Source: Oikopleura dioica (lineage: Eukaryota; Animalia; Chordata). Taken from it: a stretch of DNA of 64,000 nucleotides. Location of the stretch: assembly GCA_907165135.1 (NCBI GenBank), contig OU015567.1, positions 3,782,001-3,846,000 on the forward strand, given 5' to 3'. Numbering within the stretch: position 1 is the stretch's first letter; each line of letters begins with the position of its first letter. The notes under the pieces were generated by a model that made no database searches, had not been told where the DNA came from, and saw only the letters and a list, made by a program, of their open reading frames with translations. A program made the translations under genes and the position numbers. Of the stretch, positions 1-64,000 are shown piece by piece.

Positions 1-22
1 TATGTAGAGACTTGTTTAACCA

Positions 23-29
23 TTTTCAG
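23..29 (+). promoter_or_regulatory. Candidate spliced-leader trans-splice acceptor for GOPC
   Basis: ttttcag lies 11 nt before the ATG at 41. Equivalent sites occur at 3186-3192 (ZNRF) and 3956-3962 (AGTRAP). An upstream cis donor cannot be excluded. Confidence 0.45.
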
Positions 30-40
30 CGGTGTAAAAG

Positions 41-2646
41 ATGTCGATAGCGGCGGGATCGATGTTTAAATGGCTGGATTTGTTGGAGAAGGAATTCGAT
101 AGAAGCTTCGTGCAGCTTGATTTGTTGCTGGGAGAGGTCGAGGAGGAGAATAAACAAGTGACGAATGAAGGTACTTGTGTATAATTATCAATGGATATTT
201 TAACCAAGAATTTAGGACGCGACAAGCTCGGAATCATCTCATCGTGCTTCTCCCAGTTGTGCCACAAAGCACAAACTCTGGCGCAAATGAACTGCAAATT
301 GGAAGCTGAAGTCGTCAATTTGCAGACAGACTATTTCTCCAGCTCCGCGAAAACGAAGACAGAAAATGAGGAAAACGAAAAACTGGTATTACAACTTCAC
401 GAAGCCCAGGTAAACAAATTTTGAAATTATAATGAGATATTCGGAATAATTCTCATATTCCGCATATCATACGCGGACGCCATAAATTGTGTTCGAACTC
501 AACTCTCATCTAAACGATCGAGACTTTGAGGATGAGGAAATGTAACGAAATGATTAGGATGTTATGGGACAAAATTACAGCCATTTTGATATTTTTAGTA
601 GTTGACGGGAGTAAGTATCCCTCAGAACCCCGAAAGTGTTGTGTCGAACATCTATCGGGCCAGCCACAAATTTAATCTTGACTTTAGTCATTATCTGGAC
701 CGGTTATCATCCTTGAGAAAAGTAATACTAACATGACTACCCGTAGGTAGTGCAAGTCAGGATTACCCGTACTGATAAACGACTCCGTCATCAAAAAAGT
801 CCCATTTCATCAGTTTTTCGAAAATCTTATGGTTTCTTCCATCTCAAATGAGTTAAAATCGAGAAGCCGCTTGCGGCTTCGAGCCAAGGAAATTCAAAAA
901 GCCGCAGTAAAATCTCTAAAAAACTATTTACGCGAAGTTTTTTCTCTATTTTCGACTTACTCGGCGCGGCTTTTAGGCTGTCTCTCTGCTCGAAGCCGCA
1001 AGCGGCTTCTTAATTTTGAAGAGAACCTTCATTTATTCAATTCTTTGAAGAAAGTTTTCAGCTCAAAAACGCGAAAAACGAGGGTTTGCCAGTGGAGGAG
1101 CTGCACGCGAAAATCTCATCGGAGCTTGAAGAATGGAAAATCGATCGGCAAGCACTCAACAGAGCACAAGTTTCGGCGTCTCTATTTGAAGAGGAGAATC
1201 GAAAACTACACAGAGAAATACTCTCGTTACAGGTACACGAGAGCGTAAATTCAATGAAATTTAATGATAAATTAAAAAAAGGATGATCTTTTTGGGGCCC
1301 GACTGGCTTCGAAATATTTGGATAAAGAACTCGCTGGGCGAATTCAACAAATTCAATTGCTCGGGCGCGAGATTAAAAATAACGACTACGAGCGGCTTTG
1401 GAATCAGTTGGAGGCGGAGATTCATCTGCACAGACACAAGACTGTAATTCGCGCTTGCCAGGCAACCCTTGGCGATGGTCCAGGAATGGGGATTTGCAGA
1501 ATTGGAAGATTATGTCAGTTTATTTACTGTTAAAAAGGGTTACATAGAGGGGGACTTAAAACAAGCCTATTAACTCATTCTATACGAATCCCTCCTTCAA
1601 GCTTCTCTAAACATGCCTGGAGCAGTAGGCGTTGTCCGCAGAGTAGTCATCAACAAACACCCTGAAGATGGCCTTGGACTTGCCATCGTCGGAGGGAAGC
1701 AACTTGGAACTCCTATTTTAAGTAAGTGCAGAAAATCTGTGCGGTTCTACCACACTTTGATCTCGAATCAGAGCTTTTATAAATAGTTTTAATTTCTTTC
1801 TTGTTTCTAAAAAAAGAATTAAAATTTGCCAGGGCGGTTTTAATTAGAGATCGCCTTCAAAATTACTGTCGAAGATCTCTCTCAGCTCTATAAAAGCGTC
1901 GAAATAAACAAAAGATCAAGAGAAGAAGTTTCATGAATCATGATGCCTGGACAATTGAGAAACTCGATTTGTCAATATTTATACTTTGCCGCTTCTCGCT
2001 GATGATTCTTCTGTAATTCTGATTTTTAGTTTCTGAAATTTACGCTGGAAAACCCGCTGCCCAATCGAGAAATGTCTACGTTGGCGATGCAATTTTGTCC
2101 GTTAATGGAATTGATTTGAGAAATTTGAAACACAACGACGCGGTGAAGATTTTAACCGATCAAGAAGGACAGGTAAGGGGAGGAAAAAGTTCCTTCTTTC
2201 AGTTCTTTTATTAGGTCGAACTGGAGCTCCTCTTTATTTCGCCGGAAGAAAGTGCGTCTTCGTTGACGAGATTGGAATCGCACGACGTTTCTACCTCGAT
2301 GGGGCCAGCTGCCATGGCCAAGATTTCCGAAGCAGAGGCCGATGAACTGCCGGAAGTACCTTTAGGCTCGGATATTCGAGGGAGTCATCTCTAGAACTAT
2401 CAATCTGAAGCGGGTTTAAAAGATATTTTTTGTCGATATCCTTGAAAAGACGACCCTATCGAAGAAGCAAAATCAGCCCTGGAGAACGGCGAAAATGAAA
2501 ACACTGAGAGCCTGGCTCTTACAAACGATCCCGAAGTTGCATCCCTAAAATCCGAAACTGCCCCGCTAGACTCGATCCGTTCCGAAATCAATGAGATCGA
2601 GTCGCACTCTGAAAAAGATACCACGCCTATAAAAGAAGACTTCTAA
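41..2646 (+). CDS. GOPC: Golgi-associated PDZ and coiled-coil protein (PIST/CAL), multi-exon
   Basis: Spliced translation gives [82 protein letters not shown] and a PDZ domain (GLGLAIVGG...GDAILSVNG), all GOPC hallmarks. Introns at 171-215, 410-1061 and 1233-1281. Junctions around 1470-1600 and near 2360-2450 are uncertain. Confidence 0.92.
862..1010. mobile_element. Small MITE-like inverted-repeat element in GOPC intron 2
   Basis: Perfect 23-bp inverted repeats: agaagccgcttgcggcttcgagc (862-884) and gctcgaagccgcaagcggcttct (988-1010). No clear target-site duplication (TSD). Confidence 0.65.
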
Positions 2647-3205
2647 AAGAGAGTCAAAATGCGTTGAAAAATCCCTAGTCTATCAAGTTGCTTACAAATT
2701 GGGGACCTCTTTGCAATATGTTTTCATTTGATTTCACAATTTTCAGCTATATTTATGTATACATACCTTTCTTTTTCATAATTTTTAAACTGGTTCGGTT
2801 GGGCGAAGGGGGGTCTACTTATATCTTTAATGGGCCTGCTACTACTAGTGGGGGTTTATCCTTCGAACTGACCCTACCCCATCTTTAGTTTCAATAATAA
2901 TTAATATTAGATAAATCAAACACTTCTTTTCTGTATCATCATTCTTTTTTATCAAAGTATACCGGTTGACAGTAACAGTCACTTCTTTTTGCCTTTACAG
3001 TACAGCGTGCCTGCCTTCATGTTCGAGATTTTTCACTATCTCTTGTTTCTTTTATGCTTTATTGAAAGCATTTCTTCCTATCCCAACTCTACGACAAGTA
3101 ATAAACAAATTCAAAATTCAACATCCAGATTTCAAGATGATTTTCTTTATTACCGAGTTTCTCATTCCTGACTAAATATTTTCGTTTTTCAGAAATCGGG
3201 CTCAG

Positions 3206-3784
3206 ATGGGCCAAAGGACGTCAAGGCCGCAGACAGCAAGTGCAGAGGAGACCGCGGCGAGGAGGGCAGAAACGCAGCATCAAAAATGGCTAAGAGAACA
3301 GAGGGTATGCGAACATAAATTATAGCGTCGATTTATTGAGATCTCCCTCGCGATAAAAATTATCGTTGAAATCAGCAAAAATAAAATTTCAGGAACTCGT
3401 GACCCAAACAATGCGATTCTCGCAAGTAGATCGCCCTTGTCCAAAATGTAAAAAGATGCAAAGAGCTGAAGAATTTGAAACGCATCTTGTTTGTTGCCTT
3501 ACCAAGCCTGCACTTGAGGTACTTAACCAGCAATACTCAATCTTCAACACTTGTTCAGTTCAATACTGACGTACTAGAAGTTGATCAAGGAGAATGTATC
3601 ATTTGCTACGAAGATCTTCTCTCGCAACAAGTGATTGCTAGACTACCTTGTCTGTGTATTTTCCACGAACACTGTCTGAAAGACTGGTTTAAAGTCAGAG
3701 GTACGTTCATCAGAAATTAAGGGGCCCGCTTTTAATCTCTTTTTTTCAGAGGAGTGTCCGAGCCATCCATCTTCAGATGACTAA
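3206..3784 (+). CDS. ZNRF1: ZNRF1/2-like RING-H2 E3 ubiquitin ligase
   Basis: MGQRTS N-terminus (myristoylation consensus), zinc finger CPKC...HLVCCLTKP, and RING CIICYEDL...ARLPCLCIFHEHC...CPSHP. Four exons with GT-AG introns. ZNRF1 and ZNRF2 cannot be distinguished. Confidence 0.88.
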
Positions 3785-3975
3785 TTCTATTTTTCCCACG
3801 ACCAACTCGACTCTGGCTGCCCTTTCCTCGGCTGTCTGGCAGACAGTTATCTTCTCCACCTTCAAAAAAGAGAAACATACACACATACCACTTGATTAAT
3901 TCGCCATTCTGTTCAATAAAAACAACGAAAAAGCGCAAGACCTTCCTCATTTGAAATTTCAGAAAGGAAAATCGA

Positions 3976-4929
3976 ATGGAACTGAAGATCACGCTCAAAT
4001 CGATCGTCCTTTTTCAGTGGACAATGTCGCTACTCGCGCTTTCTACAAATTGGTTGCCACTTGGATATATGCTCACGCAGTTCAGCTTGATTATTCTTGG
4101 AGTTTGGTGCGTCGTACAAAGGGACGATTCGCTCCAAGTCTTTTTCTACGCCTCCTGTACTGGAATTTCTACAGTTACTGACTCGATTCTTGTCGGAGCA
4201 AATTATCCAGGTAATATCTTTTTCTTGGTATTCCCGCTCTTACAAATTATTAAAGATGAATTGTCGGGCTTGGGGAAATTCGCCGCAGCAATGGCCATAA
4301 TTTTCATAATCACGAAGCCTTTCCAAGCCCTGTTTTTGCATCAAATTTACAAGGAGAGAGGGGGACAGACTTCTTTTGGTAAGACCGCGTGTAGTATTTT
4401 TCGGGATACATTTATCTCTTGACTTTGTCCCGGAATTCGCTAAAAATCCTGAAATTCGGTTACATTTAAATTCTTATTCAAATATTCGTCGCCAGTGGTA
4501 GTCTGTCTATTTTTTCATGGAAGTTCGGAAGTTAAAAATAGACGGAGAAAAGACATTGTTTTATAGGAAATTGCTCGCTTATGACACATGTTATTCTATT
4601 CTGCTCTAGCGGTCATAAAATGATTTTTCCCAATTGAAAACTCGAAAAATTAATCTCGAAATCTGCAGACAAACTGTTGTTAAAATATTTCTTATGCCTA
4701 CAAAGAAAACATATCCCTTTTAGGAAATATTGGTCTACCGGGTCTTTCATCGGCGTACGAGGATTTAGGAAGGGACGAAAATCATTTACATTTTTAAGTT
4801 TGCGCTCATGCTTATATCTTACTATCCTTTATATTTCTCCTAAAAGATTCACTCTCGGAAGAAGGCAGAGGCCACTACAAACCAATGAGGACGGTGGAAG
4901 ATATTCAAGACTTGCCTTCTTATCAATAA
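3976..4929 (+). CDS. AGTRAP: Type-1 angiotensin II receptor-associated protein-like membrane protein
   Basis: MELKITLKSIVLFQW...LGVWCVVQRD...DSILVGANYP resembles the AGTRAP transmembrane region. The C-terminal SAYEDLDS needs a GA-AG intron at 4769-4846. Confidence 0.8.
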
Positions 4930-5365
4930 CTCCTCAACTTTTCTTCTGGTACTTTCTTCACGATCATTCAAATTTCTTCATTGTTCCCTCCATTTTTTCT
5001 GTCAAAAAAAACACTGCATGACATGTTATTTTATTTTTCCTTCTGTCCGAATAAAATATTCAAAGTTCTTCAAACACACCATGCTGCCGGAATTCTTCAG
5101 ACGCTCGGCAAAAATTCCAGGTGATATTGTTTTGAGTCAGTATATTTACAAATAGGCAGAAGGTACAAAAGACAGGTAAGAAAGATAAGAAATCTCCGCT
5201 CTTTGAGATTTTGGCCCAGCAAATATTTAATATTCAAAGTAATACTTTTTGAAATTGAAGTTTTGAGGAAGTCATATTTTTTGTTTGTTGGTAGGTTAAG
5301 AAAGAAACAGTTTTTATCTTTTTGAGAAAGGAAATATCAGGTTTTTTTTAACGCTTTAGACGGCT

Positions 5366-8300
5366 CTAGAACTCGGCATCCCAGCCCGAGGTTTCGTCGG
5401 GAATCTTGGATAAGTCTTCTTCCTTGATTTTCTCGAAGTTGGACATATCGAAGGCGTTCTGAAAGAATTTGTTGAAGACCTTGTTAATTACAAGTAGATA
5501 GGTAGCCAAATTAGGGCTTAAAAATTGTATTTTTTTATATTCAAATTGGGACTATAAATTTTTATATTCGGTTGGGACTGTTTTATACTTGCGTATAAAA
5601 CAAAATCATGTTTGTCTTTTTTTTGAGAATCAGAATCAGAATACCACCTTTCGATTTGGAAAAAAGTCAATCTCTTTTGAAGGTCTTTGGTCTGACCCGT
5701 CGAGCTATAAATTTTAGTTGCTGATTTCGTTAGTTTGAGAACTACGGATAAGGCACTGTACTGCTTTGATTATTTACCTTGATATCAGGCACGTGGGGCG
5801 CAACGACCTTGACTTGTTGTAGTCCTTCCCAGTCGAAACCTGAAATTTATTTTATAACATGTGAGAACCCGTAAGGAGAGACTAAGAAATAATTAATAAA
5901 TATGATGTCTTTCGATAAAACTACTATGGGAATACGATAAACTATGCGACGAGTCGATCTCAAATGTTCATCAGTCTCATAAATTCGCTGAATTTTTACA
6001 TTCTTTTGAGCTTTCTGCGGCTTCAACTAGGCTTAGATACGCCTGAAAGCTTATGGATTTATGAACAATGAAATTAAAGCCGCTTACAATGAATTTTCTT
6101 TACAAATTGCTTCATCGGATAAGTAGATACAGAGTTGTGTATTTATGCGTACCTTGAAACCATCTGTGTTTGCGAATATCGCTGATTCCAGCCTTTTGGT
6201 AACCGATTCTCTCGGAGGGCTCTTGGCGGCAAAGCGCTTTGATAAGATTTTCTGCTTTTCTGGAGATTTTGTAAGGAAATTGCACACTAAACAGATCAAA
6301 TAAGAACTCAGAAGGATGTTGATTTTCCCGGATAAAGAGCCATAATAACCAAAACTCCAATTGCAATCAATATTGACAGATCCTTATTTGGAGCATTTTG
6401 CAGTTCGTTGAACTTGTACTTTTGTTTGGCCAATTCGACTTGACGTTTGCTCTGTACCTGTGGATTCCACGAAGAATTCCTTCATAAATTGCAAGATCAT
6501 CTTTCGCTCTAAAGGGGGTTCTTTTCGACAGCAGTTCGAAGACCAGAATTCCAAGGGACCAGTAATCAGCTGCAACGTTGTGTCCAGTGTTTGAGATGAT
6601 TTCTGAAAGGAATTTTTAAGGGAAGAAAAGGTTTGACCGTTGATAATACAGTTAATTATGGAATTTTTGGACATTTTTTGTCCCAAGATTTTCGCAAAAA
6701 TGTCCAAAAATTTGATGCATGCTGTCAAAAAAAATGTCCCATCCAAATCGCTTAAAAAGTTTTTTGAGGAAAATCTCCATCATCCTCTGTTTCATTTTTC
6801 TTCTAAAGACAAAAAATGATCTAGGAGTACGAGATCAACCTTAAATCTCATCATTTTCAAAGAAAAAGTAAGATTTTCGATAAGAAAAAACGCCATATCT
6901 GGCAAAAAACGGAAAATTTTAAACTTTGGTGCAGAAAATGTCCAAAAATTTGATACAGGCACTTTTGAAAAGTGTCCCAAGAAAACCCCTTAAGGTGGTA
7001 GAAACAGCTTTTGAAAAAGCCGATTTTTGAACGGCGCCCAAGCTCAGCCAACCTTAGATTATTTAATTATCTCTTCGAATCTAGTTAGATTTATCTTAGA
7101 TCTAAGAACATCTTTTTCTAAAATTATTTTTTGTTTACCCAGTTTAGCGGTAGAGAGCGAAACATCAGCCCATCTCGTCGAAAATGCCGATTTTTGCCCA
7201 TTTTCAAGCAAGATTATCTCGAGTCATGTGATTAATCGAGAATTTCTAATCTTATTTTAAGAAAGTTCAACCCTTTTTCTAGGAGCATCTATGATTGAAA
7301 TTGCGTAATCATGAAAAATGATAATGTTGCGAGGCCGATTGAAACTTGTGTCTCAAATTTTCAAACTTTTGAGTTTTAAAGACCATTTTTTCGTGATACC
7401 CTTAAGTTATGGTCCTAACAAAATTACTCAAGATGATCATGTGATCCAAACAAATCTATCCTTTTCGCGTTTATCCCCTTATTAAACGATTTTAACTGTC
7501 GCTAAATTTCGAAAAACTCAAATTTGCGCCAAAACTTCAACTTTTAAGGCAATTTTAAGGGCGTTTCAATATAGTTAGAGCACAGTTTTTGTAAAAATTA
7601 TATTCTTCATGCAATAAGCTATCAAAACCTTCAAAAAAATTTTTAAAATTCCATCTTTGGCAAAAGCTGTTTCTACCCCCTTAAAATTGCAAAAATGTCC
7701 AAAAATTTGATGTCCGAAAATTCCATAAAAAACTGTAGTGAGCAGGGTAGAATTTGTGTTTGATAACTCGTATAATTTTTAACAGCCAGTAAAACCTTGC
7801 TCGCGTCTTTTTATAACCTTATGTTTTGCCAATCGCCGATTGAAATCGGTGTTGTTACATTAAACTAACGTAACAAGGTCGTACAAATATGACCGCAGAT
7901 TGCGGTCCGTTACGATCATCATCGAGTGTAGACAGAGGTTAAATCAACAGAACTTTCAGCTTTTGTCCTTCAGCAAGGCACGTCTTATAGTTTCAGTTAT
8001 TCGCGGTCGAACATTCAACTCACTACCGCCAAATTTGTGGGACGCATAAAACCAGTGTTCGTCCGATCCACCCGCAGAAATAACAACTCTTCGAATACAC
8101 GAAACTTCAGTTTAAAAAGTAACCGACGATGAAAAGCAGAAAACTCCTCTTTTTGCTCCCAATCCTTCTTCAACCCACCAGAGGAAATCTACTCGACAAC
8201 TTTACAGAAACAAGCTTGAATGATCAGTTTGAAATTGAGATGTTCTTTTCTCTGCTGAAAATGGACTTCAGACGAGTCAAACCAGAGCTAGAAAATAGCA

Positions 8301-11300
8301 GAGAATTCCGGAAGTTCGAAAGAAAAACAGGTGAGAAAACCTTTGTTTATATTAAGTTAAAACTTTACTTTTAGATCTATCAAGAGATTCTTCCAGATTT
8401 GCGATACTGATGATGATGATTTTGTAACATTTGCCGAGTACGATAATTGCAACAAAAGATACGACGACGCTCTGAGTAAAGAATTTCCCGAAATTTACAA
8501 AAATCATCAAGGTAAAAAAAAACATTGTTTCGAGGAAAGGTTATCAAGTTTCTTTTAGATTTTCTGACGGAAGAAGTGAAAGTTGGCATCCAAAACTTCC
8601 TCGACACCAATAACGACAAAAAATTCACGGCAAAGGAGCTCGCCGGCAGCTACTATTATATAACTCGCAAGTTTCTCGAGATTTACTTGCACCATACCTC
8701 GGCAAACAGAGACGGTTGGCTCTTGAACGAGATCCAAAGAATATTTGAGGTCAAACTCGTTTATATAACTCCTTTGTTTAGTTTGTATTTTAGGCGTTTA
8801 CCGTCCCGGACAACTTTGATATAGAAAAACATGTGCCAATCTACCGTTTTGTGCCGATGAGCTTCAAAATCGTCCTAAACTCTAACTCCCGCTTCCGTCT
8901 CAACCGACTCGTCTCTAGAATCGACCCAAACAACGACGGTGCACTTGACCCTGCAGAACTGACCAACTTCTTTTTGAAAATAACGGACAATTTTTCAAAA
9001 ATCATGAAGAAATTTCTGTAAATTAACGCTTCAATACTACGCTTCTACCTCTCTGCTCAAATAAAAGAAACAAAAAAAAGGTATACCTGGTGGAATGTAC
9101 TCGGGAGTACCGCAGAAGGTCCATGTCTTGTGGCCAGGGAGGACTTTTTTCGCGAACCCAAGATCGACGACTTTGACGTAACCCTTACTGTCGATCATTA
9201 AGTTTTCAGGCTTCAAATCTCGGTACACATATTGTCTAAAAATTCGATCGAAAAAAGTGGGAAAATGGAATTCTTTGTTACCGTTTATGAAGATAAGCAA
9301 AGGCCTCAACAACGCAACCAACATAGAATCGAGCATTTGTATCGTTAAATGGGCCTTTAGTATGCAACAGTCGCCATAAATCGCCGCCAAGGTAGGCATC
9401 AGTAAGGAGGTAGACGAACTTGTTGTCTTTGAAAGTTTTGTGGAGGCCCTAAAGACTCCATCAGGCTTTGATTCAGCGAGGAAAGCTTACGAGAAGAAAT
9501 GGAGAGTCGATTTGCATGAGGATGTTCTTTTCGTCCATGATATGTCTTTGCTGGCCGTACTGGACAACGCGCGCTTTTTGAATGCACTTGAGGGCGAATG
9601 CTCTATCCGGGACGCCATTGACTTGGACCAGCTTGACCATTCCGAATCCACCGGCTCCGAGAGGCTTGATTGTGTTTATTTACTGATAGCAAGGAAGAGA
9701 CCATTGATTCTTACCTTGATGACTTGAAGTTGATCGAGGGAGACTTTGGCAATGTGCTGGTTGATAATTTTCGTGGGTCGTAAATCCTCCTGAAGGGTTA
9801 ACTTGAGAAAACGCATAAATCACTCTCTTTTACATTTCTTCGGTATCAATTAGCTGCGAAAAATGATCAGCGCGATTAGCACTTTTACAGTTTTTCTTAC
9901 CTCTTTTTCGACGGTGCCATGATCCGGGTCCGTAATGTCACCAGAAGTGAGGGATGACTCAGCGATTTGTCCTGGTTTTATGAATTTACAGAAAAAGATT
10001 CGAAATTGAGGACATGATTATTCATAAAAAATAATTATAAAAATTAAATAGAATTTCATGCAGCATGCCGAAGCGCGGATCAAAGGCGCTTGTTCAAGTT
10101 TCGTAAAAATTTTTACAAACATGGAGTCTCTTTTTTTATCATTTCTTACACAGATATTCACTTTTTGAATATTTGTTTCTTATATTTTTTATCTAAGATT
10201 TAGCTCTTTAGAATTTGAAAGCTTCAAAATGCATTTTTCTTATCATTTTTGAAACGATTTCGACCTGACATCGCGAAAAAATTTTACAGAACAATATAAT
10301 TATTTTTTGAATTTTTACCTCCAGTGCTTTTGCAAATGTCTAAAAGAAGATATGATATAAAAATGAAGGTGGATCAAGGATGCAATTTGAGAATCCCGTG
10401 AAATTTTGCTGCACGCTACTGTAAAATAATTTTCTTTCATTTTTTTTAGATTGAGTTTCCCCGTACCGACAAGGTTCGTAAACGCAGTTCGATCCAAAGT
10501 GTAGCACTGTCAACGGGCTCTAGAATATTTTTGAGGGGATTTTTCTGATGCGGAAATTCAATGGAAATATTGAAAAATAGGACGTCTAAAAGGGCCCGGT
10601 CCTTGACGACTCCAACAGCATAGACATTCGCCATTCGGACATCTTCTTTGATGAGGGCAATTTCACCAAAGTATCGTCCCTTGCCATATCTTGCCACTTC
10701 CTCTTCGCCACCAGCCGGCTTGTCTTTCGTGATTCGAACTTCGCCGCTTCGGATGATGTAGAAAAGATCGCCAGTGGTTCCCTTAAAATTTTCAATACAG
10801 TTTTTTCTCTCTATTCAAACCTGTTTGATGATGCACTGATTGGCGTCAAAAGTTTCTTCTTCCAAGCAGTCGGCAATTTTTCTCAATTTTTCCTCGGAAA
10901 GCGCGTTGAGATCTTTGACAGCAGAGAGGGTCTCGAATCGCTCTTGATCTTTGTTTCGTCCAGCTGATTTCACAACTGTCTGGAAGAGTGTTCGCTCAAG
11001 CGACCATAAAACAACTAGAAAAGAAGTAGCGAGGATTGGGAACTGGAAGTTCAACCTTTTTCTGTAGAGGTAATAGTGGCAGTTCTTCGGCAGTTATACA
11101 AAATCGCCAATTCTCCAAAAAGACTTCCTGGGCTGAGAGAACAGACATCGACTTTATCGGGTCCGCTTCCCTGAAATGATTTTCTAGCGGCAATACTGTA
11201 TGCTAGACTGTACCTTAGTGACTTTGACAGAACCCTGCTGAAGAATGTACATGTGGGTCCCGTCCATACCCTCGCGGATAATGTCGATATTTTCTTTGTA

Positions 11301-13616
11301 AGTTTTCTTTTCCATAGCATCGATGATCTTATTCCAGGATTATTACGGAACCAAGACTAAGGGTTGTCTACCTGGGTTACTTGGTCGCGCTGCAAATTAC
11401 GCATAAAGGCATTGTTGAGCAAAGCCGCTTCAATAGCTTCGCGCTCTTCGGCGGCTTTCGCAATTTTCGGCAGTTTTGTCGGACTTTTGGAGGATTTCAT
11501 GCGCGATCTTACGATCTTAGCTCGGTAAATTATTAAAGAAATTAGTGGAAATCCTCGTTCCTTGCAACTTTTTTACTAGCTTCGGCTGAAATGGCCGTTC
11601 GGAGACCTCCATCACGGACGTCGGCTGGAGGACCTAATGCGTTCAGCCTCTAGAAAAAAATGTTCAATTGATTGAAAGAATTTGCGAAAAAAATTCTCTC
11701 TTTCTAGGAATCGAACTCGCGACTTCCTACTTAAAGTTTTTCACTGGGAAGTCTCACCTTGATCTGATGATCCTTCTCGTCCATGACCAGGGCCATCTTC
11801 TCGTTAATTCTAACCATCTCGGTTTCTTTCTCCATCGAAAGATTCTGCAGCTGCCTCGAGAGATCCAAAATCTTATCATCCCTGCTCTTCAGCTCCGCGT
11901 CAAATTTGCTCGCATCTTTGCTCACCGACGAGACAGCTTGATGCCGGGCGAGTTCGCTCTTCAGCGATTCGTTCTTAAAAAATACTCATAAGTTCAACGT
12001 TACACACGCAGAAGGTGATCGTACCTCGCTCTGGCATTTGGCCAACTTGTCCTCGACTGATTGGAGTTTTTGGACGAGCTCCTTCCGTTCGGCGTCAGCA
12101 CGGGCTGAAGACTTTTCGGCTGCTTCCTGGCTGGAAGCCAAGGCCTTCTCCAAGTTTTTGAGCTAAAATGGCAAACTTTATTTTCAGACTTTATTTTGAA
12201 AGATGAATAAAACAAAAAGAAAAAAATTCAAAGTGGATTATGGGAATTTGAGAAAAACCGGTTTTTATGAAGAAGAATGACTCAAATAAATCGTAAAAGA
12301 ATAATAAAATTAATTTCAATTAATGATTTGGACCGCTACCTTAATTGTCAAACAATCAACTTTATCTGCAAACCATTGGGTCTGACTATCCATGTCTCTC
12401 TCTCTTTCCTCCTTTTTTCCTCTTTCTCTATGTCTCCTTCTCTTTTCCCGTTTTCTCTTTGTAAATCACATTATTCCCGTCTTGATAAAATTAAAGTCCT
12501 CCGCTGAACTCTTTTTTTTCTAATAAAAAAATAAAACTGAGCACGTGAGAATCGAAAGAAAGCGCAATCTACTCTTTAATCATCAAATTGCTTTTTTCGA
12601 GTATTTCGGTCTGGACACACTTGAGTAAGGGTTAGGGGAGACTGGTGACTTGTCTGACTAATTTAACAAAAGATTTCTCGACCTTTTAACTGTCTGTTGT
12701 TTAAAAAAAAAGAATCCAGGGTGCGATTGTAGGCGGAATCGATGGATTAGAACGTAACGTAAAACATAAAAGAAAGAAAAAAAAGGCGGGGAAACAATGT
12801 AAAAATCAAAGGAGGAACACACGTGACCGGACAAAGCGAAGGTCAAAGGAGACATGGAAGAGAATCGAGAGACGATTTAAACCGGGCGGATATAAACATG
12901 ATAAATATGTTTTTGAAAATAAGTTTTCTTAGCGATTTTTAAAATCATACTTATCATTTTCTGGGACGCACAATCAAAGTGACAGTGTCACCCTTATTTT
13001 CGATTTATAAGAAAACTGACATTATTCTGCATTTCTCGGTAAAATAAGGGTAGCACTTCACAATTTCTATTTGTAAATTTCTCAACAAAAAATTTATACT
13101 GTTACTGTTAATTGAATTCACGAAAGCTAAGCTGAGTAAACAAAAACGAAAAATAATGGTGATTGAAAAACGCCTTGGCTCCAGAAAAGTCGGATTATAA
13201 AAAAGCTGAATCGGGTTTTCTCACTCGCACACCGTGAATAAACTCAAAATGCTTTTGGATGAGCAAAAGCGGAATGATGAAGCAGCTTCCGTTTTACCTG
13301 ATTTGCTATGCTGTTTGCTGCATTCTAACATTAGAAATTTAAATAGAAAATTTTTCCATGAAGGGAATTTTTTCATGGACGCGGGCTCATTTTGTATTTT
13401 TGCTAAGGGAATTAAGGTTATCGATCAAAGGATGTTGTGCCCTTGTAAGGAGTTTCCTCACGAAAAAGATCGAAGGGTATTTAATTAGGATTAATGAAAG
13501 GTCGACAAATGAGCCCGTGTCTCTCTTTTGGCGAATGAAAATAATAATTTATTAAACTGGAGGAACGGCCAGTGGTGAATTTTTTAAATAATTTATCCGA
13601 TTACCTTTTCCTCCAT
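5366..13616 (-). CDS. PRKG1: cGMP-dependent protein kinase (PKG), divergent; 5' end uncertain
   Basis: N-terminal coiled coil, two cyclic-nucleotide-binding domains ([15 protein letters not shown]; [16 protein letters not shown]), kinase domain ([33 protein letters not shown]) and AGC tail (GFDWEGL...SGWDAEF*, stop 5366-5368). A candidate ATG (MEEK) lies at 13614-13616. The paralog assignment is tentative. Confidence 0.9.
6649..7735. mobile_element. Tc1/mariner-like non-autonomous element (MITE), interrupted by a second element
   Basis: TA|CAGTT...AACTG|TA termini; 26-bp terminal inverted repeats match at 23/26 positions; subterminal motif aaaatgtccaaaaatttgat occurs three times. No transposase ORF. 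Confidence 0.75.
6994..7680. mobile_element. TTAA-target non-autonomous DNA transposon (Kolobok-like GG...CC ends)
   Basis: TTAA at 6990-6993 and 7681-7684. The 20-bp inverted repeats ggtggtagaaacagcttttg and caaaagctgtttctaccccc have one mismatch. Confidence 0.75.
8129..9021 (+). CDS. Secreted multi-EF-hand protein nested antisense in the PKG intron 6603-9086
   Basis: Signal-peptide-like [16 protein letters not shown]-hand loops [24 protein letters not shown] and [12 protein letters not shown]. Three ~45-nt introns; the phase of the first junction is ambiguous. AATAAA at ~9060. Confidence 0.75.
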
Positions 13617-16600
13617 TGATGTGGAGCTTCCCGAAGCTTTCGTTTCTTTTGATGAAGACTCGCCTGTTGTCTGAAGTTTTCCTGAAAATAAGCCATAAGA
13701 TTAAGGGTCTTTCAATAGATCGTCGATAAGCTATGCGTATAAATTATACGGTATAATGCTCCACTAGTAAGTTCAAAAGAAGCATCGAAGTTATCAATCA
13801 TAAATCTTCGTGAAAAAGCATAAAAACCTTTCCCTGACTGTTCAGAACAATAATCCGCCTATAAATTAATTTTGTCAAAAAGCATATCTGAGATCTCTTC
13901 AAAAAAGAAGCGCGAAAACGAAATCAATCATGGCCAGTTTGGTAACCTAATGAACCCTTTCGCGCACCGCGAAGCTATTCCCTTTCATCCCCTTTCTTCT
14001 CACTTCCCGAAACTTCAAAACTTGGAAGATAATTACAAAATTACCATGAGCTTGGAAATTTGAACTTGGAAATTCTCGATGAAATAATTTCGCGAATTGG
14101 CGTTGTTAATTTGACGCAATTAGAAGAAGGTGTTGAAAAAGAGTGGATGAATTGTTGAAAGATTTGGAAGTCGAATCATGCCTCTTTCGAGCTGTCTAGA
14201 AGATTTTGAATGATTTTTTGAAGTGATCAGTATTATTTCATTTGAAACTGATGAGTGGCATTTTTAAGTAATCTCATCCGAAATAATTATAAAAAAATCC
14301 ATGAAAAAATGAGTTTTCCTACTGATATGGTTTTTTGAAATTACTTCCCGTATTTTAACCCCTTTTAAAATGAGGCAATCTTCGAGTAAATCAATAACCT
14401 TTTCGCCTTACAGTCCAAAGTAATCAAACTTGGCAATGACTTTCTCTCTCTCTCTTTCTCAAAAGCTATTTTCACAGTTTGCTCTTCTGACAAAGAAAAA
14501 TAATGTTCTCGTTCCCTGTCATAATCCAGCGCACTTAACACAGAGAAAGAGTCTATCGAAGAAAAGGTCTGAAGTCGTTTTTTTACTGGGGATGAAAATA
14601 ATGATCTCATCGATTTTCCATATTCAGTTATTTCTACTACTGTCTCACAGCCAGAGGGATACTCAATCACGGATTTACTGGCTGTTGTTCTATGATAACA
14701 CAACTTTTATCTGAACATGAAGAATGGGGGATTTTTGGAATCAAGGAGGAAAGATAGAGTTTCCCAATTTTAAGGGTTTTACTCCTCTAATTAACGGATT
14801 TTCAACGTAAAAATCATTCGGATCGAAAATTCCTTAAAATGGAGACATTTTTGATCATTTGAAAACCAATTAAAATTTAACTTTTCTTGATTATTTTGCC
14901 CTTTGAAATGGTTATATCGAATTTTTCATGGGTATCCTTATTTCGGTCAAAATGAGTCAAAAATAATTTAAAAAATTTGATTCTTATTGCGGCAAAACAA
15001 GAAATATTCAAACTTTAGTAAACAACACCTCATCTTCTTTAATTATTTATGCCCTAAGGCATTGTTTTCTTTCCCCTCAGGCGCGTGTATATAAATTACC
15101 TTGTGAATCCTTTTTCGACTGTTTATCCTTTCCCAGCCCGAAGAATTTCATATTTTCAACCCTTCTCTAAATCTTCTGCAATATCTCTAACGATGGATTC
15201 TTTTGGTTTTCAATTTGGGCACACACGAGTTCGGGGCCAGCAGTTTTTGGCTTGCGGGCGAGGCGGGCGCGGCGCGGCGCAACAAGGTTAAAATTGAGTG
15301 CGAAGGAAGAAAAAAGAGCGTTCGATTCTTTAATTCTCGCTCGTTCCTTCAGGTTGTCCCATTTCGCGTTTGGCGCTTAACACCCACGCACACAAATTTG
15401 GGCACACGCAGTAATCGTCTGAAATGATTTCGCTTACAGTCACAGTCAATGTCACTTCGATCTTGCAGTAACAGTGATTTTTAAAAGAATAGTTTTGAAT
15501 ACTTTTGAAAAGAAAAAGTGAAATCAAGGAAGAATTTCCTTTAAAAATTTGAGTTAAATCTGACCAAAATTTTGAAAAAAATTATCACGATTTTTGTCGA
15601 TTTTTGTCCTCTTTTGCGATTTTCGATCGCATTTTTACGCTCTTATGAAAGAAAAAATGCTGATCTTTGACTGAAGTGTTTTTCAATCAATTTCATGCTC
15701 AAAGATCTGGGCGACAGGTTGAGCCGACCCAGGGGAGTTATAATTCACACTCATTTGTTCTAATTTGGATGGATTCGCCTTGATTCCGCCTTTGGCCGCG
15801 CTTGTTTGCCGGTGGTTTTTGGTTTTTAGATATTTTTTTTCGAAGGTGGTTATTATTTTCTCTGTGGGTTTCTTCAGAATTCAGATAATGGCTAGATCCA
15901 AGCGTAAAAAAGAAGAGCGAGCGTAAGTCACAAGATCGTAAACTTCGTGATAATTACTAGCCAAAACCGCTAAGGTGGAAATTGTTAACTCTAGCATAGA
16001 TACCTATTCTAGATATTTATACATTCGAATCCCTGAAAAATCATTCAGACACGAAATTTGACAGAAAAAAGACTCATTTTTTAACCCTAGAAAGCCAAAA
16101 ACTCCGCTTCTTTTTTTTCACTGCATCTTTTTCTCTTCCTTTTTTCTTATAAAAAGTAATAATCTCCATTTAAAATGGACCATAAGAAAAGATAGCGCAC
16201 CGAGATGATCCGGCCAGATCACTTTTGAAAAGGTCTCTCCTCTCTTTGTGCCGCTACACTCAACTAAAGGCGAATTATTTTTGAAGCTCTTTCACCGAAG
16301 TTGATGGAGGCTCAATTTAATTTAGCTCATCAGAAAAGATGGAGGTGTAATTTTCTTCTTTGATCATTTTTTAAATTGAAATACTGAAAAAATTTTTGAT
16401 TTTTGTCGCATTTTCTTTTGTCGATTTTTTTTGAAATCAAGGAAGAAAAACAAGCCGCTCAGAAGCCCAAAACAATCGCCCGCTGAAAAAAATGTCTTTT
16501 CTTCAGCCAAAAAACCGCAACGCTTGAACTCACAAAAAATAACTCCGGAAGCCCGAAATCATTTTACAACTTGTCACCTCTCCCGTCAATTACCACCACG

Positions 16601-18140
16601 TGGTAATTAAGGCTCTGTCGCTTTAATTTACCTTTTTCCTTCTTTCTCTCTTTGTCCTTATCCTCCTTGTTAAAGTAGGAGAACTTTTCCCAAATGTCCT
16701 TCTTTGTCATTTTTCTAAATCCGCGTTTACGATAGCGTGCTTCTCTTGTTTAGCGAAAAATGCGAAAAATGGTTTTGCGATTTGAAAAGGTCACTTTGAT
16801 GAAAATCGATCCGAGGGTGAAAATAATTACGCTTCGGAGCGGTACTTGAGCTTTACGAGGATGATTTATCGTTGGCTCAACTTGTACAAGAACCTAACAT
16901 GTGTCTTTTTCCGTCTTGTGGTCGACAGGTTTTTTCCGAAAGCGATAAAAATTTGGAAAATTTTCTTTTCTTCATCGATTTCGAGGCAAAATCGAAAAAA
17001 ATTTTAAAAATAAGGCTGAAAATTAAGCCTTTTTTGAGTCCTCCAAAAATTTTAACCGAAAATATTCAATTTTCGTCAATCATAAAAAAATCGTGATTTG
17101 ATTTCGTTTTACGAGGCAGATTTATTATAATCTTCTTCTGTTGACCTTAATCACAAAAATATTAATAAAAACATGATGCTAAAACTTGCACTAGAATAAC
17201 CAAAAATGGTACTGACCATAAAAAGGCGAGAAAATGTTCTTCATTGATCAGATCAAAATCTCTTTGAAACAAACTCGCGGTCACGTGACGTAAACGATTC
17301 AGCTGGTACTAGTTACTTACTGGATAATGGGCGTCGGTGTAAGTTATCCAAGGACCTGGATTTGAACTAATTTTCTGCTCGAAAAAAGCTCAATAGAAAG
17401 CTCACACCGCCTTTTTCTAATAAAAAAGTGATACGATGTTCATTGAAAAGGAAATCCAGGTGAGAATTTCGAGCCCAAACTGAAGCTTTTGAAAGTCAAA
17501 CCCAAAGCCGGCTCTTTTTCTAGCGATCTAGCGGATCATGAAGATTATTTCTTCAGTTTCAGTCGGAAGTTCCAATAAAGAATGACCAATTTTTTGGCAA
17601 AAACGATAGGTTAAATTTTCATGATCCGATCCAAAGGCGAATGTTTCTCCCTAAATCGCCAGTTCATCTCTTTTTCTACGAAAAACTCAAGTTTCTCTTA
17701 AATTGAAAGTACTCTAATTGAGATTGGTGCTTCCGAAAAACGCCCAAGCTCAGTAGAATCCAGCCCATTTATCAAAATACTCAATCGAGCGCAAAATTAA
17801 AATAAAGATTTATGCGCCCTCGATGTGCGTCACCAGCGCGTTCCGTTTCGTTTTTTCTGAACTCGAGGACGTAGATTTTTACGTTATTTAGGTTGATGAT
17901 GGTCAGCAACCAGTGTAGAAAACCTGACTCAGGAGCCGAGAGTCCATCATTGATAGGAAAAAATTTTCCTTGAAGCATGAGATAATTAATTTCTAGGAAT
18001 AATATTCTTCTTAATAAAATGATAATAAAAATAATCTATTTCGTTTTAATCAACAATTTCATGAAACCGTTTGAATGATGAGCCCAATCATTGATAGAAA
18101 ATTCTAATAAAAATATCAATTTTGGCTATGGTCAATTTCA

Positions 18141-18429
18141 GGAGTTAAGAAGGTTTGGAGTAAGCTAAAAGGAGCAACTTTATTTTCCGGAAATACTCCA
18201 AATCGGAGCAAAATTTCAAAGCCGATTTTAAGGGTGTTGCAGAAATATTTAAGGGTATCTGAATAGCTCAAAAGAAAGCCCGGGCCCCGAGGCGCGTTTT
18301 TGCCGGGGTTTGAAAGGGCCGGGAGGCCCTTAACACCATTAAAATCGGCTTTGAAATTTTGCTCCGATTTGGAGTATTTCCGGAAAATAAAGTTGCTCCT
18401 TTTAGCTTACTCCAAATCTTCTTAACTCC
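18141..18429. mobile_element. MITE-like palindromic element
   Basis: 98-bp arms (18141-18238 and 18332-18429) with two mismatches around a 93-bp spacer with a GC-rich part. No TSD identified. Confidence 0.75.
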
Positions 18430-21400
18430 AAAAATTGTGTCGAGCCATCAATTTTTGGATTAAACTGGTAATTTCATTGATTCAGAATGAGTAAACAATA
18501 AATCGGGCAAACCTTTGGAAAGAGGTGGTTTCTGTTGAGTTTTTGAATTCTCTTGTGCCTTTTCTGGCTGGACCCTTCAATGGATGATCATCGACCAAGT
18601 GAAAATGATCCTTAATTAACGCTCGGAGTTGATCCTAATTAGATCCAGTTTCATGAACTTTGACTGCCGCGTTTTCTACTTGATTTTTCTAGCTATTTTT
18701 TGATCCTTTTTTTCCTGTTTATTTGTTTATAAAAAAAATTAAGAGCGTTTTTCAAAATTTTCTTGTACAAAAAAAGCTTATCAAAAGATTAAATCTCTAA
18801 AAATAAAATATCGAAAAAGCCAGGTCATCCAATTCCTTAATTTTTTACTCTGAGTGCATCCCATTAGGTGTCATTTGCTAGCTTTTCACTCTCTTAAAAA
18901 ATGACTCTTCAAGTTCGCCAACTATCTCTTTATATCGTCTCTCCCTAATTTGCCCGTAATCGTTCCTTGAAATTACGCCAAAATCGAAAGAAAAAAAAAC
19001 TTAAATTGATTTAAGTTGAACGAAAAAGTAAAATTGAAATTCAGAGTTGCGTAAAGTGAATAATAAAAGATTAAAAAAAGAAGTCGCGGTAGACTACTTT
19101 TTTGATGAATCGCTTTGTTTCATTATTTACCGGCGATTTTTTTTTGAGTTTTATCAGCTTTTGTGTTTTTAATTTTTGGCTCCTGTCTGATATTCAAGCT
19201 GATTTTTGTCTCTGAATTAGCATTGTGACACCCTAAAAAATTATCAAAAAAGAAAAAAAAAAGAAATAGAAGAAACAGAAATTAATATCTGTTTTCAAAA
19301 TGCTGCGCTCCAAAATGATTTCTTGCTTCATTAATTTCGAACTAGGGGAACAGCCTTGCGAAAATGAATTTCGCCGCAACTCGTCGAGCATTGGTTTTCT
19401 GTTCAGACAAGCAAACTGACAATTTGTTCCCTGTTTAATTTTTCAAGCTACACAGAGAGGGTGAACTTGACTTAGCAACTTATTCCAGATTTTTTAGAAA
19501 ATGGCTTTTTAACATTGTGACACCCTTTTTTTCGTTACCTTTGCAATACTCGAAGTATTCATTAAATTTCTCTTTTGCCCTTTCCATCGAGCTGTGTTCC
19601 TTGAAAACACCACTACTGTTGTTGGCGGCGTAGTTAGCCGAGCTCATTACTCTCTAATCGCAATCCAATTTAAAAAAAAAAGAGATCTGAAACCGATTTC
19701 AGCTCCAAATCCGCTTCTTTCCAAAAAAGCCTCTTATTCGGAGAACTGAGAAAAGAGAAGGAGTAAGGGGGACCTGTGAGGGTGTAAATGGACGTAGAAT
19801 CGTCTCGTTAGTCATGATTAGCTGACGACTTCACGGCTCCAGTCGGCTAGGGATCGATAGAAAACCTCGAACTCTCGGGGTCAACAATCGAACTTGATTA
19901 GAATAAACCAAAAAGGGAATTTTCAAAAAAGCCTCAAAACAGACACAAAGAAGGAAGTTCAGAATTATAGAAAATTTTGGCCAATCAGAAGCCTTTATTT
20001 ATCCATCCGTCCAATCAGAAGCGCAAAAACCGCTTTTGACTAATTCGACCCTTTTTCTATTAAATTATTTAAAATTTGAGAATTTGAAAAGCTCCTGAAA
20101 CGGCACGCTTTTATGTTTGTCTAACGATGAAATAAATTTGTGTAGAAGCGACGTCCGGCGGGAGGAGACCGCCATGACAACGCTCGAAGAGCAGCAGGGT
20201 CTAATAAACTGTACTGTGTTTGATGAGCGCTTTACTAGGGGGGCTTTACTGTTTCTGTCTGATTTTATGGCCCAGGAAGACCAACATGCTGTAAATTACT
20301 GTTGCAAGGTTAGTAAAGCTGCGTTTTCTTCAACAAACCGGGGTACCCTTAATTAAGAAAAATGGTCAAAACTGCATAAATAATGTCTTGTAGATTACCC
20401 TTCAAATTGCCTTATCCGTCAATCATCAATGAATGAAATACGAGAATATCGCCTGTGTGACGAAAATTGCCCCGGAGGCAGATCATTATTTGCCCAAAAG
20501 TCTGGCCGTCTCCGTTCCCCCGGGGTAATTTGATTTTATGGAACCGGAAAATCAAATCCTTAGCTTTTACTTGCTGAAAAATGTCGCCCCACCACATTTT
20601 CATTTTCATCGGAAATATTACTGTATGTTGGAAAATTATTTCTGTGCGTCACCAAATTTCTTTTTTTCGGTTATCATTTTGAATGACCGTAAAATGACGT
20701 TTCATAAGGTCGGGTTAGAATATCTCGAGGAGAATTATGATTGTATCGGAAATGAGTGCCCTGTCTGGAAAAATGGGGCGAAATTGGAATTTTGAAAGGA
20801 AGGTTCTCAAGTTTTAGGCTCTCAAATCATACCTGATGATCTTTTGGAAAGAATGCTCTTGAGTTCAGGCGGCCTCTGCACGACAGAAATCGTCTTGGTT
20901 CTCTTGATTCCAGCGTCCAGCGCAGAAACTGTTTTCTTTCTCGTACTTTTCGTCGGTTGGAGAACAACTGCCTTCTCGCTACGCGACAAATCATTAAATT
21001 TTCAGAGGCACCTTATGACTTTATTTTTACTTAAGCTTTCTATAGATAGAATGCATCAATAAACAAGGAAATTATTTGTTAGAAATTTTCAACCTCAGAA
21101 ACAGGACTTTTTTCTTCTTTTTAATCGCTGAGTTGTTCATTTTGTTTTATTTTCTATCTTGGATCTAATTGGATTCAGAATTGAAAAGAACAGAGCGGTT
21201 CTTTTTGAAAAGATCGGAAATCAAAAAGAGAAGACGACAAAAAGATGTTTGGACAGAGGTAAGTCCCCGCAGCTGCTTGTCACTTCGCTAGAAATCTGAA
21301 TGTTTTGCGCCTCCGAAAATACTCAAAAAGATGGCTTTATTGCCCTTACTGTTGAGACTGACGAGTACTACTGTGCATTCTCACAGTCAGATGGGGTCGT

Positions 21401-21567
21401 TTTTACAGTCAAATACAGCTGGACTGATAAGGAGCTACCTCGACCAAACGACAAAGTAATCAAATAAAATCATCACTTTGGAAAATCGAAAAAGATCAAG
21501 ATATATTTCTCAAATTCTAAGGGTATCCCTCTTTCAGGGTCAAGAGGGCAGCGAAGGATACGTAGCC

Positions 21568-22294
21568 CCCTAACCCTAACCCCAACCCATTACTATTCTC
21601 GTAACAGTAACTACAACCGATTCTTGGTTTTCTTGTCTTTTCGCTTCCATCTCCAACTGGGGTCGACTTCGTCTTTGAAACTTTTTCTCTTGATGGAGGC
21701 ATTTTTACCGTCTTCTTTTAAAGTTTGAATCTCTTTGTTGATTTCAAAGGCTCCGAAGAAATTTCTCTTTGTTTTTTGGTAAAGGAATTCGATTTCACAA
21801 AAGTGCAAATGCGAAATTACGATTTGGTAGTGCTCTAGTGGTAAGAAGACATTTTGAAGTTAATGTGTTTGAGGAGGAGTGAAAATTGATATTTCCCGAG
21901 TGTCCAAACCAAAAATCTCCATTGCGCTATTTTTTTATTATCAATGTTTGCTTGCAGCGCAATTGGCGCAAAACCAAAATCTAAATAGAAACGTACTACT
22001 TCCACTGTCAGAAGAAAGCACAACTACTGGAAAGGTACGAGTCAAACTTTTATGCAGGAAGAGATTTGACACAGAAGATGTCAAGACAAATTATTTCTCG
22101 CCGTGTTGGCTACAAAAGATGTCGATTTTTCTAGGATCCATGATCTTGAGAAAAAAAGACAAAAAGAAGCTTGCTAAAAGAACGGTAGTAGGGGTTATGA
22201 TTCGAGCTAACCCTAACCCTAAGCCACGGAACCCCCCAAGGCCAAATCCAGGGGCCTCGCCCCCCTACGGAGTTCTCAGACCCTAACCCTAACC
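21568..22294 (-). repeat. Three very short (TTAGGG)2 tracts
   Basis: ccctaaccctaa occurs at 21568-21579, 22211-22222 and 22281-22292. Confidence 0.45.
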
Positions 22295-22722
22295 ACCTGG
22301 TTTTGCTGAAATTTTTGATCATGATCTTTTCCCTTTTAGGCTCTATAAGAAAAATCTTCTATTTCAAAGCAGAACTCTCAATTACAGGAAATGACAATCT
22401 CGAGATTCTCGCCTGTTTCTTGCCTTGAAAAGAAACAGAAATTGATCAAGCCTGGGAAAAGCACTCGAGCTGCTTCCAGCTTAGAAAGTGCGCGGAGGCA
22501 CCTGCGCTCTGTCATAATTTCATAAATCCAGTTCAAACAACCACGCGCCAACTGTTGCTGACCTGTCTGCTCGTATTTGGAAACTGCAATCATGGAAGAA
22601 AAAAAGACTTTCAATGAATTTTTCTTTTATTTACAGATTATTTGAACTTTTTATTTTGAATAAATGTTGATTATATACCATCGATATATATTATTTAAAA
22701 AAAGGGATTGAGGAGGGATGAG

Positions 22723-24833
22723 TCATTTTTCTTCAGACTCTGGTGTTACGTCGAGCATTGCATGGAGTTGCTCAGCCGAATGGCCGATTAATTCACCGAG
22801 TTCGCAGACGAATTTGTAGACATACCTAGAAATGAATTTTTAAAACCATAAAATAGCTTATTGATAAGGCGATTGGACATTTGATAAATGAACCATGATG
22901 AAGAAAATAAGCTATCTTTTACTCTACCCTCATGCGGCCCATTCGCCTCAAATATATTCTGATTGAAAATTTAAATTTATTGCTCAAATATTTTCTCGTT
23001 TGCCTACCGTCTTCCAGGAGTCTTCTCAATAATATTCTTATCGTAGTAATATCTCAATCCTCTCGATAATTTTTCATAATTCATCTTTGGCTTATTCTTC
23101 CTCACTCCCCATCTTCTTGCAACCTCATCGGGATCAACTAGAATATCGTTACTTTCAACTTCGAACTTCAAGAAAAGCAAGCTTACCCATTCGAAACTCC
23201 CAATCTTTGCCTGTCCAAGTGATGCAGTTTTTGGATTGTCGGTCGAGAAGCATTTCGACCAAGAATTGCCAAAGTTGAATGGGTCCTCCGGACGCATTTA
23301 GGCGGTTTTGGATAGGGACAATCAGCTAAAACCAGAGTTAATGGCTTTTTTCTTCTAAGTTCTCATGAAAACTCATGAAAAAATCGCCGCTTGAATTTTT
23401 CAATCAGATAAAAACAGCGACTCTTGTAATCAGTTGTTTACGATGTTGCGCTAATGGAGTGCGAAATTACCTGACTCTCTTGATTAGCTTTATTGGTGAG
23501 GTACTGGAAATGTTCCCATCCGATTTCTCCGACGAAAGGAGGCCAATTAGAGAGGAACTCATTTCGGCTTAGTCGAGATAGCTAGAAGAATATTGTTAAT
23601 TGCGTATTGTCGTCATTTTGTTCAAAGAATATGTTATGTTCCGATCTAGCCGTGAATGATGAAGCGGATCGGAATTAATCAAGCTAACCATGTGTAATTA
23701 TAGCTTGATCGGATAAATAAATATTAAGCTAGAACAGAAGAATTTACCTGTAAGCCGTCATATCCATCAATATGCACATATCCATGAATTGAGAATTCCG
23801 CTCGTACCCAATCTACCCACTGGGCTACCTGAAAAGGCAAGTTTTACGATCGAATGGCTAGAAAAAAGCTATTACCTGGTAAGAAGACCAATTGACCGGG
23901 TCCCGCGGGTGGTCGAATTTTTCCAAGAAGCCGGCGAAAATGAGCGAGATCGAGTGATTGAATTTTGCGGAGGAGCGGGGTGTTATAACGGAGCCCATTT
24001 GAGATGAAATGGGATCATCGGAGAAGCTGGAATTTTCATCGCTCGATGAACAAGAGCTAATAAAAACATGTGTAAATTGACATTATAAACGATGCAAGAA
24101 TCTAAGTATACAACAGTGATAAAAATAAAATTCATGCTTTGATAGTCAAGTTTTATCGGACCACTTATTCACACCTTTGTTTTTTTTCTTTTACATCTTT
24201 ATTAATATACGGTCCATATAATATGGATAAAACGATATGACGAGAATATCATTTATGGCGTAAGAAAAAAGATTCTTCGTTTTATTCGACTCAAATTTTC
24301 CAATTTTATGATTCAAATAATTCAAGGACTTCTTCTTTTTTGCTATGTTTTATTGCTATATTCAAACTCAAATGAGTATACGGTATAATTTATAGCGATA
24401 GAAATAATTAACGTGAAAATTGTGGATAAGTCGTCCCTATCTTTTCGCCTATCACGGTCGGTATAAAACATATTATTCATAAATTTAAAACTTACTTGAA
24501 AGAACAATTTGGAACCTCGTGATCCGAAAAATCCGGGGATGTTTCATTCGAGCTGGAAAATGTCTCGAACGAGCTGCCCATCATCGAATTCTCCAATTTC
24601 AGCGGACTCGGTCTCTTCACTTTTCTAGTGCTGCTTTTGTTAATAGGCTGCTCGGGGAACGGGTCATCCATTCGTTCCTTTTTGATGAAACCTGCATCCA
24701 TCATCCAGAAGTTTGATTCTGGCTCTTCTTTTGATGAAAACTCTGAGTCCCACGGGCAAGGGACTAAATCTCCCATTGAAAAAGAAATTGAGTTGAATGA
24801 AGCGCTAGAATGAAGCAAATTTGGATGGAGCAA
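22723..24833 (-). CDS. ETS1: ETS1/ETS2-type transcription factor (Pointed + ETS domains); start uncertain
   Basis: PNT domain [21 protein letters not shown]...[14 protein letters not shown] domain GPPECVQ-region exon reading [10 protein letters not shown]...[42 protein letters not shown]...YVYKFVC. Stop 22723-22725. Confidence 0.9.
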
Positions 24834-26167
24834 TCTCTTATGAGGGCGGCGACTAGAACCCTCTTTTGAATAATTGAGGACTTCCTTTTTCTTTTTTTCT
24901 GGTTTTGTAAGTGGCGGATCCGATTTTTAATTTTTGATGGGCGAGACGTTCCATCGATGGCGCACCGTGCACGGTGGCGACCTCCTCCCCTTAATTTTCG
25001 GAACGGAACTGCATGGGAAATTGGGAGCGGTTTATGGGGAGTTATGATGACCTCTGGAATATACAAGGGGATGAACTAGAACGGCAAGATCTTGGGAAGA
25101 ATGGAACGCAAAAGAATCATGTTTATTGGATTGATTGGAGAGGTAGACGATTTTTCCTAGATAGTCATGTTTGCACCCATCAAGATAGCAAAGCGTTCCT
25201 GGTCAACCTAGGGAGATTTTTCAGAGTTCTCATCTGATCATTAAATCTATCTTGGTACATGCGGAGACATATGCTTCGACTGATACTATACAGAATTATT
25301 TGCTTCATTACTATTATTATTATTTATTATTATGATCAAAAATGAAGCAAAAAATAAATATGTTTTTAGAAAACGAAACAAATTTTTGTGGTTTTCATAA
25401 AATTAAATTTAATAAAGATTAAGCGAAAATGAAATACAAAATTCCCCTATTCTATATCATATATAGACTATATGAATTTTGAAAGCTGTTTTCTAGCGCT
25501 TCGATTTCTGCCCAGCTGCTCTTCAATATTTTTCCGGATCGGGGCGAATAAGTGCACCTGGAGCTGGCCTCGCCCGCTGAGTGAATAATTTGGTTACAAT
25601 AATAAACGAAACTGTTGATGGCTGTTTTTGCTCCCCCGCTATGCGTATCACTAGTTCGGTTGCACCTTCAAAATCAAGATTAATGCTCCTCCTTTTGTTC
25701 GAGGGTTTTTTATGGCACTCGAAAATGGAAAATGAAGGAGTACATAAAATGAATAAAACAGGTGCATTTTGTGAGTAAATCTTTGATGCACACACGCGCT
25801 ACTACTCATAAAACTTCATCAGCTGATTGTTACAATTTCGGCCCGTTTTTCTTTTACAAATCTTTAAAACTCGATTTAATTTTAAATTTATCATTTCATC
25901 AAAAAATTATTTTGTAAATTGAAGTCATCTGAGTTTACAGAATTAAATATTCATCCCGAAAATGCGGCTCTTTTTCATCCCTTCATTTTAATTAAAGTCA
26001 ACTATGGGAGATCTTCAGAGTGAAACGAGAGGAAAAGTATTTTGGGTCTTATTTTTGTTTGCCGCTTTGGGCTGGTTGATTGGGCTTTGGGAGCTGACTT
26101 GCGAATATGGAAATGCTCTTTTGCCGGATGTTTTTAGAGAAATCCCGATTTGCTGATTTTCTGAAAT

Positions 26168-28189
26168 TTATTGAATAAATGAAGCGAGTTCAGCAATTTT
26201 GCCAGAGACAATCAGTTCAGTTGCTTTTTCCATATCATCGGAAAGGTAGCGGTCCCGGTCCATGAAGGTGATGTGTTCCCGAACAAGATCACGGACATTT
26301 GTGAGAGTTTCGGTTGAGGAGAATTGACCGTCTTTTTCTTTCAGATCAAATGCTTGGCAAGCTGCTAGGAGCTCAATTCCTAAACAAATCATTTTAGGGT
26401 CGAAAAATGGCTAAATTTTCTTGTGGAAAGTTGACTTACCTAATACATGCTCTGCATTCTTGACAACCTGCAAGGCCTTCCTAGCTGCCCAACCTCCCAT
26501 GCTCACGTGATCCTCGGTGCCCGCCGAAGTCGAAAGAGAATCTGTCGATGATGGGTGGCAAAGTACTTTGTTCTCCGAAACGAGCGCACTAGCCGTCACA
26601 TGCGACATCATAAAACCAGAATTGATCCCGCCTCATCAAAATATTTTCGAGAAAATGAGATTGCTATTCTTACCTTCAGGAGCCAGAAAAGCAGGGAGAC
26701 CAGAGCAACTTGGGTTGCAAAGTCGCTCGATTCGGCGCTCGGAAATGTTGGCAATGTCTTGCACGGCGATTGCTAGAATGTCCAGGGCCTGGTTACGTAA
26801 TGAGTAATTAAAGGATATTTTCGATTTTTCGATTTTACCTTCGCTGGATATTCTCCATGAAAATTACCGCAGCTTATTGTTCGATCTCTTTTCGCGAGAA
26901 TCATTGGGTTGTCGGTAGCAGAATTGAGCTCGACGGCTAGAATTGATCGGACAAACTTGATCGAGTCCAGGGCAATCCCATGAACGGTAGGGACGCATCG
27001 GAAAGTGTATGGATCCTGGTAGTTTGTGTGATCATCTGAGAAGCTGTTCCGGCGGCTACGGGCGGATCCTCGGCCAAGGAGGCTTCGGAGATTCTAGAAT
27101 TCTGTGTCCCTTGGATCTAATTCAGAAAACCTACCGATGCAATGATTGATTGACCCTTGTGCTTCTTAGCTTTGCGGATGGTATCATCGAAAGCATAAAC
27201 CTTTCCAGAAAGAGTATCAATCGTCATGGCAGCAATTATATCCGCGCTTTTTCGCAGATTCTCTGCTCGAACAAGCGCTTCTGATCCGATGGTTGAAATG
27301 AACTAGGAAAAATGTGATTATTTCAAGACATGATTTACGAACTTGAGTTCCGTTGATAAGAGCGAGTCCTTCTTTCGGCTTGAGTTCTAATTTTGAAACA
27401 TTATTTGCTGTCAGGACTTCTTCAGCAGGAGCGATTCCGGTTTTTGGGGAGTACATTTTTCCATAGCTGAACCTGGCTGAAATTTAAAGTAGTGTCAATG
27501 TTCTACAAGTGTTACAATTTATAGCAACAGCCTCTCGACACACGTTTTTAAAGTTTTGTGTTTTTGATTCAAGTTTACTTTATTCGCTAAAAATACCATC
27601 CTTAAAAATTGAACAATCTTACGGTTTGCCAATGATAAGATCTAGAGAAAAAATCTATGATAAAAAACACCCAGGACCCAAGAAGACCGAGCGCAATATG
27701 CGCCAGTGGGGCCAGATCACCACTAGCACCAACAGTCCCTCTCGCCGGAACTTGAGAAACTACACCAGAATTGAAGGCTTTGATCATTCGGGAAATCGTT
27801 TCTTCGGAAATTCCGCTAAATCCTTTGGCAAGAATATTGATCCTCAGAGCCATTAGCCCACGAGCTTGGCCAACAGGGATGCATTCACCGACTCCGCATG
27901 CGTGAGAAGTGATGAGGTTGTTCTGGAGTTCGACGAGGCGCTCGGGCTCGACAAGGACCCGGCAAAATTTTCCAAAGCCTAAAAGATAGAAAAAGTGATT
28001 GGAAAGAGGCCTACCTGTATTGATTCCATAAACAGTTCTCTTTTCATCGAGCACCTTATCAATAACTTTTCTAGCGCTTCGAACCGCCTCCCAAGCGCTC
28101 TCCGACAAATCAATTTTGCTCTCAAAGCTCTGAAGACTCTTCAGAGTCTCTGGTGTCAAATCATTTCCATTAAGTAAAACTGTTTCCAT
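26168..28189 (-). CDS. HAL: Histidine ammonia-lyase (histidase)
   Basis: [23 protein letters not shown] (MIO-forming ASG), [44 protein letters not shown]. Small GT-AG introns. Confidence 0.96.
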
Positions 28190-28593
28190 TTTTAGTCAAC
28201 TCAATTGAGCTTTGAAGATGTTTTTGGGCAGCGAATAATTTTCAAATCGGAGCACGCCCACTTAGTGAAATAACGAGATCGCGAAAATTATGGGCGTTGG
28301 AAAAAATGTTGACTAGGTTTTGATTTGAGAATTATTATTCATTGGAGTCAGACTCGGATGTCGAGGCTTCCTACGTTAAATTTTTGATCAAGTGGGGTTT
28401 AATTTTTAAAATAACGCTCAACTAATAAGCCGTTTTGAATTAAAAAAAAACCGTTTTAAAAAAATGTTTGAAATTACTCATCAATATAAAAAGCATCATT
28501 TCTTGTTACACAACCGAAAATCTTTTGAAATTCACGAAAATCCAAATATTTGCATCCGTATTCCGATCCCCGAAAAGCAATAATTGAGCAAAA

Positions 28594-29318
28594 ATGATCA
28601 TCGTTAGAGGATTGAGAAAAGAAGATGAAAAAGAAGCATTTAAAATCTGGCGAGAGGAAATGATTTTTCAGTGGCCGCGCGAAGAATGGAATTATAACAA
28701 AAACGGGTGCACGCTGTTTTTCACATCTTTGCTTTTCCTCGTTGTTTTCACCAAGTTTTTCGACCTTTTTCTTTCGCTAATGCTTGTTGCTGTCTGGATT
28801 TTGGTGGTTCATCTTCATGGCTACAACACTGTGCATGTTTATCTCCGCTCAAGAAAAGACATGGGCAATCTTTATGAAAATCACCGAGGTCGATTTTTCG
28901 TAGCTGAAAATAGCGCGACTGGAGAGCTTCTCGGAACGATTCTTTGGAAAAAGTGCAAAGAGATTCCTTCTTGTTTGAAATCGAGAAAAACCGCTGATGA
29001 TTTTATAGAGCTTGGATCGTTGATGGTCAAAAGAAATTGCAGAAAACTTGGAGTCGGGTAACCTTTTTTCCTCAAAATCACTCAATTCACTCCTAATTAA
29101 GAAAAATGCTCGTCAACAAAATCAAGGAAGAAGCAATACGACTCGACAAAGATATTTTCCTCGTCACTTCAATTCACAACCAAACAGCTGATCGATTTTA
29201 CCAGAGAAACGGTTTGAAAAGAATCGCTGGAGATATTTACAGTTTCACTCGTATTCTGTATTTTTTTGCTTGGGTTTTTGATCATCGATCATTGTTCTTT
29301 ATTTATGAAACAAAATAA
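28594..29318 (+). CDS. NAT8/Camello-type GNAT N-acetyltransferase with an internal hydrophobic segment
   Basis: Hydrophobic stretch followed by FFVAE...LLGTI, ELGSLMVKRNCRKLGVGKMLV (acetyl-CoA motif A) and ADRFYQRNG. Single intron 29058-29101. Confidence 0.85.
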
Positions 29319-29476
29319 ACGCTTGATAATTTTTAGGATCTTGATTTCATGACTAATGACGTTTCTTTTATGTATGTCGAATTTTCGAACAAAACAACTT
29401 CTTTCTGTTTTAGCTGTCTTCGTATTGCATTGTATCTAAATATCGATTTCATTAAATCGATAAAAATTACTGTTTC

Positions 29477-31225
29477 TTACTTTCTTTTACCCTCTTTCCC
29501 AGATCTTTTCTTGTGCCAGGCGGCATTGATCCCCATCGTAGTAAAGTACGCAATAAAAGCAATGAAGAGAAGCCAAAAAGGTTGAAAATTGAAGCGAATT
29601 ACATCTTTCTTCGACTTTTGTTTTTCTCGAGCTTAAAAAATGAAGGCTGCTCCTGGATCGCGCGGAATCCTGGATTGCGCGGATCCCGGATCGCGCGAAT
29701 TCCTTGATCACGCGGATCGGGTGATTCAGGATTCTGCGCGATCCAGGATTTCGAAAAAAATCAGAAATTCAATTTACAATTTTGCTTTTCTTATCAAAAA
29801 TGGCCAGAACTGTTGGTAAACCATGTAATTCTTATCTTTTCAATTCAGAAATGTAAGAATATCAAATAAATAGAACCTTCAACGAAGTCATCATTCAACT
29901 ATTTTTAGTTGTTTGATTTCCGGGACCTAGTAGGCTACTTTTATGCGCAGGGATTAGCAGCGCGCAGGTTCCATTTAGAGTTGACAAATGGATTGCAGTC
30001 CCTGATTTTCGTCGGGACAGATTAGGATAAAAATTGAGAGCTATTCTTATTTAAGATAAATACTTTATCATCATTAACGATTTCCTTGATTTCCTTCTCT
30101 TGATTCTTTTCAAAACATTTCTCAAATAACTGTCTGTCCCTGCGAAAATCTGGGACTACCTTCCATTTGTCACCTCCGAATGGAACTTGCGCGCTGCTAA
30201 TCCCTGCGCATAAAAGTAGGTCCCGGAAATCACACAACTAAAAATAGTTGAATGATGACTTCGTTGAAGGTTCTATTTATTCGATATTCTTACATTTCTG
30301 AATTGAAAAGATAAGAATTACATGGTTTACCAACAGTTCTGGCCATTTTTGATAAGAATAGCAAAATTGTAAATTGAATTTCTGATTTTTTCGAAATCCT
30401 GGATCGCGCGGAATCCTGAATCCCCCGATCCGCGTGATCAAGGAATTCGCGCGATCCGGGATCCGCGCGACCCAGGATTCCGCGCGATCCAGGAGCAGCC
30501 AAAAATGAAAGCTATAATTTATAGCCTATAAATTCAGAAAACTCACTGATGCAGGGATTAAACGAGAAAATATTTTGCCGGTCGAGACAAAGCTCCAAAG
30601 CAATTCTGTCATTTTCGTCAGCTCTCAAGCTTTCGCATTCGCACCACCATCCGCCAAAAGCCTCCAGAGATGTAGCGCATTTTTGAGAAATTTTTCCTGG
30701 ACATTGATTTTTCGCCCTTGCTTTGAAAATTCCGATCGGACAGACTTGTTCAATGTGCTCAAGTCGTTCGAAACAATCGTGTCTCTCTGTGCACTGAGCG
30801 TAGGCAACTGTAAGTACAGACATTCAAAAAAGAAACAACTGAATCTTAACCATTGCAATCGGAGAACATCTCTCGATTGAGACAATCCCATGGTTTAAAT
30901 TCCAACTCTTCCGGTACTCCCTGGCAGTTCTTCTCATGATTGCAACACTGAAAAGCCTTTTGAGTGATGTTTTCAGGAAGATCTGCGTAGAAAAAGTTGA
31001 CGATCGATTCAACACATTCGGATTGTTGATTTTTGTCGCAAGTAGTCACATGATTCTTTCAAGGGATTTTATGGCCAGATATAATCCTAGATATTCCTTT
31101 AATTTTAAATCCCTTTCACAAAAAGCAATGTTTGGAGATATCCTTTATTCGCCCGCCACATTTCTCGTCTGCCAGACATTCTTCGAAAAAATCTCTGCAA
31201 GACATATCCACCGCTTCCCATTTCA
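29477..31225 (-). CDS. GFRalpha/GAS1-domain single-pass receptor (GFRAL-like architecture); N-terminus not found, one apparent frameshift
   Basis: Two Cys-rich domains with GDNF-receptor spacing, e.g. CNVAYAQCTERHDCFERLEHIEQVC...C...CATSLEAF..CEC...C...FNPC. A final exon encodes a transmembrane helix (FWLLFIAFIAYFTTMGINAAW) and a basic tail, joined in phase through intron 29632-30546. Confidence 0.65.
29645..30500. mobile_element. Foldback/MULE-like non-autonomous element with long inverted repeats
   Basis: ~370-bp inverted arms (29645-30020 and 30134-30500) begin with ~15-bp tandem repeats of the ggatcgcgcggaatcct type. Exact 9-bp TSD aaaaatgaa at 29636-29644 and 30501-30509. Confidence 0.9.
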
Positions 31226-31604
31226 CTAAACTATTTTACTTTTTCTGACAGCTATATTATTCGTTTTACATTTGAAGCACATTTTCGAAAACTATCAATT
31301 TTTGCTCATTTTTATACCTCAAAGAATCATTAATTCATTCAGGGTTGAGCCGGGTCATTCATTAATGGCCCTCATCATCGTCTACTTTACTGTATGTCTT
31401 CACGTCTCGAAATTCTACATGCATGATCTTATATAACAAAATATAACACTCAATAGAGCACTTGAATTCCCCCGCCGGAAATTTTTATCGCTTTGTAAAT
31501 TTTAACACAGCCCCTTTTTATGGCATTGACCGCTTATAAATTGAAAAATCTCGGTAGAATAGTTCATTAGATCCTGACAGGATTTGAGAGAGAACTACAG
31601 AAAT

Positions 31605-33632
31605 ATGAAGCTTTTTGTTCCGATCGGAACCGCTGTTGCTTGGCACAGTACTTATCAAGATGTCGAGCTTGGATCAGAGTCTGGTAACGAACCGCTTCCT
31701 TTACGAACTAAGCGGTCTTTTAGCAAAATGCCAGCCTGACCCAGATCGAGATTCGATCACTTCTGGCGAGTTCCCTAAAGGCTTCAAATGGTCCTTCGCA
31801 ACTGCTGCCTACCAGATTGAAGGAGCTTACGATAAGGATGGAAAGGGTCAAAATATTTGGGACAAGTTTTCAAACGAAAACAATCCATGCCACGTCGAGG
31901 ACTGTCAAAATGGAAATGATGCATGCAAGAGCTATATGAACATGGATCGGGATGTCGGGGTGAGAGAGCCAATTGAAGCGTTTATTTTTGACTGAAGAAA
32001 TTAAGAATATGGCGAAACTCGGGATTGAAAACTACCGATTTTCATTTTCCTGGGCTCGATTGTGCCCAAAAGGAAAATGTGGCGTCACAGGAGGTTAAAA
32101 TCATGAAATGGGTTAGATCTTAAAAATTGTTTCAGAGCACAGTGCCGCTGGAATCAAACATTACCATGATTTTCTGGATAAGTTGCAGGCTGCGAATATC
32201 GAGCCATTCGTCACTCTCTACCACTGGGACCTTCCCCAAGCACTGCAAGACGAGTACGGTGGTTGGGCGAATGAAACCGTCGTCGATGATTTCGGAGATT
32301 ACGCGCGATTCGTCTTTCAAGAATACGGCGACAAGGTGGATTACTTAATGCGTTTCATTATCTGCGCAGTGTCAGATTATTTTAAATAACTCGGTTTTGT
32401 CTAAAAATAACACGCCGAATGAGTGCATCCAAATTTGATGCCAAAAGTTCACAGCCTTTTTAACACTATTTTCAGGTTAAAAACTGGATAACGCTGAACG
32501 AGTCCGAAGTCGTCTGCGATCTCGGCTACGGAGCTGGTTTCTTTGCACCGGGTCTGACCGGTTGGGGACCCCAATTTCACTGTAGACATCATACAGTCCT
32601 CGCGCACGTGAAAGCTTATCATATTTATGATTCTGAATTTCGAGCAAGACAAGGCGGTAGAATTGGAATCACGATGAATACCAACTGGTACGAGCCAAAT
32701 TCAGGAAATTATTTGAAAAGACAATTTTGATTAATGAATTAATGCGGATTTTTCAACTTGAATCAAGACTTGCAAGCTGACAAAGACGCTAGCCAGCGAT
32801 GGATGGACGATCAGCTTGGCTTCTGGGCCGATCCGATCTACCGCACTGGAGATTATCCTCCATCGGTTTTGGCGCGCATCCCTGACTGGGCCCTTCCACG
32901 AATGACGGACGAGCAGAAGAAGCTAAATCTCGGAACAGCTGACTTTTTCGGACTCAATCATTACACCACTTCTTTGGTCAAAGACTGCGACAACAACGGG
33001 GTACTTTCACAAACCCCCTTTTTTGTATAACTTTTATAAAAGAACAACTGCGGTAGCTCCTGGACCGGACTTGGTTGCTCCGAATGGCCCCAAGCTGGGT
33101 CTGGCTGGCTCTTCAGCGTCCCTTGGGGATTCCGTCGCATTCTTTCTTACATTGACCAAACTTATGACTCGAATAAGTACCCAATTTTCGTCACTGAAAA
33201 TGGCATCTCTTCCCGTGGAAATGGAACTGATTTGAACCCAGAGCTGGATGACGCTTGGAGAATTCACCACTACACAAATTACATCGGTACTTGACAATTT
33301 TGCTAGCGTAAGAAACTTCAACTCGAGTTCAAAGGTCAAATGAAACGAGCGATTGAAGAGGACAAGGTCAACGTTCAAGTCTACACGGCGTGGTCACTGA
33401 TGGACAATTTCGAGTGGACAACCGGCTATCACGAGCGATTCGGACTCATGTGGACTAATTTTACGTCTGACGAACGGTCTGTTAAAAAGTGATTATTGTT
33501 TTGATGCTTATTTAAAGCCATACGTACTTCAAAGACTCGGCAAGATTCTTTGGCAGAACAGCGATGACCAACTGCTTGAGCGTGGAAGGAGATACCTCTA
33601 CCTGTCCCAAAGCGTTTTTGAACCTTGAATAA
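31605..33632 (+). CDS. Glycoside hydrolase family 1 beta-glucosidase (lactase-phlorizin-like, single domain, probably secreted)
   Basis: [43 protein letters not shown], acid/base motif ITLNE, nucleophile motif [16 protein letters not shown]...ERFGL. Confidence 0.93.
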
Positions 33633-34638
33633 ATTAGAAAAACTCAATTTTTGGCAAAGAAAATCGCTTGATTCTCTTTTTCCATTCTTTCGGATGTTTC
33701 CATAAATGTATTTTGAGGATTGATAAAGAAGTTGGTCCGCAACAATGATGAGTAAAAAAAGATATTGATAGTAAAATGAGCATGATACCATACATAGCTT
33801 TTAATTGAAATTAGTTAGTTAACTTTTTATCATCTTGAAATTGAGTCGGTCAATATTTGACTTTGAAACGCCACTCGAGCAGTAGTAAAAGAATATTTGT
33901 TTAGATTGTCAGGTTTCTGAAAAATATGCATGAAAAGATAGAAAGTCAGAAGATAGTTTTTTTTTTGCGTTTTTATTATATAATAATAAGGCGGAGTTTT
34001 ATACAGTGTGATTGTTGGTTGTTTGATGAATGGGGAGGCCTATGTTCACGGCGCTAGAATACCTTTGTTTGATTTTCAATAGTAAGTGCTGAAAAAGGGC
34101 CAATAATTCAGGATTCAGATTTTCAGAAAGTGACAGAATATGTTTAAAAAAAAAGTTATTTTTTCATGACAGTTTTTTTTCTTTTGAACAGTTTTTAGTT
34201 TTTTTTTATATTTTGATAAGTTCTGGAGGAAATAAAAAAATGTTCATCTCTTAGGAAGTAATCTGTGATTCAGTTCTTTGTTACTTTGAAGAGGTATTTC
34301 TTTGAAAAAAATAGAGAACTTGGTCTTTAGTTTATAAGTTTTTCAATTAGAAAATGCATAGACTCGACTTTGATAGTATGTTTTTTGAAAAGTTGAAACC
34401 GATAGTGATTGATACTGATAGAAAATTGTAGTAGATAGTTGTTGATAAACAGTATTTTTAAAATAGATAGAAAAAGGTTGAAGAACAATGGATGATGAGC
34501 ACGAGAGGCTAGGAGACGATCGATGATCCGATCATTTTTGCCTAACGCTTATAAATAGAATGAACCAATGGAACAGTTACTTCCATGACAGGCTCGTTAC
34601 TGCCCCGTATAACTTGTGTAAGACATAAATCGAAGCTA

Positions 34639-37600
34639 CTAGCTATTGATGGAGAAATGAGCCCGTTCCTTTGAGGCGATGTCAGCCCAACGGCCCTGGA
34701 TTGGAACTGGTGACGCTATGGCTGGAATTTGAGGAGGCGACTCGACCAGATTCGGGAAGAGCTCTAACGTATTGGCTGGTGGAGGAGTCGGTGGGTGTAC
34801 GATTGTCTGAACAACCGATTCTAAAAGCATTCTCTTTCTATATTTTACCTTTTCTACATCTTGGTGTGCTTGATTGTTGTTTCTGTCGCGATCGCGGCGG
34901 TCTCTTTCTCGTCTGGGTCCACCTCGTGGACCGTCTCGGTCGGATCCTTCTCGTCGTGGCGCTCGATCGCCCGTGTATCTTCTCTCTCGTCGCTGGGGCG
35001 CGTCTCCATCCCTTCGTGATCCTCCATTACCTCGCTGAAATCTCAAGTAAACTTCATTTATCAAAAAGAGACCTTACTTTCTGCGGTCGATTTGAATCAA
35101 CGTCAGTGTCGGAGGTCTCCGATCTGTTATCCTTCACTTTCTTCTTGAATTCTACCGTTACCCAGCCGGGTTCTTCTTCCGAGTTTTCAGTTGTGGCGTT
35201 TTCTTCAGTGGCTTTTGGCGCTTCTTTCTTTAAAAAGACTTCAAAAAGGCTCGTTTTCTAGCGCTCTTTACCGCTGGAGCAGGTTCAGCTGGTCTTGTCT
35301 TTGCGGGATGTTGACGGGCGGGTGCAGTTTGACGGGGTTGTGTCTTTCTCTCAGGAGCTACTGGTCGAGTAGTTTTAGCTGATCCTCCTTTTTGAGAGTC
35401 TTTGTCAGATGATATCGAAGCTGGCTTGGGAGGAGTCGGGATTGGCTTCTCGGATGGGGGAGGAGCGGCGGGCTGGGTCTTGAACACTTCGGCCAGCGTC
35501 TTGCCGGTATTTGGCCAGGTTGATTTTGCTACAAATCGATGAGGTGAGGTTGGTTGGGTGGTTTTACCAGTTGTTGATGGCAGTGGAGCATCCTGTGGCG
35601 TGGGCTTTAGGTCTTCTTTCTTTGGCGCGGGTGCCGGCTTGGGTGATTTTCTCGTCGTTGGTCCTGCTACTGATGAAGATGGCTGCTTCTTCGGACTTTC
35701 GTTCGATTTTAGTAGGTCAGCTAAGGGATTAGTTAGAAGGAGAATAAGCCGCACTAGTCAAAAATGTTGCGGAAAGGGCGTCTTTACCTAGTGGAGGAAG
35801 GGACGGAGTTTCGCTAGATTCTACCGATGGTGGCTGAACGGGAGATTTCGCAGCCGGTAATGATTGATTCGGAGACTGATTTCCCAGGGTCGGAAAGTCT
35901 TTTGCTTCCATCGCAAATTGCGGCGGGGGAACGGGCTGAAAAGTCGCGCTCACTGCTGCTTTTCGGGTAAATATTTATACCTTTGGCTGCACTTGGGGGA
36001 GCGGCGATTTGGAAGAGGCACCGCCAGTGCGTGATCGATTGTAGTCTACAATTGATCATTTTATAATGGATGCTCACTTCTGCAAAAGTAAGCTTACCTT
36101 CGGGTGCGTTTCGAGTTCCACGAGGTCGACGAGCTCCCCGGGTCGATCGGGTAAAATGAATCGGAATTTCGGTCGGTGGAGGTACTGGGAAATTGGTTAA
36201 TTAGCTGAAGAAGGATGTAAATAGGTACCTGGATGGCCATTTTCGATTCCTTTGCGGATAAAGGGTTGGTACATCGTTCTGAAATATGCGTTAGGGGCTT
36301 GTTATGGATGGTTTTTTTTATTTGAAAACACGCTTATTTTTGATGGAGATGAAAATAAATGTATTTTCACGCATATCCATCCATTCTCAAATCCGAAATT
36401 TAAAGACGGACGCCCTTAAACTTGAAGTTTTCCAACTATGGACCAACCATCTGGTCCGATGGAGAATAAGGGCGTCCAATTAAAGAGAGATCATCACGCG
36501 AGAATTCGAAAAAAGAGATAACAGTAGAATAAGTGAAAATATGAGTGTTAACCTGCAGAACACCGGCAGCTTATTCGGGTTACTGAAATTTATATTCGTC
36601 GGTGAGGATCTTGTGAAGTTGATTGTTAAACGGAAATGCTTCTACTTTCAAATTGAATTGTTACATGGTTACCGAGCGCGAGGCACTCGTACTACTGAGT
36701 AACAATGTTACAAAGGAAACAAAGCAATCAATAGTATCAACATGTTTTAATTTTGATAAATGATTGGATAAATATTTTTGAAATAATACATATATGAAGG
36801 ATACTTACTTGTCTGCGGCAGCTTTTTTCGACTTTTTCTGGCGCAGGTGAGGAGGGAACGGCTTTTGGTACTAAGAACAAAGGTTTTAGTGATAATTTGT
36901 GATATATTTTCTGACGAATACATGCTCAAAAGCAAAAAGCCGCTAGCGGTTTCGAGTAAACCGAAGCAGCTCGGCTTCTTGAGTTTTTTTTTAATGCAAA
37001 GAAGGCGAGCAAAATCAATAAAAGTTCAGTGACCGAGGAAAACTATCCCTTCTTCAAGGAGAAATGCATTTTGAAATGAAAACAACAAATTATTTATGCG
37101 CTTGATAAGTAGCAGGCATCCTCTCTTGAGCAGCCTGTGGACAATGACCGTGGTGCCAAATTATACCTGAAATGTGGCAAAGTTCTGTATCAAGTCGTCG
37201 TTTGCATGATGCTGTCCCTGGCTTGCTGGTGGTCCAGTTGTCGAAACTGGCGGCGCTGGCGAAGGATACATATTGAAACTACCGGCCGAGTAGCCTGTCC
37301 AGCCTGAAAAAATGGAGGATTAATTCGGCGTTGAAAAGGTTGATTATTGATTTACCTTCGTGAACTTGCCGAGGGTGCGCTTGCTTTTGATAGTGGCCGG
37401 CGGAGATCTTTTTCATATGAACCTGAAAAGAGAAGTAACGAAAACGACCTCTAGAATGAACTCGTACCTTGAAGGAAGGTTCAGTTTTGCGCAAGTGCTC
37501 CATCGACTTCTGCGCGTCCTCAGCATGCGCAAATCCGACGTACCAGGTGGCATGACTCTCGCTTGAAGTTGCTAGCTCAGCACGGATTACAGTCGACGCG

Positions 37601-39007
37601 CCCTGTTTGAATTTTAGCGCAAAAGAAAGGGGTCTCCAATATACCTCGATTTTGAAAAGATTGAGAACTCGTTCCTCATCAAAGCCGATGGGAACGTCGC
37701 GTACAACAAGACGGAACTTTTCGGGGCCAGATTTTGCTCGAATCTTGAGCCCATAATCGTCAACCTTGAATACACAATGTGTGGAAGGTGTAGGGATAGT
37801 GTTTCACCTGAAGAACAGCTGATTTGGTCTGGACAAGAGTGGCAATATGCTGCTCTGGGTCGGCGACGTCTTCGATGAATTTTTTCACTTGTGCGAAGTC
37901 ACAGAGAGTCATGATTTTGACGTAGTTCTGGAAAAAAGAAGGGAGTTATTGATCTGTATTCGGACTTGTTTGCTGCCAGCCTGATAGTCAAAATTATGAG
38001 TATTTAGCATCAAAAAGATGGTCGAAAATACAGTAGTTATTGAATGGCATTGACGGCCAGGCTGACAGTATAATTGTTCGAAGATAGTAATCCTCTTTGG
38101 TTGAATGAGCGTATTACCTCGTCGTCCATCTGGCTGCGCAAGTAGTGGTCCTGCACCAAGTTGTCCTGGCTGAAGTAATATTCCAGCTGGGCAATGAGTT
38201 GATCATCGCTCGACGATGAGTACATACAAGCTGGACAAAAATGGTCATCTAGAATTGATCGTTAGACAAAAGGGTTCGACGCCAGGAAGCTACAGCTACT
38301 CAAGCTTCTTCCTAGAACTACTTACTTTAAAAACATAACAAGATGTGATGATAGAATGATGAGAGAAGTACAGCTACTTAAATGTGGCGAAATGGTGGAT
38401 TGCTCCACCCAACTCTTGTTCGATTCTAGAGTTGGGCAGAACACTAGCTAACATTACAACAAAAACATTCAGTGTTCATTCAGAGTACAATTCGGTCGAA
38501 CAATAATTCAACCTCGAGGATAACAAAGAAAATGAAAAATGACGTGAGCAATTATCGACTTTTAGAAATCCGAGAGGACAGTTTTTTACTCTGATATGGA
38601 CACATTGAAGCAGAATTATCCGACTGTTCCAAAATGAAGGCCATTTTTGAGGTCAATGTTCATCAAAAAATATAGATACACGTCAAATATAATTACGGAA
38701 AAAGTCATTATTAATGATCAATAATCATCGTGACTATCGATTGTCACGGGCCTCCTCCTCTCGGGAAAACTAATTCTCTTTACGCAGAATCGCATATATT
38801 TTATATTCATATTTTCAAGCGCGTACGTCATTTCAGATTATTATTCCGCCTTCGCGGGATCGAAAAAGGGTTGATTCATTTCAAGAAGACAACGAGGAAA
38901 ACGGCTACAACATGCCATGCATCTGGATTCATTCTATCTGACTAGGGCTAGGACTTACCATTGTTGGAAGAATGAGCATTCGAAGAGTGGAGTGAAGGGC
39001 TGAGCAT
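34639..39007 (-). CDS. LARP4: La-related protein 4/4B
   Basis: La motif QLEYYFSQDNLVQDHYLRSQMD...LQVDDYGLKIR, followed by an RRM (LVVRDVP...WYVGFAHAEDAQKSMEHLR) and a long low-complexity tail with DFPTLG and RWADIA. ATG exon at 39007 joins in phase. Confidence 0.88.
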
Positions 39008-41058
39008 GTCCGTTCCGCGATCAAGGAGGAAGGAGTAGACCGCTCAAACCCAAAACGCGCCCGGTCCCAAAAGCCGGTCCGAAAACGAAAGAAAACGTCT
39101 AAACTTCAACAAGTTATTTTCTTTCCGTTTTCAAATTATCTGGTTGTGCAAAGTAGAAGTTTTCGAGCTAAGACTTTCTCGATAAAAAAAGGTCGCAAGA
39201 TCTTTTCTGTTATCACAAAAATTCAGCATAATTTTCTAAAATTCAATTTCCAGCGATAAAGCACTTGAAAAAGATAAATTTGCGCCGGCATACGGAAAAT
39301 TCCCAGCGCTGCGAAAAGCAAAAAAAACGCTCGTTACTAAAAAAAATAAGGAAAAAAGAAAAGAAGAGCAAATGCGAGGCGACGTGATAACGTGCCAAAT
39401 TTGTTGAATAGAAAATTAAGCCAGTTTCTTCTCGATTGTCAGGTTCAATTTGAAGTTTGAAAATTCAAGTAGATATAATTTTGAAGCGAAAATGCCAAGT
39501 CCAAGAAGTTCAAGCAGAAACCTAATTTCACGGTTCTCGGAGCATTATCGGACATTTTTAAACAAGCAGACAAACTCTAAAGCCTTTCATTGAGATACCC
39601 TTAATCAAATGGTAGGCCAATCAGATTTGAGAAGAAATTATCGCAAAAATTCGAGTTATTTTTCGCAATTTTCGTCGATCCGAGCCACAACCCTAGAATT
39701 AATCGTAATATTTCGATGATTTCTTGTTCCGAAATGATTCTCTTGAAGTCGAAAATTATTTTATTTACTGCTTCTCGAAATTGAGAGGTCAAAAAAAAAA
39801 GAGTAGTTGTTAGTTCCTGCTCGTACGTTTAGTTTACCAACGCACTTGAGCTTCTTTTTCCTCCTTTTTTTCTTGTCGCAGTAGGCGCAAATCGATTTTA
39901 TAATACATTTTCGAACATGCACCGTAATGCATATAAATTAGTCATTAAGGAGAGCCTGCGAAAAAAGGGGAATGCATGAAGCATTAATTGGTCATATCTA
40001 GCCCCCTCCCCTCTCACCCCCACCTCAAAAATTTCAAGAGGGGTGGGGGTTCTTGAAATTTATTTTATAAAATAATTTTGCCCGAATTTCTTCGAACAGG
40101 AAATTAACCCGAGCTCTACGATTTTCTTCATCAAAAGGGGAAAACATGAACCCATAAAAAACCAAAGATGGCCCTAATAATTACCCTGGAAAGAACGGAA
40201 AAATAAAAATTGAGTGAGTAAATTTTTCATCGTAAAATACACCGGCCAGGGAAAGAACTAGTGTTTGGTCAGGCTGGCATCCGTCCAGCGTAATTTTCAA
40301 AGGAAAATTAACAATTTCGAAAAAGAAACAAAATCTCCAAGCAAAATTTCATCAAGTTCAAAAACTTTCTTTGTAGCAAAATTGTCTGAGAGACAAAAAG
40401 TGATAATAAGAATATCTAGAGCTACATGTTATTTTCTAGAATTCATCAAAGTCTAATTTTCTAGAGTCTAGCTCTAGAATTTCGTGAAATAATCAAAATT
40501 AAAAGATAAAGAAATAATAAATTCGACACAAAATTTTTTTTTCGCTATGAAAACAAATATTTTTAGGTCAAAAGCCCTTCGCGCGCGGGAATTTTCCTTT
40601 CAATTTGTATTTTGGAGCCGAAAGTTGTTGTTTTCTTCGCAAAAATCTCTGGCAGAAATGAAGGTGGGGCATTTTTGGGGAGGAGGAAAACGGTAGGGGA
40701 CGGAAAAACAAGGGGAATGGAAAGAGAGGCCAGGAGTTCTCTTTTTTTTGTAACATTATCACGCGCATGCGGCCAATGTGGCGGGCGAAGTGCGTAGGTG
40801 GCCCAGCACGGACCTGGTCGATACCTCAACGCGCCCCAAAAGGATCATCCGGCCACGGCCATTTTTTCTAAAAAAAATGCGGGAAAACGGGCTTGAAAAT
40901 TTAAAAAAAGGGAAATTGAAGCTCATTTGCCGAAATTTTCGAACTTCAGTTTTTATTAAAATTTTTGAAGAAATTCAAAGCTGCAAAAAAAAAAACCATT
41001 TTTCGGGGTAGCGGCTCAAATCGACAAAAAATTAAACAAGAATTTGATTTTTGCGACA

Positions 41059-41194
41059 AATTTTCTGTCATCTGATTGGTAGAATCGCAGATGTGGACAT
41101 CTGACTTGTCTACAATTGTCGCAATTTTGACCAAATTTTAGACGAATCAGATGTCCGCATTCGGCTGGTAGGCCAATCAGATCGCAGAAAAATT
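41059..41194. repeat. Degenerate hairpin or MITE relic carrying CCAATCAG motifs
   Basis: Imperfect ~50-bp inverted arms (tctgtcatctgattgg...ttgtcta and tagacgaatc...ccaatcagatcgcaga). ggtaggccaatcagat also occurs at 39611-39626. Confidence 0.45.
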
Positions 41195-41831
41195 AACGTA
41201 ATTTTTCTGTGTGGGCAGCCAATTGCCAACCAATCAAAAGGGTGCTCTCGCCGAGTAAGCGAATCAGATTTTAGAACGAATCTTTGGGTTTGTTCCAGCT
41301 GAATGTTTTCTGAGATTTTCATTCCTATTCTGATCTCTAAAAAATTGTTTCATTTTTACTTGCAAATAAAGGTCACAAATAGAAGAATGGGTGAAGAAAG
41401 CTGCTAATCGAAATAGCTTCGTTTTTCATGCCTACGCTGTTTTCGAGTTATATTTTTAGCAGCAGAAAAAAGGAGGAGTATATTCTCAATACAAAGTAGA
41501 CGGGATCAATAATTGTCCGCATGGAACACGTCAGAATCCAGGAGTGAAAGATTTGGGGAGAAAATGACGCGATTTGAAATTAATGATTCTGCCCTCATTC
41601 AGGACTCGTCGATTATGACTACAATCGTCAATTGTAGCACAAGATAAAATAAAATCTATTGGCGAAAAATGTATCTTTATTTGCGTCCAAAGTTCGCCAA
41701 TTCTGCATTCTGCCCTTCGATCGTGAACTATTGGAGTCTAGCCAGGCAAATAAAATATTTTGGTAATTTGCTGCACTCATCTGAAAAATCTCTGCGCAGA
41801 ATTCAGAAAACAAAAATAATTTATCCCGAAA

Positions 41832-44403
41832 ATGAAGAGAACAGTTCCACGCGCCTTTTCGCGGCGACCGAGATTTTCGAAAGAGAAGCATCTTGAAAAG
41901 TCGGCGCTGCCAACGATGCACTTTCAGGATAGTCTTCCGAAGTTGGGAATTCCAGAGTTGAAGAAAACAGAAATGAGGGTGGTAAATGCGGTGGAAGCTT
42001 TGGCCGGACATCCGAATTTTTCGAAGACTGCGATTGAAGATTTTCGGACAAAATGGGATGATTACATGAAAACAGGTTAACTTAGATTTTAAGAAAATCG
42101 CTCAAAATTGAACTTTTTGATCTTATTTTGAGAAATAACAAAAAATGTGACTGAGTAAGAAAATTTTTGATTAAGACGCTCAGAAACTCGACAAAACTCT
42201 CCGAGAAAGCGACGCAAAACAACCTGACACGAACTATGTCAACAAGCCCTGGACTCAAATGTATTTGGCCGACAGAAGGCCACTCCCATTCAATTACAAT
42301 CCAGGGGTCGCCATTTGTGACGTAACTGGTCCCAATGATCGGCCAAACCAACTCGTTCGCGCTGCTCAAGTCATTTGGGCAACGACAAAGTATCATTTGA
42401 CGATGAAAGATGGTTACATGGAGCCGGAACTGGCCAATTTCGGCGGCCCTCCGACCAGCAAAATGAATCTTTTGTCCCGAGCGCTTCCGAATATTAGAAT
42501 CTCAAAAGGAAAGATCAAAAATCAAAGCTTGAAATACCTTCCTTATGCTCAAAACAACGCTTTTCCACTTGACATGGCGCAGTATCCTGATTTGTTGTTC
42601 ACAACTAGAATTCCACAAAAAGGACTGGACAGAATTTATCACACAAATTGTCCTTCAAACCGTCACGTGGTTGTCCTTCTCAAGGAATAGGGTGGGAAAT
42701 ACAAGGGTTTCTTAGGTTTACGAAATTTTGATTGGTCAAAGCATGTTATATTGGCCTCTTATTGGTTGAATAACCCTCTTTCTCCAATAAGCTCCTTTAT
42801 TGAGAACTTTGCCCACCCTAGCCGAAGGGTCGATTCTACAAAATCGACGCAATCACTCCTTCTGGTTTTCCAAGAGACGAATTAGAAATCTACGCCGATT
42901 TGAAAGAAATCCTCGCGCATGGAGAAAACCTCGAAAATGATGAAGCTTCCATCGCTGCTTTCACTTCTGCTGAGCGAGACAGCTGGGCGGAGATCAGGGA
43001 AGAAATTCTAGAGAACGATAATAACAAGAAAGCAATGGAGATGATTGACAACTCGATGTTCGTTCTAGCGCTCGATTCTAGAGCGTACCAATCAGCTGAC
43101 GAGCTTCTCAGAGAAGGAATCGGCGGTCCAGGTTTGTTGAAATCGAAGATTTTCTTACTTGATTTCATCTTTTCAGCAATCAATAGATACTATGACAAAT
43201 CCCTTACCATCGTCATTGGAGAATGCGGCATGCCAGTCATAAATTTCGAACACGCCTGGGGCGATGGAGCAGCGGTCCTGTCTTTCATGACGAAAATGAA
43301 TGCCTATGTCAAGGATTCGCTGAAAAATGGCGACTGTATTCTTACGAATGACAACTGCTCTAGTGTAAAGAACAGCGGAAATCTGGAACTTCTAAGTTTC
43401 GAGCTCGATGAGAAAATAAAGACTAAAGCGAGAGAAATCGCAAAAGAGCATGATGCGAAAAACTCTAGATTGGAAAGCAAGCATTTGTTGCTTGGAAATG
43501 CTCCATTGACAAATGTCGGACAGTACTGGAAGGAGGGAGAGTAAGGATCTCTTTACACTGGCAGATTGGTGATTTAGTTTTCAGAGCGGAGAAGATCAAG
43601 GCCTTCAACGATATCAACCGCGTTTGGATGAAAAAGTGAAGATCGGCGCTGATGGATTCCTTCAACTCGCACTCCAACTTGCTGGGCGAAAATACTATGG
43701 ACACCCAGGTTCGCTTTCTTTACCAGAAAATTGGTTCATCGAAAGACTTCAGTTTCCGCTTATGAATCCGCTTCGACGTCTATGTTCAAAATGGGCCGAA
43801 CAGAATGCATCCGACCAGCAACAAAAGAAGCACAAGCTTGTTGCGAAGAATATCTTAGAGAAAATATCGACAATCAAAAATTCGCAGAACTCATTAGAGC
43901 TGCTATTAAAAGGCACAATCAGCAGACAAAGGTATTGCAGTTTGTCCTGTTCTTGAGCTCTAGAATGATTTAGGATTGCCTCGGCGGAAACGGTTGGGAT
44001 CGGCATATTTTTGGACTGAGAGTTCAACATGGAGAGCAGCAAGTTCCGATGCATGAGGTTTTCGGAACAGAAGTTTTCGCGGGACTCTATGACTTTCCGA
44101 TTTCTACCTCAACTCTCAACTCGGTAACATTGTTGAAAATATGCCTTGAAAATGATCTAATAGGATAACATTTCAACTGGTGGTTTTGGTCCGGTGACGC
44201 AAAATGGCTTTGGAATTGGTTATATAATCAGAAAAGATTGGATTGCTGTCACTCTTTCCGGCTTCAAGGTAAAGAAAAAGCTTGGAAATAGAAAAAACGG
44301 ACAAAATAAGGACCAGGGAGCTGATGTTCAAGAATTCGCAAAACTCGTCGAAGAAGCCTTTCTGACAATGAAAACCGCAATCGATTCAACAATGGAGAGT
44401 TAA
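41832..44403 (+). CDS. CPT2: Carnitine palmitoyltransferase 2; apparent 1-nt frameshift at 43631-43635
   Basis: Arg-rich mitochondrial presequence, PTMHFQDSLPKLGIP, MYLADRRPLPFNYNP, NRYYDKS, catalytic FEHAWGDGAAVL, YESASTSMFKMGRTECIRPAT, GWDRHIFGL. Confidence 0.92.
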
Positions 44404-44597
44404 ATTAGAACAAATTTTCTGTCTTTATTCAAAAGCTAGAATTCATAAAAAATAAATTAGATCAGTATCTTTCAAATGATGATTTTGAACCTTCCCAGGA
44501 GCAAATCAAATACGGAGAATTCTCTTATCAGTTGAGCCGCTTGACTCGAGCCTCAATTTGAATCACTCAATCTCGACCTCAAAGAGAGAACGAAATA

Positions 44598-45314
44598 ATG
44601 CAGAGAAAATCGAGAAAGTCGGTGAAGATAACGACGAATGTCGATAAAGCAAGCCTTGGCGCAAACCTTTGGGACATTTGCTGTGGAATCTATCTGACTC
44701 TTGTTGGGGTGGTCGTTTTCTTCCTTGTTTTTCTTGGTAAGATTTCATAAAATGACTTATCTGACAGTTTCTCAGCCGATGGAATATCCGAAATCACAAT
44801 ATGCCTCTTTGCTGGATTTCCGATCGCTGCTTTGGGTCTTCTTCGACTTGTAGTGCTGCTCCCACGACGAATAGGGAACAAAATCAGGGCGATGAAAACC
44901 GCTTACGAATTGAAAATAGCACTTTTCTCTTGCTTCATCATTTTCGCCAATGTCATTTTATGTGAGTTCCTTCCCTCGATCGCCTTATATAAATCGATTT
45001 AAGATTGTGGAGTCACATCTTGTGAGGACATTTCCAATAAGGAAAGAGGCAATATTCACACCGTCGACGATTGGGCTAAGAGCTTCTTTCACCAGTCCAA
45101 AAAGCATCAAGCGGAGCACAGTTTTTGCCAATTACGATCGAAAAGCCATTTCAAAGAAGATCACTTTATAAATTGTCGAAGGAACTTTCCGACAATACAG
45201 AAGGCTGCAATGAAGCTTCATCCGGGAAATTTCATCTTGAACTTTCGGTTGGAATTTCTAAATTGCGTCAATAATAAAGTGGTCGTGAATCAAGATGGAA
45301 TCTTAGGAATGTGA
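44598..45314 (+). CDS. Uncharacterised membrane protein with about three transmembrane segments
   Basis: Three exons join in phase through GT-AG introns; hydrophobic segments GIYLTLVGVVVFFLVFL, ITICLFAGFPIAALGLL and IALFSCFIIFANVIL. Family not recognised. Confidence 0.5.
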
Positions 45315-45446
45315 TTTTCAATATAAAGATATTTCATATATGTTAGTAGTTAATCTTATAAATCAATAAAAGACTCTCTTGCCTGCACAAAAATCTCGAA
45401 GTTCTGCAGAAAATCGCTTCTTGAAAAATACAACAGCACTGAAACG

Positions 45447-45752
45447 ATGAGAAAGATTCTACCCCTGCACTCTCGATCCTCAATTCTCAGTTACTTAAAA
45501 GATTTGACTTACTCATTGAAGTTGCTAATGATATCATCAGAAAAGTGGGTCGTAGACGCAGAAGGCAAACAAATCGGTCATAGATTAAAAAATAAGAAAA
45601 CGAGGATTTATCCGACACTATTGGATGCTTATCTTGAAGAATTCCCGGGGAACCAAGACACAACAGTAAAATTCGACTACGAGGGCGTTTTCGAATATCA
45701 GGTGAAACTATCACAGAAGTCGAAAGGTTATATCAAGTTTGAAGGATATTGA
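45447..45752 (+). CDS. Uncharacterised 101-aa ORF, weak WWE-like resemblance
   Basis: ATG-to-stop ORF in a gene-dense co-oriented block. KWVV...IYPTLLDAYLEE...YQV only loosely resembles a WWE domain. Confidence 0.25.
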   Translation: MRKILPLHSRSSILSYLKDLTYSLKLLMISSEKWVVDAEGKQIGHRLKNKKTRIYPTLLDAYLEEFPGNQDTTVKFDYEGVFEYQVKLSQKSKGYIKFEGY

Positions 45753-46237
45753 CTCATTTCTCGATGCATGTATGTTCATCGAAATTTTCACTTTTATCAT
45801 TTGCAATTCAATCGTCGCTAGGCTTGTTCTCGCTCACCTAAGAATCAAAGATGCCCAGAAAAAGAAACCTGCAAGAACAAAGCTAAACACTATTTATCCT
45901 GTGAGAAATTAGCGATAGCAATTCAAATGTCAAATAAAATTATTCCAATTCTTAATTCTCACTAATGAGTAATTACGCGATTAGAAATTACGTAAAATCC
46001 AAAAATGTCGTCTTTGCCAATCGAGAATCTTTATCGCTCCCATAAATCCGCCAAAATTTATTAAAAGTAATTGCTATAACTCGCCGGAGTTACTTCCCTT
46101 TGACGCAGCGCGGGTCATTTATCGTCATTTAGCGCATAAGCCGCGAACGAAATTATTTTTATGATCACCATTTATAAAGCGCCGCAATGGCTTCATTTTT
46201 CATATCAAAACTAAAAAACCAACCAACAACACGAAAA

Positions 46238-48944
46238 ATGAAACTTTTGTCTTCCTTGCTATCAGCAGCGCTGGGCGACATCTACCTCCACTTTCCAAGA
46301 GGCTCCAACAATCGCCTAAACGAGCATACAGAAAATCGAGCAAATGCGAATCGCCTCTATGACTCGGAAAACAACAATCAGGGAGGATACAATGTCGGTG
46401 ACAAGACTGATCTTGAGGCAGAAGATATGAGCGGCCAATCGAAAGCTGTCTACTTCCAGTCGGGATCATCACCATCGGAATTGACGCTAGAATGGACAAA
46501 TCAACACGGCTGTGGGAGAAAAGGGGCCAACGATGCGAATTGGGTCGACTGTTCGTACACAATCCAGTACATGTGCCAGGTAAAAAAACACTTTGCTCTC
46601 TTCTTTTTCTTTATGTTTTTAGCCTGTCGGCTCCAGTAGCATCCAAAACGGATTCGACACCGAAACATCCACCTATACTCCTCCGCCAGACATGGGCATG
46701 GAAAGCGAACAAGCATATCTCGACCGAATGGTCTACGATGCCGAGCGATCAGCAGACAAGGGCATCCACGAGTCCTGGCACTACTACGACAACTGCTACA
46801 AACGAGAGCGAAATCGAGGTCTCTTCGTTGCCGATCAAAATCGAAATCGAGACCGAGGAGCCACGCGAACTCGGCAAAACCCAGCTGGAAATCAATATGG
46901 CTACGAGTGCCCTGAAGAACGGGATTACTATCCTTACTGGCACCCTTCACCGTGGGTCGACATTGCTTATCTGACCTCAGAAACCGGACAGTGTCCAGAA
47001 ATTGCGGAAAACTCTGGAAATCGAGCGCCAAAGAATCTTTGCGTCCAGTATTATGAGGAATCCGACATCAGAATGCCTTCCATGGCTAACCACGAGGAAG
47101 CCTGCTTAGCCGTTGGAGGCGAGTGGACAAGCTTTTACAACTACCAAGAGATCATCAACGAGATCGAATCGGAACAAGAATGCATGGACAAAGCTGGAGA
47201 CATTGGAAAAGTCTACGGAGATGACATGCTCTGGGCTTTTCCTTTCTTTGACAATGAAATGGTAGCACCTGAAGAGAAATGCCTCATTTTCGCACCAGAA
47301 ATAATTTGTCAGAAAGCAGAGTACACGAGAGCCAATCATCTTGGAAACACAAAAGGTAAAATTTTTATAGAAATCAACGACGAAGCGTAAAATAAGCAAG
47401 TTTCTATATTCATTCTACTTTCTAGCCGTTGAATCACCATCCTTCACATGGACTCTTCCGAATTTCTACAGCGAAGAAACGCGCGACTGCGCTCTTCGAG
47501 TTCGATACAACATCACAACCAACGATTACCCCGATGAGTTTGACTCTCGAAACACGGAAAGCTACTATGACATTCTCAAGCTTGATAACGATCCAACCGT
47601 AACAATGTTTGACAACCTCGAGTTGCAGGTAATTTTGATCGATGATGATCGATCGGCCAAAATTATTCAAAATAAAGGACACTTTAATACTAACCCTTGT
47701 GAACAAAGATGGTTTTAATTAAGACTTTTCGATGGTGATTGATTTGATTCAGCACTAAATTAGAGGACTCATAAACTAAATGAACTTTTTTAGCTCGCCA
47801 TCAACACCGCCCAAGTGTCTCGAGTCTTCCAAGACCGATCTCATTTGTTTCAAATCGCCCCCCGTCCGGCCGAAGTTGATGATGACCGAAAAATCGTCAA
47901 CGTCGGTGTTCGAGGACGACGAGGGAATATTGTTCAAGCCTACCCATCTGTCGAATACGATTTCTCTCCTCAGAACTTGGAAGTTACATCCGAAGATCTT
48001 GTCCACATCCAATGGGAGGGCAGCAACACTAATCCCGCTTCAGATGGCGAAGGTCGAGAACATACCGATAGAAATAACTGGGTGCCAATGGTCGTTCCTG
48101 GCGCCAGTATTCCATTTGGCGAGCCAAACCCTGGCTCTCCTGAAACCTTTTCATTCGTTGAAAACGGCGAAACAATAACTTTGGAGGCGAACCGATTCAA
48201 CAACGTCCAGGCGAAGGAATTGAAAACTCTCTGCGAGTCGATTGACTCAACGATCCCAGTACCGACGAGTCAAGAATACAATGACGCTCTTGAGGCATTC
48301 AACAGAAAAGCGAATGGAAACTCGAGAGGAAACTTCTTCCTCGGCATAAGCGATGAAGAAGAAGAAGGAGAATGGCTCGACATGCACTCAGGTACAAAAC
48401 AGGAAAGCATATCGAGGCCTTATTTTTGTTCTAGGAAAGCCCATCAGCTATTTCAACTGGCGACGAAATCGACCCAACAACAAAGATGGCGCCGAGCACT
48501 ATGCTTTCATGATCAGCAACGGACAATGGGAAGACGTCGAGGAGGGTCGAACCGTCAGCGGCGCCATCTGTGTCCGACCCTTTGTTCCTAAAGAATACCA
48601 GCTTCCGGATATGATCGAAGAATGGGTCTGGACAAGCGTCGATGGAGTAGACAAGTCTGAAACTGATAATTTTTACGTCCAAATGGCTTCATCCGGGTAA
48701 TAATGACTCTCAAAAGACAAAGGATTACCCTCAATTTAGCTATTACGGATGTAAAGATGACGGAACCTGTGATCGAGCACTCAACGACGAAGATCTTACG
48801 AAAATGAACGCGAAGCTGAACAACGCTCCAGCTCAGTTCCTTGGAAATATCGTCCGATTCAAGTCAGGAAATCATCAAGCCATGTGCACAAGAAACAACA
48901 ACTTTTCTAACCGTGCTCAGAAGACTGATATTACTGTCATTTAA
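46238..48944 (+). CDS. DD3-3 family secreted protein with an inserted C-type lectin domain
   Basis: DIYLHFPRGSNNRL, NNNQGGYN, EWTNQHGCG, ERNRGLFVADQ, YECPEERDYYPYWHP, LAINTAQ...FQDRSH and MCTRNNNFSNRAQK are DD3-3 motifs. A lectin domain lies at ~48178-48590. No C-terminal transmembrane segment. Confidence 0.85.
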
Positions 48945-49379
48945 AATCATTATCTCTTCACATTTTCAGACTGTAACATCTTTTATGAACTGTATTTTAT
49001 GAAATAAAAACAAATATTATTTCAAATATTTTGGTTTATTTATCTTAACACTCAATGATTGAGTCGCAAATGGATTTCTGTCTCATTTTTCTTCCTCGTT
49101 GCAGCAAGCCCGACTCTGGAATATCCAAACGCGCTTGAGTTCCTCTCAAAATTGAAAACCGAAGAACAATAATTTATCAAGAAATCTTAGTTTTGTTTTT
49201 TCGACATCATGTGACCGTATCTGAGTAAAAAAAGGAAGATTCTAAAAAAATTAAAAAAAAAACATTTCCTTCCACAAAAACTTCCATCTCTTCGTCAGAT
49301 TTTTCAGAGCTACTCTTGACAGATGTACTCGCTGTTTCAATTTCACTATTTTCGTTGCATAACTCAACATCGAGAACAA

Positions 49380-50501
49380 CTATGAAAATGATGAAAACTC
49401 ATTGCACTGATATGTTCTACCTGGATAAAGAAACTGAGACTTCCTTATCTCGTTGAAAATTTTCCAGCCTTTCAATTGCCAAGCTTTTATCCCTTTTTGG
49501 CGAAAAGCAGCTAGCTCGTTTTTATGGTTCAATATCTCAACTCTCTTCTGAGTATGATCTTTTATAATTTTTATAAGGTCGACCAAGGATTTCGTAGGAT
49601 TAGAGCATTTTCTTCCATAGCTTCCTTTTACATTTCCGGCAGAGCGATATCGGTATGTTACGACATACCGATGCTTGCTAACAGCTGGATACTCAGTGTA
49701 TTTCGCAAAACCGACTCCAAGTTTTGTTGAATCTTTCCAAATCAGTTGAGTATAATGGCCAATCTTTCGCTCTTGATCGCGATCTTCTCTCGGCTCCTTT
49801 GTATAAAAATTAAGACAGCCATAATAGTCATTGATCTCCTCATAAAATGCATCGATTCCATGAACAACATCATGAAAAGGATGGGAGCTATGATGAAGTA
49901 AGTTTTCCCCAGCACCATGTGTCTCAGTAACGTGGCCAGTTACGTTCAATTTCGACTGCTCATTTGCTCCAGTTTGTGCTTCTTGACAAAGAGTTTTGCT
50001 GATTTTATAAAATAAATCAATTAACTGCCTAAGATACATACCACAGAACCATTGGCGGGGTGTCTGGATGAAAAGAGCGATAAAAATTATGCCGAAAGAG
50101 GGCTTCGATTTGGTATTCTTTGAAGCCCTCTTTCAAGTACTTTTGCCTTTCTCCTGGGTTTTCGCCCAGTGATAAAAGCCTTCCTTTGTCAAATTTCAAA
50201 TGACTATTTCCATTCGATTCAGTTTGACATAGTCGGTCATGAACGGCGATCGCTTCTGTTTGAGCCCTTCGGTCTTGAACCTCATTTTTTGTTTGAGTGG
50301 TTGTATTGCTGTTTTTATTTGAACAAATTTGAAAGACAAACAAATTTTTTCGTAAAAAAGTCAAGTTTTCCTGAAAAACTCATCGAAATCATATTGATCG
50401 ATCCTAGTCCCGCATTCAGAACTTTTCTTAATCTCTGTCTGTGCCGCTGTATCAGCCAATTCTACGGGCTCTTCGTAGATTTTCGACTGATTGCAGCCCA
50501 T
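49380..50501 (-). CDS. CAP/SCP-domain protein, GLIPR2/GAPR-1-like; 3' end uncertain
   Basis: MGCNQSK lipidation-type N-terminus, HNFYRSFH, GENL, GHYTQLIWKDSTKLGVG, YRYRSAGNV. Confidence 0.85.
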
Positions 50502-50770
50502 CGTGAATAGGGGTCTGAGACTGTCAACGAGCTTCCTAGGAATATTGACATTCCACTTCCGTGTGCTCAATTTTTTAAAGATCAATAAACGAGGTGCATT
50601 TTTGCTCTCGTCTTTTATGACCGAGCTTTTTTCAGACTTGCAAATGTCAAGTTCAAGAAAGCTAAGCCACTCAAGGTTTTGTCTACCACCGGGTGCTCAA
50701 ACGTTGCCTCTGTCTCTAGAATAAAAGATCGAGCAGTCAATAAAAATGACAGAAAAATCAGTTCCAAGAA

Positions 50771-52039
50771 ATGAGTAAACAAAAAAGCGCCTCACTTCCC
50801 GAAACACCTGCTGGTCGATTTCTTCGGTACCATTCTTCAAATCTCATTTTGTTGAATAAAAAATTTAAAGAGAATACAAGAAGACGCAGAATAATTCGCA
50901 AGAGCTGATTTCCGATTTAAAACTCGCCATTGAAAATGAACAGCAAGAGCTCCAGAGCTTCCTGATCTGCGGCTCAGAGACAGATCTTCAACAAGTTTTG
51001 AAAACTGTCAGAGTTCAAGGATACAAAGGCCTTCAGCGACTTCAATTGATTCAAATCGACATGAGCTCAAAGTCTTCAAAAGCACTGCAAGACTACTTCG
51101 ATACGAGGCTCTATCCGCTTCAGCATTTGGAAATCATCAATTGTACGTTTTCCTCTGAAGACTCGGCTCAGTGTGTGATCTACAGGAAAGATTTAAAACC
51201 GTTTCCAGCTTATTTTATTGATTAAAAATTGGTTTATCTTCGAAAGCCTTCAAAATCTCCCCCTCGAAACTCTTCAGATAAAATTTCAAGCTTCGTTGAT
51301 GTCAGAACATCGAATCTTTTGGAAGTGTTTGAGCTCGATCCGGACACTTACCGAACTTTCGCTTGTTTACTCGAGATTGACGGCTGATTCCTGCATTCTG
51401 CTTGCGAATGAGCTCAAGAACTTCAAAAACCTGACGAAGCTCGATTTGGAAGGAAATCCAATTCTATCCGTTGGCGCTGGAATTTTAATGAAACGGCTCA
51501 AAAGTTTTTTTTTTCAATCAAAAAACGGACGCAAAATTGAGCTCTTGAAAGACTGAAGAAGTCAACTTGACCTACTGGGGCTTCAGAAATTGCCAGATCG
51601 ACAGATATTGTGAGACAAAAGACAGGCTTGTTCAAGATTTCGTCGAGAAAATATGCAAACAAGTTGTGTATAATCCGTTTTTGGAGACCATTGACCTCAG
51701 GAAAAATTCCAAAAGCGTAAAATAGACAATTAATAATCAAAATTTGAGAATTTCTTGAAAGAGATAATTGCTTGAGTGCAAGTGATTATACCGAAATTCT
51801 GGTAAGTCTGGTAGTCGATATTTTTTAAAGAAATATCAAATTGAAAATTGATATTTTGAGTAGCTAACAATCCTTTCTACTAGAAAGCAAATACTCAGCT
51901 CGGCGACTTCAAACCTTGCAAAATTCTCATCTGTGAACGAAATTGCGATTCTGAAACGTTTTCCACGCTCTCGGGACTTTCGAAGGCCTCGAAAAAGAGC
52001 AAAGGAAAGGGCAAAGGAAAGAAGAAGAAGAAAACGTAG
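50771..52039 (+). CDS. RNI-like leucine-rich-repeat protein with a Lys-rich tail
   Basis: LRR units LTELSLVYSRL, LTKLDLEGNPI, LTYWGFRNCQI and LETIDLRDNCL (the last through a GA-AG intron). Ends KKSKGKGKGKKKKKT*. Confidence 0.75.
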
Positions 52040-52242
52040 CTTTTTTGAGTCTGCTTTATTTGTCAATAATAAAATGTCTATTTATGACTTTCCTAATTGT
52101 TGATTCTTATAGCAGCGATTTCGCTATTGAATTTCGTTCGTCCTGTCGTGTCTATTTTTGATGATGGACCATTATTGATGGTTGACATTTACCAACTCTT
52201 CCGACTGCCTGAAAATGATTTTTATGCATTTTTGCATAAAGA

Positions 52243-53098
52243 ATGCTCGTTTTTCTTCCAATAAGCGTTTTTGTTGGGTCTAATTCGATATATTTTGAGT
52301 GAGTTTTATTGCGTAAGAGATATTCCTGATTTTTAGTGACGAGTCCGAATGCCTTGGAGCTTGTAGAGCTGATTTTCTTAACTGTCGGGTTTTATGCGAA
52401 AGCGAGTATTGCCTCTCCATTTGCCAGGCAAATTATGATCAATGCAATCAACAATGCAAGTCGACGGTCACAACAAGAGCTGAAGGAATAACAACAGAAA
52501 TAACAACGTAATTTTTATAAATTCTCTCAGAAAGCGACAAAATTCAGAACTCAAACAACTAAATGTCAGCAAAACATTGCGCTTTCGGCTCATAGGATGA
52601 CATATGAAGATGCCAATCATTACTGTTATAACTTGGGATTGTCTTTGTTTAATCCGCACAGTGATGAAGATGTCCAGGCGATGTTTGACCTAGGTTTTCT
52701 TAAAATTTTCGGTACTTATACTATTTTAATATTGAAGGCACTCAGATTCATTCCTACGATGTTTGGCTAGGGCCAAAACGCAGTCAAACCCTTCCCAGAG
52801 TAAGTTTTGCATTATCTGTAGTTCTATATTTATTACTCTCTAAAGTCGCCGTACATAAATTCTGATGATGGACTGGAAGCGGGGAACTGGAACGATGATC
52901 CTTGGACAGAGTAGGCATTTGAAACAAATAAGCTGATTTTAACTATCTTCAAGCCAATGTGACGAATATTATGAAAATGGTGTTGATAAAAAACGACACT
53001 GTATGGTCCTTCACGAGGATTGCTACAAACACCGAGGATGTGGTTATTTTCATTTTGCTCTTTGCGTCGATCCAACTCGGCCCCCATTTGTCTGCTGA
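52243..53098 (+). CDS. Secreted Cys-rich helical repeat + Thr-rich linker + C-type lectin protein (missed by the ORF track)
   Basis: Six exons join in phase through GT-AG introns: MLVFLPISVFVG; CLGACRADFLNCRVLCESEYCLSICQANYDQCNQQC; lectin MTYEDANHYCYNLGLSL...VWLG...C...HCMVL...C...ALC. Confidence 0.75.
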
Positions 53099-53276
53099 AA
53101 AAGGTGTTCTTTTTGCACTCAGTATCTGTTCAAGAAGACCAAATAAAACATCAAAAACTGACGTTTGAAATTTGTCACATTTCAAGTCCTGTTTGCTCTT
53201 TGCTCGAGTGGCGCGATAGTTAAAGTTCTCAAATAATTACAAATCTGCTCAGGCATTCGTCTGAGTTCATCGAAAA

Positions 53277-55319
53277 ATGCAGAGAAAATGGATCTACATA
53301 GCGATTTTTATAGTTTGCGCGCTTGGATTGGGGCTTGGTCTTGGTCTTGGGCTTGGGTTGAAAGATGATGAAGAGGAGGAGAATAAAGGAAAGGTCGTTG
53401 TAAATATGAAATAAAAAATTCTTAAGATTTCATTGTAAGACCTAAAAAAGACCCTATCTTTGAATTTCCTCCAGATCGCCCTTGCCAATCCGACCCGAAT
53501 ACTGGTTGTTTCAAAGAACAAGCAGCAGCTACTGACGATTCTCGATGCTCAAAAATCGCCAATGACATTTTGAACAAAGGTGGTTCTGCCGTAGATTCTG
53601 CCATTGCGGCCATCGCCTGCGAAGGAGTTGTGAATAGCTACCACAGTGGAATCGGCGGTGCTAGCTTCATGACAGTCTACGACGAGAAAACTGGCAAAGC
53701 TGAATTTTTCAACTGTCGAGAAAGAGCTCCCCTTGCAGCGTGGGAGGACATGTTCAAGAACAAATCAAACGAAGCGATGCATGGTCCTTTAGCGATCGCA
53801 ATTCCGGGCGAGGTCAAATGCATGAAAGAAGCTCATGCTCGATATGGAAGTCTTCCGTGGGCAGATCTCTTCCAACCATCCGTCGATCTCGCGAGAAATG
53901 GCTGGGAACTATGGAATTATACTTATTACGCGATGGAGGACAAGGCCGATTTTCTCCAGGGAGATTTCATCGAATGGGCGGGCAAGAACTGGTCGGGCAA
54001 CTGGGAGCCGTATCTGGACAGCCAAGGAAAAATTAAGAAAGTCGGCGATCAAATTATAGATGAAGAACTTGCCAAAACACTGGAAATGATCCAAGATGAA
54101 CCAGATTCTTTTTACAACGGGACGTTAGCGGATTTGATCATCGAAGATTTGACCGAACTTGGAGCGATTATAACGAAAGAAGATCTCGTTAATTATAAGG
54201 CGTTGATTGCTTCACCTCTAGAATCAACATTCGGCGATCTTCAATTTTTCTTCCCCAGGGCGCCCTCAAGCGGTCCGATTCTTCAATTAATGATGAACAT
54301 CATCGAGGGCTACAATCTAACACCTAATGAGAGACTTGATCATTTGGCAAATCATCGGATCATCGAGTCGATGAAACATGGCTACGCTATTCGAACGGGT
54401 CTTGGTGATCCCGAGTTTTATCCATACGACCAAGCTGATCTTGAGAAGAAAATTTCAGGTACTCATCTTCAAGAATACTTTTCTTCGTAAAATCTAGATC
54501 CGGATTTTATCGCCGCTATTCGAGAAAATATAACATATCAAACTCACGAGATCGATTACTACAACCCGATTTTCCAGGGCAAAGATGACCACGGAACCCT
54601 TAGGTATTTTTTCATTCGGTTGTAAAACGAAAAAATTTCTAGTGTATCAACGCTTGACAAAACCGGCCAAGCAGTAGCAGTAACAACTACTGTCAACCTA
54701 TATTTCGGCTCAAAGCTGCGAGGTCGCCGAACTGGCATAACTTTCAACGATGGAATGGATGATTTCTCAACAACTGGTTTTAATAATGATTTTGGAGTTC
54801 CACCAAGTCCGATGAATTTTGTAAAAGGGGGAAAAAGATGTGTCTCATCGATGGCTCCTACGATTGCTGTTGATAAAAACACAGGGAAGGCCAAGGTACA
54901 AGATAGTAAAAATGAGCAATGCTGACCATTCTAGATCGTTCTTGGCGCTGCGGGAGGAACGAAAATCACGACCGGAATCTATCAAGTGCTTTTGAACAAG
55001 CTTTGGTTTGGCTATTCCGGCTCCGATTCTGTTCGAAGACATCGATTCCACCACCAGCTCGACCCGAATGAAATCAACTGGTCAGATGCCGTGGATGGAA
55101 TTGACGGACCTGGCTGGGAAGAAATGATTAAATCGCTCGAAAGAGATCATGGACACAAACTGCGGGAAAAGGGACGAATGTGGGCTAGTCCTGTTGTTCA
55201 AGCTATTTTCAGGTAAGCTCCTTCTTTTTGCAGAAATAAATTTTTCTTCAAGAAATTCCGACGAAATAATCGAAGCTGTTTCCGACTGGCGGCATGCTGG
55301 AGTCCCCGATGGCTCGTGA
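53277..55319 (+). CDS. GGT1: Gamma-glutamyltransferase (type II membrane protein)
   Basis: N-terminal transmembrane segment, GGSAVDSAIAA, GIGGASFM, NCRERAP, AIAIPGE, PSSG, nucleophile HGT, TTTVNLYFGS, FNDGMDDFS, SSMAPT, GAAGGTKI. The paralog is not resolved. Confidence 0.92.
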
Positions 55320-55410
55320 AAGTGAAAACTTTGTTCTTATAATAAAAAAATCAATATATCCAGTGCCTATTTTTATCTTCATCAATTGAGCCGCTTCAAT
55401 TTTTTTTCTC

Positions 55411-56629
55411 ATGAGAAATTTAACATTTTTTATACTTTTCCAAGAATCTTTTTGCACTGCGAATGAAAAAACATACCAATGCGGAGAATGCACTCGGTCC
55501 ATTCTCACCACAACTGACGATGAAACCCAAGAAGAAGCAGCATTTGAAAGAGAATTGAACGCATCCATTTTTCGAAACTGCCCGCCAACTATTGTCTTTT
55601 GCCAAATTTGCTTCGTGAAAATGTCATTTCCGGAGACTCTTAATCAAACAGACACTCCGTTTATTTATGGAATGGGGTGTATAAAGGACAAGAATGGGGT
55701 CTTTAACATTGACTTGCTCAAAAATATCGTCAATATCTCCGCGATAACAATGCAGAAAAACCGCTCGGAAACGACCATTCTCGAAGGTAAAAAAGAATTT
55801 TTAGGTTTTTTCTCATTTTTTTTCAGAAATTCAACACATCAAGCAGCATACAAACATGGATTATGGCTACACAATCGGGCAGTCGAAAAAGGCAACACTG
55901 ACAATATGCACGAGCGATTTCTGCAATTTAAAAAGACTAGGTCCAAAAGCCCTACCAGAACTTGAACAACTTGAGCTCGCTGCAATCAACCCGGTGGAAT
56001 ATGAAAATCTCGGACACAAGCAATCGTTTTTGAAAGAAAAGGAAATTTGCTTCAAAACTTCTCACTGCTCGAAGCTGATTTACCGCCCGATCTACTTTTG
56101 GAAGCAACGAGTAAGGATTTTTTCTGCAAAAAAGTCATTTTTGTTTTTAGAAAATGCTAGAATGGAAAGGAAAACGAGACGCGAAGCAACCAAATCGACC
56201 CTACTGCAATCACACAGGATTTTGTCCGCTCATTTAAAAATTTTCCTTCTGAAATTTTTTTACCAAATCCAATAAGCTTTCTCCATGCTCATCAATCAGC
56301 AAGAAATGAGACGAAAAACCACTTGGATTATGTCACGCTTTTTCTCGATGTAAGTCGCCCATTTTTTATAGATTTGATCTAATAACTTCCAGGACGTCAA
56401 ATTAACACGTGACCCGCTCTCAAATATCAGTCAACTTGTTGCCGAAGGTATAAACTACATTTTCCATCATAAAATATTTCCTTCAGAAATTTTTTACAAA
56501 TCGACCGGTTGCATCATGAATTTCGATGTTGGTCAAATCGCGGCAAAGTACCACCCTTCGCCAAAAAGCTCAGCTGACAAAATTACTTTTCAAGTGCTCC
56601 TCTTCTTTCTTTTTCTTATTGAACTTTGA
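55411..56629 (+). CDS. Ly6/uPAR (three-finger)-like protein with a probable GPI signal
   Basis: Signal-like N-terminus, YQCGEC...CPPTIVFCQIC...GC...CTSDFCN, and hydrophobic C-terminus SSADKITFQVLLFFLFLIEL*. Internal exons are only partly resolved. Confidence 0.55.
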
Positions 56630-56651
56630 ATGTTTTATTTCAAGCTTAACT

Positions 56652-58488
56652 TTAATTTGCAGGGTATTTTCGAATGAGATCTTCCCAGAGAAGCATGTGT
56701 CGTCTTCTGAAATTCTCTTCCATAAAGTAATCTAAATAAATGATAGAATTTCAAAGGAAAAGTGGGAATAACCGTCTGGTCCATCAATAATCATAGAGTT
56801 CATTCCCGGTTGGGCTTTTGGCCAGCTCTCGCCAGTAGGAACTGCTGGTTCTCCTCGAGCAAATGCGCCAAGAATCGACATCATTTGATGACTCATCTCA
56901 ATATCGCTTTCAGTTCCATTTCCAGAGTGCATCGGCCATCCAAAGTAGAACATGAGATCATCTCCGTGCCAGGGCTCATTCCAGTCTCCCTAAAATCGTT
57001 AAAGAAAAGAATGAAGTTGGTAACTTACAGGGACTCTGACAGGATCTTGAATGTCCTCGGAAGGATTGAATCGGAAATTCGCCATGTGGAAGTCAGTATT
57101 TGTCTGTCCTAGAGACCATCCGTATTCGAGAATATATCTAACATATGCAGTGTCCATGCCAACATAAATGTACGCAGATCGCCACATATCAGTTGAAGCG
57201 CTATCTGGGTCTCCGTTTTCGAGGTAGCCTTCTTCGAGTTCCTCCCAAAACTGAGGGCTATCTACGTCAACAGGAAGAGTGGCAGCGAAGACAGGGGCGA
57301 GAAGACGCTCAAAGCTCTCCTTTGTTCGGATACTTGCGGCTCCCATGGCAATTTCGCCAGTCGTGCAGGTGAGGAAGTGCTCGAAGCGGTCTAAGCGGCC
57401 AGGTTTGCCCATGTTTTCCTGAATAAAAGCTATTATTGAAGCATTTTTCAAAGGCTTACCTTTGTTGGGGGATCGAGTAAAAATTCGCCATCAATGACTG
57501 GAGACCAATTGAATTGAACTACGGGCTCTCGATCTGAAGCTGCGACCAGTTCCTCAGTCGTCTTCGTCTTCAAACACTCTAGAAATCTTCTCGAGCTGAT
57601 GTTGAAGTCTGTCAGACAACGCGCGTGCTGAGCAAAACTTTGCGCCGTATCAACTGGATCCTCATTCCAAGTCATCAATTGGCCTGAAAATTATTGAATC
57701 GACTTTTGATTGAAGAAATTTTTACCAGAAACAACCCCGACTCGTTTGAATAAGGGGTTTTCAATCGTTCCCGACATTGGAGAAATTGCTTGGAATTTGA
57801 CGGAAATTGCTCCTGCAGATTGACCAAAAATAGTGACATTGTCTGGATCACCGCCGAAATTGGCAATATTATCATGAACCCATTCAAGTGCCATATTTTG
57901 ATCTCGGACTCCCATGTTTCCTAGAAAAAAAGGCTTGACCAAGACAATATAAGTTGTCTTACCGCTGATGACATTATCTTGCATGGACAAAAACCCAAAA
58001 GCCCCGAGTCTGTAGTTGAGAACAACAAGGACAACATCAGCAGTTGGGCAGAGATACTTTCCAGTGTACCAATCTGGATGCCAGTCGCCAGTAAAAGAGC
58101 CTCCGTGAATCCAAACAAGGACCGGTTTCTTGTCATTTTGATAGTCTTGACTAGCAGTGTACACATCGAGATACAGACAATCCTCGCTTGTTGGCAGTCC
58201 CCAGCTCTAGGATAGATGTAAAATAGACCTTTTGTCATTTGAACTTACATCGTCCTGTGCGCAAAGCGGCTTCTTCTTCTGCGTCTCTAGAACTGTCCAT
58301 GGAGATGGCTTCTGAGGCGACTTGAATCTTAGATTCTCAACCGGTGGCTGAGCAAAGGGAATTCCCAAGTACTCGTCAACCTGTTTTCCTTGATAGTAAT
58401 CACGGTTTCCGATGATTAAACCATCATTGATGCGAGTCTCTACCGACTCTGAAAGGGCAGAAGTGGCGAAAACAAGAGAAAGCTTCAT
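56652..58488 (-). CDS. Secreted type-B carboxylesterase/cholinesterase-family hydrolase
   Basis: YLGIPFAQPP...LRFKSPQ, SEDCLYLDVY, VWIHGGSF, NYRLGAFGFL, FGGDPDNVTIFGQSAG (nucleophile Ser), WHGDDL (catalytic His). Confidence 0.93.
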
Positions 58489-58881
58489 TTCTTTCTCTTT
58501 CGCTGACTATCTTTAGGCGTTTTATAAAGAATCGAATGAACTCGGCATCTGCTAGCTTTCACAGAGAACAGAAGATTGCGAAAGAAAATGTAACAGAACT
58601 CTGAGAAAAAGAATATACTGAACATAGAACAGCAGCTTGATCAACCGTAAAAACCACTTGCTTGCCGTTAAAATGAAATATCCGGGAACAATTAAAATAG
58701 TAAGTTCATTGAAGCAGTTCAAAAATTTGAATATTCAAACGTCATATCTGAATTTTGTTAACTTCCATCATGAATAAATAAGTAAAAGTTTATTCAAATT
58801 CGCACATGGACAACTCCATTAAGTCTTTTTTTATAACTTTTAACAGCTTAATTTTACAAAATGAGAATTTAAACAAGAACC

Positions 58882-59601
58882 ATGAGAATTTTCTCTCTTT
58901 TTTTGAAATGTCTTTTTGCATGGCATACAACCGTTGTTTATCAGCACTACCCAGATGTTTCAAAGAACTGGGCTGACGCAGTTAAATTTTGCAGAGAACT
59001 GGGAGGAGGTGCAGAGATAGCCACAATAATAGATAATACTCAATTTAACGAAGTAAGCCCTTTTTTATCATAAAAAAATATTCGCCTTAAGTTTCTAGGG
59101 CTCAATATTCCTCGGACATGGATTGGAGGAACGGATGCTGCTTCGGAGGGAGTTTGGGTGTCTGCTTGTGGAGGTGAGATTATACTGCACTATAGAAGCC
59201 TTTTCTTAATCATTGCAGGTACCATTATTGGGAAATGGCGGCCGAATCAACCAGACAACTCTGGAAACGAAGACTGCTTGGAAATGTACTACGGCTTGAT
59301 GAATGACCAAAAATGCGGTCATACTAACAAAGTGACATGCCAATTTCCAGAAAACAATTCAAACAATTATATTCAAGTTATTGGTGTGACTGGTTATCAG
59401 ACTACAATTGCCTGTCCTGCAAATGAAAATTACTCAAGGAATGGGATGAATATTCTTTCTCAAAATTTCAGGTTTTTCTGCCGTTTACGATTTCCGGAGA
59501 AAAGGAGTCATGAAAGATACATTTTCAGAAATGATATCTTCGACTTTTTTTTGAAATATTCAAATATATATTTATTGAAACTGAAAAAATATTGGTGTTA
59601 G
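58882..59601 (+). CDS. Small secreted C-type lectin with a QPD motif; 3' end uncertain
   Basis: NWADAVKFCRELGG...TWIGGTDAASEGVWV...WRPNQPDNSGNEDC...MNDQKC...TC. Confidence 0.85.
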
Positions 59602-59874
59602 GTAAAGGCTGGAAGATACAGAAAACTTTGAGAAGCAGGGTTTTTTAAAAAATAGATAATGAGTTTACAGAAAATAAGAAGAATATTGCACAATGCTTGA
59701 TGAGATACCTTAGACTTTCAATGGCGTAAGAAATAATAAAATTTGAGAAGAGCTGAGAAAAAATCATCAAAAATTCAGACGCGGTTCCTTTACTGCCTAG
59801 TTTAAAATTCGCGAGGTCCATGTGTAGTTTGACGATTTTTCCTGGATCTTTTGAGTCTTCGCCCGAATCTTTTT

Positions 59875-62472
59875 CTACCACTGGTTTTTCACTATTCAGA
59901 AAAAATGATAAAAAAGGCATTTAATAAAACCAGTTCCTAAAGCTCTGATCTCATAAGCTCGTCGGATTTGATGGGCGACTCTATGAACGGGCATTCGTCC
60001 GATCATTCCGTGTCCCATGCCCGGTATCAGAACTGTTCTGATTCTTTGACCATCTCGATTTGTTGAGTTGTATCTACGAATAGCGTCGATACTCGCTCTC
60101 ATCGCAAGGAAGGGATTGACTGTGTCGGCGATCATAATGGGAACCCGCATTATTGGAGCTGCAATAACAAATTTGCATCGTCTGGATAAAGATTTATAAA
60201 AGAAAAGAAAAAAAAAATCGACCTTTGTCTATCCTTCTTCCCCGGCAACAAGATACAGTTTCCAACTAGCAGTTCTCCTCCATGATTCAACTCGATCTGC
60301 GCTTGAAGCAAAGCCGGATCAGCCTTCGCTGCTTTCATGAATTCCTCCTCGGGATCGACATCTGTCCAACCGAAAGAGTTCGTCATCGGCATTATGACCG
60401 CGTCCCAGCGTTCCTCTTCGAAAAGAGGGCCGCATGCGATCTCTACTTCTGGGCACTCGCGGAATTCTTTCCGAAGCGCAGTGACCATTTGCGGGTCATC
60501 ATCGCGAAGTTTAAATTGAACACGCGCGTCTTTGTAAAAAATTTAGGAAGCGTCAGAAAACTGAATAATTCTACCTGTATTTGGATGAACAGGAACCCCG
60601 GGTTTGACATATTTGATCTGCTTCTTTTCTAACTTGGAGCCAAGCTCTCCCTTCCCCGCAAAAATATCATCTTCATAGGGGTCCGATCCAGAATCTGATT
60701 CCGTCTCTTCTTCCTCTGATTCTTCGGACTCTTCCTCTTCAGATGATGACTCCTCAAGATTTTCAACGCGTCTTTGAAGTCGAGGAGTGTTGAATCCAGT
60801 CCCTTGGAGGGGCTCTTCGATCGAGGATTCTGATTTGAGAATCGGCCGTGGCTTCTCATCGGATTTCAGGGGCTCTTTTTTTGTTGTTCCGTCTGAGACT
60901 TCTACTTCAGCAGCGAAGCCCACGTGTTTTTGCTCCTGAGGAGGCTCTTCTTTCTTTGGCTGAAGAAAAAGTAAAAAAATGTCTATTATTGACTAAGATC
61001 TACCGGTTCTGGTTTGGGTTCCGGCGCTTGGGGCTTTTTCTTGAGCATTTCGCGCCTGTTTATTTCTCTGATATCATTTAACTCTGCTTGAATCAGTTCT
61101 TCTTCAGCAAATGCATCGAGAAGAGTAGACCCAAGCATCTTTTGAACATCATCCAAGCTTTTCCCTGGCGGCTCTTTCTTCTTTTCTACTGGAATTGATG
61201 AAACAAGCGAATCTGTGTCAGTAACAGTATCTTGAACTACGAGCGGAGGTTGTTGATCGCTTGAACCGTTGGCTTCCCAAGCCCATTTTCCTTCAACTGT
61301 GGATGAAGGAGGAGGTGGAAGTTCTTGCAGCTTTTCTTCGGTTTCGGTGATTGTATCAGATTTTTCCGGCTAGAAAGCATGGAACTGGAGATGGAGAGAA
61401 GATTAACATACCTTGCTAGGCGGGAGAGGCGTGAGAACATGCTCAAGCTTGTCGAGAGCGGCGATTTCGGCTTCTTCTTCGACTTTTTTGGGAATCTCTG
61501 CCCCAGATTTGAAGTTGACTCTCACTCCCTGAATCGTGGCTGAGTGAGAGTTGTCCGACTCCACGCCGGTGTGGTCCGATTCTTCGCCTAACAAAAGATT
61601 TTTTATAAATTACATTCAAATAAGTACTCACCAGAAGCTTCAACATTTGATTCTCGCTCAACTTCAGGAGGAGGGATGACGATTATTCGTTCATCTTCGT
61701 CAAGACCTCGAAGGACTCCGATATCGATTCCCATTTCAAGGGGATCTGCGGGCTGTTCTTGCTCTTTCTCTTCTTCAACTTCTGGATCAGCCATTCCAAG
61801 ACGAGAAGAAAACTTGGAAACAACTGGGTCTCCTCGATTCGGTCTAGTTTTTTCGGAAGAAGCTTCTTCTTGTTTTTCTGGTTGAGCTTCTTGAGAAGTT
61901 TCTGCTTCTGGAGTTGATTGTTTTGGCTTTTTCGAGATCATTGACAATGCAGCTTCGAATGATATTTCAGGACGTTCTTCTGGAAGAGCAGAAGCGACTG
62001 GAGGGTCGGAAAAAGCCATTCTGGGAGCTTGAGTGCTTTGAGATTGGATGTTTTCTTGCTGACTTTCAACTGGCGCAGCTTCCTCTAACGCTGGCTCTTC
62101 GGTTGTTTCAATCTGTGGCTCAGATGGCGTAACGATTTCTGGCACTTCATTGTCGGCATTTTCTAGGCTGATCTCAATCTGGTCTTGTTCGCCTTCTTCA
62201 ACTTCGATCTCTCCATTGCTTTCGCCTTCGCCTTCGCCTTCGCCTTCTTCTTCATCTTCTGAGCTCGTCCACTCAACAGGAGGTCCTGTCAGAGTTTTAA
62301 CATTTGACTTGGAATTGATCTGTTCAGCTTCCTCTCTTGGTTCTTCGTTATTTGGCGTCTGAGAAGGACTTTCATCGATATCTTCAAGTGCTTGATTCGC
62401 AAGTCGACCCACAAACCCGCCGGTTTTTAGTCCCAAATTGGGCTTCAGCATCCCTCCCGTTCGTCTAGACAT
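59875..62472 (-). CDS. Long acidic disordered protein ending in a bacterial-type macrodomain
   Basis: Roughly 600 Glu/Pro/Ser-rich residues over several exons, then QFKLRDDDPQMVTALRKEF...DAVIMPMTNSFG...GELLVG...APIMRVP...NPFLAMRA...VLIPGMGHG.IG.MP...QIRRAY. Confidence 0.8.
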
Positions 62473-62838
62473 ACTAAAATAGTATGACTATGAAAAGATG
62501 ACTAGTTTAATTCATGTCTAATAAGTATTGGCACATGGATAAGCATAGATGGTAACTGCGGATTGAAATATTATAATAAAAAAGTTAGCACCACGATGCA
62601 AATAAAACTAAAAATAGGGAAAATTCGATCGAATAGAATATTCCAAATTGCGAAGAAAAAAGAAAGATGCTGGTATTGAAGAAAGTACTGAATAAATAAT
62701 AATTTTCTAGGTACAGTAAAGGTCAGTTGAATACTGTAGAATCACAATGATAGGTTGTCATGTTGCACAGCGTTTAACGTTACAGTAGGTAAAACCACCA
62801 CCATTTTTGGGAGTAATTGCATTGTAGGTAAAAAGTCT

Positions 62839-64000
62839 TTAGTCGCGTAATCGACCTTTTGAGTTGACTGCTCCAAGTTCGGACTTTGGATCAGGATAAA
62901 ATGTGGACCAGTAGCTCTAAAAAGCATATTGACGATTGAAATTAAAAGAGGGTTAACCTTGGAGCAGTCGGGAAGAGGCGATGAAGAGCTAGTTGTGCAA
63001 GTAGAAGCGATCGTCCATCCTTTTGCAAGAATTTCATCCGTCCAAGCGTTCAGCTCATGAGAAACGAAGCTAGAATTCCGCGCAAGTTGAAGCTTGAATA
63101 ATGAAGATTTATCTTCCGTAGGAACGCCTTCAATTATCTTCTCCCAGAGCTAGATTCATGATGAAATTGGCGCAATAGAAAGGTAAAGACAAACCCTGAG
63201 GTCTTTCTTTTTATTGTTCAGCTCTTTGGACCCGCCATTACTCCTAGCAGCGTCCGATGAATCGATGGGTTGCTGGCCAAACAAGCCAAGAGGTGATACT
63301 AGAATCTTTTAGCGAGAATGACGAGCGCGTTCTTTACCTGTGAAATGAGTTCTTGAGCCTTCGATAAACTTCATCGATCTAGTGCCGCGGACATAAACAG
63401 ACACGGTCCAGACACCAGGTCTGAGGGGTAAGTTCAGCGCTAGCTTTTCGGCTGCTACGACTTCTCCGCCTACAGAAAATAAATAAAAAAATATTCTACA
63501 AGCACGATAAAGCACCACGTTAAAGGATCACCGATAAATGTTCAAAACTTACCAAGCTCTCCTTCACAATGAAAAGTAGACGTTTTCGCCCGTTTCTTTC
63601 GCTTTTCTTCATCTGTGTTAGAAAAAAATCTGGTTAGAACACATCGAGTTACGAGACAGAGGCAGAATGATGAATAATCAAGCCTATCGTTATACCTTCT
63701 GGAATGTCCATTTCAATTTGATCAGCTGGATGGCCTGATGGATCCTGGACGATGGCAATCGCATGAAATTTTTCTTGGACATTATGGAAGCGGAAAGAAG
63801 CGTGCATTGGAAGAAGGGTTGAGATCAGCCCTCCTGGGTCGCGGAAGACCAGTTCTTTAACATCCCATTTTGTCCCGATCTACGAAAATTACTATTTCAC
63901 CTTTTCTAATTGACCAACCTGTATTGAAAGAGGGATTTCAGGCTCCTTTTCTTTCGCTTCTTCAATTTTCTTTACATAAATCTCCCTTGAATCGCCATTT
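62839..64000 (-). CDS. XYLT1: Xylosyltransferase, 3' part (gene continues beyond the window)
   Basis: WDVKELVFRDPGG, LNLPLRPGVWTV and terminal PDPKSELGAVNSKGRLRD* match the Xylo_C region of XYLT1/2. The paralog is not resolved. Confidence 0.88.

Follow-up and report, generated by a model that had tools for sequence, protein, structure and literature searches.

The studied representative of the Macro2-type macrodomains is yeast Ymx7 (YMR087W; PDB 1njr, PF14519 Macro_2), an ADP-ribose-1''-phosphatase for which Kumaran et al. reportedly described the roles of Asn80, Asp90 and His145 in 2005. The signature of the class is a GDIF motif with the adenine-contact Asp, SP[AG]NS[FY]G[FY][ML].GG[IF]D in loop 1 (which includes Asn80 and Asp90 of Ymx7) and PGL[GC]T..G in loop 2. 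Canonical members such as Apostichopus XP_071818788, Patella XP_050392539, the Saccoglossus 'aq_987-like' protein and proteins of Bradyrhizobium and Myxococcales are short and single-domain (230-330 aa in marine invertebrates), carry an invariant GDIF, SPANSFGFMDGGID in loop 1 and PGLGTAVG in loop 2, and exceed the Pfam Macro_2 and Macro cut-offs; YMX7-like is the family name in several invertebrate annotations. Among other macrodomains, macroH2A1.2 is a non-binding one that retains the fold and has changed loops at the ribose/phosphate site. In Af1521, Glu at G42, a change in a ribose/phosphate-site loop, abolishes ADP-ribose binding with the macro fold retained, and the same substitution is tolerated when loop 2 changes too (PMC8319303), while G37V in OiMacroD leaves ADP-ribose binding in place (PMC5413906). 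A review of 2026 limits the Macro2 class to fungi and some bacteria (PMC13720257).

The gene described here lies on the minus strand of a 64,000-nucleotide stretch of Oikopleura dioica DNA (the window, i.e., the whole stretch that was analyzed). Its protein shares with Ymx7 the motif layout VSP.NS.G...GG.D, a GELxVG-like motif and an AP/VPT...P strand but, unlike Ymx7, it lacks the Gly-Gly-x-Asp of loop 1 (the equivalent of Asp90 being Glu), differs in loop 2, and is longer by one residue ahead of the Asn and by ~590 residues at the N-terminus; it is known here from sequence only. Homology to the canonical members extends over the whole domain, with 31-49% identity per exon, whereas their short single-domain layout and invariant pocket motifs are not those of this protein. 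The best explanation, to which we assign a probability of roughly 0.6, is that the gene represents a tunicate-specific Macro2-type offshoot in which the pocket was dismantled stepwise, and that the domain would now be a binding or scaffold module with an acidic arm.

Gene structure and upstream neighbor

Starting from an ATG at 62472, the gene comprises seven exons separated by introns that are all GT-AG and 41-50 nt long, in line with the earlier note, which had described a spliced gene among animal genes; an AG acceptor is found 2 nt 5' of the ATG (TTTTAG, then T, then ATG). Exon 1 (61632-62472; 280 codons plus one base) is acidic with a pI of 4.1, exon 2 (61412-61587) contains an RVxF-like RVNF at 61511-61522, and exon 3 (61004-61369) encodes a conserved helix-like island, LLDAFAEEELIQAELNDIRE, also present in appendicularian contigs L002 and L004. 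Exon 4 (60575-60959) combines an RVxF-like KHVGF (60915-60929), a SILK-like PILK (60834-60845), an acidic Ser/Glu run and a conserved linker from DPYEDDIF to KYVKPGVPVHPNT (60576-60683). The N-terminal half of the macrodomain is encoded by exon 5 (60223-60529), with GPLF at 60420-60431 and loop 1, MPMTNSFGWTDVDPE, at 60348-60392, and the C-terminal half by exon 6 (59931-60181), with APIMRVP, NPFLAMRA and loop 2, PGMGHGMIGRMP, at 59989-60024.

Exons 1-6 by themselves give 2361 nt in frame up to a stop at 59896. A gene model in which exon 6 ends at this stop was dropped, because the 50 nt that come next look intronic (57% identity to the close relative L015, vs. 93% within exon 6) and the frame that follows matches ortholog C-termini. 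The stop is better read as lying within intron 6 (59881-59930, 50 nt) than as the end of the gene. Exon 7, taken here as 59645-59880, includes a DPGKIVKLHMDLANFKLG stretch homologous to ortholog C-termini, has a coding part conserved with the orthologs to ~59773 (DPGKIVKLHMDLANFKLGSKG) and keeps an open frame to 59645, and the 3' limit of 59875 given in the earlier note differs from this. In L015 a stop directly follows the DPGKIVKLHMDLANFKLGSKG motif, and an 11-nt indel relative to exon 7 is found there. The predicted exon joins find support in related appendicularian contigs, which lack introns 4 and 5 and in which a single ORF spans the junction. Judged from its sequence, this is a real spliced tunicate gene; a library of 1.84 billion proteins returned no full-length protein of it. 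Short introns and operons had made a nematode origin conceivable, a reading set aside in view of the best matches to ascidians.

The 3' part of an upstream gene (62839-64000, same strand) runs off the window, and its stop codon at 62839-62841 is separated from the ATG by a spacer of 366 nt (62473-62838). This neighbor, called XYLT in the earlier note, is probably a xylosyltransferase: its only PDB matches are to xylosyltransferase 1, at LNLPLRPGVWTV (E 0.075, weak but specific), and its C-terminus (...PDPKSELGAVNSKGRLRD) carries motifs that we take to be those of xylosyltransferases, while Pfam searches on the upstream ORF pieces gave no match. The xylosyltransferase synteny is absent in the ascidians Clavelina and Styela. 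That the two genes share an operon, as had been suggested, is doubtful, since the 1,765 annotated O. dioica operons are defined by intercistronic distances of <=60 bp, with a median of ~31 bp (PMC7986045); the gap exceeds this criterion, yet it is smaller than the automatic operon cut-off of 414 bp (PMC7986045).

Family and fold of the macrodomain

The C-terminal domain of ~190 residues is homologous over its whole length to the Macro2-type family (yeast Ymx7-like, Pfam Macro_2/Macro). An hhalign comparison of the appendicularian profile with canonical metazoan and bacterial members gave a probability of 100% (E 6.7e-45, 180 columns), and a colinear match to phrog_2613 placed exon 5 on profile positions 3-94 and exon 6 on positions 100-174. 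Exon 6 also matched an NCBIfam ADP-ribose-binding protein (E 6e-4), and an Atlas feature search pointed to Macro. The earlier assignment to a macrodomain family of bacteria, phages and microbial eukaryotes, and not to MacroD, PARP or macroH2A, is borne out, and family motifs of the kind given with it (DAIVSPANSFGFMDGG, GELLVG, APTMRVP and PGLGTG.G) are present in a jumbo-phage ORF as well as in bacterial and metazoan proteins. Against phage records, tblastn returned one match, unannotated and from a jumbo phage. A word-based protein search with exons 5 and 6 recovered only appendicularian-like metagenome fragments, a narrow yield attributable to its length window and shared-word requirement.

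Scanning the window exon by exon, which handicaps it, with Pfam PF01661 and PF14519 gave no match, and PDB sequence searches with exon 5, exon 6 and the tiled profile returned nothing meaningful. Two uncharacterized ascidian proteins, Clavelina lepadiformis XP_076817299.1 (549 aa) and Styela clava XP_077966780.1 (478 aa), are orthologs and, like the window protein, consist of an acidic low-complexity N-terminus and a C-terminal macrodomain. The Styela protein scored 16.9 and 16.3 bits against Pfam Macro and Macro_2, below the gathering cut-offs of 22 and 27, and the Clavelina protein matched neither. An AlphaFold2 model of the Styela domain (pLDDT 93.8, pTM 0.91) had yeast Ymx7 (1njr) as its best PDB match in Foldseek (E 7e-11), followed by dozens of macrodomains including DarG, Af1521, macroH2A and MacroD. 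A macro fold is thus predicted on the model of the Styela ortholog, with the window exons aligned to the same family, and we assign the domain to the Macro2-type class on its full-length profile homology and on 1njr as the nearest solved structure.

The ADP-ribose pocket and the acidic tail

Loop 1 of the window protein departs from the class signature by one residue inserted before the Asn and by the replacement of Gly-Gly with Val-Asp and of Asp with Glu, much as the earlier note had described (Asn kept, one residue gained, di-glycine lost). Loop 2, which that note had also seen as altered, reads PGMGHGMIG with one extra residue, and its length varies between appendicularian species through the gain of one or two residues. 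GDIF has become GPLF, so that the adenine-contact Asp is gone, and among appendicularians this position is variable (Pro, Lys, Thr or Glu). The new loop 1, in contrast, is invariant among appendicularian sequences. Ordered by state, loop 1 runs from the canonical SPANSFGFMDGGID to PGNSFGFLDGEPE in ascidians, where the second Gly is lost and Pro-Glu is present while the first Gly is kept and no residue is inserted before the Asn, then to PMTNAFGFLDQPPE in a marine tunicate-like lineage and to MPMTNSFGWTDVDPE in this gene. Ascidians and the window protein have in common VP.MRVP, GRMP/GGMP and the same C-terminal tail motif; the ascidian proteins differ in loop 2 (PAFCSGIG or PALCNGFG) and in their shorter tails.

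By alignment with Af1521, the second Gly of the loop 1 Gly-Gly matches G42. Three ADP-ribose-contact elements (the adenine-contact Asp, the loop 1 Gly-Gly and the length of loop 2) have changed in the tunicate lineage, which makes the "ADP-ribose reader" of the earlier note unlikely and fits the scaffold that it offered beside it. The window domain also differs from macroH2A1.2 and Af1521 G42E in belonging to a different macrodomain class, in having three binding elements changed, and in the conservation of its new loop. Since ADP-ribose-holding residues are lost and ~590 acidic residues stand in front of it, the macrodomain is probably a non-enzymatic scaffold, i.e., a pseudo-macrodomain.

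The strongest competing view, to which we give a small though not negligible chance, is that of a working ADP-ribose module, be it one that reads ADP-ribosylated proteins or an Appr-1''-p phosphatase whose loop is unusual, with an acidic tail that would serve for targeting only. The domain keeps the catalytic-site Asn, the SFG and Asp of loop 1, GELLVG, AP.MRVP and GRMP, and the equivalent of Asp90 is conservatively replaced by Glu; yet the GDIF Asp is replaced variably among appendicularians and both Gly of the phosphate/ribose loop have given way to Val-Asp. The tolerance of G42E in Af1521 with a changed loop 2 (PMC8319303) leaves room for residual or altered nucleotide binding, and the binding of ADP-ribose by OiMacroD G37V (PMC5413906) points the same way, as does the strict conservation of the new loop, which shows that the pocket region matters. 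Set against these points, the length of loop 2 is not constant among appendicularian species, and the tunicate members score under both the Macro and the Macro_2 cut-offs of Pfam.

The tail encoded by exons 1-4 comprises ~590 residues with 21-26% Asp+Glu and a pI of 4.1-4.8, close to the ~600 acidic disordered residues reported earlier; it may be disordered, as judged by composition only. Within it, we looked for RVxF motifs as [RK]-x(0,1)-[VI]-{P}-[FW] in the disordered region with conservation in orthologs, a pattern that arises often by chance (~0.3 per 600 residues by our own estimate). RVxF-type counterparts are KSVGF in L002 and L004, KSIRF in P0039 and KVIRF in Clavelina, and L002 has KIKF at the position of the exon 2 RVNF. 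PILK or SILK occurs near the RVxF-like motifs, and the motifs recur at homologous places of the tail; Clavelina has both SILK and RVxF motifs, as in the window protein, but in a different order, and a pattern scan of the Styela tail found no clean RVxF-type motif. As pattern evidence, the conserved RVxF/SILK-like motifs hint at docking of protein phosphatase 1 (PP1).

Origin of the gene and implications for the family

Canonical orthologs occur in sponges, cnidarians, molluscs, annelids, nemerteans, brachiopods, echinoderms and hemichordates, and the family is present in ten animal phyla, including ascidians, in which Clavelina and Styela show the same architecture of an acidic N-terminus and a macrodomain with a partly decayed loop. 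Because orthologs are found across Metazoa, a distribution that the earlier note itself had set against its proposal, the reading as a horizontally acquired domain fails, the more so as the fusion is also found in ascidians, with the loop in an intermediate state; its other wording, "patchily retained", fits. In the tree, canonical Metazoa form one clade (support 99/92) with a roughly species-like order. A tree of the exon 5 columns joins the window, the appendicularian fragments, P0159/P0039 and the ascidians in one clade (SH-aLRT 95). By these comparisons the macrodomain is not a recent bacterial import and comes from a family that is widely found in marine invertebrates.

An independent copy taken by the tunicate stem lineage from a bacterium or phage, with the ancestral gene replaced or already lost and the acidic tail added later, seems improbable to us. 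Bacterial genes, that of cellulose synthase among them, are known to have entered tunicates, and in the free maximum-likelihood tree the long-branched Clavelina and Styela do fall outside the metazoan clade, where they form a polytomy together with sequences from bacteria and metagenomes; however, tunicate branches are very long and an AU test does not reject Metazoa plus tunicates as one clade (lnL difference 0.5, p 0.50). The appendicularian profile gives bacterial proteins scores similar to those of ascidian ones, whereas the gene is present in sister deuterostome phyla. Similarly, the spacer before APIMRVP is short and of bacterial length in Styela and Oikopleura, but the tunicate-like P0159 contains the metazoan-only insertion of ~15 residues between GELLVG and APTMRVP, including its NGGKP[IV][KR]Y motif (there NGGKPVRY), and at this site the insertion of Clavelina is enlarged. 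That Oikopleura itself recently took the gene from a bacterium or phage, a view suggested by resemblance to bacterial and phage proteins in sequence comparison, is refuted by the fusion, derived Pro-Glu loop residues and C-terminal tail common to ascidians and another tunicate-like lineage, by the exon 5 clade with ascidians, by seven exons with host-type introns and by the pan-metazoan orthologs, and we regard it as extremely unlikely.

Under the preferred reading of a tunicate-specific offshoot, the gene would be the appendicularian (Oikopleura-like) member of a lineage within the Macro2-type, ADP-ribose-1''-phosphatase class, family, which marine invertebrates, sponges through hemichordates, would have inherited vertically with its canonical loops. 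In tunicates, a long acidic, low-complexity extension would have been added N-terminally to the domain, bringing some short motifs that are conserved (RVxF-like, SILK-like and a DPYEDD...PG[VI]P.HP linker), and the pocket may have been dismantled through the loop 1 series given above, the loss of the GDIF Asp, and one or two residues added to loop 2. ADP-ribose hydrolysis would have been lost and canonical binding probably too, and the domain would serve instead in binding or as a scaffold, subject to strong purifying selection, as the invariance of the new loop among appendicularians suggests. The disordered acidic arm may recruit partners, possibly PP1 via the RVxF/SILK-like motifs. It is tempting to speculate further that an ancient Macro2 phosphatase became a conserved pseudo-macrodomain with a new ligand or partner and a PP1-docking tail, which would define a new class of PP1 regulatory subunits and the first Macro2 pseudoenzyme in a family that is pan-metazoan in marine invertebrates, although we consider this full version unlikely.

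For the family, these results remove a tempting but wrong claim of horizontal transfer, and indicate a wide occurrence of Macro2-type macrodomains among non-vertebrate animals that is missing from recent reviews. The states seen from canonical members through ascidians and the tunicate-like lineage to Oikopleura would form a stepwise natural series of pocket dismantling in a domain still under selection, and such a series is a useful natural experiment on the roles of macrodomains besides ADP-ribose handling. If the tail motifs truly dock PP1, a former ADP-ribose module would have become linked to phosphatase regulation in a chordate lineage.

A spliced gene with a Macro2-type domain

The ORF of the macrodomain gene opens at ATG 62472 on the minus strand, and three-frame translation with junction reading placed its first six exons at 62472-61632, 61587-61412, 61369-61004, 60959-60575, 60529-60223 and 60181-59931 (all minus strand), separated by GT..AG introns of 44, 42, 44, 45 and 41 nt. 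The frame open across these exons runs to a stop at 59896, which we rejected as the gene end because the 50 nt past 59931 behave as an intron (57% identity to the close relative L015, vs. 93% in exon 6) and the next frame matches ortholog C-termini. This exon 7 frame, from 59880, encodes DPGKIVKLHMDLANFKLG, a match to the C-termini of orthologs on related contigs (L001, L014) and of ascidian proteins, and is open as far as 59645 in the window; a 41-nt GTAAAG...CAG is a further candidate intron near the 3′ end. Comparison supports the predicted exon joins: in several related marine-metagenome contigs of appendicularians, the acidic linker continues into the macrodomain (P0003, P0005-P0008), and the first half of the macrodomain into the second (P0011-P0013), within one unbroken ORF, with the residues at both junctions being those predicted by the split codons of the window. 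Homologs of exons 1-4 also lie upstream on the same strand of another related contig (L002).

The 3′ end differs in L015, where the ORF ends directly past the exon 7 motif, with an 11-nt indel there relative to the window. L015 has TAA at the codon matching the window TCA (about 59850) and CCAA for the window acceptor CCAG (window 59848-59880), so its lineage would have to use a downstream acceptor (AAAAAG/AT), skipping 11 codons, or else the contig is in error. Four substitutions farther along are all synonymous, so this stretch is coding in both. The putative 3′ UTR (59545-59735, minus strand), downstream of the conserved coding part, is 89-95% identical to L015, as conserved as the exons (93%), whereas introns are only 57-63% identical. 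An AATAAA signal closes this block, which points towards the 3′ end of a convergent C-type lectin gene and could be a shared UTR or a regulatory element.

Scanned exon by exon, the window gene gave no match in Pfam and a weak ADP-ribose-binding match in NCBIfam (exon 6), and single exons found no match in a PDB sequence search. Exons 5 and 6 are colinear with PHROGs phrog_2613 (profile positions 3-94 and 100-174, respectively). An appendicularian profile, built from the window exons and overlapping natural fragments whose rows tile the domain, recovered 1116 proteins at E ≤ 1e-3 among 1.84 billion, and aligned to canonical members over 180 columns in profile-profile comparison (probability 100%, E 6.7e-45). 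The window macrodomain was analyzed in two parts, one per exon, and the fold comes from the Styela ortholog, whose domain model (pLDDT 93.8) matched Ymx7 best among solved structures (1njr, E 7e-11), then many macrodomains. Together, the phrog_2613, profile-profile and fold matches identify the domain as a Macro2-type macrodomain. The motifs named in the earlier note were borne out, all being carried exactly by a jumbo-phage ORF (L011:1198-1773, tblastn), which passes Pfam Macro, matches Macro_2, and has PDB matches to TTHA0132 and yeast YMR087W/Ymx7. Ymx7 is the sole studied member of the Macro2 clade, an ADP-ribose-1''-phosphatase without de-MARylating activity (PMC6397177). Some metagenomic bacterial-type members (P0018, P0061, P0071, P0069) are fused to other N-terminal modules, among them a short-chain dehydrogenase-like region and TPR-like repeats, with canonical loops in all.

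Distribution and origin

Two ascidian proteins, of Clavelina lepadiformis (549 aa) and Styela clava (478 aa), are the closest full-length relatives and share with the window gene an acidic, low-complexity N-terminal part ahead of a macrodomain at the C-terminus. Small canonical proteins of Patella, Dreissena, Mactra and Apostichopus rank next. With the Apostichopus protein as query, named relatives came from echinoderms, hemichordates, many molluscs, nemerteans, Lingula, annelids, six sponges and three cnidarians, with bacterial proteins ranking after metazoans (~50% identity). Vertebrates, arthropods and nematodes were absent from the best 120 of this search, which is suggestive of gene loss in these groups. 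The Macro2 class occurs in at least ten animal phyla, contrary to a description limiting it to fungi and some bacteria (2026 review, PMC13720257).

A maximum-likelihood tree groups the canonical metazoan sequences in one supported clade (99/92), in which sponges and cnidarians branch basally and the echinoderms are monophyletic. The ascidians are not part of this clade: their very long branch joins bacterial sequences in an unresolved polytomy. When tunicates are constrained to group with Metazoa, the log-likelihood falls by 0.5 units (AU p 0.50). Between GELLVG and APTMRVP, pattern-matching bacterial, phage and amoebozoan members have a 17-residue spacer, which extends to 30-40 residues in nearly all metazoans, where it ends in N.G.PI[KR]Y; those non-metazoan members lack the ~15-residue metazoan insertion (P0019-P0040, P0164-P0270). 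P0159, from a tunicate-like marine lineage, has a 32-residue spacer ending in NGGKPVRY (Patella and Saccoglossus: NGGKPIKY), the insertion at this site is enlarged in Clavelina, and the short spacers of Styela and Oikopleura are secondary. The exon 5 columns place the window, three appendicularian fragments, P0159/P0039 and the two ascidians in a single clade (SH-aLRT 95), and on exon 6 columns a constrained tunicate clade was better than the free quick tree. In our judgment, the spacer insertion, as a rare change, settles the origin where the tree does not, and with the tunicate clade argues for a vertically inherited metazoan gene in a derived tunicate form. Of the interpretation in the earlier note, the macrodomain on an acidic tail stands, and the horizontal acquisition does not, given orthologs in many animal phyla from sponges to hemichordates. 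A VWD/EGF-like protein and a Piwi fragment are encoded on the contigs with the intermediate-loop P0159/P0015 form (L014, 299-1318, minus strand; L012, 2888-3112, plus strand), which indicates that these contigs are of animal origin, perhaps from a thaliacean or a further appendicularian.

Neighboring ORFs, identified by eye, are consistent with an animal chromosomal setting: gamma-glutamyltranspeptidase-like (53570-54490, plus strand), carboxylesterase/cholinesterase-type esterase-like (57691-58488, minus strand) and C-type lectin-like (58882-59601, plus strand). The very short introns, the almost identical fragments in marine metagenomes and the ascidian top matches fit an appendicularian genome. 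The same-strand upstream gene, whose LNLPLRPGVWTV stretch had xylosyltransferase 1 as sole PDB match, terminates at 62839-62841, leaving 366 nt to the ATG, and an AG is located 2 nt before that ATG. Oikopleura operons were defined by spacers ≤60 bp (median near 31 bp), although the same study also applied a 414-bp automatic cut-off (PMC7986045). Against the ≤60 bp definition, the 366-nt spacer makes operon membership doubtful. The Clavelina and Styela orthologs, multi-exon genes on chromosome-scale assemblies, have no xylosyltransferase nearby.

A rebuilt pocket on an acidic tail

In macrodomains, the Asp of GDIF contacts adenine. This site reads GPLF in the window and GKTL, GTAL or GETL in other appendicularians, and is lost in ascidians; the P0159/P0039 lineage still has GDIF or GDHF. 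Loop 1 forms a series from SP-ANSFGFMDGGID through P-GNSFGFLDGEPE (ascidians) and PMTNAFGFLDQPPE (P0159/P0039) to MPMTNSFGWTDVDPE (window). From our alignment, we take its second Gly to be the counterpart of Af1521 G42. Changing Af1521 G42 to Glu abolishes ADP-ribose binding, yet is tolerable when loop 2 is altered too (PMC8319303). Loop 2, canonically PGLGTAVGRMP, is PGMGHGMIGRMP in the window vs. PGLGHHDKIGRMS in L001, and hence varies in length within appendicularians. In contrast, the loop 1 motif MPMTNSFGW.DV.P does not vary across the eight appendicularian rows in which it is covered. The counterpart of Ymx7 Asn80 is kept in the window and that of Asp90 is Glu, residues whose functional roles were reportedly described by Kumaran et al. 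in 2005. We infer that canonical catalysis has been lost, probably along with ADP-ribose binding, and that the rebuilt loop 1 would have a new, constrained function.

Exons 1-4 are rich in Asp and Glu (21-26%, pI 4.1-4.8), a composition which suggests a disordered tail. Within it, conserved stretches recur across the appendicularian contigs: GV[RK][VI].FKS (RVNF in the window), EEAEIAALDKLE, LLDAF.EEE.IQ.EL.DIR, K.VGFAE, KP.PILKS...FNTP and DPYEDDIF.GK.ELAGK...KYVQPG[VI]P[VI]HPNT. The PP1-docking consensus [RK]x(0,1)[VI]x[FW] recurs ahead of the acidic run at a comparable place in two relatives, as KSIRF in P0039 and as KVIRF in Clavelina, where SILK lies 35 residues upstream of it, and was not found in the Styela protein. 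It is tempting, if rather speculative, to imagine that the tail recruits PP1.

Overall, the spliced gene with a Macro2-type macrodomain, remodelled loops and a long acidic tail is as first observed, and we read it, partly by inference, as a tunicate protein in which a Macro2-class pseudo-macrodomain is joined to an acidic tail that carries motifs. As a side result, Macro2 macrodomains are widespread in marine invertebrates.
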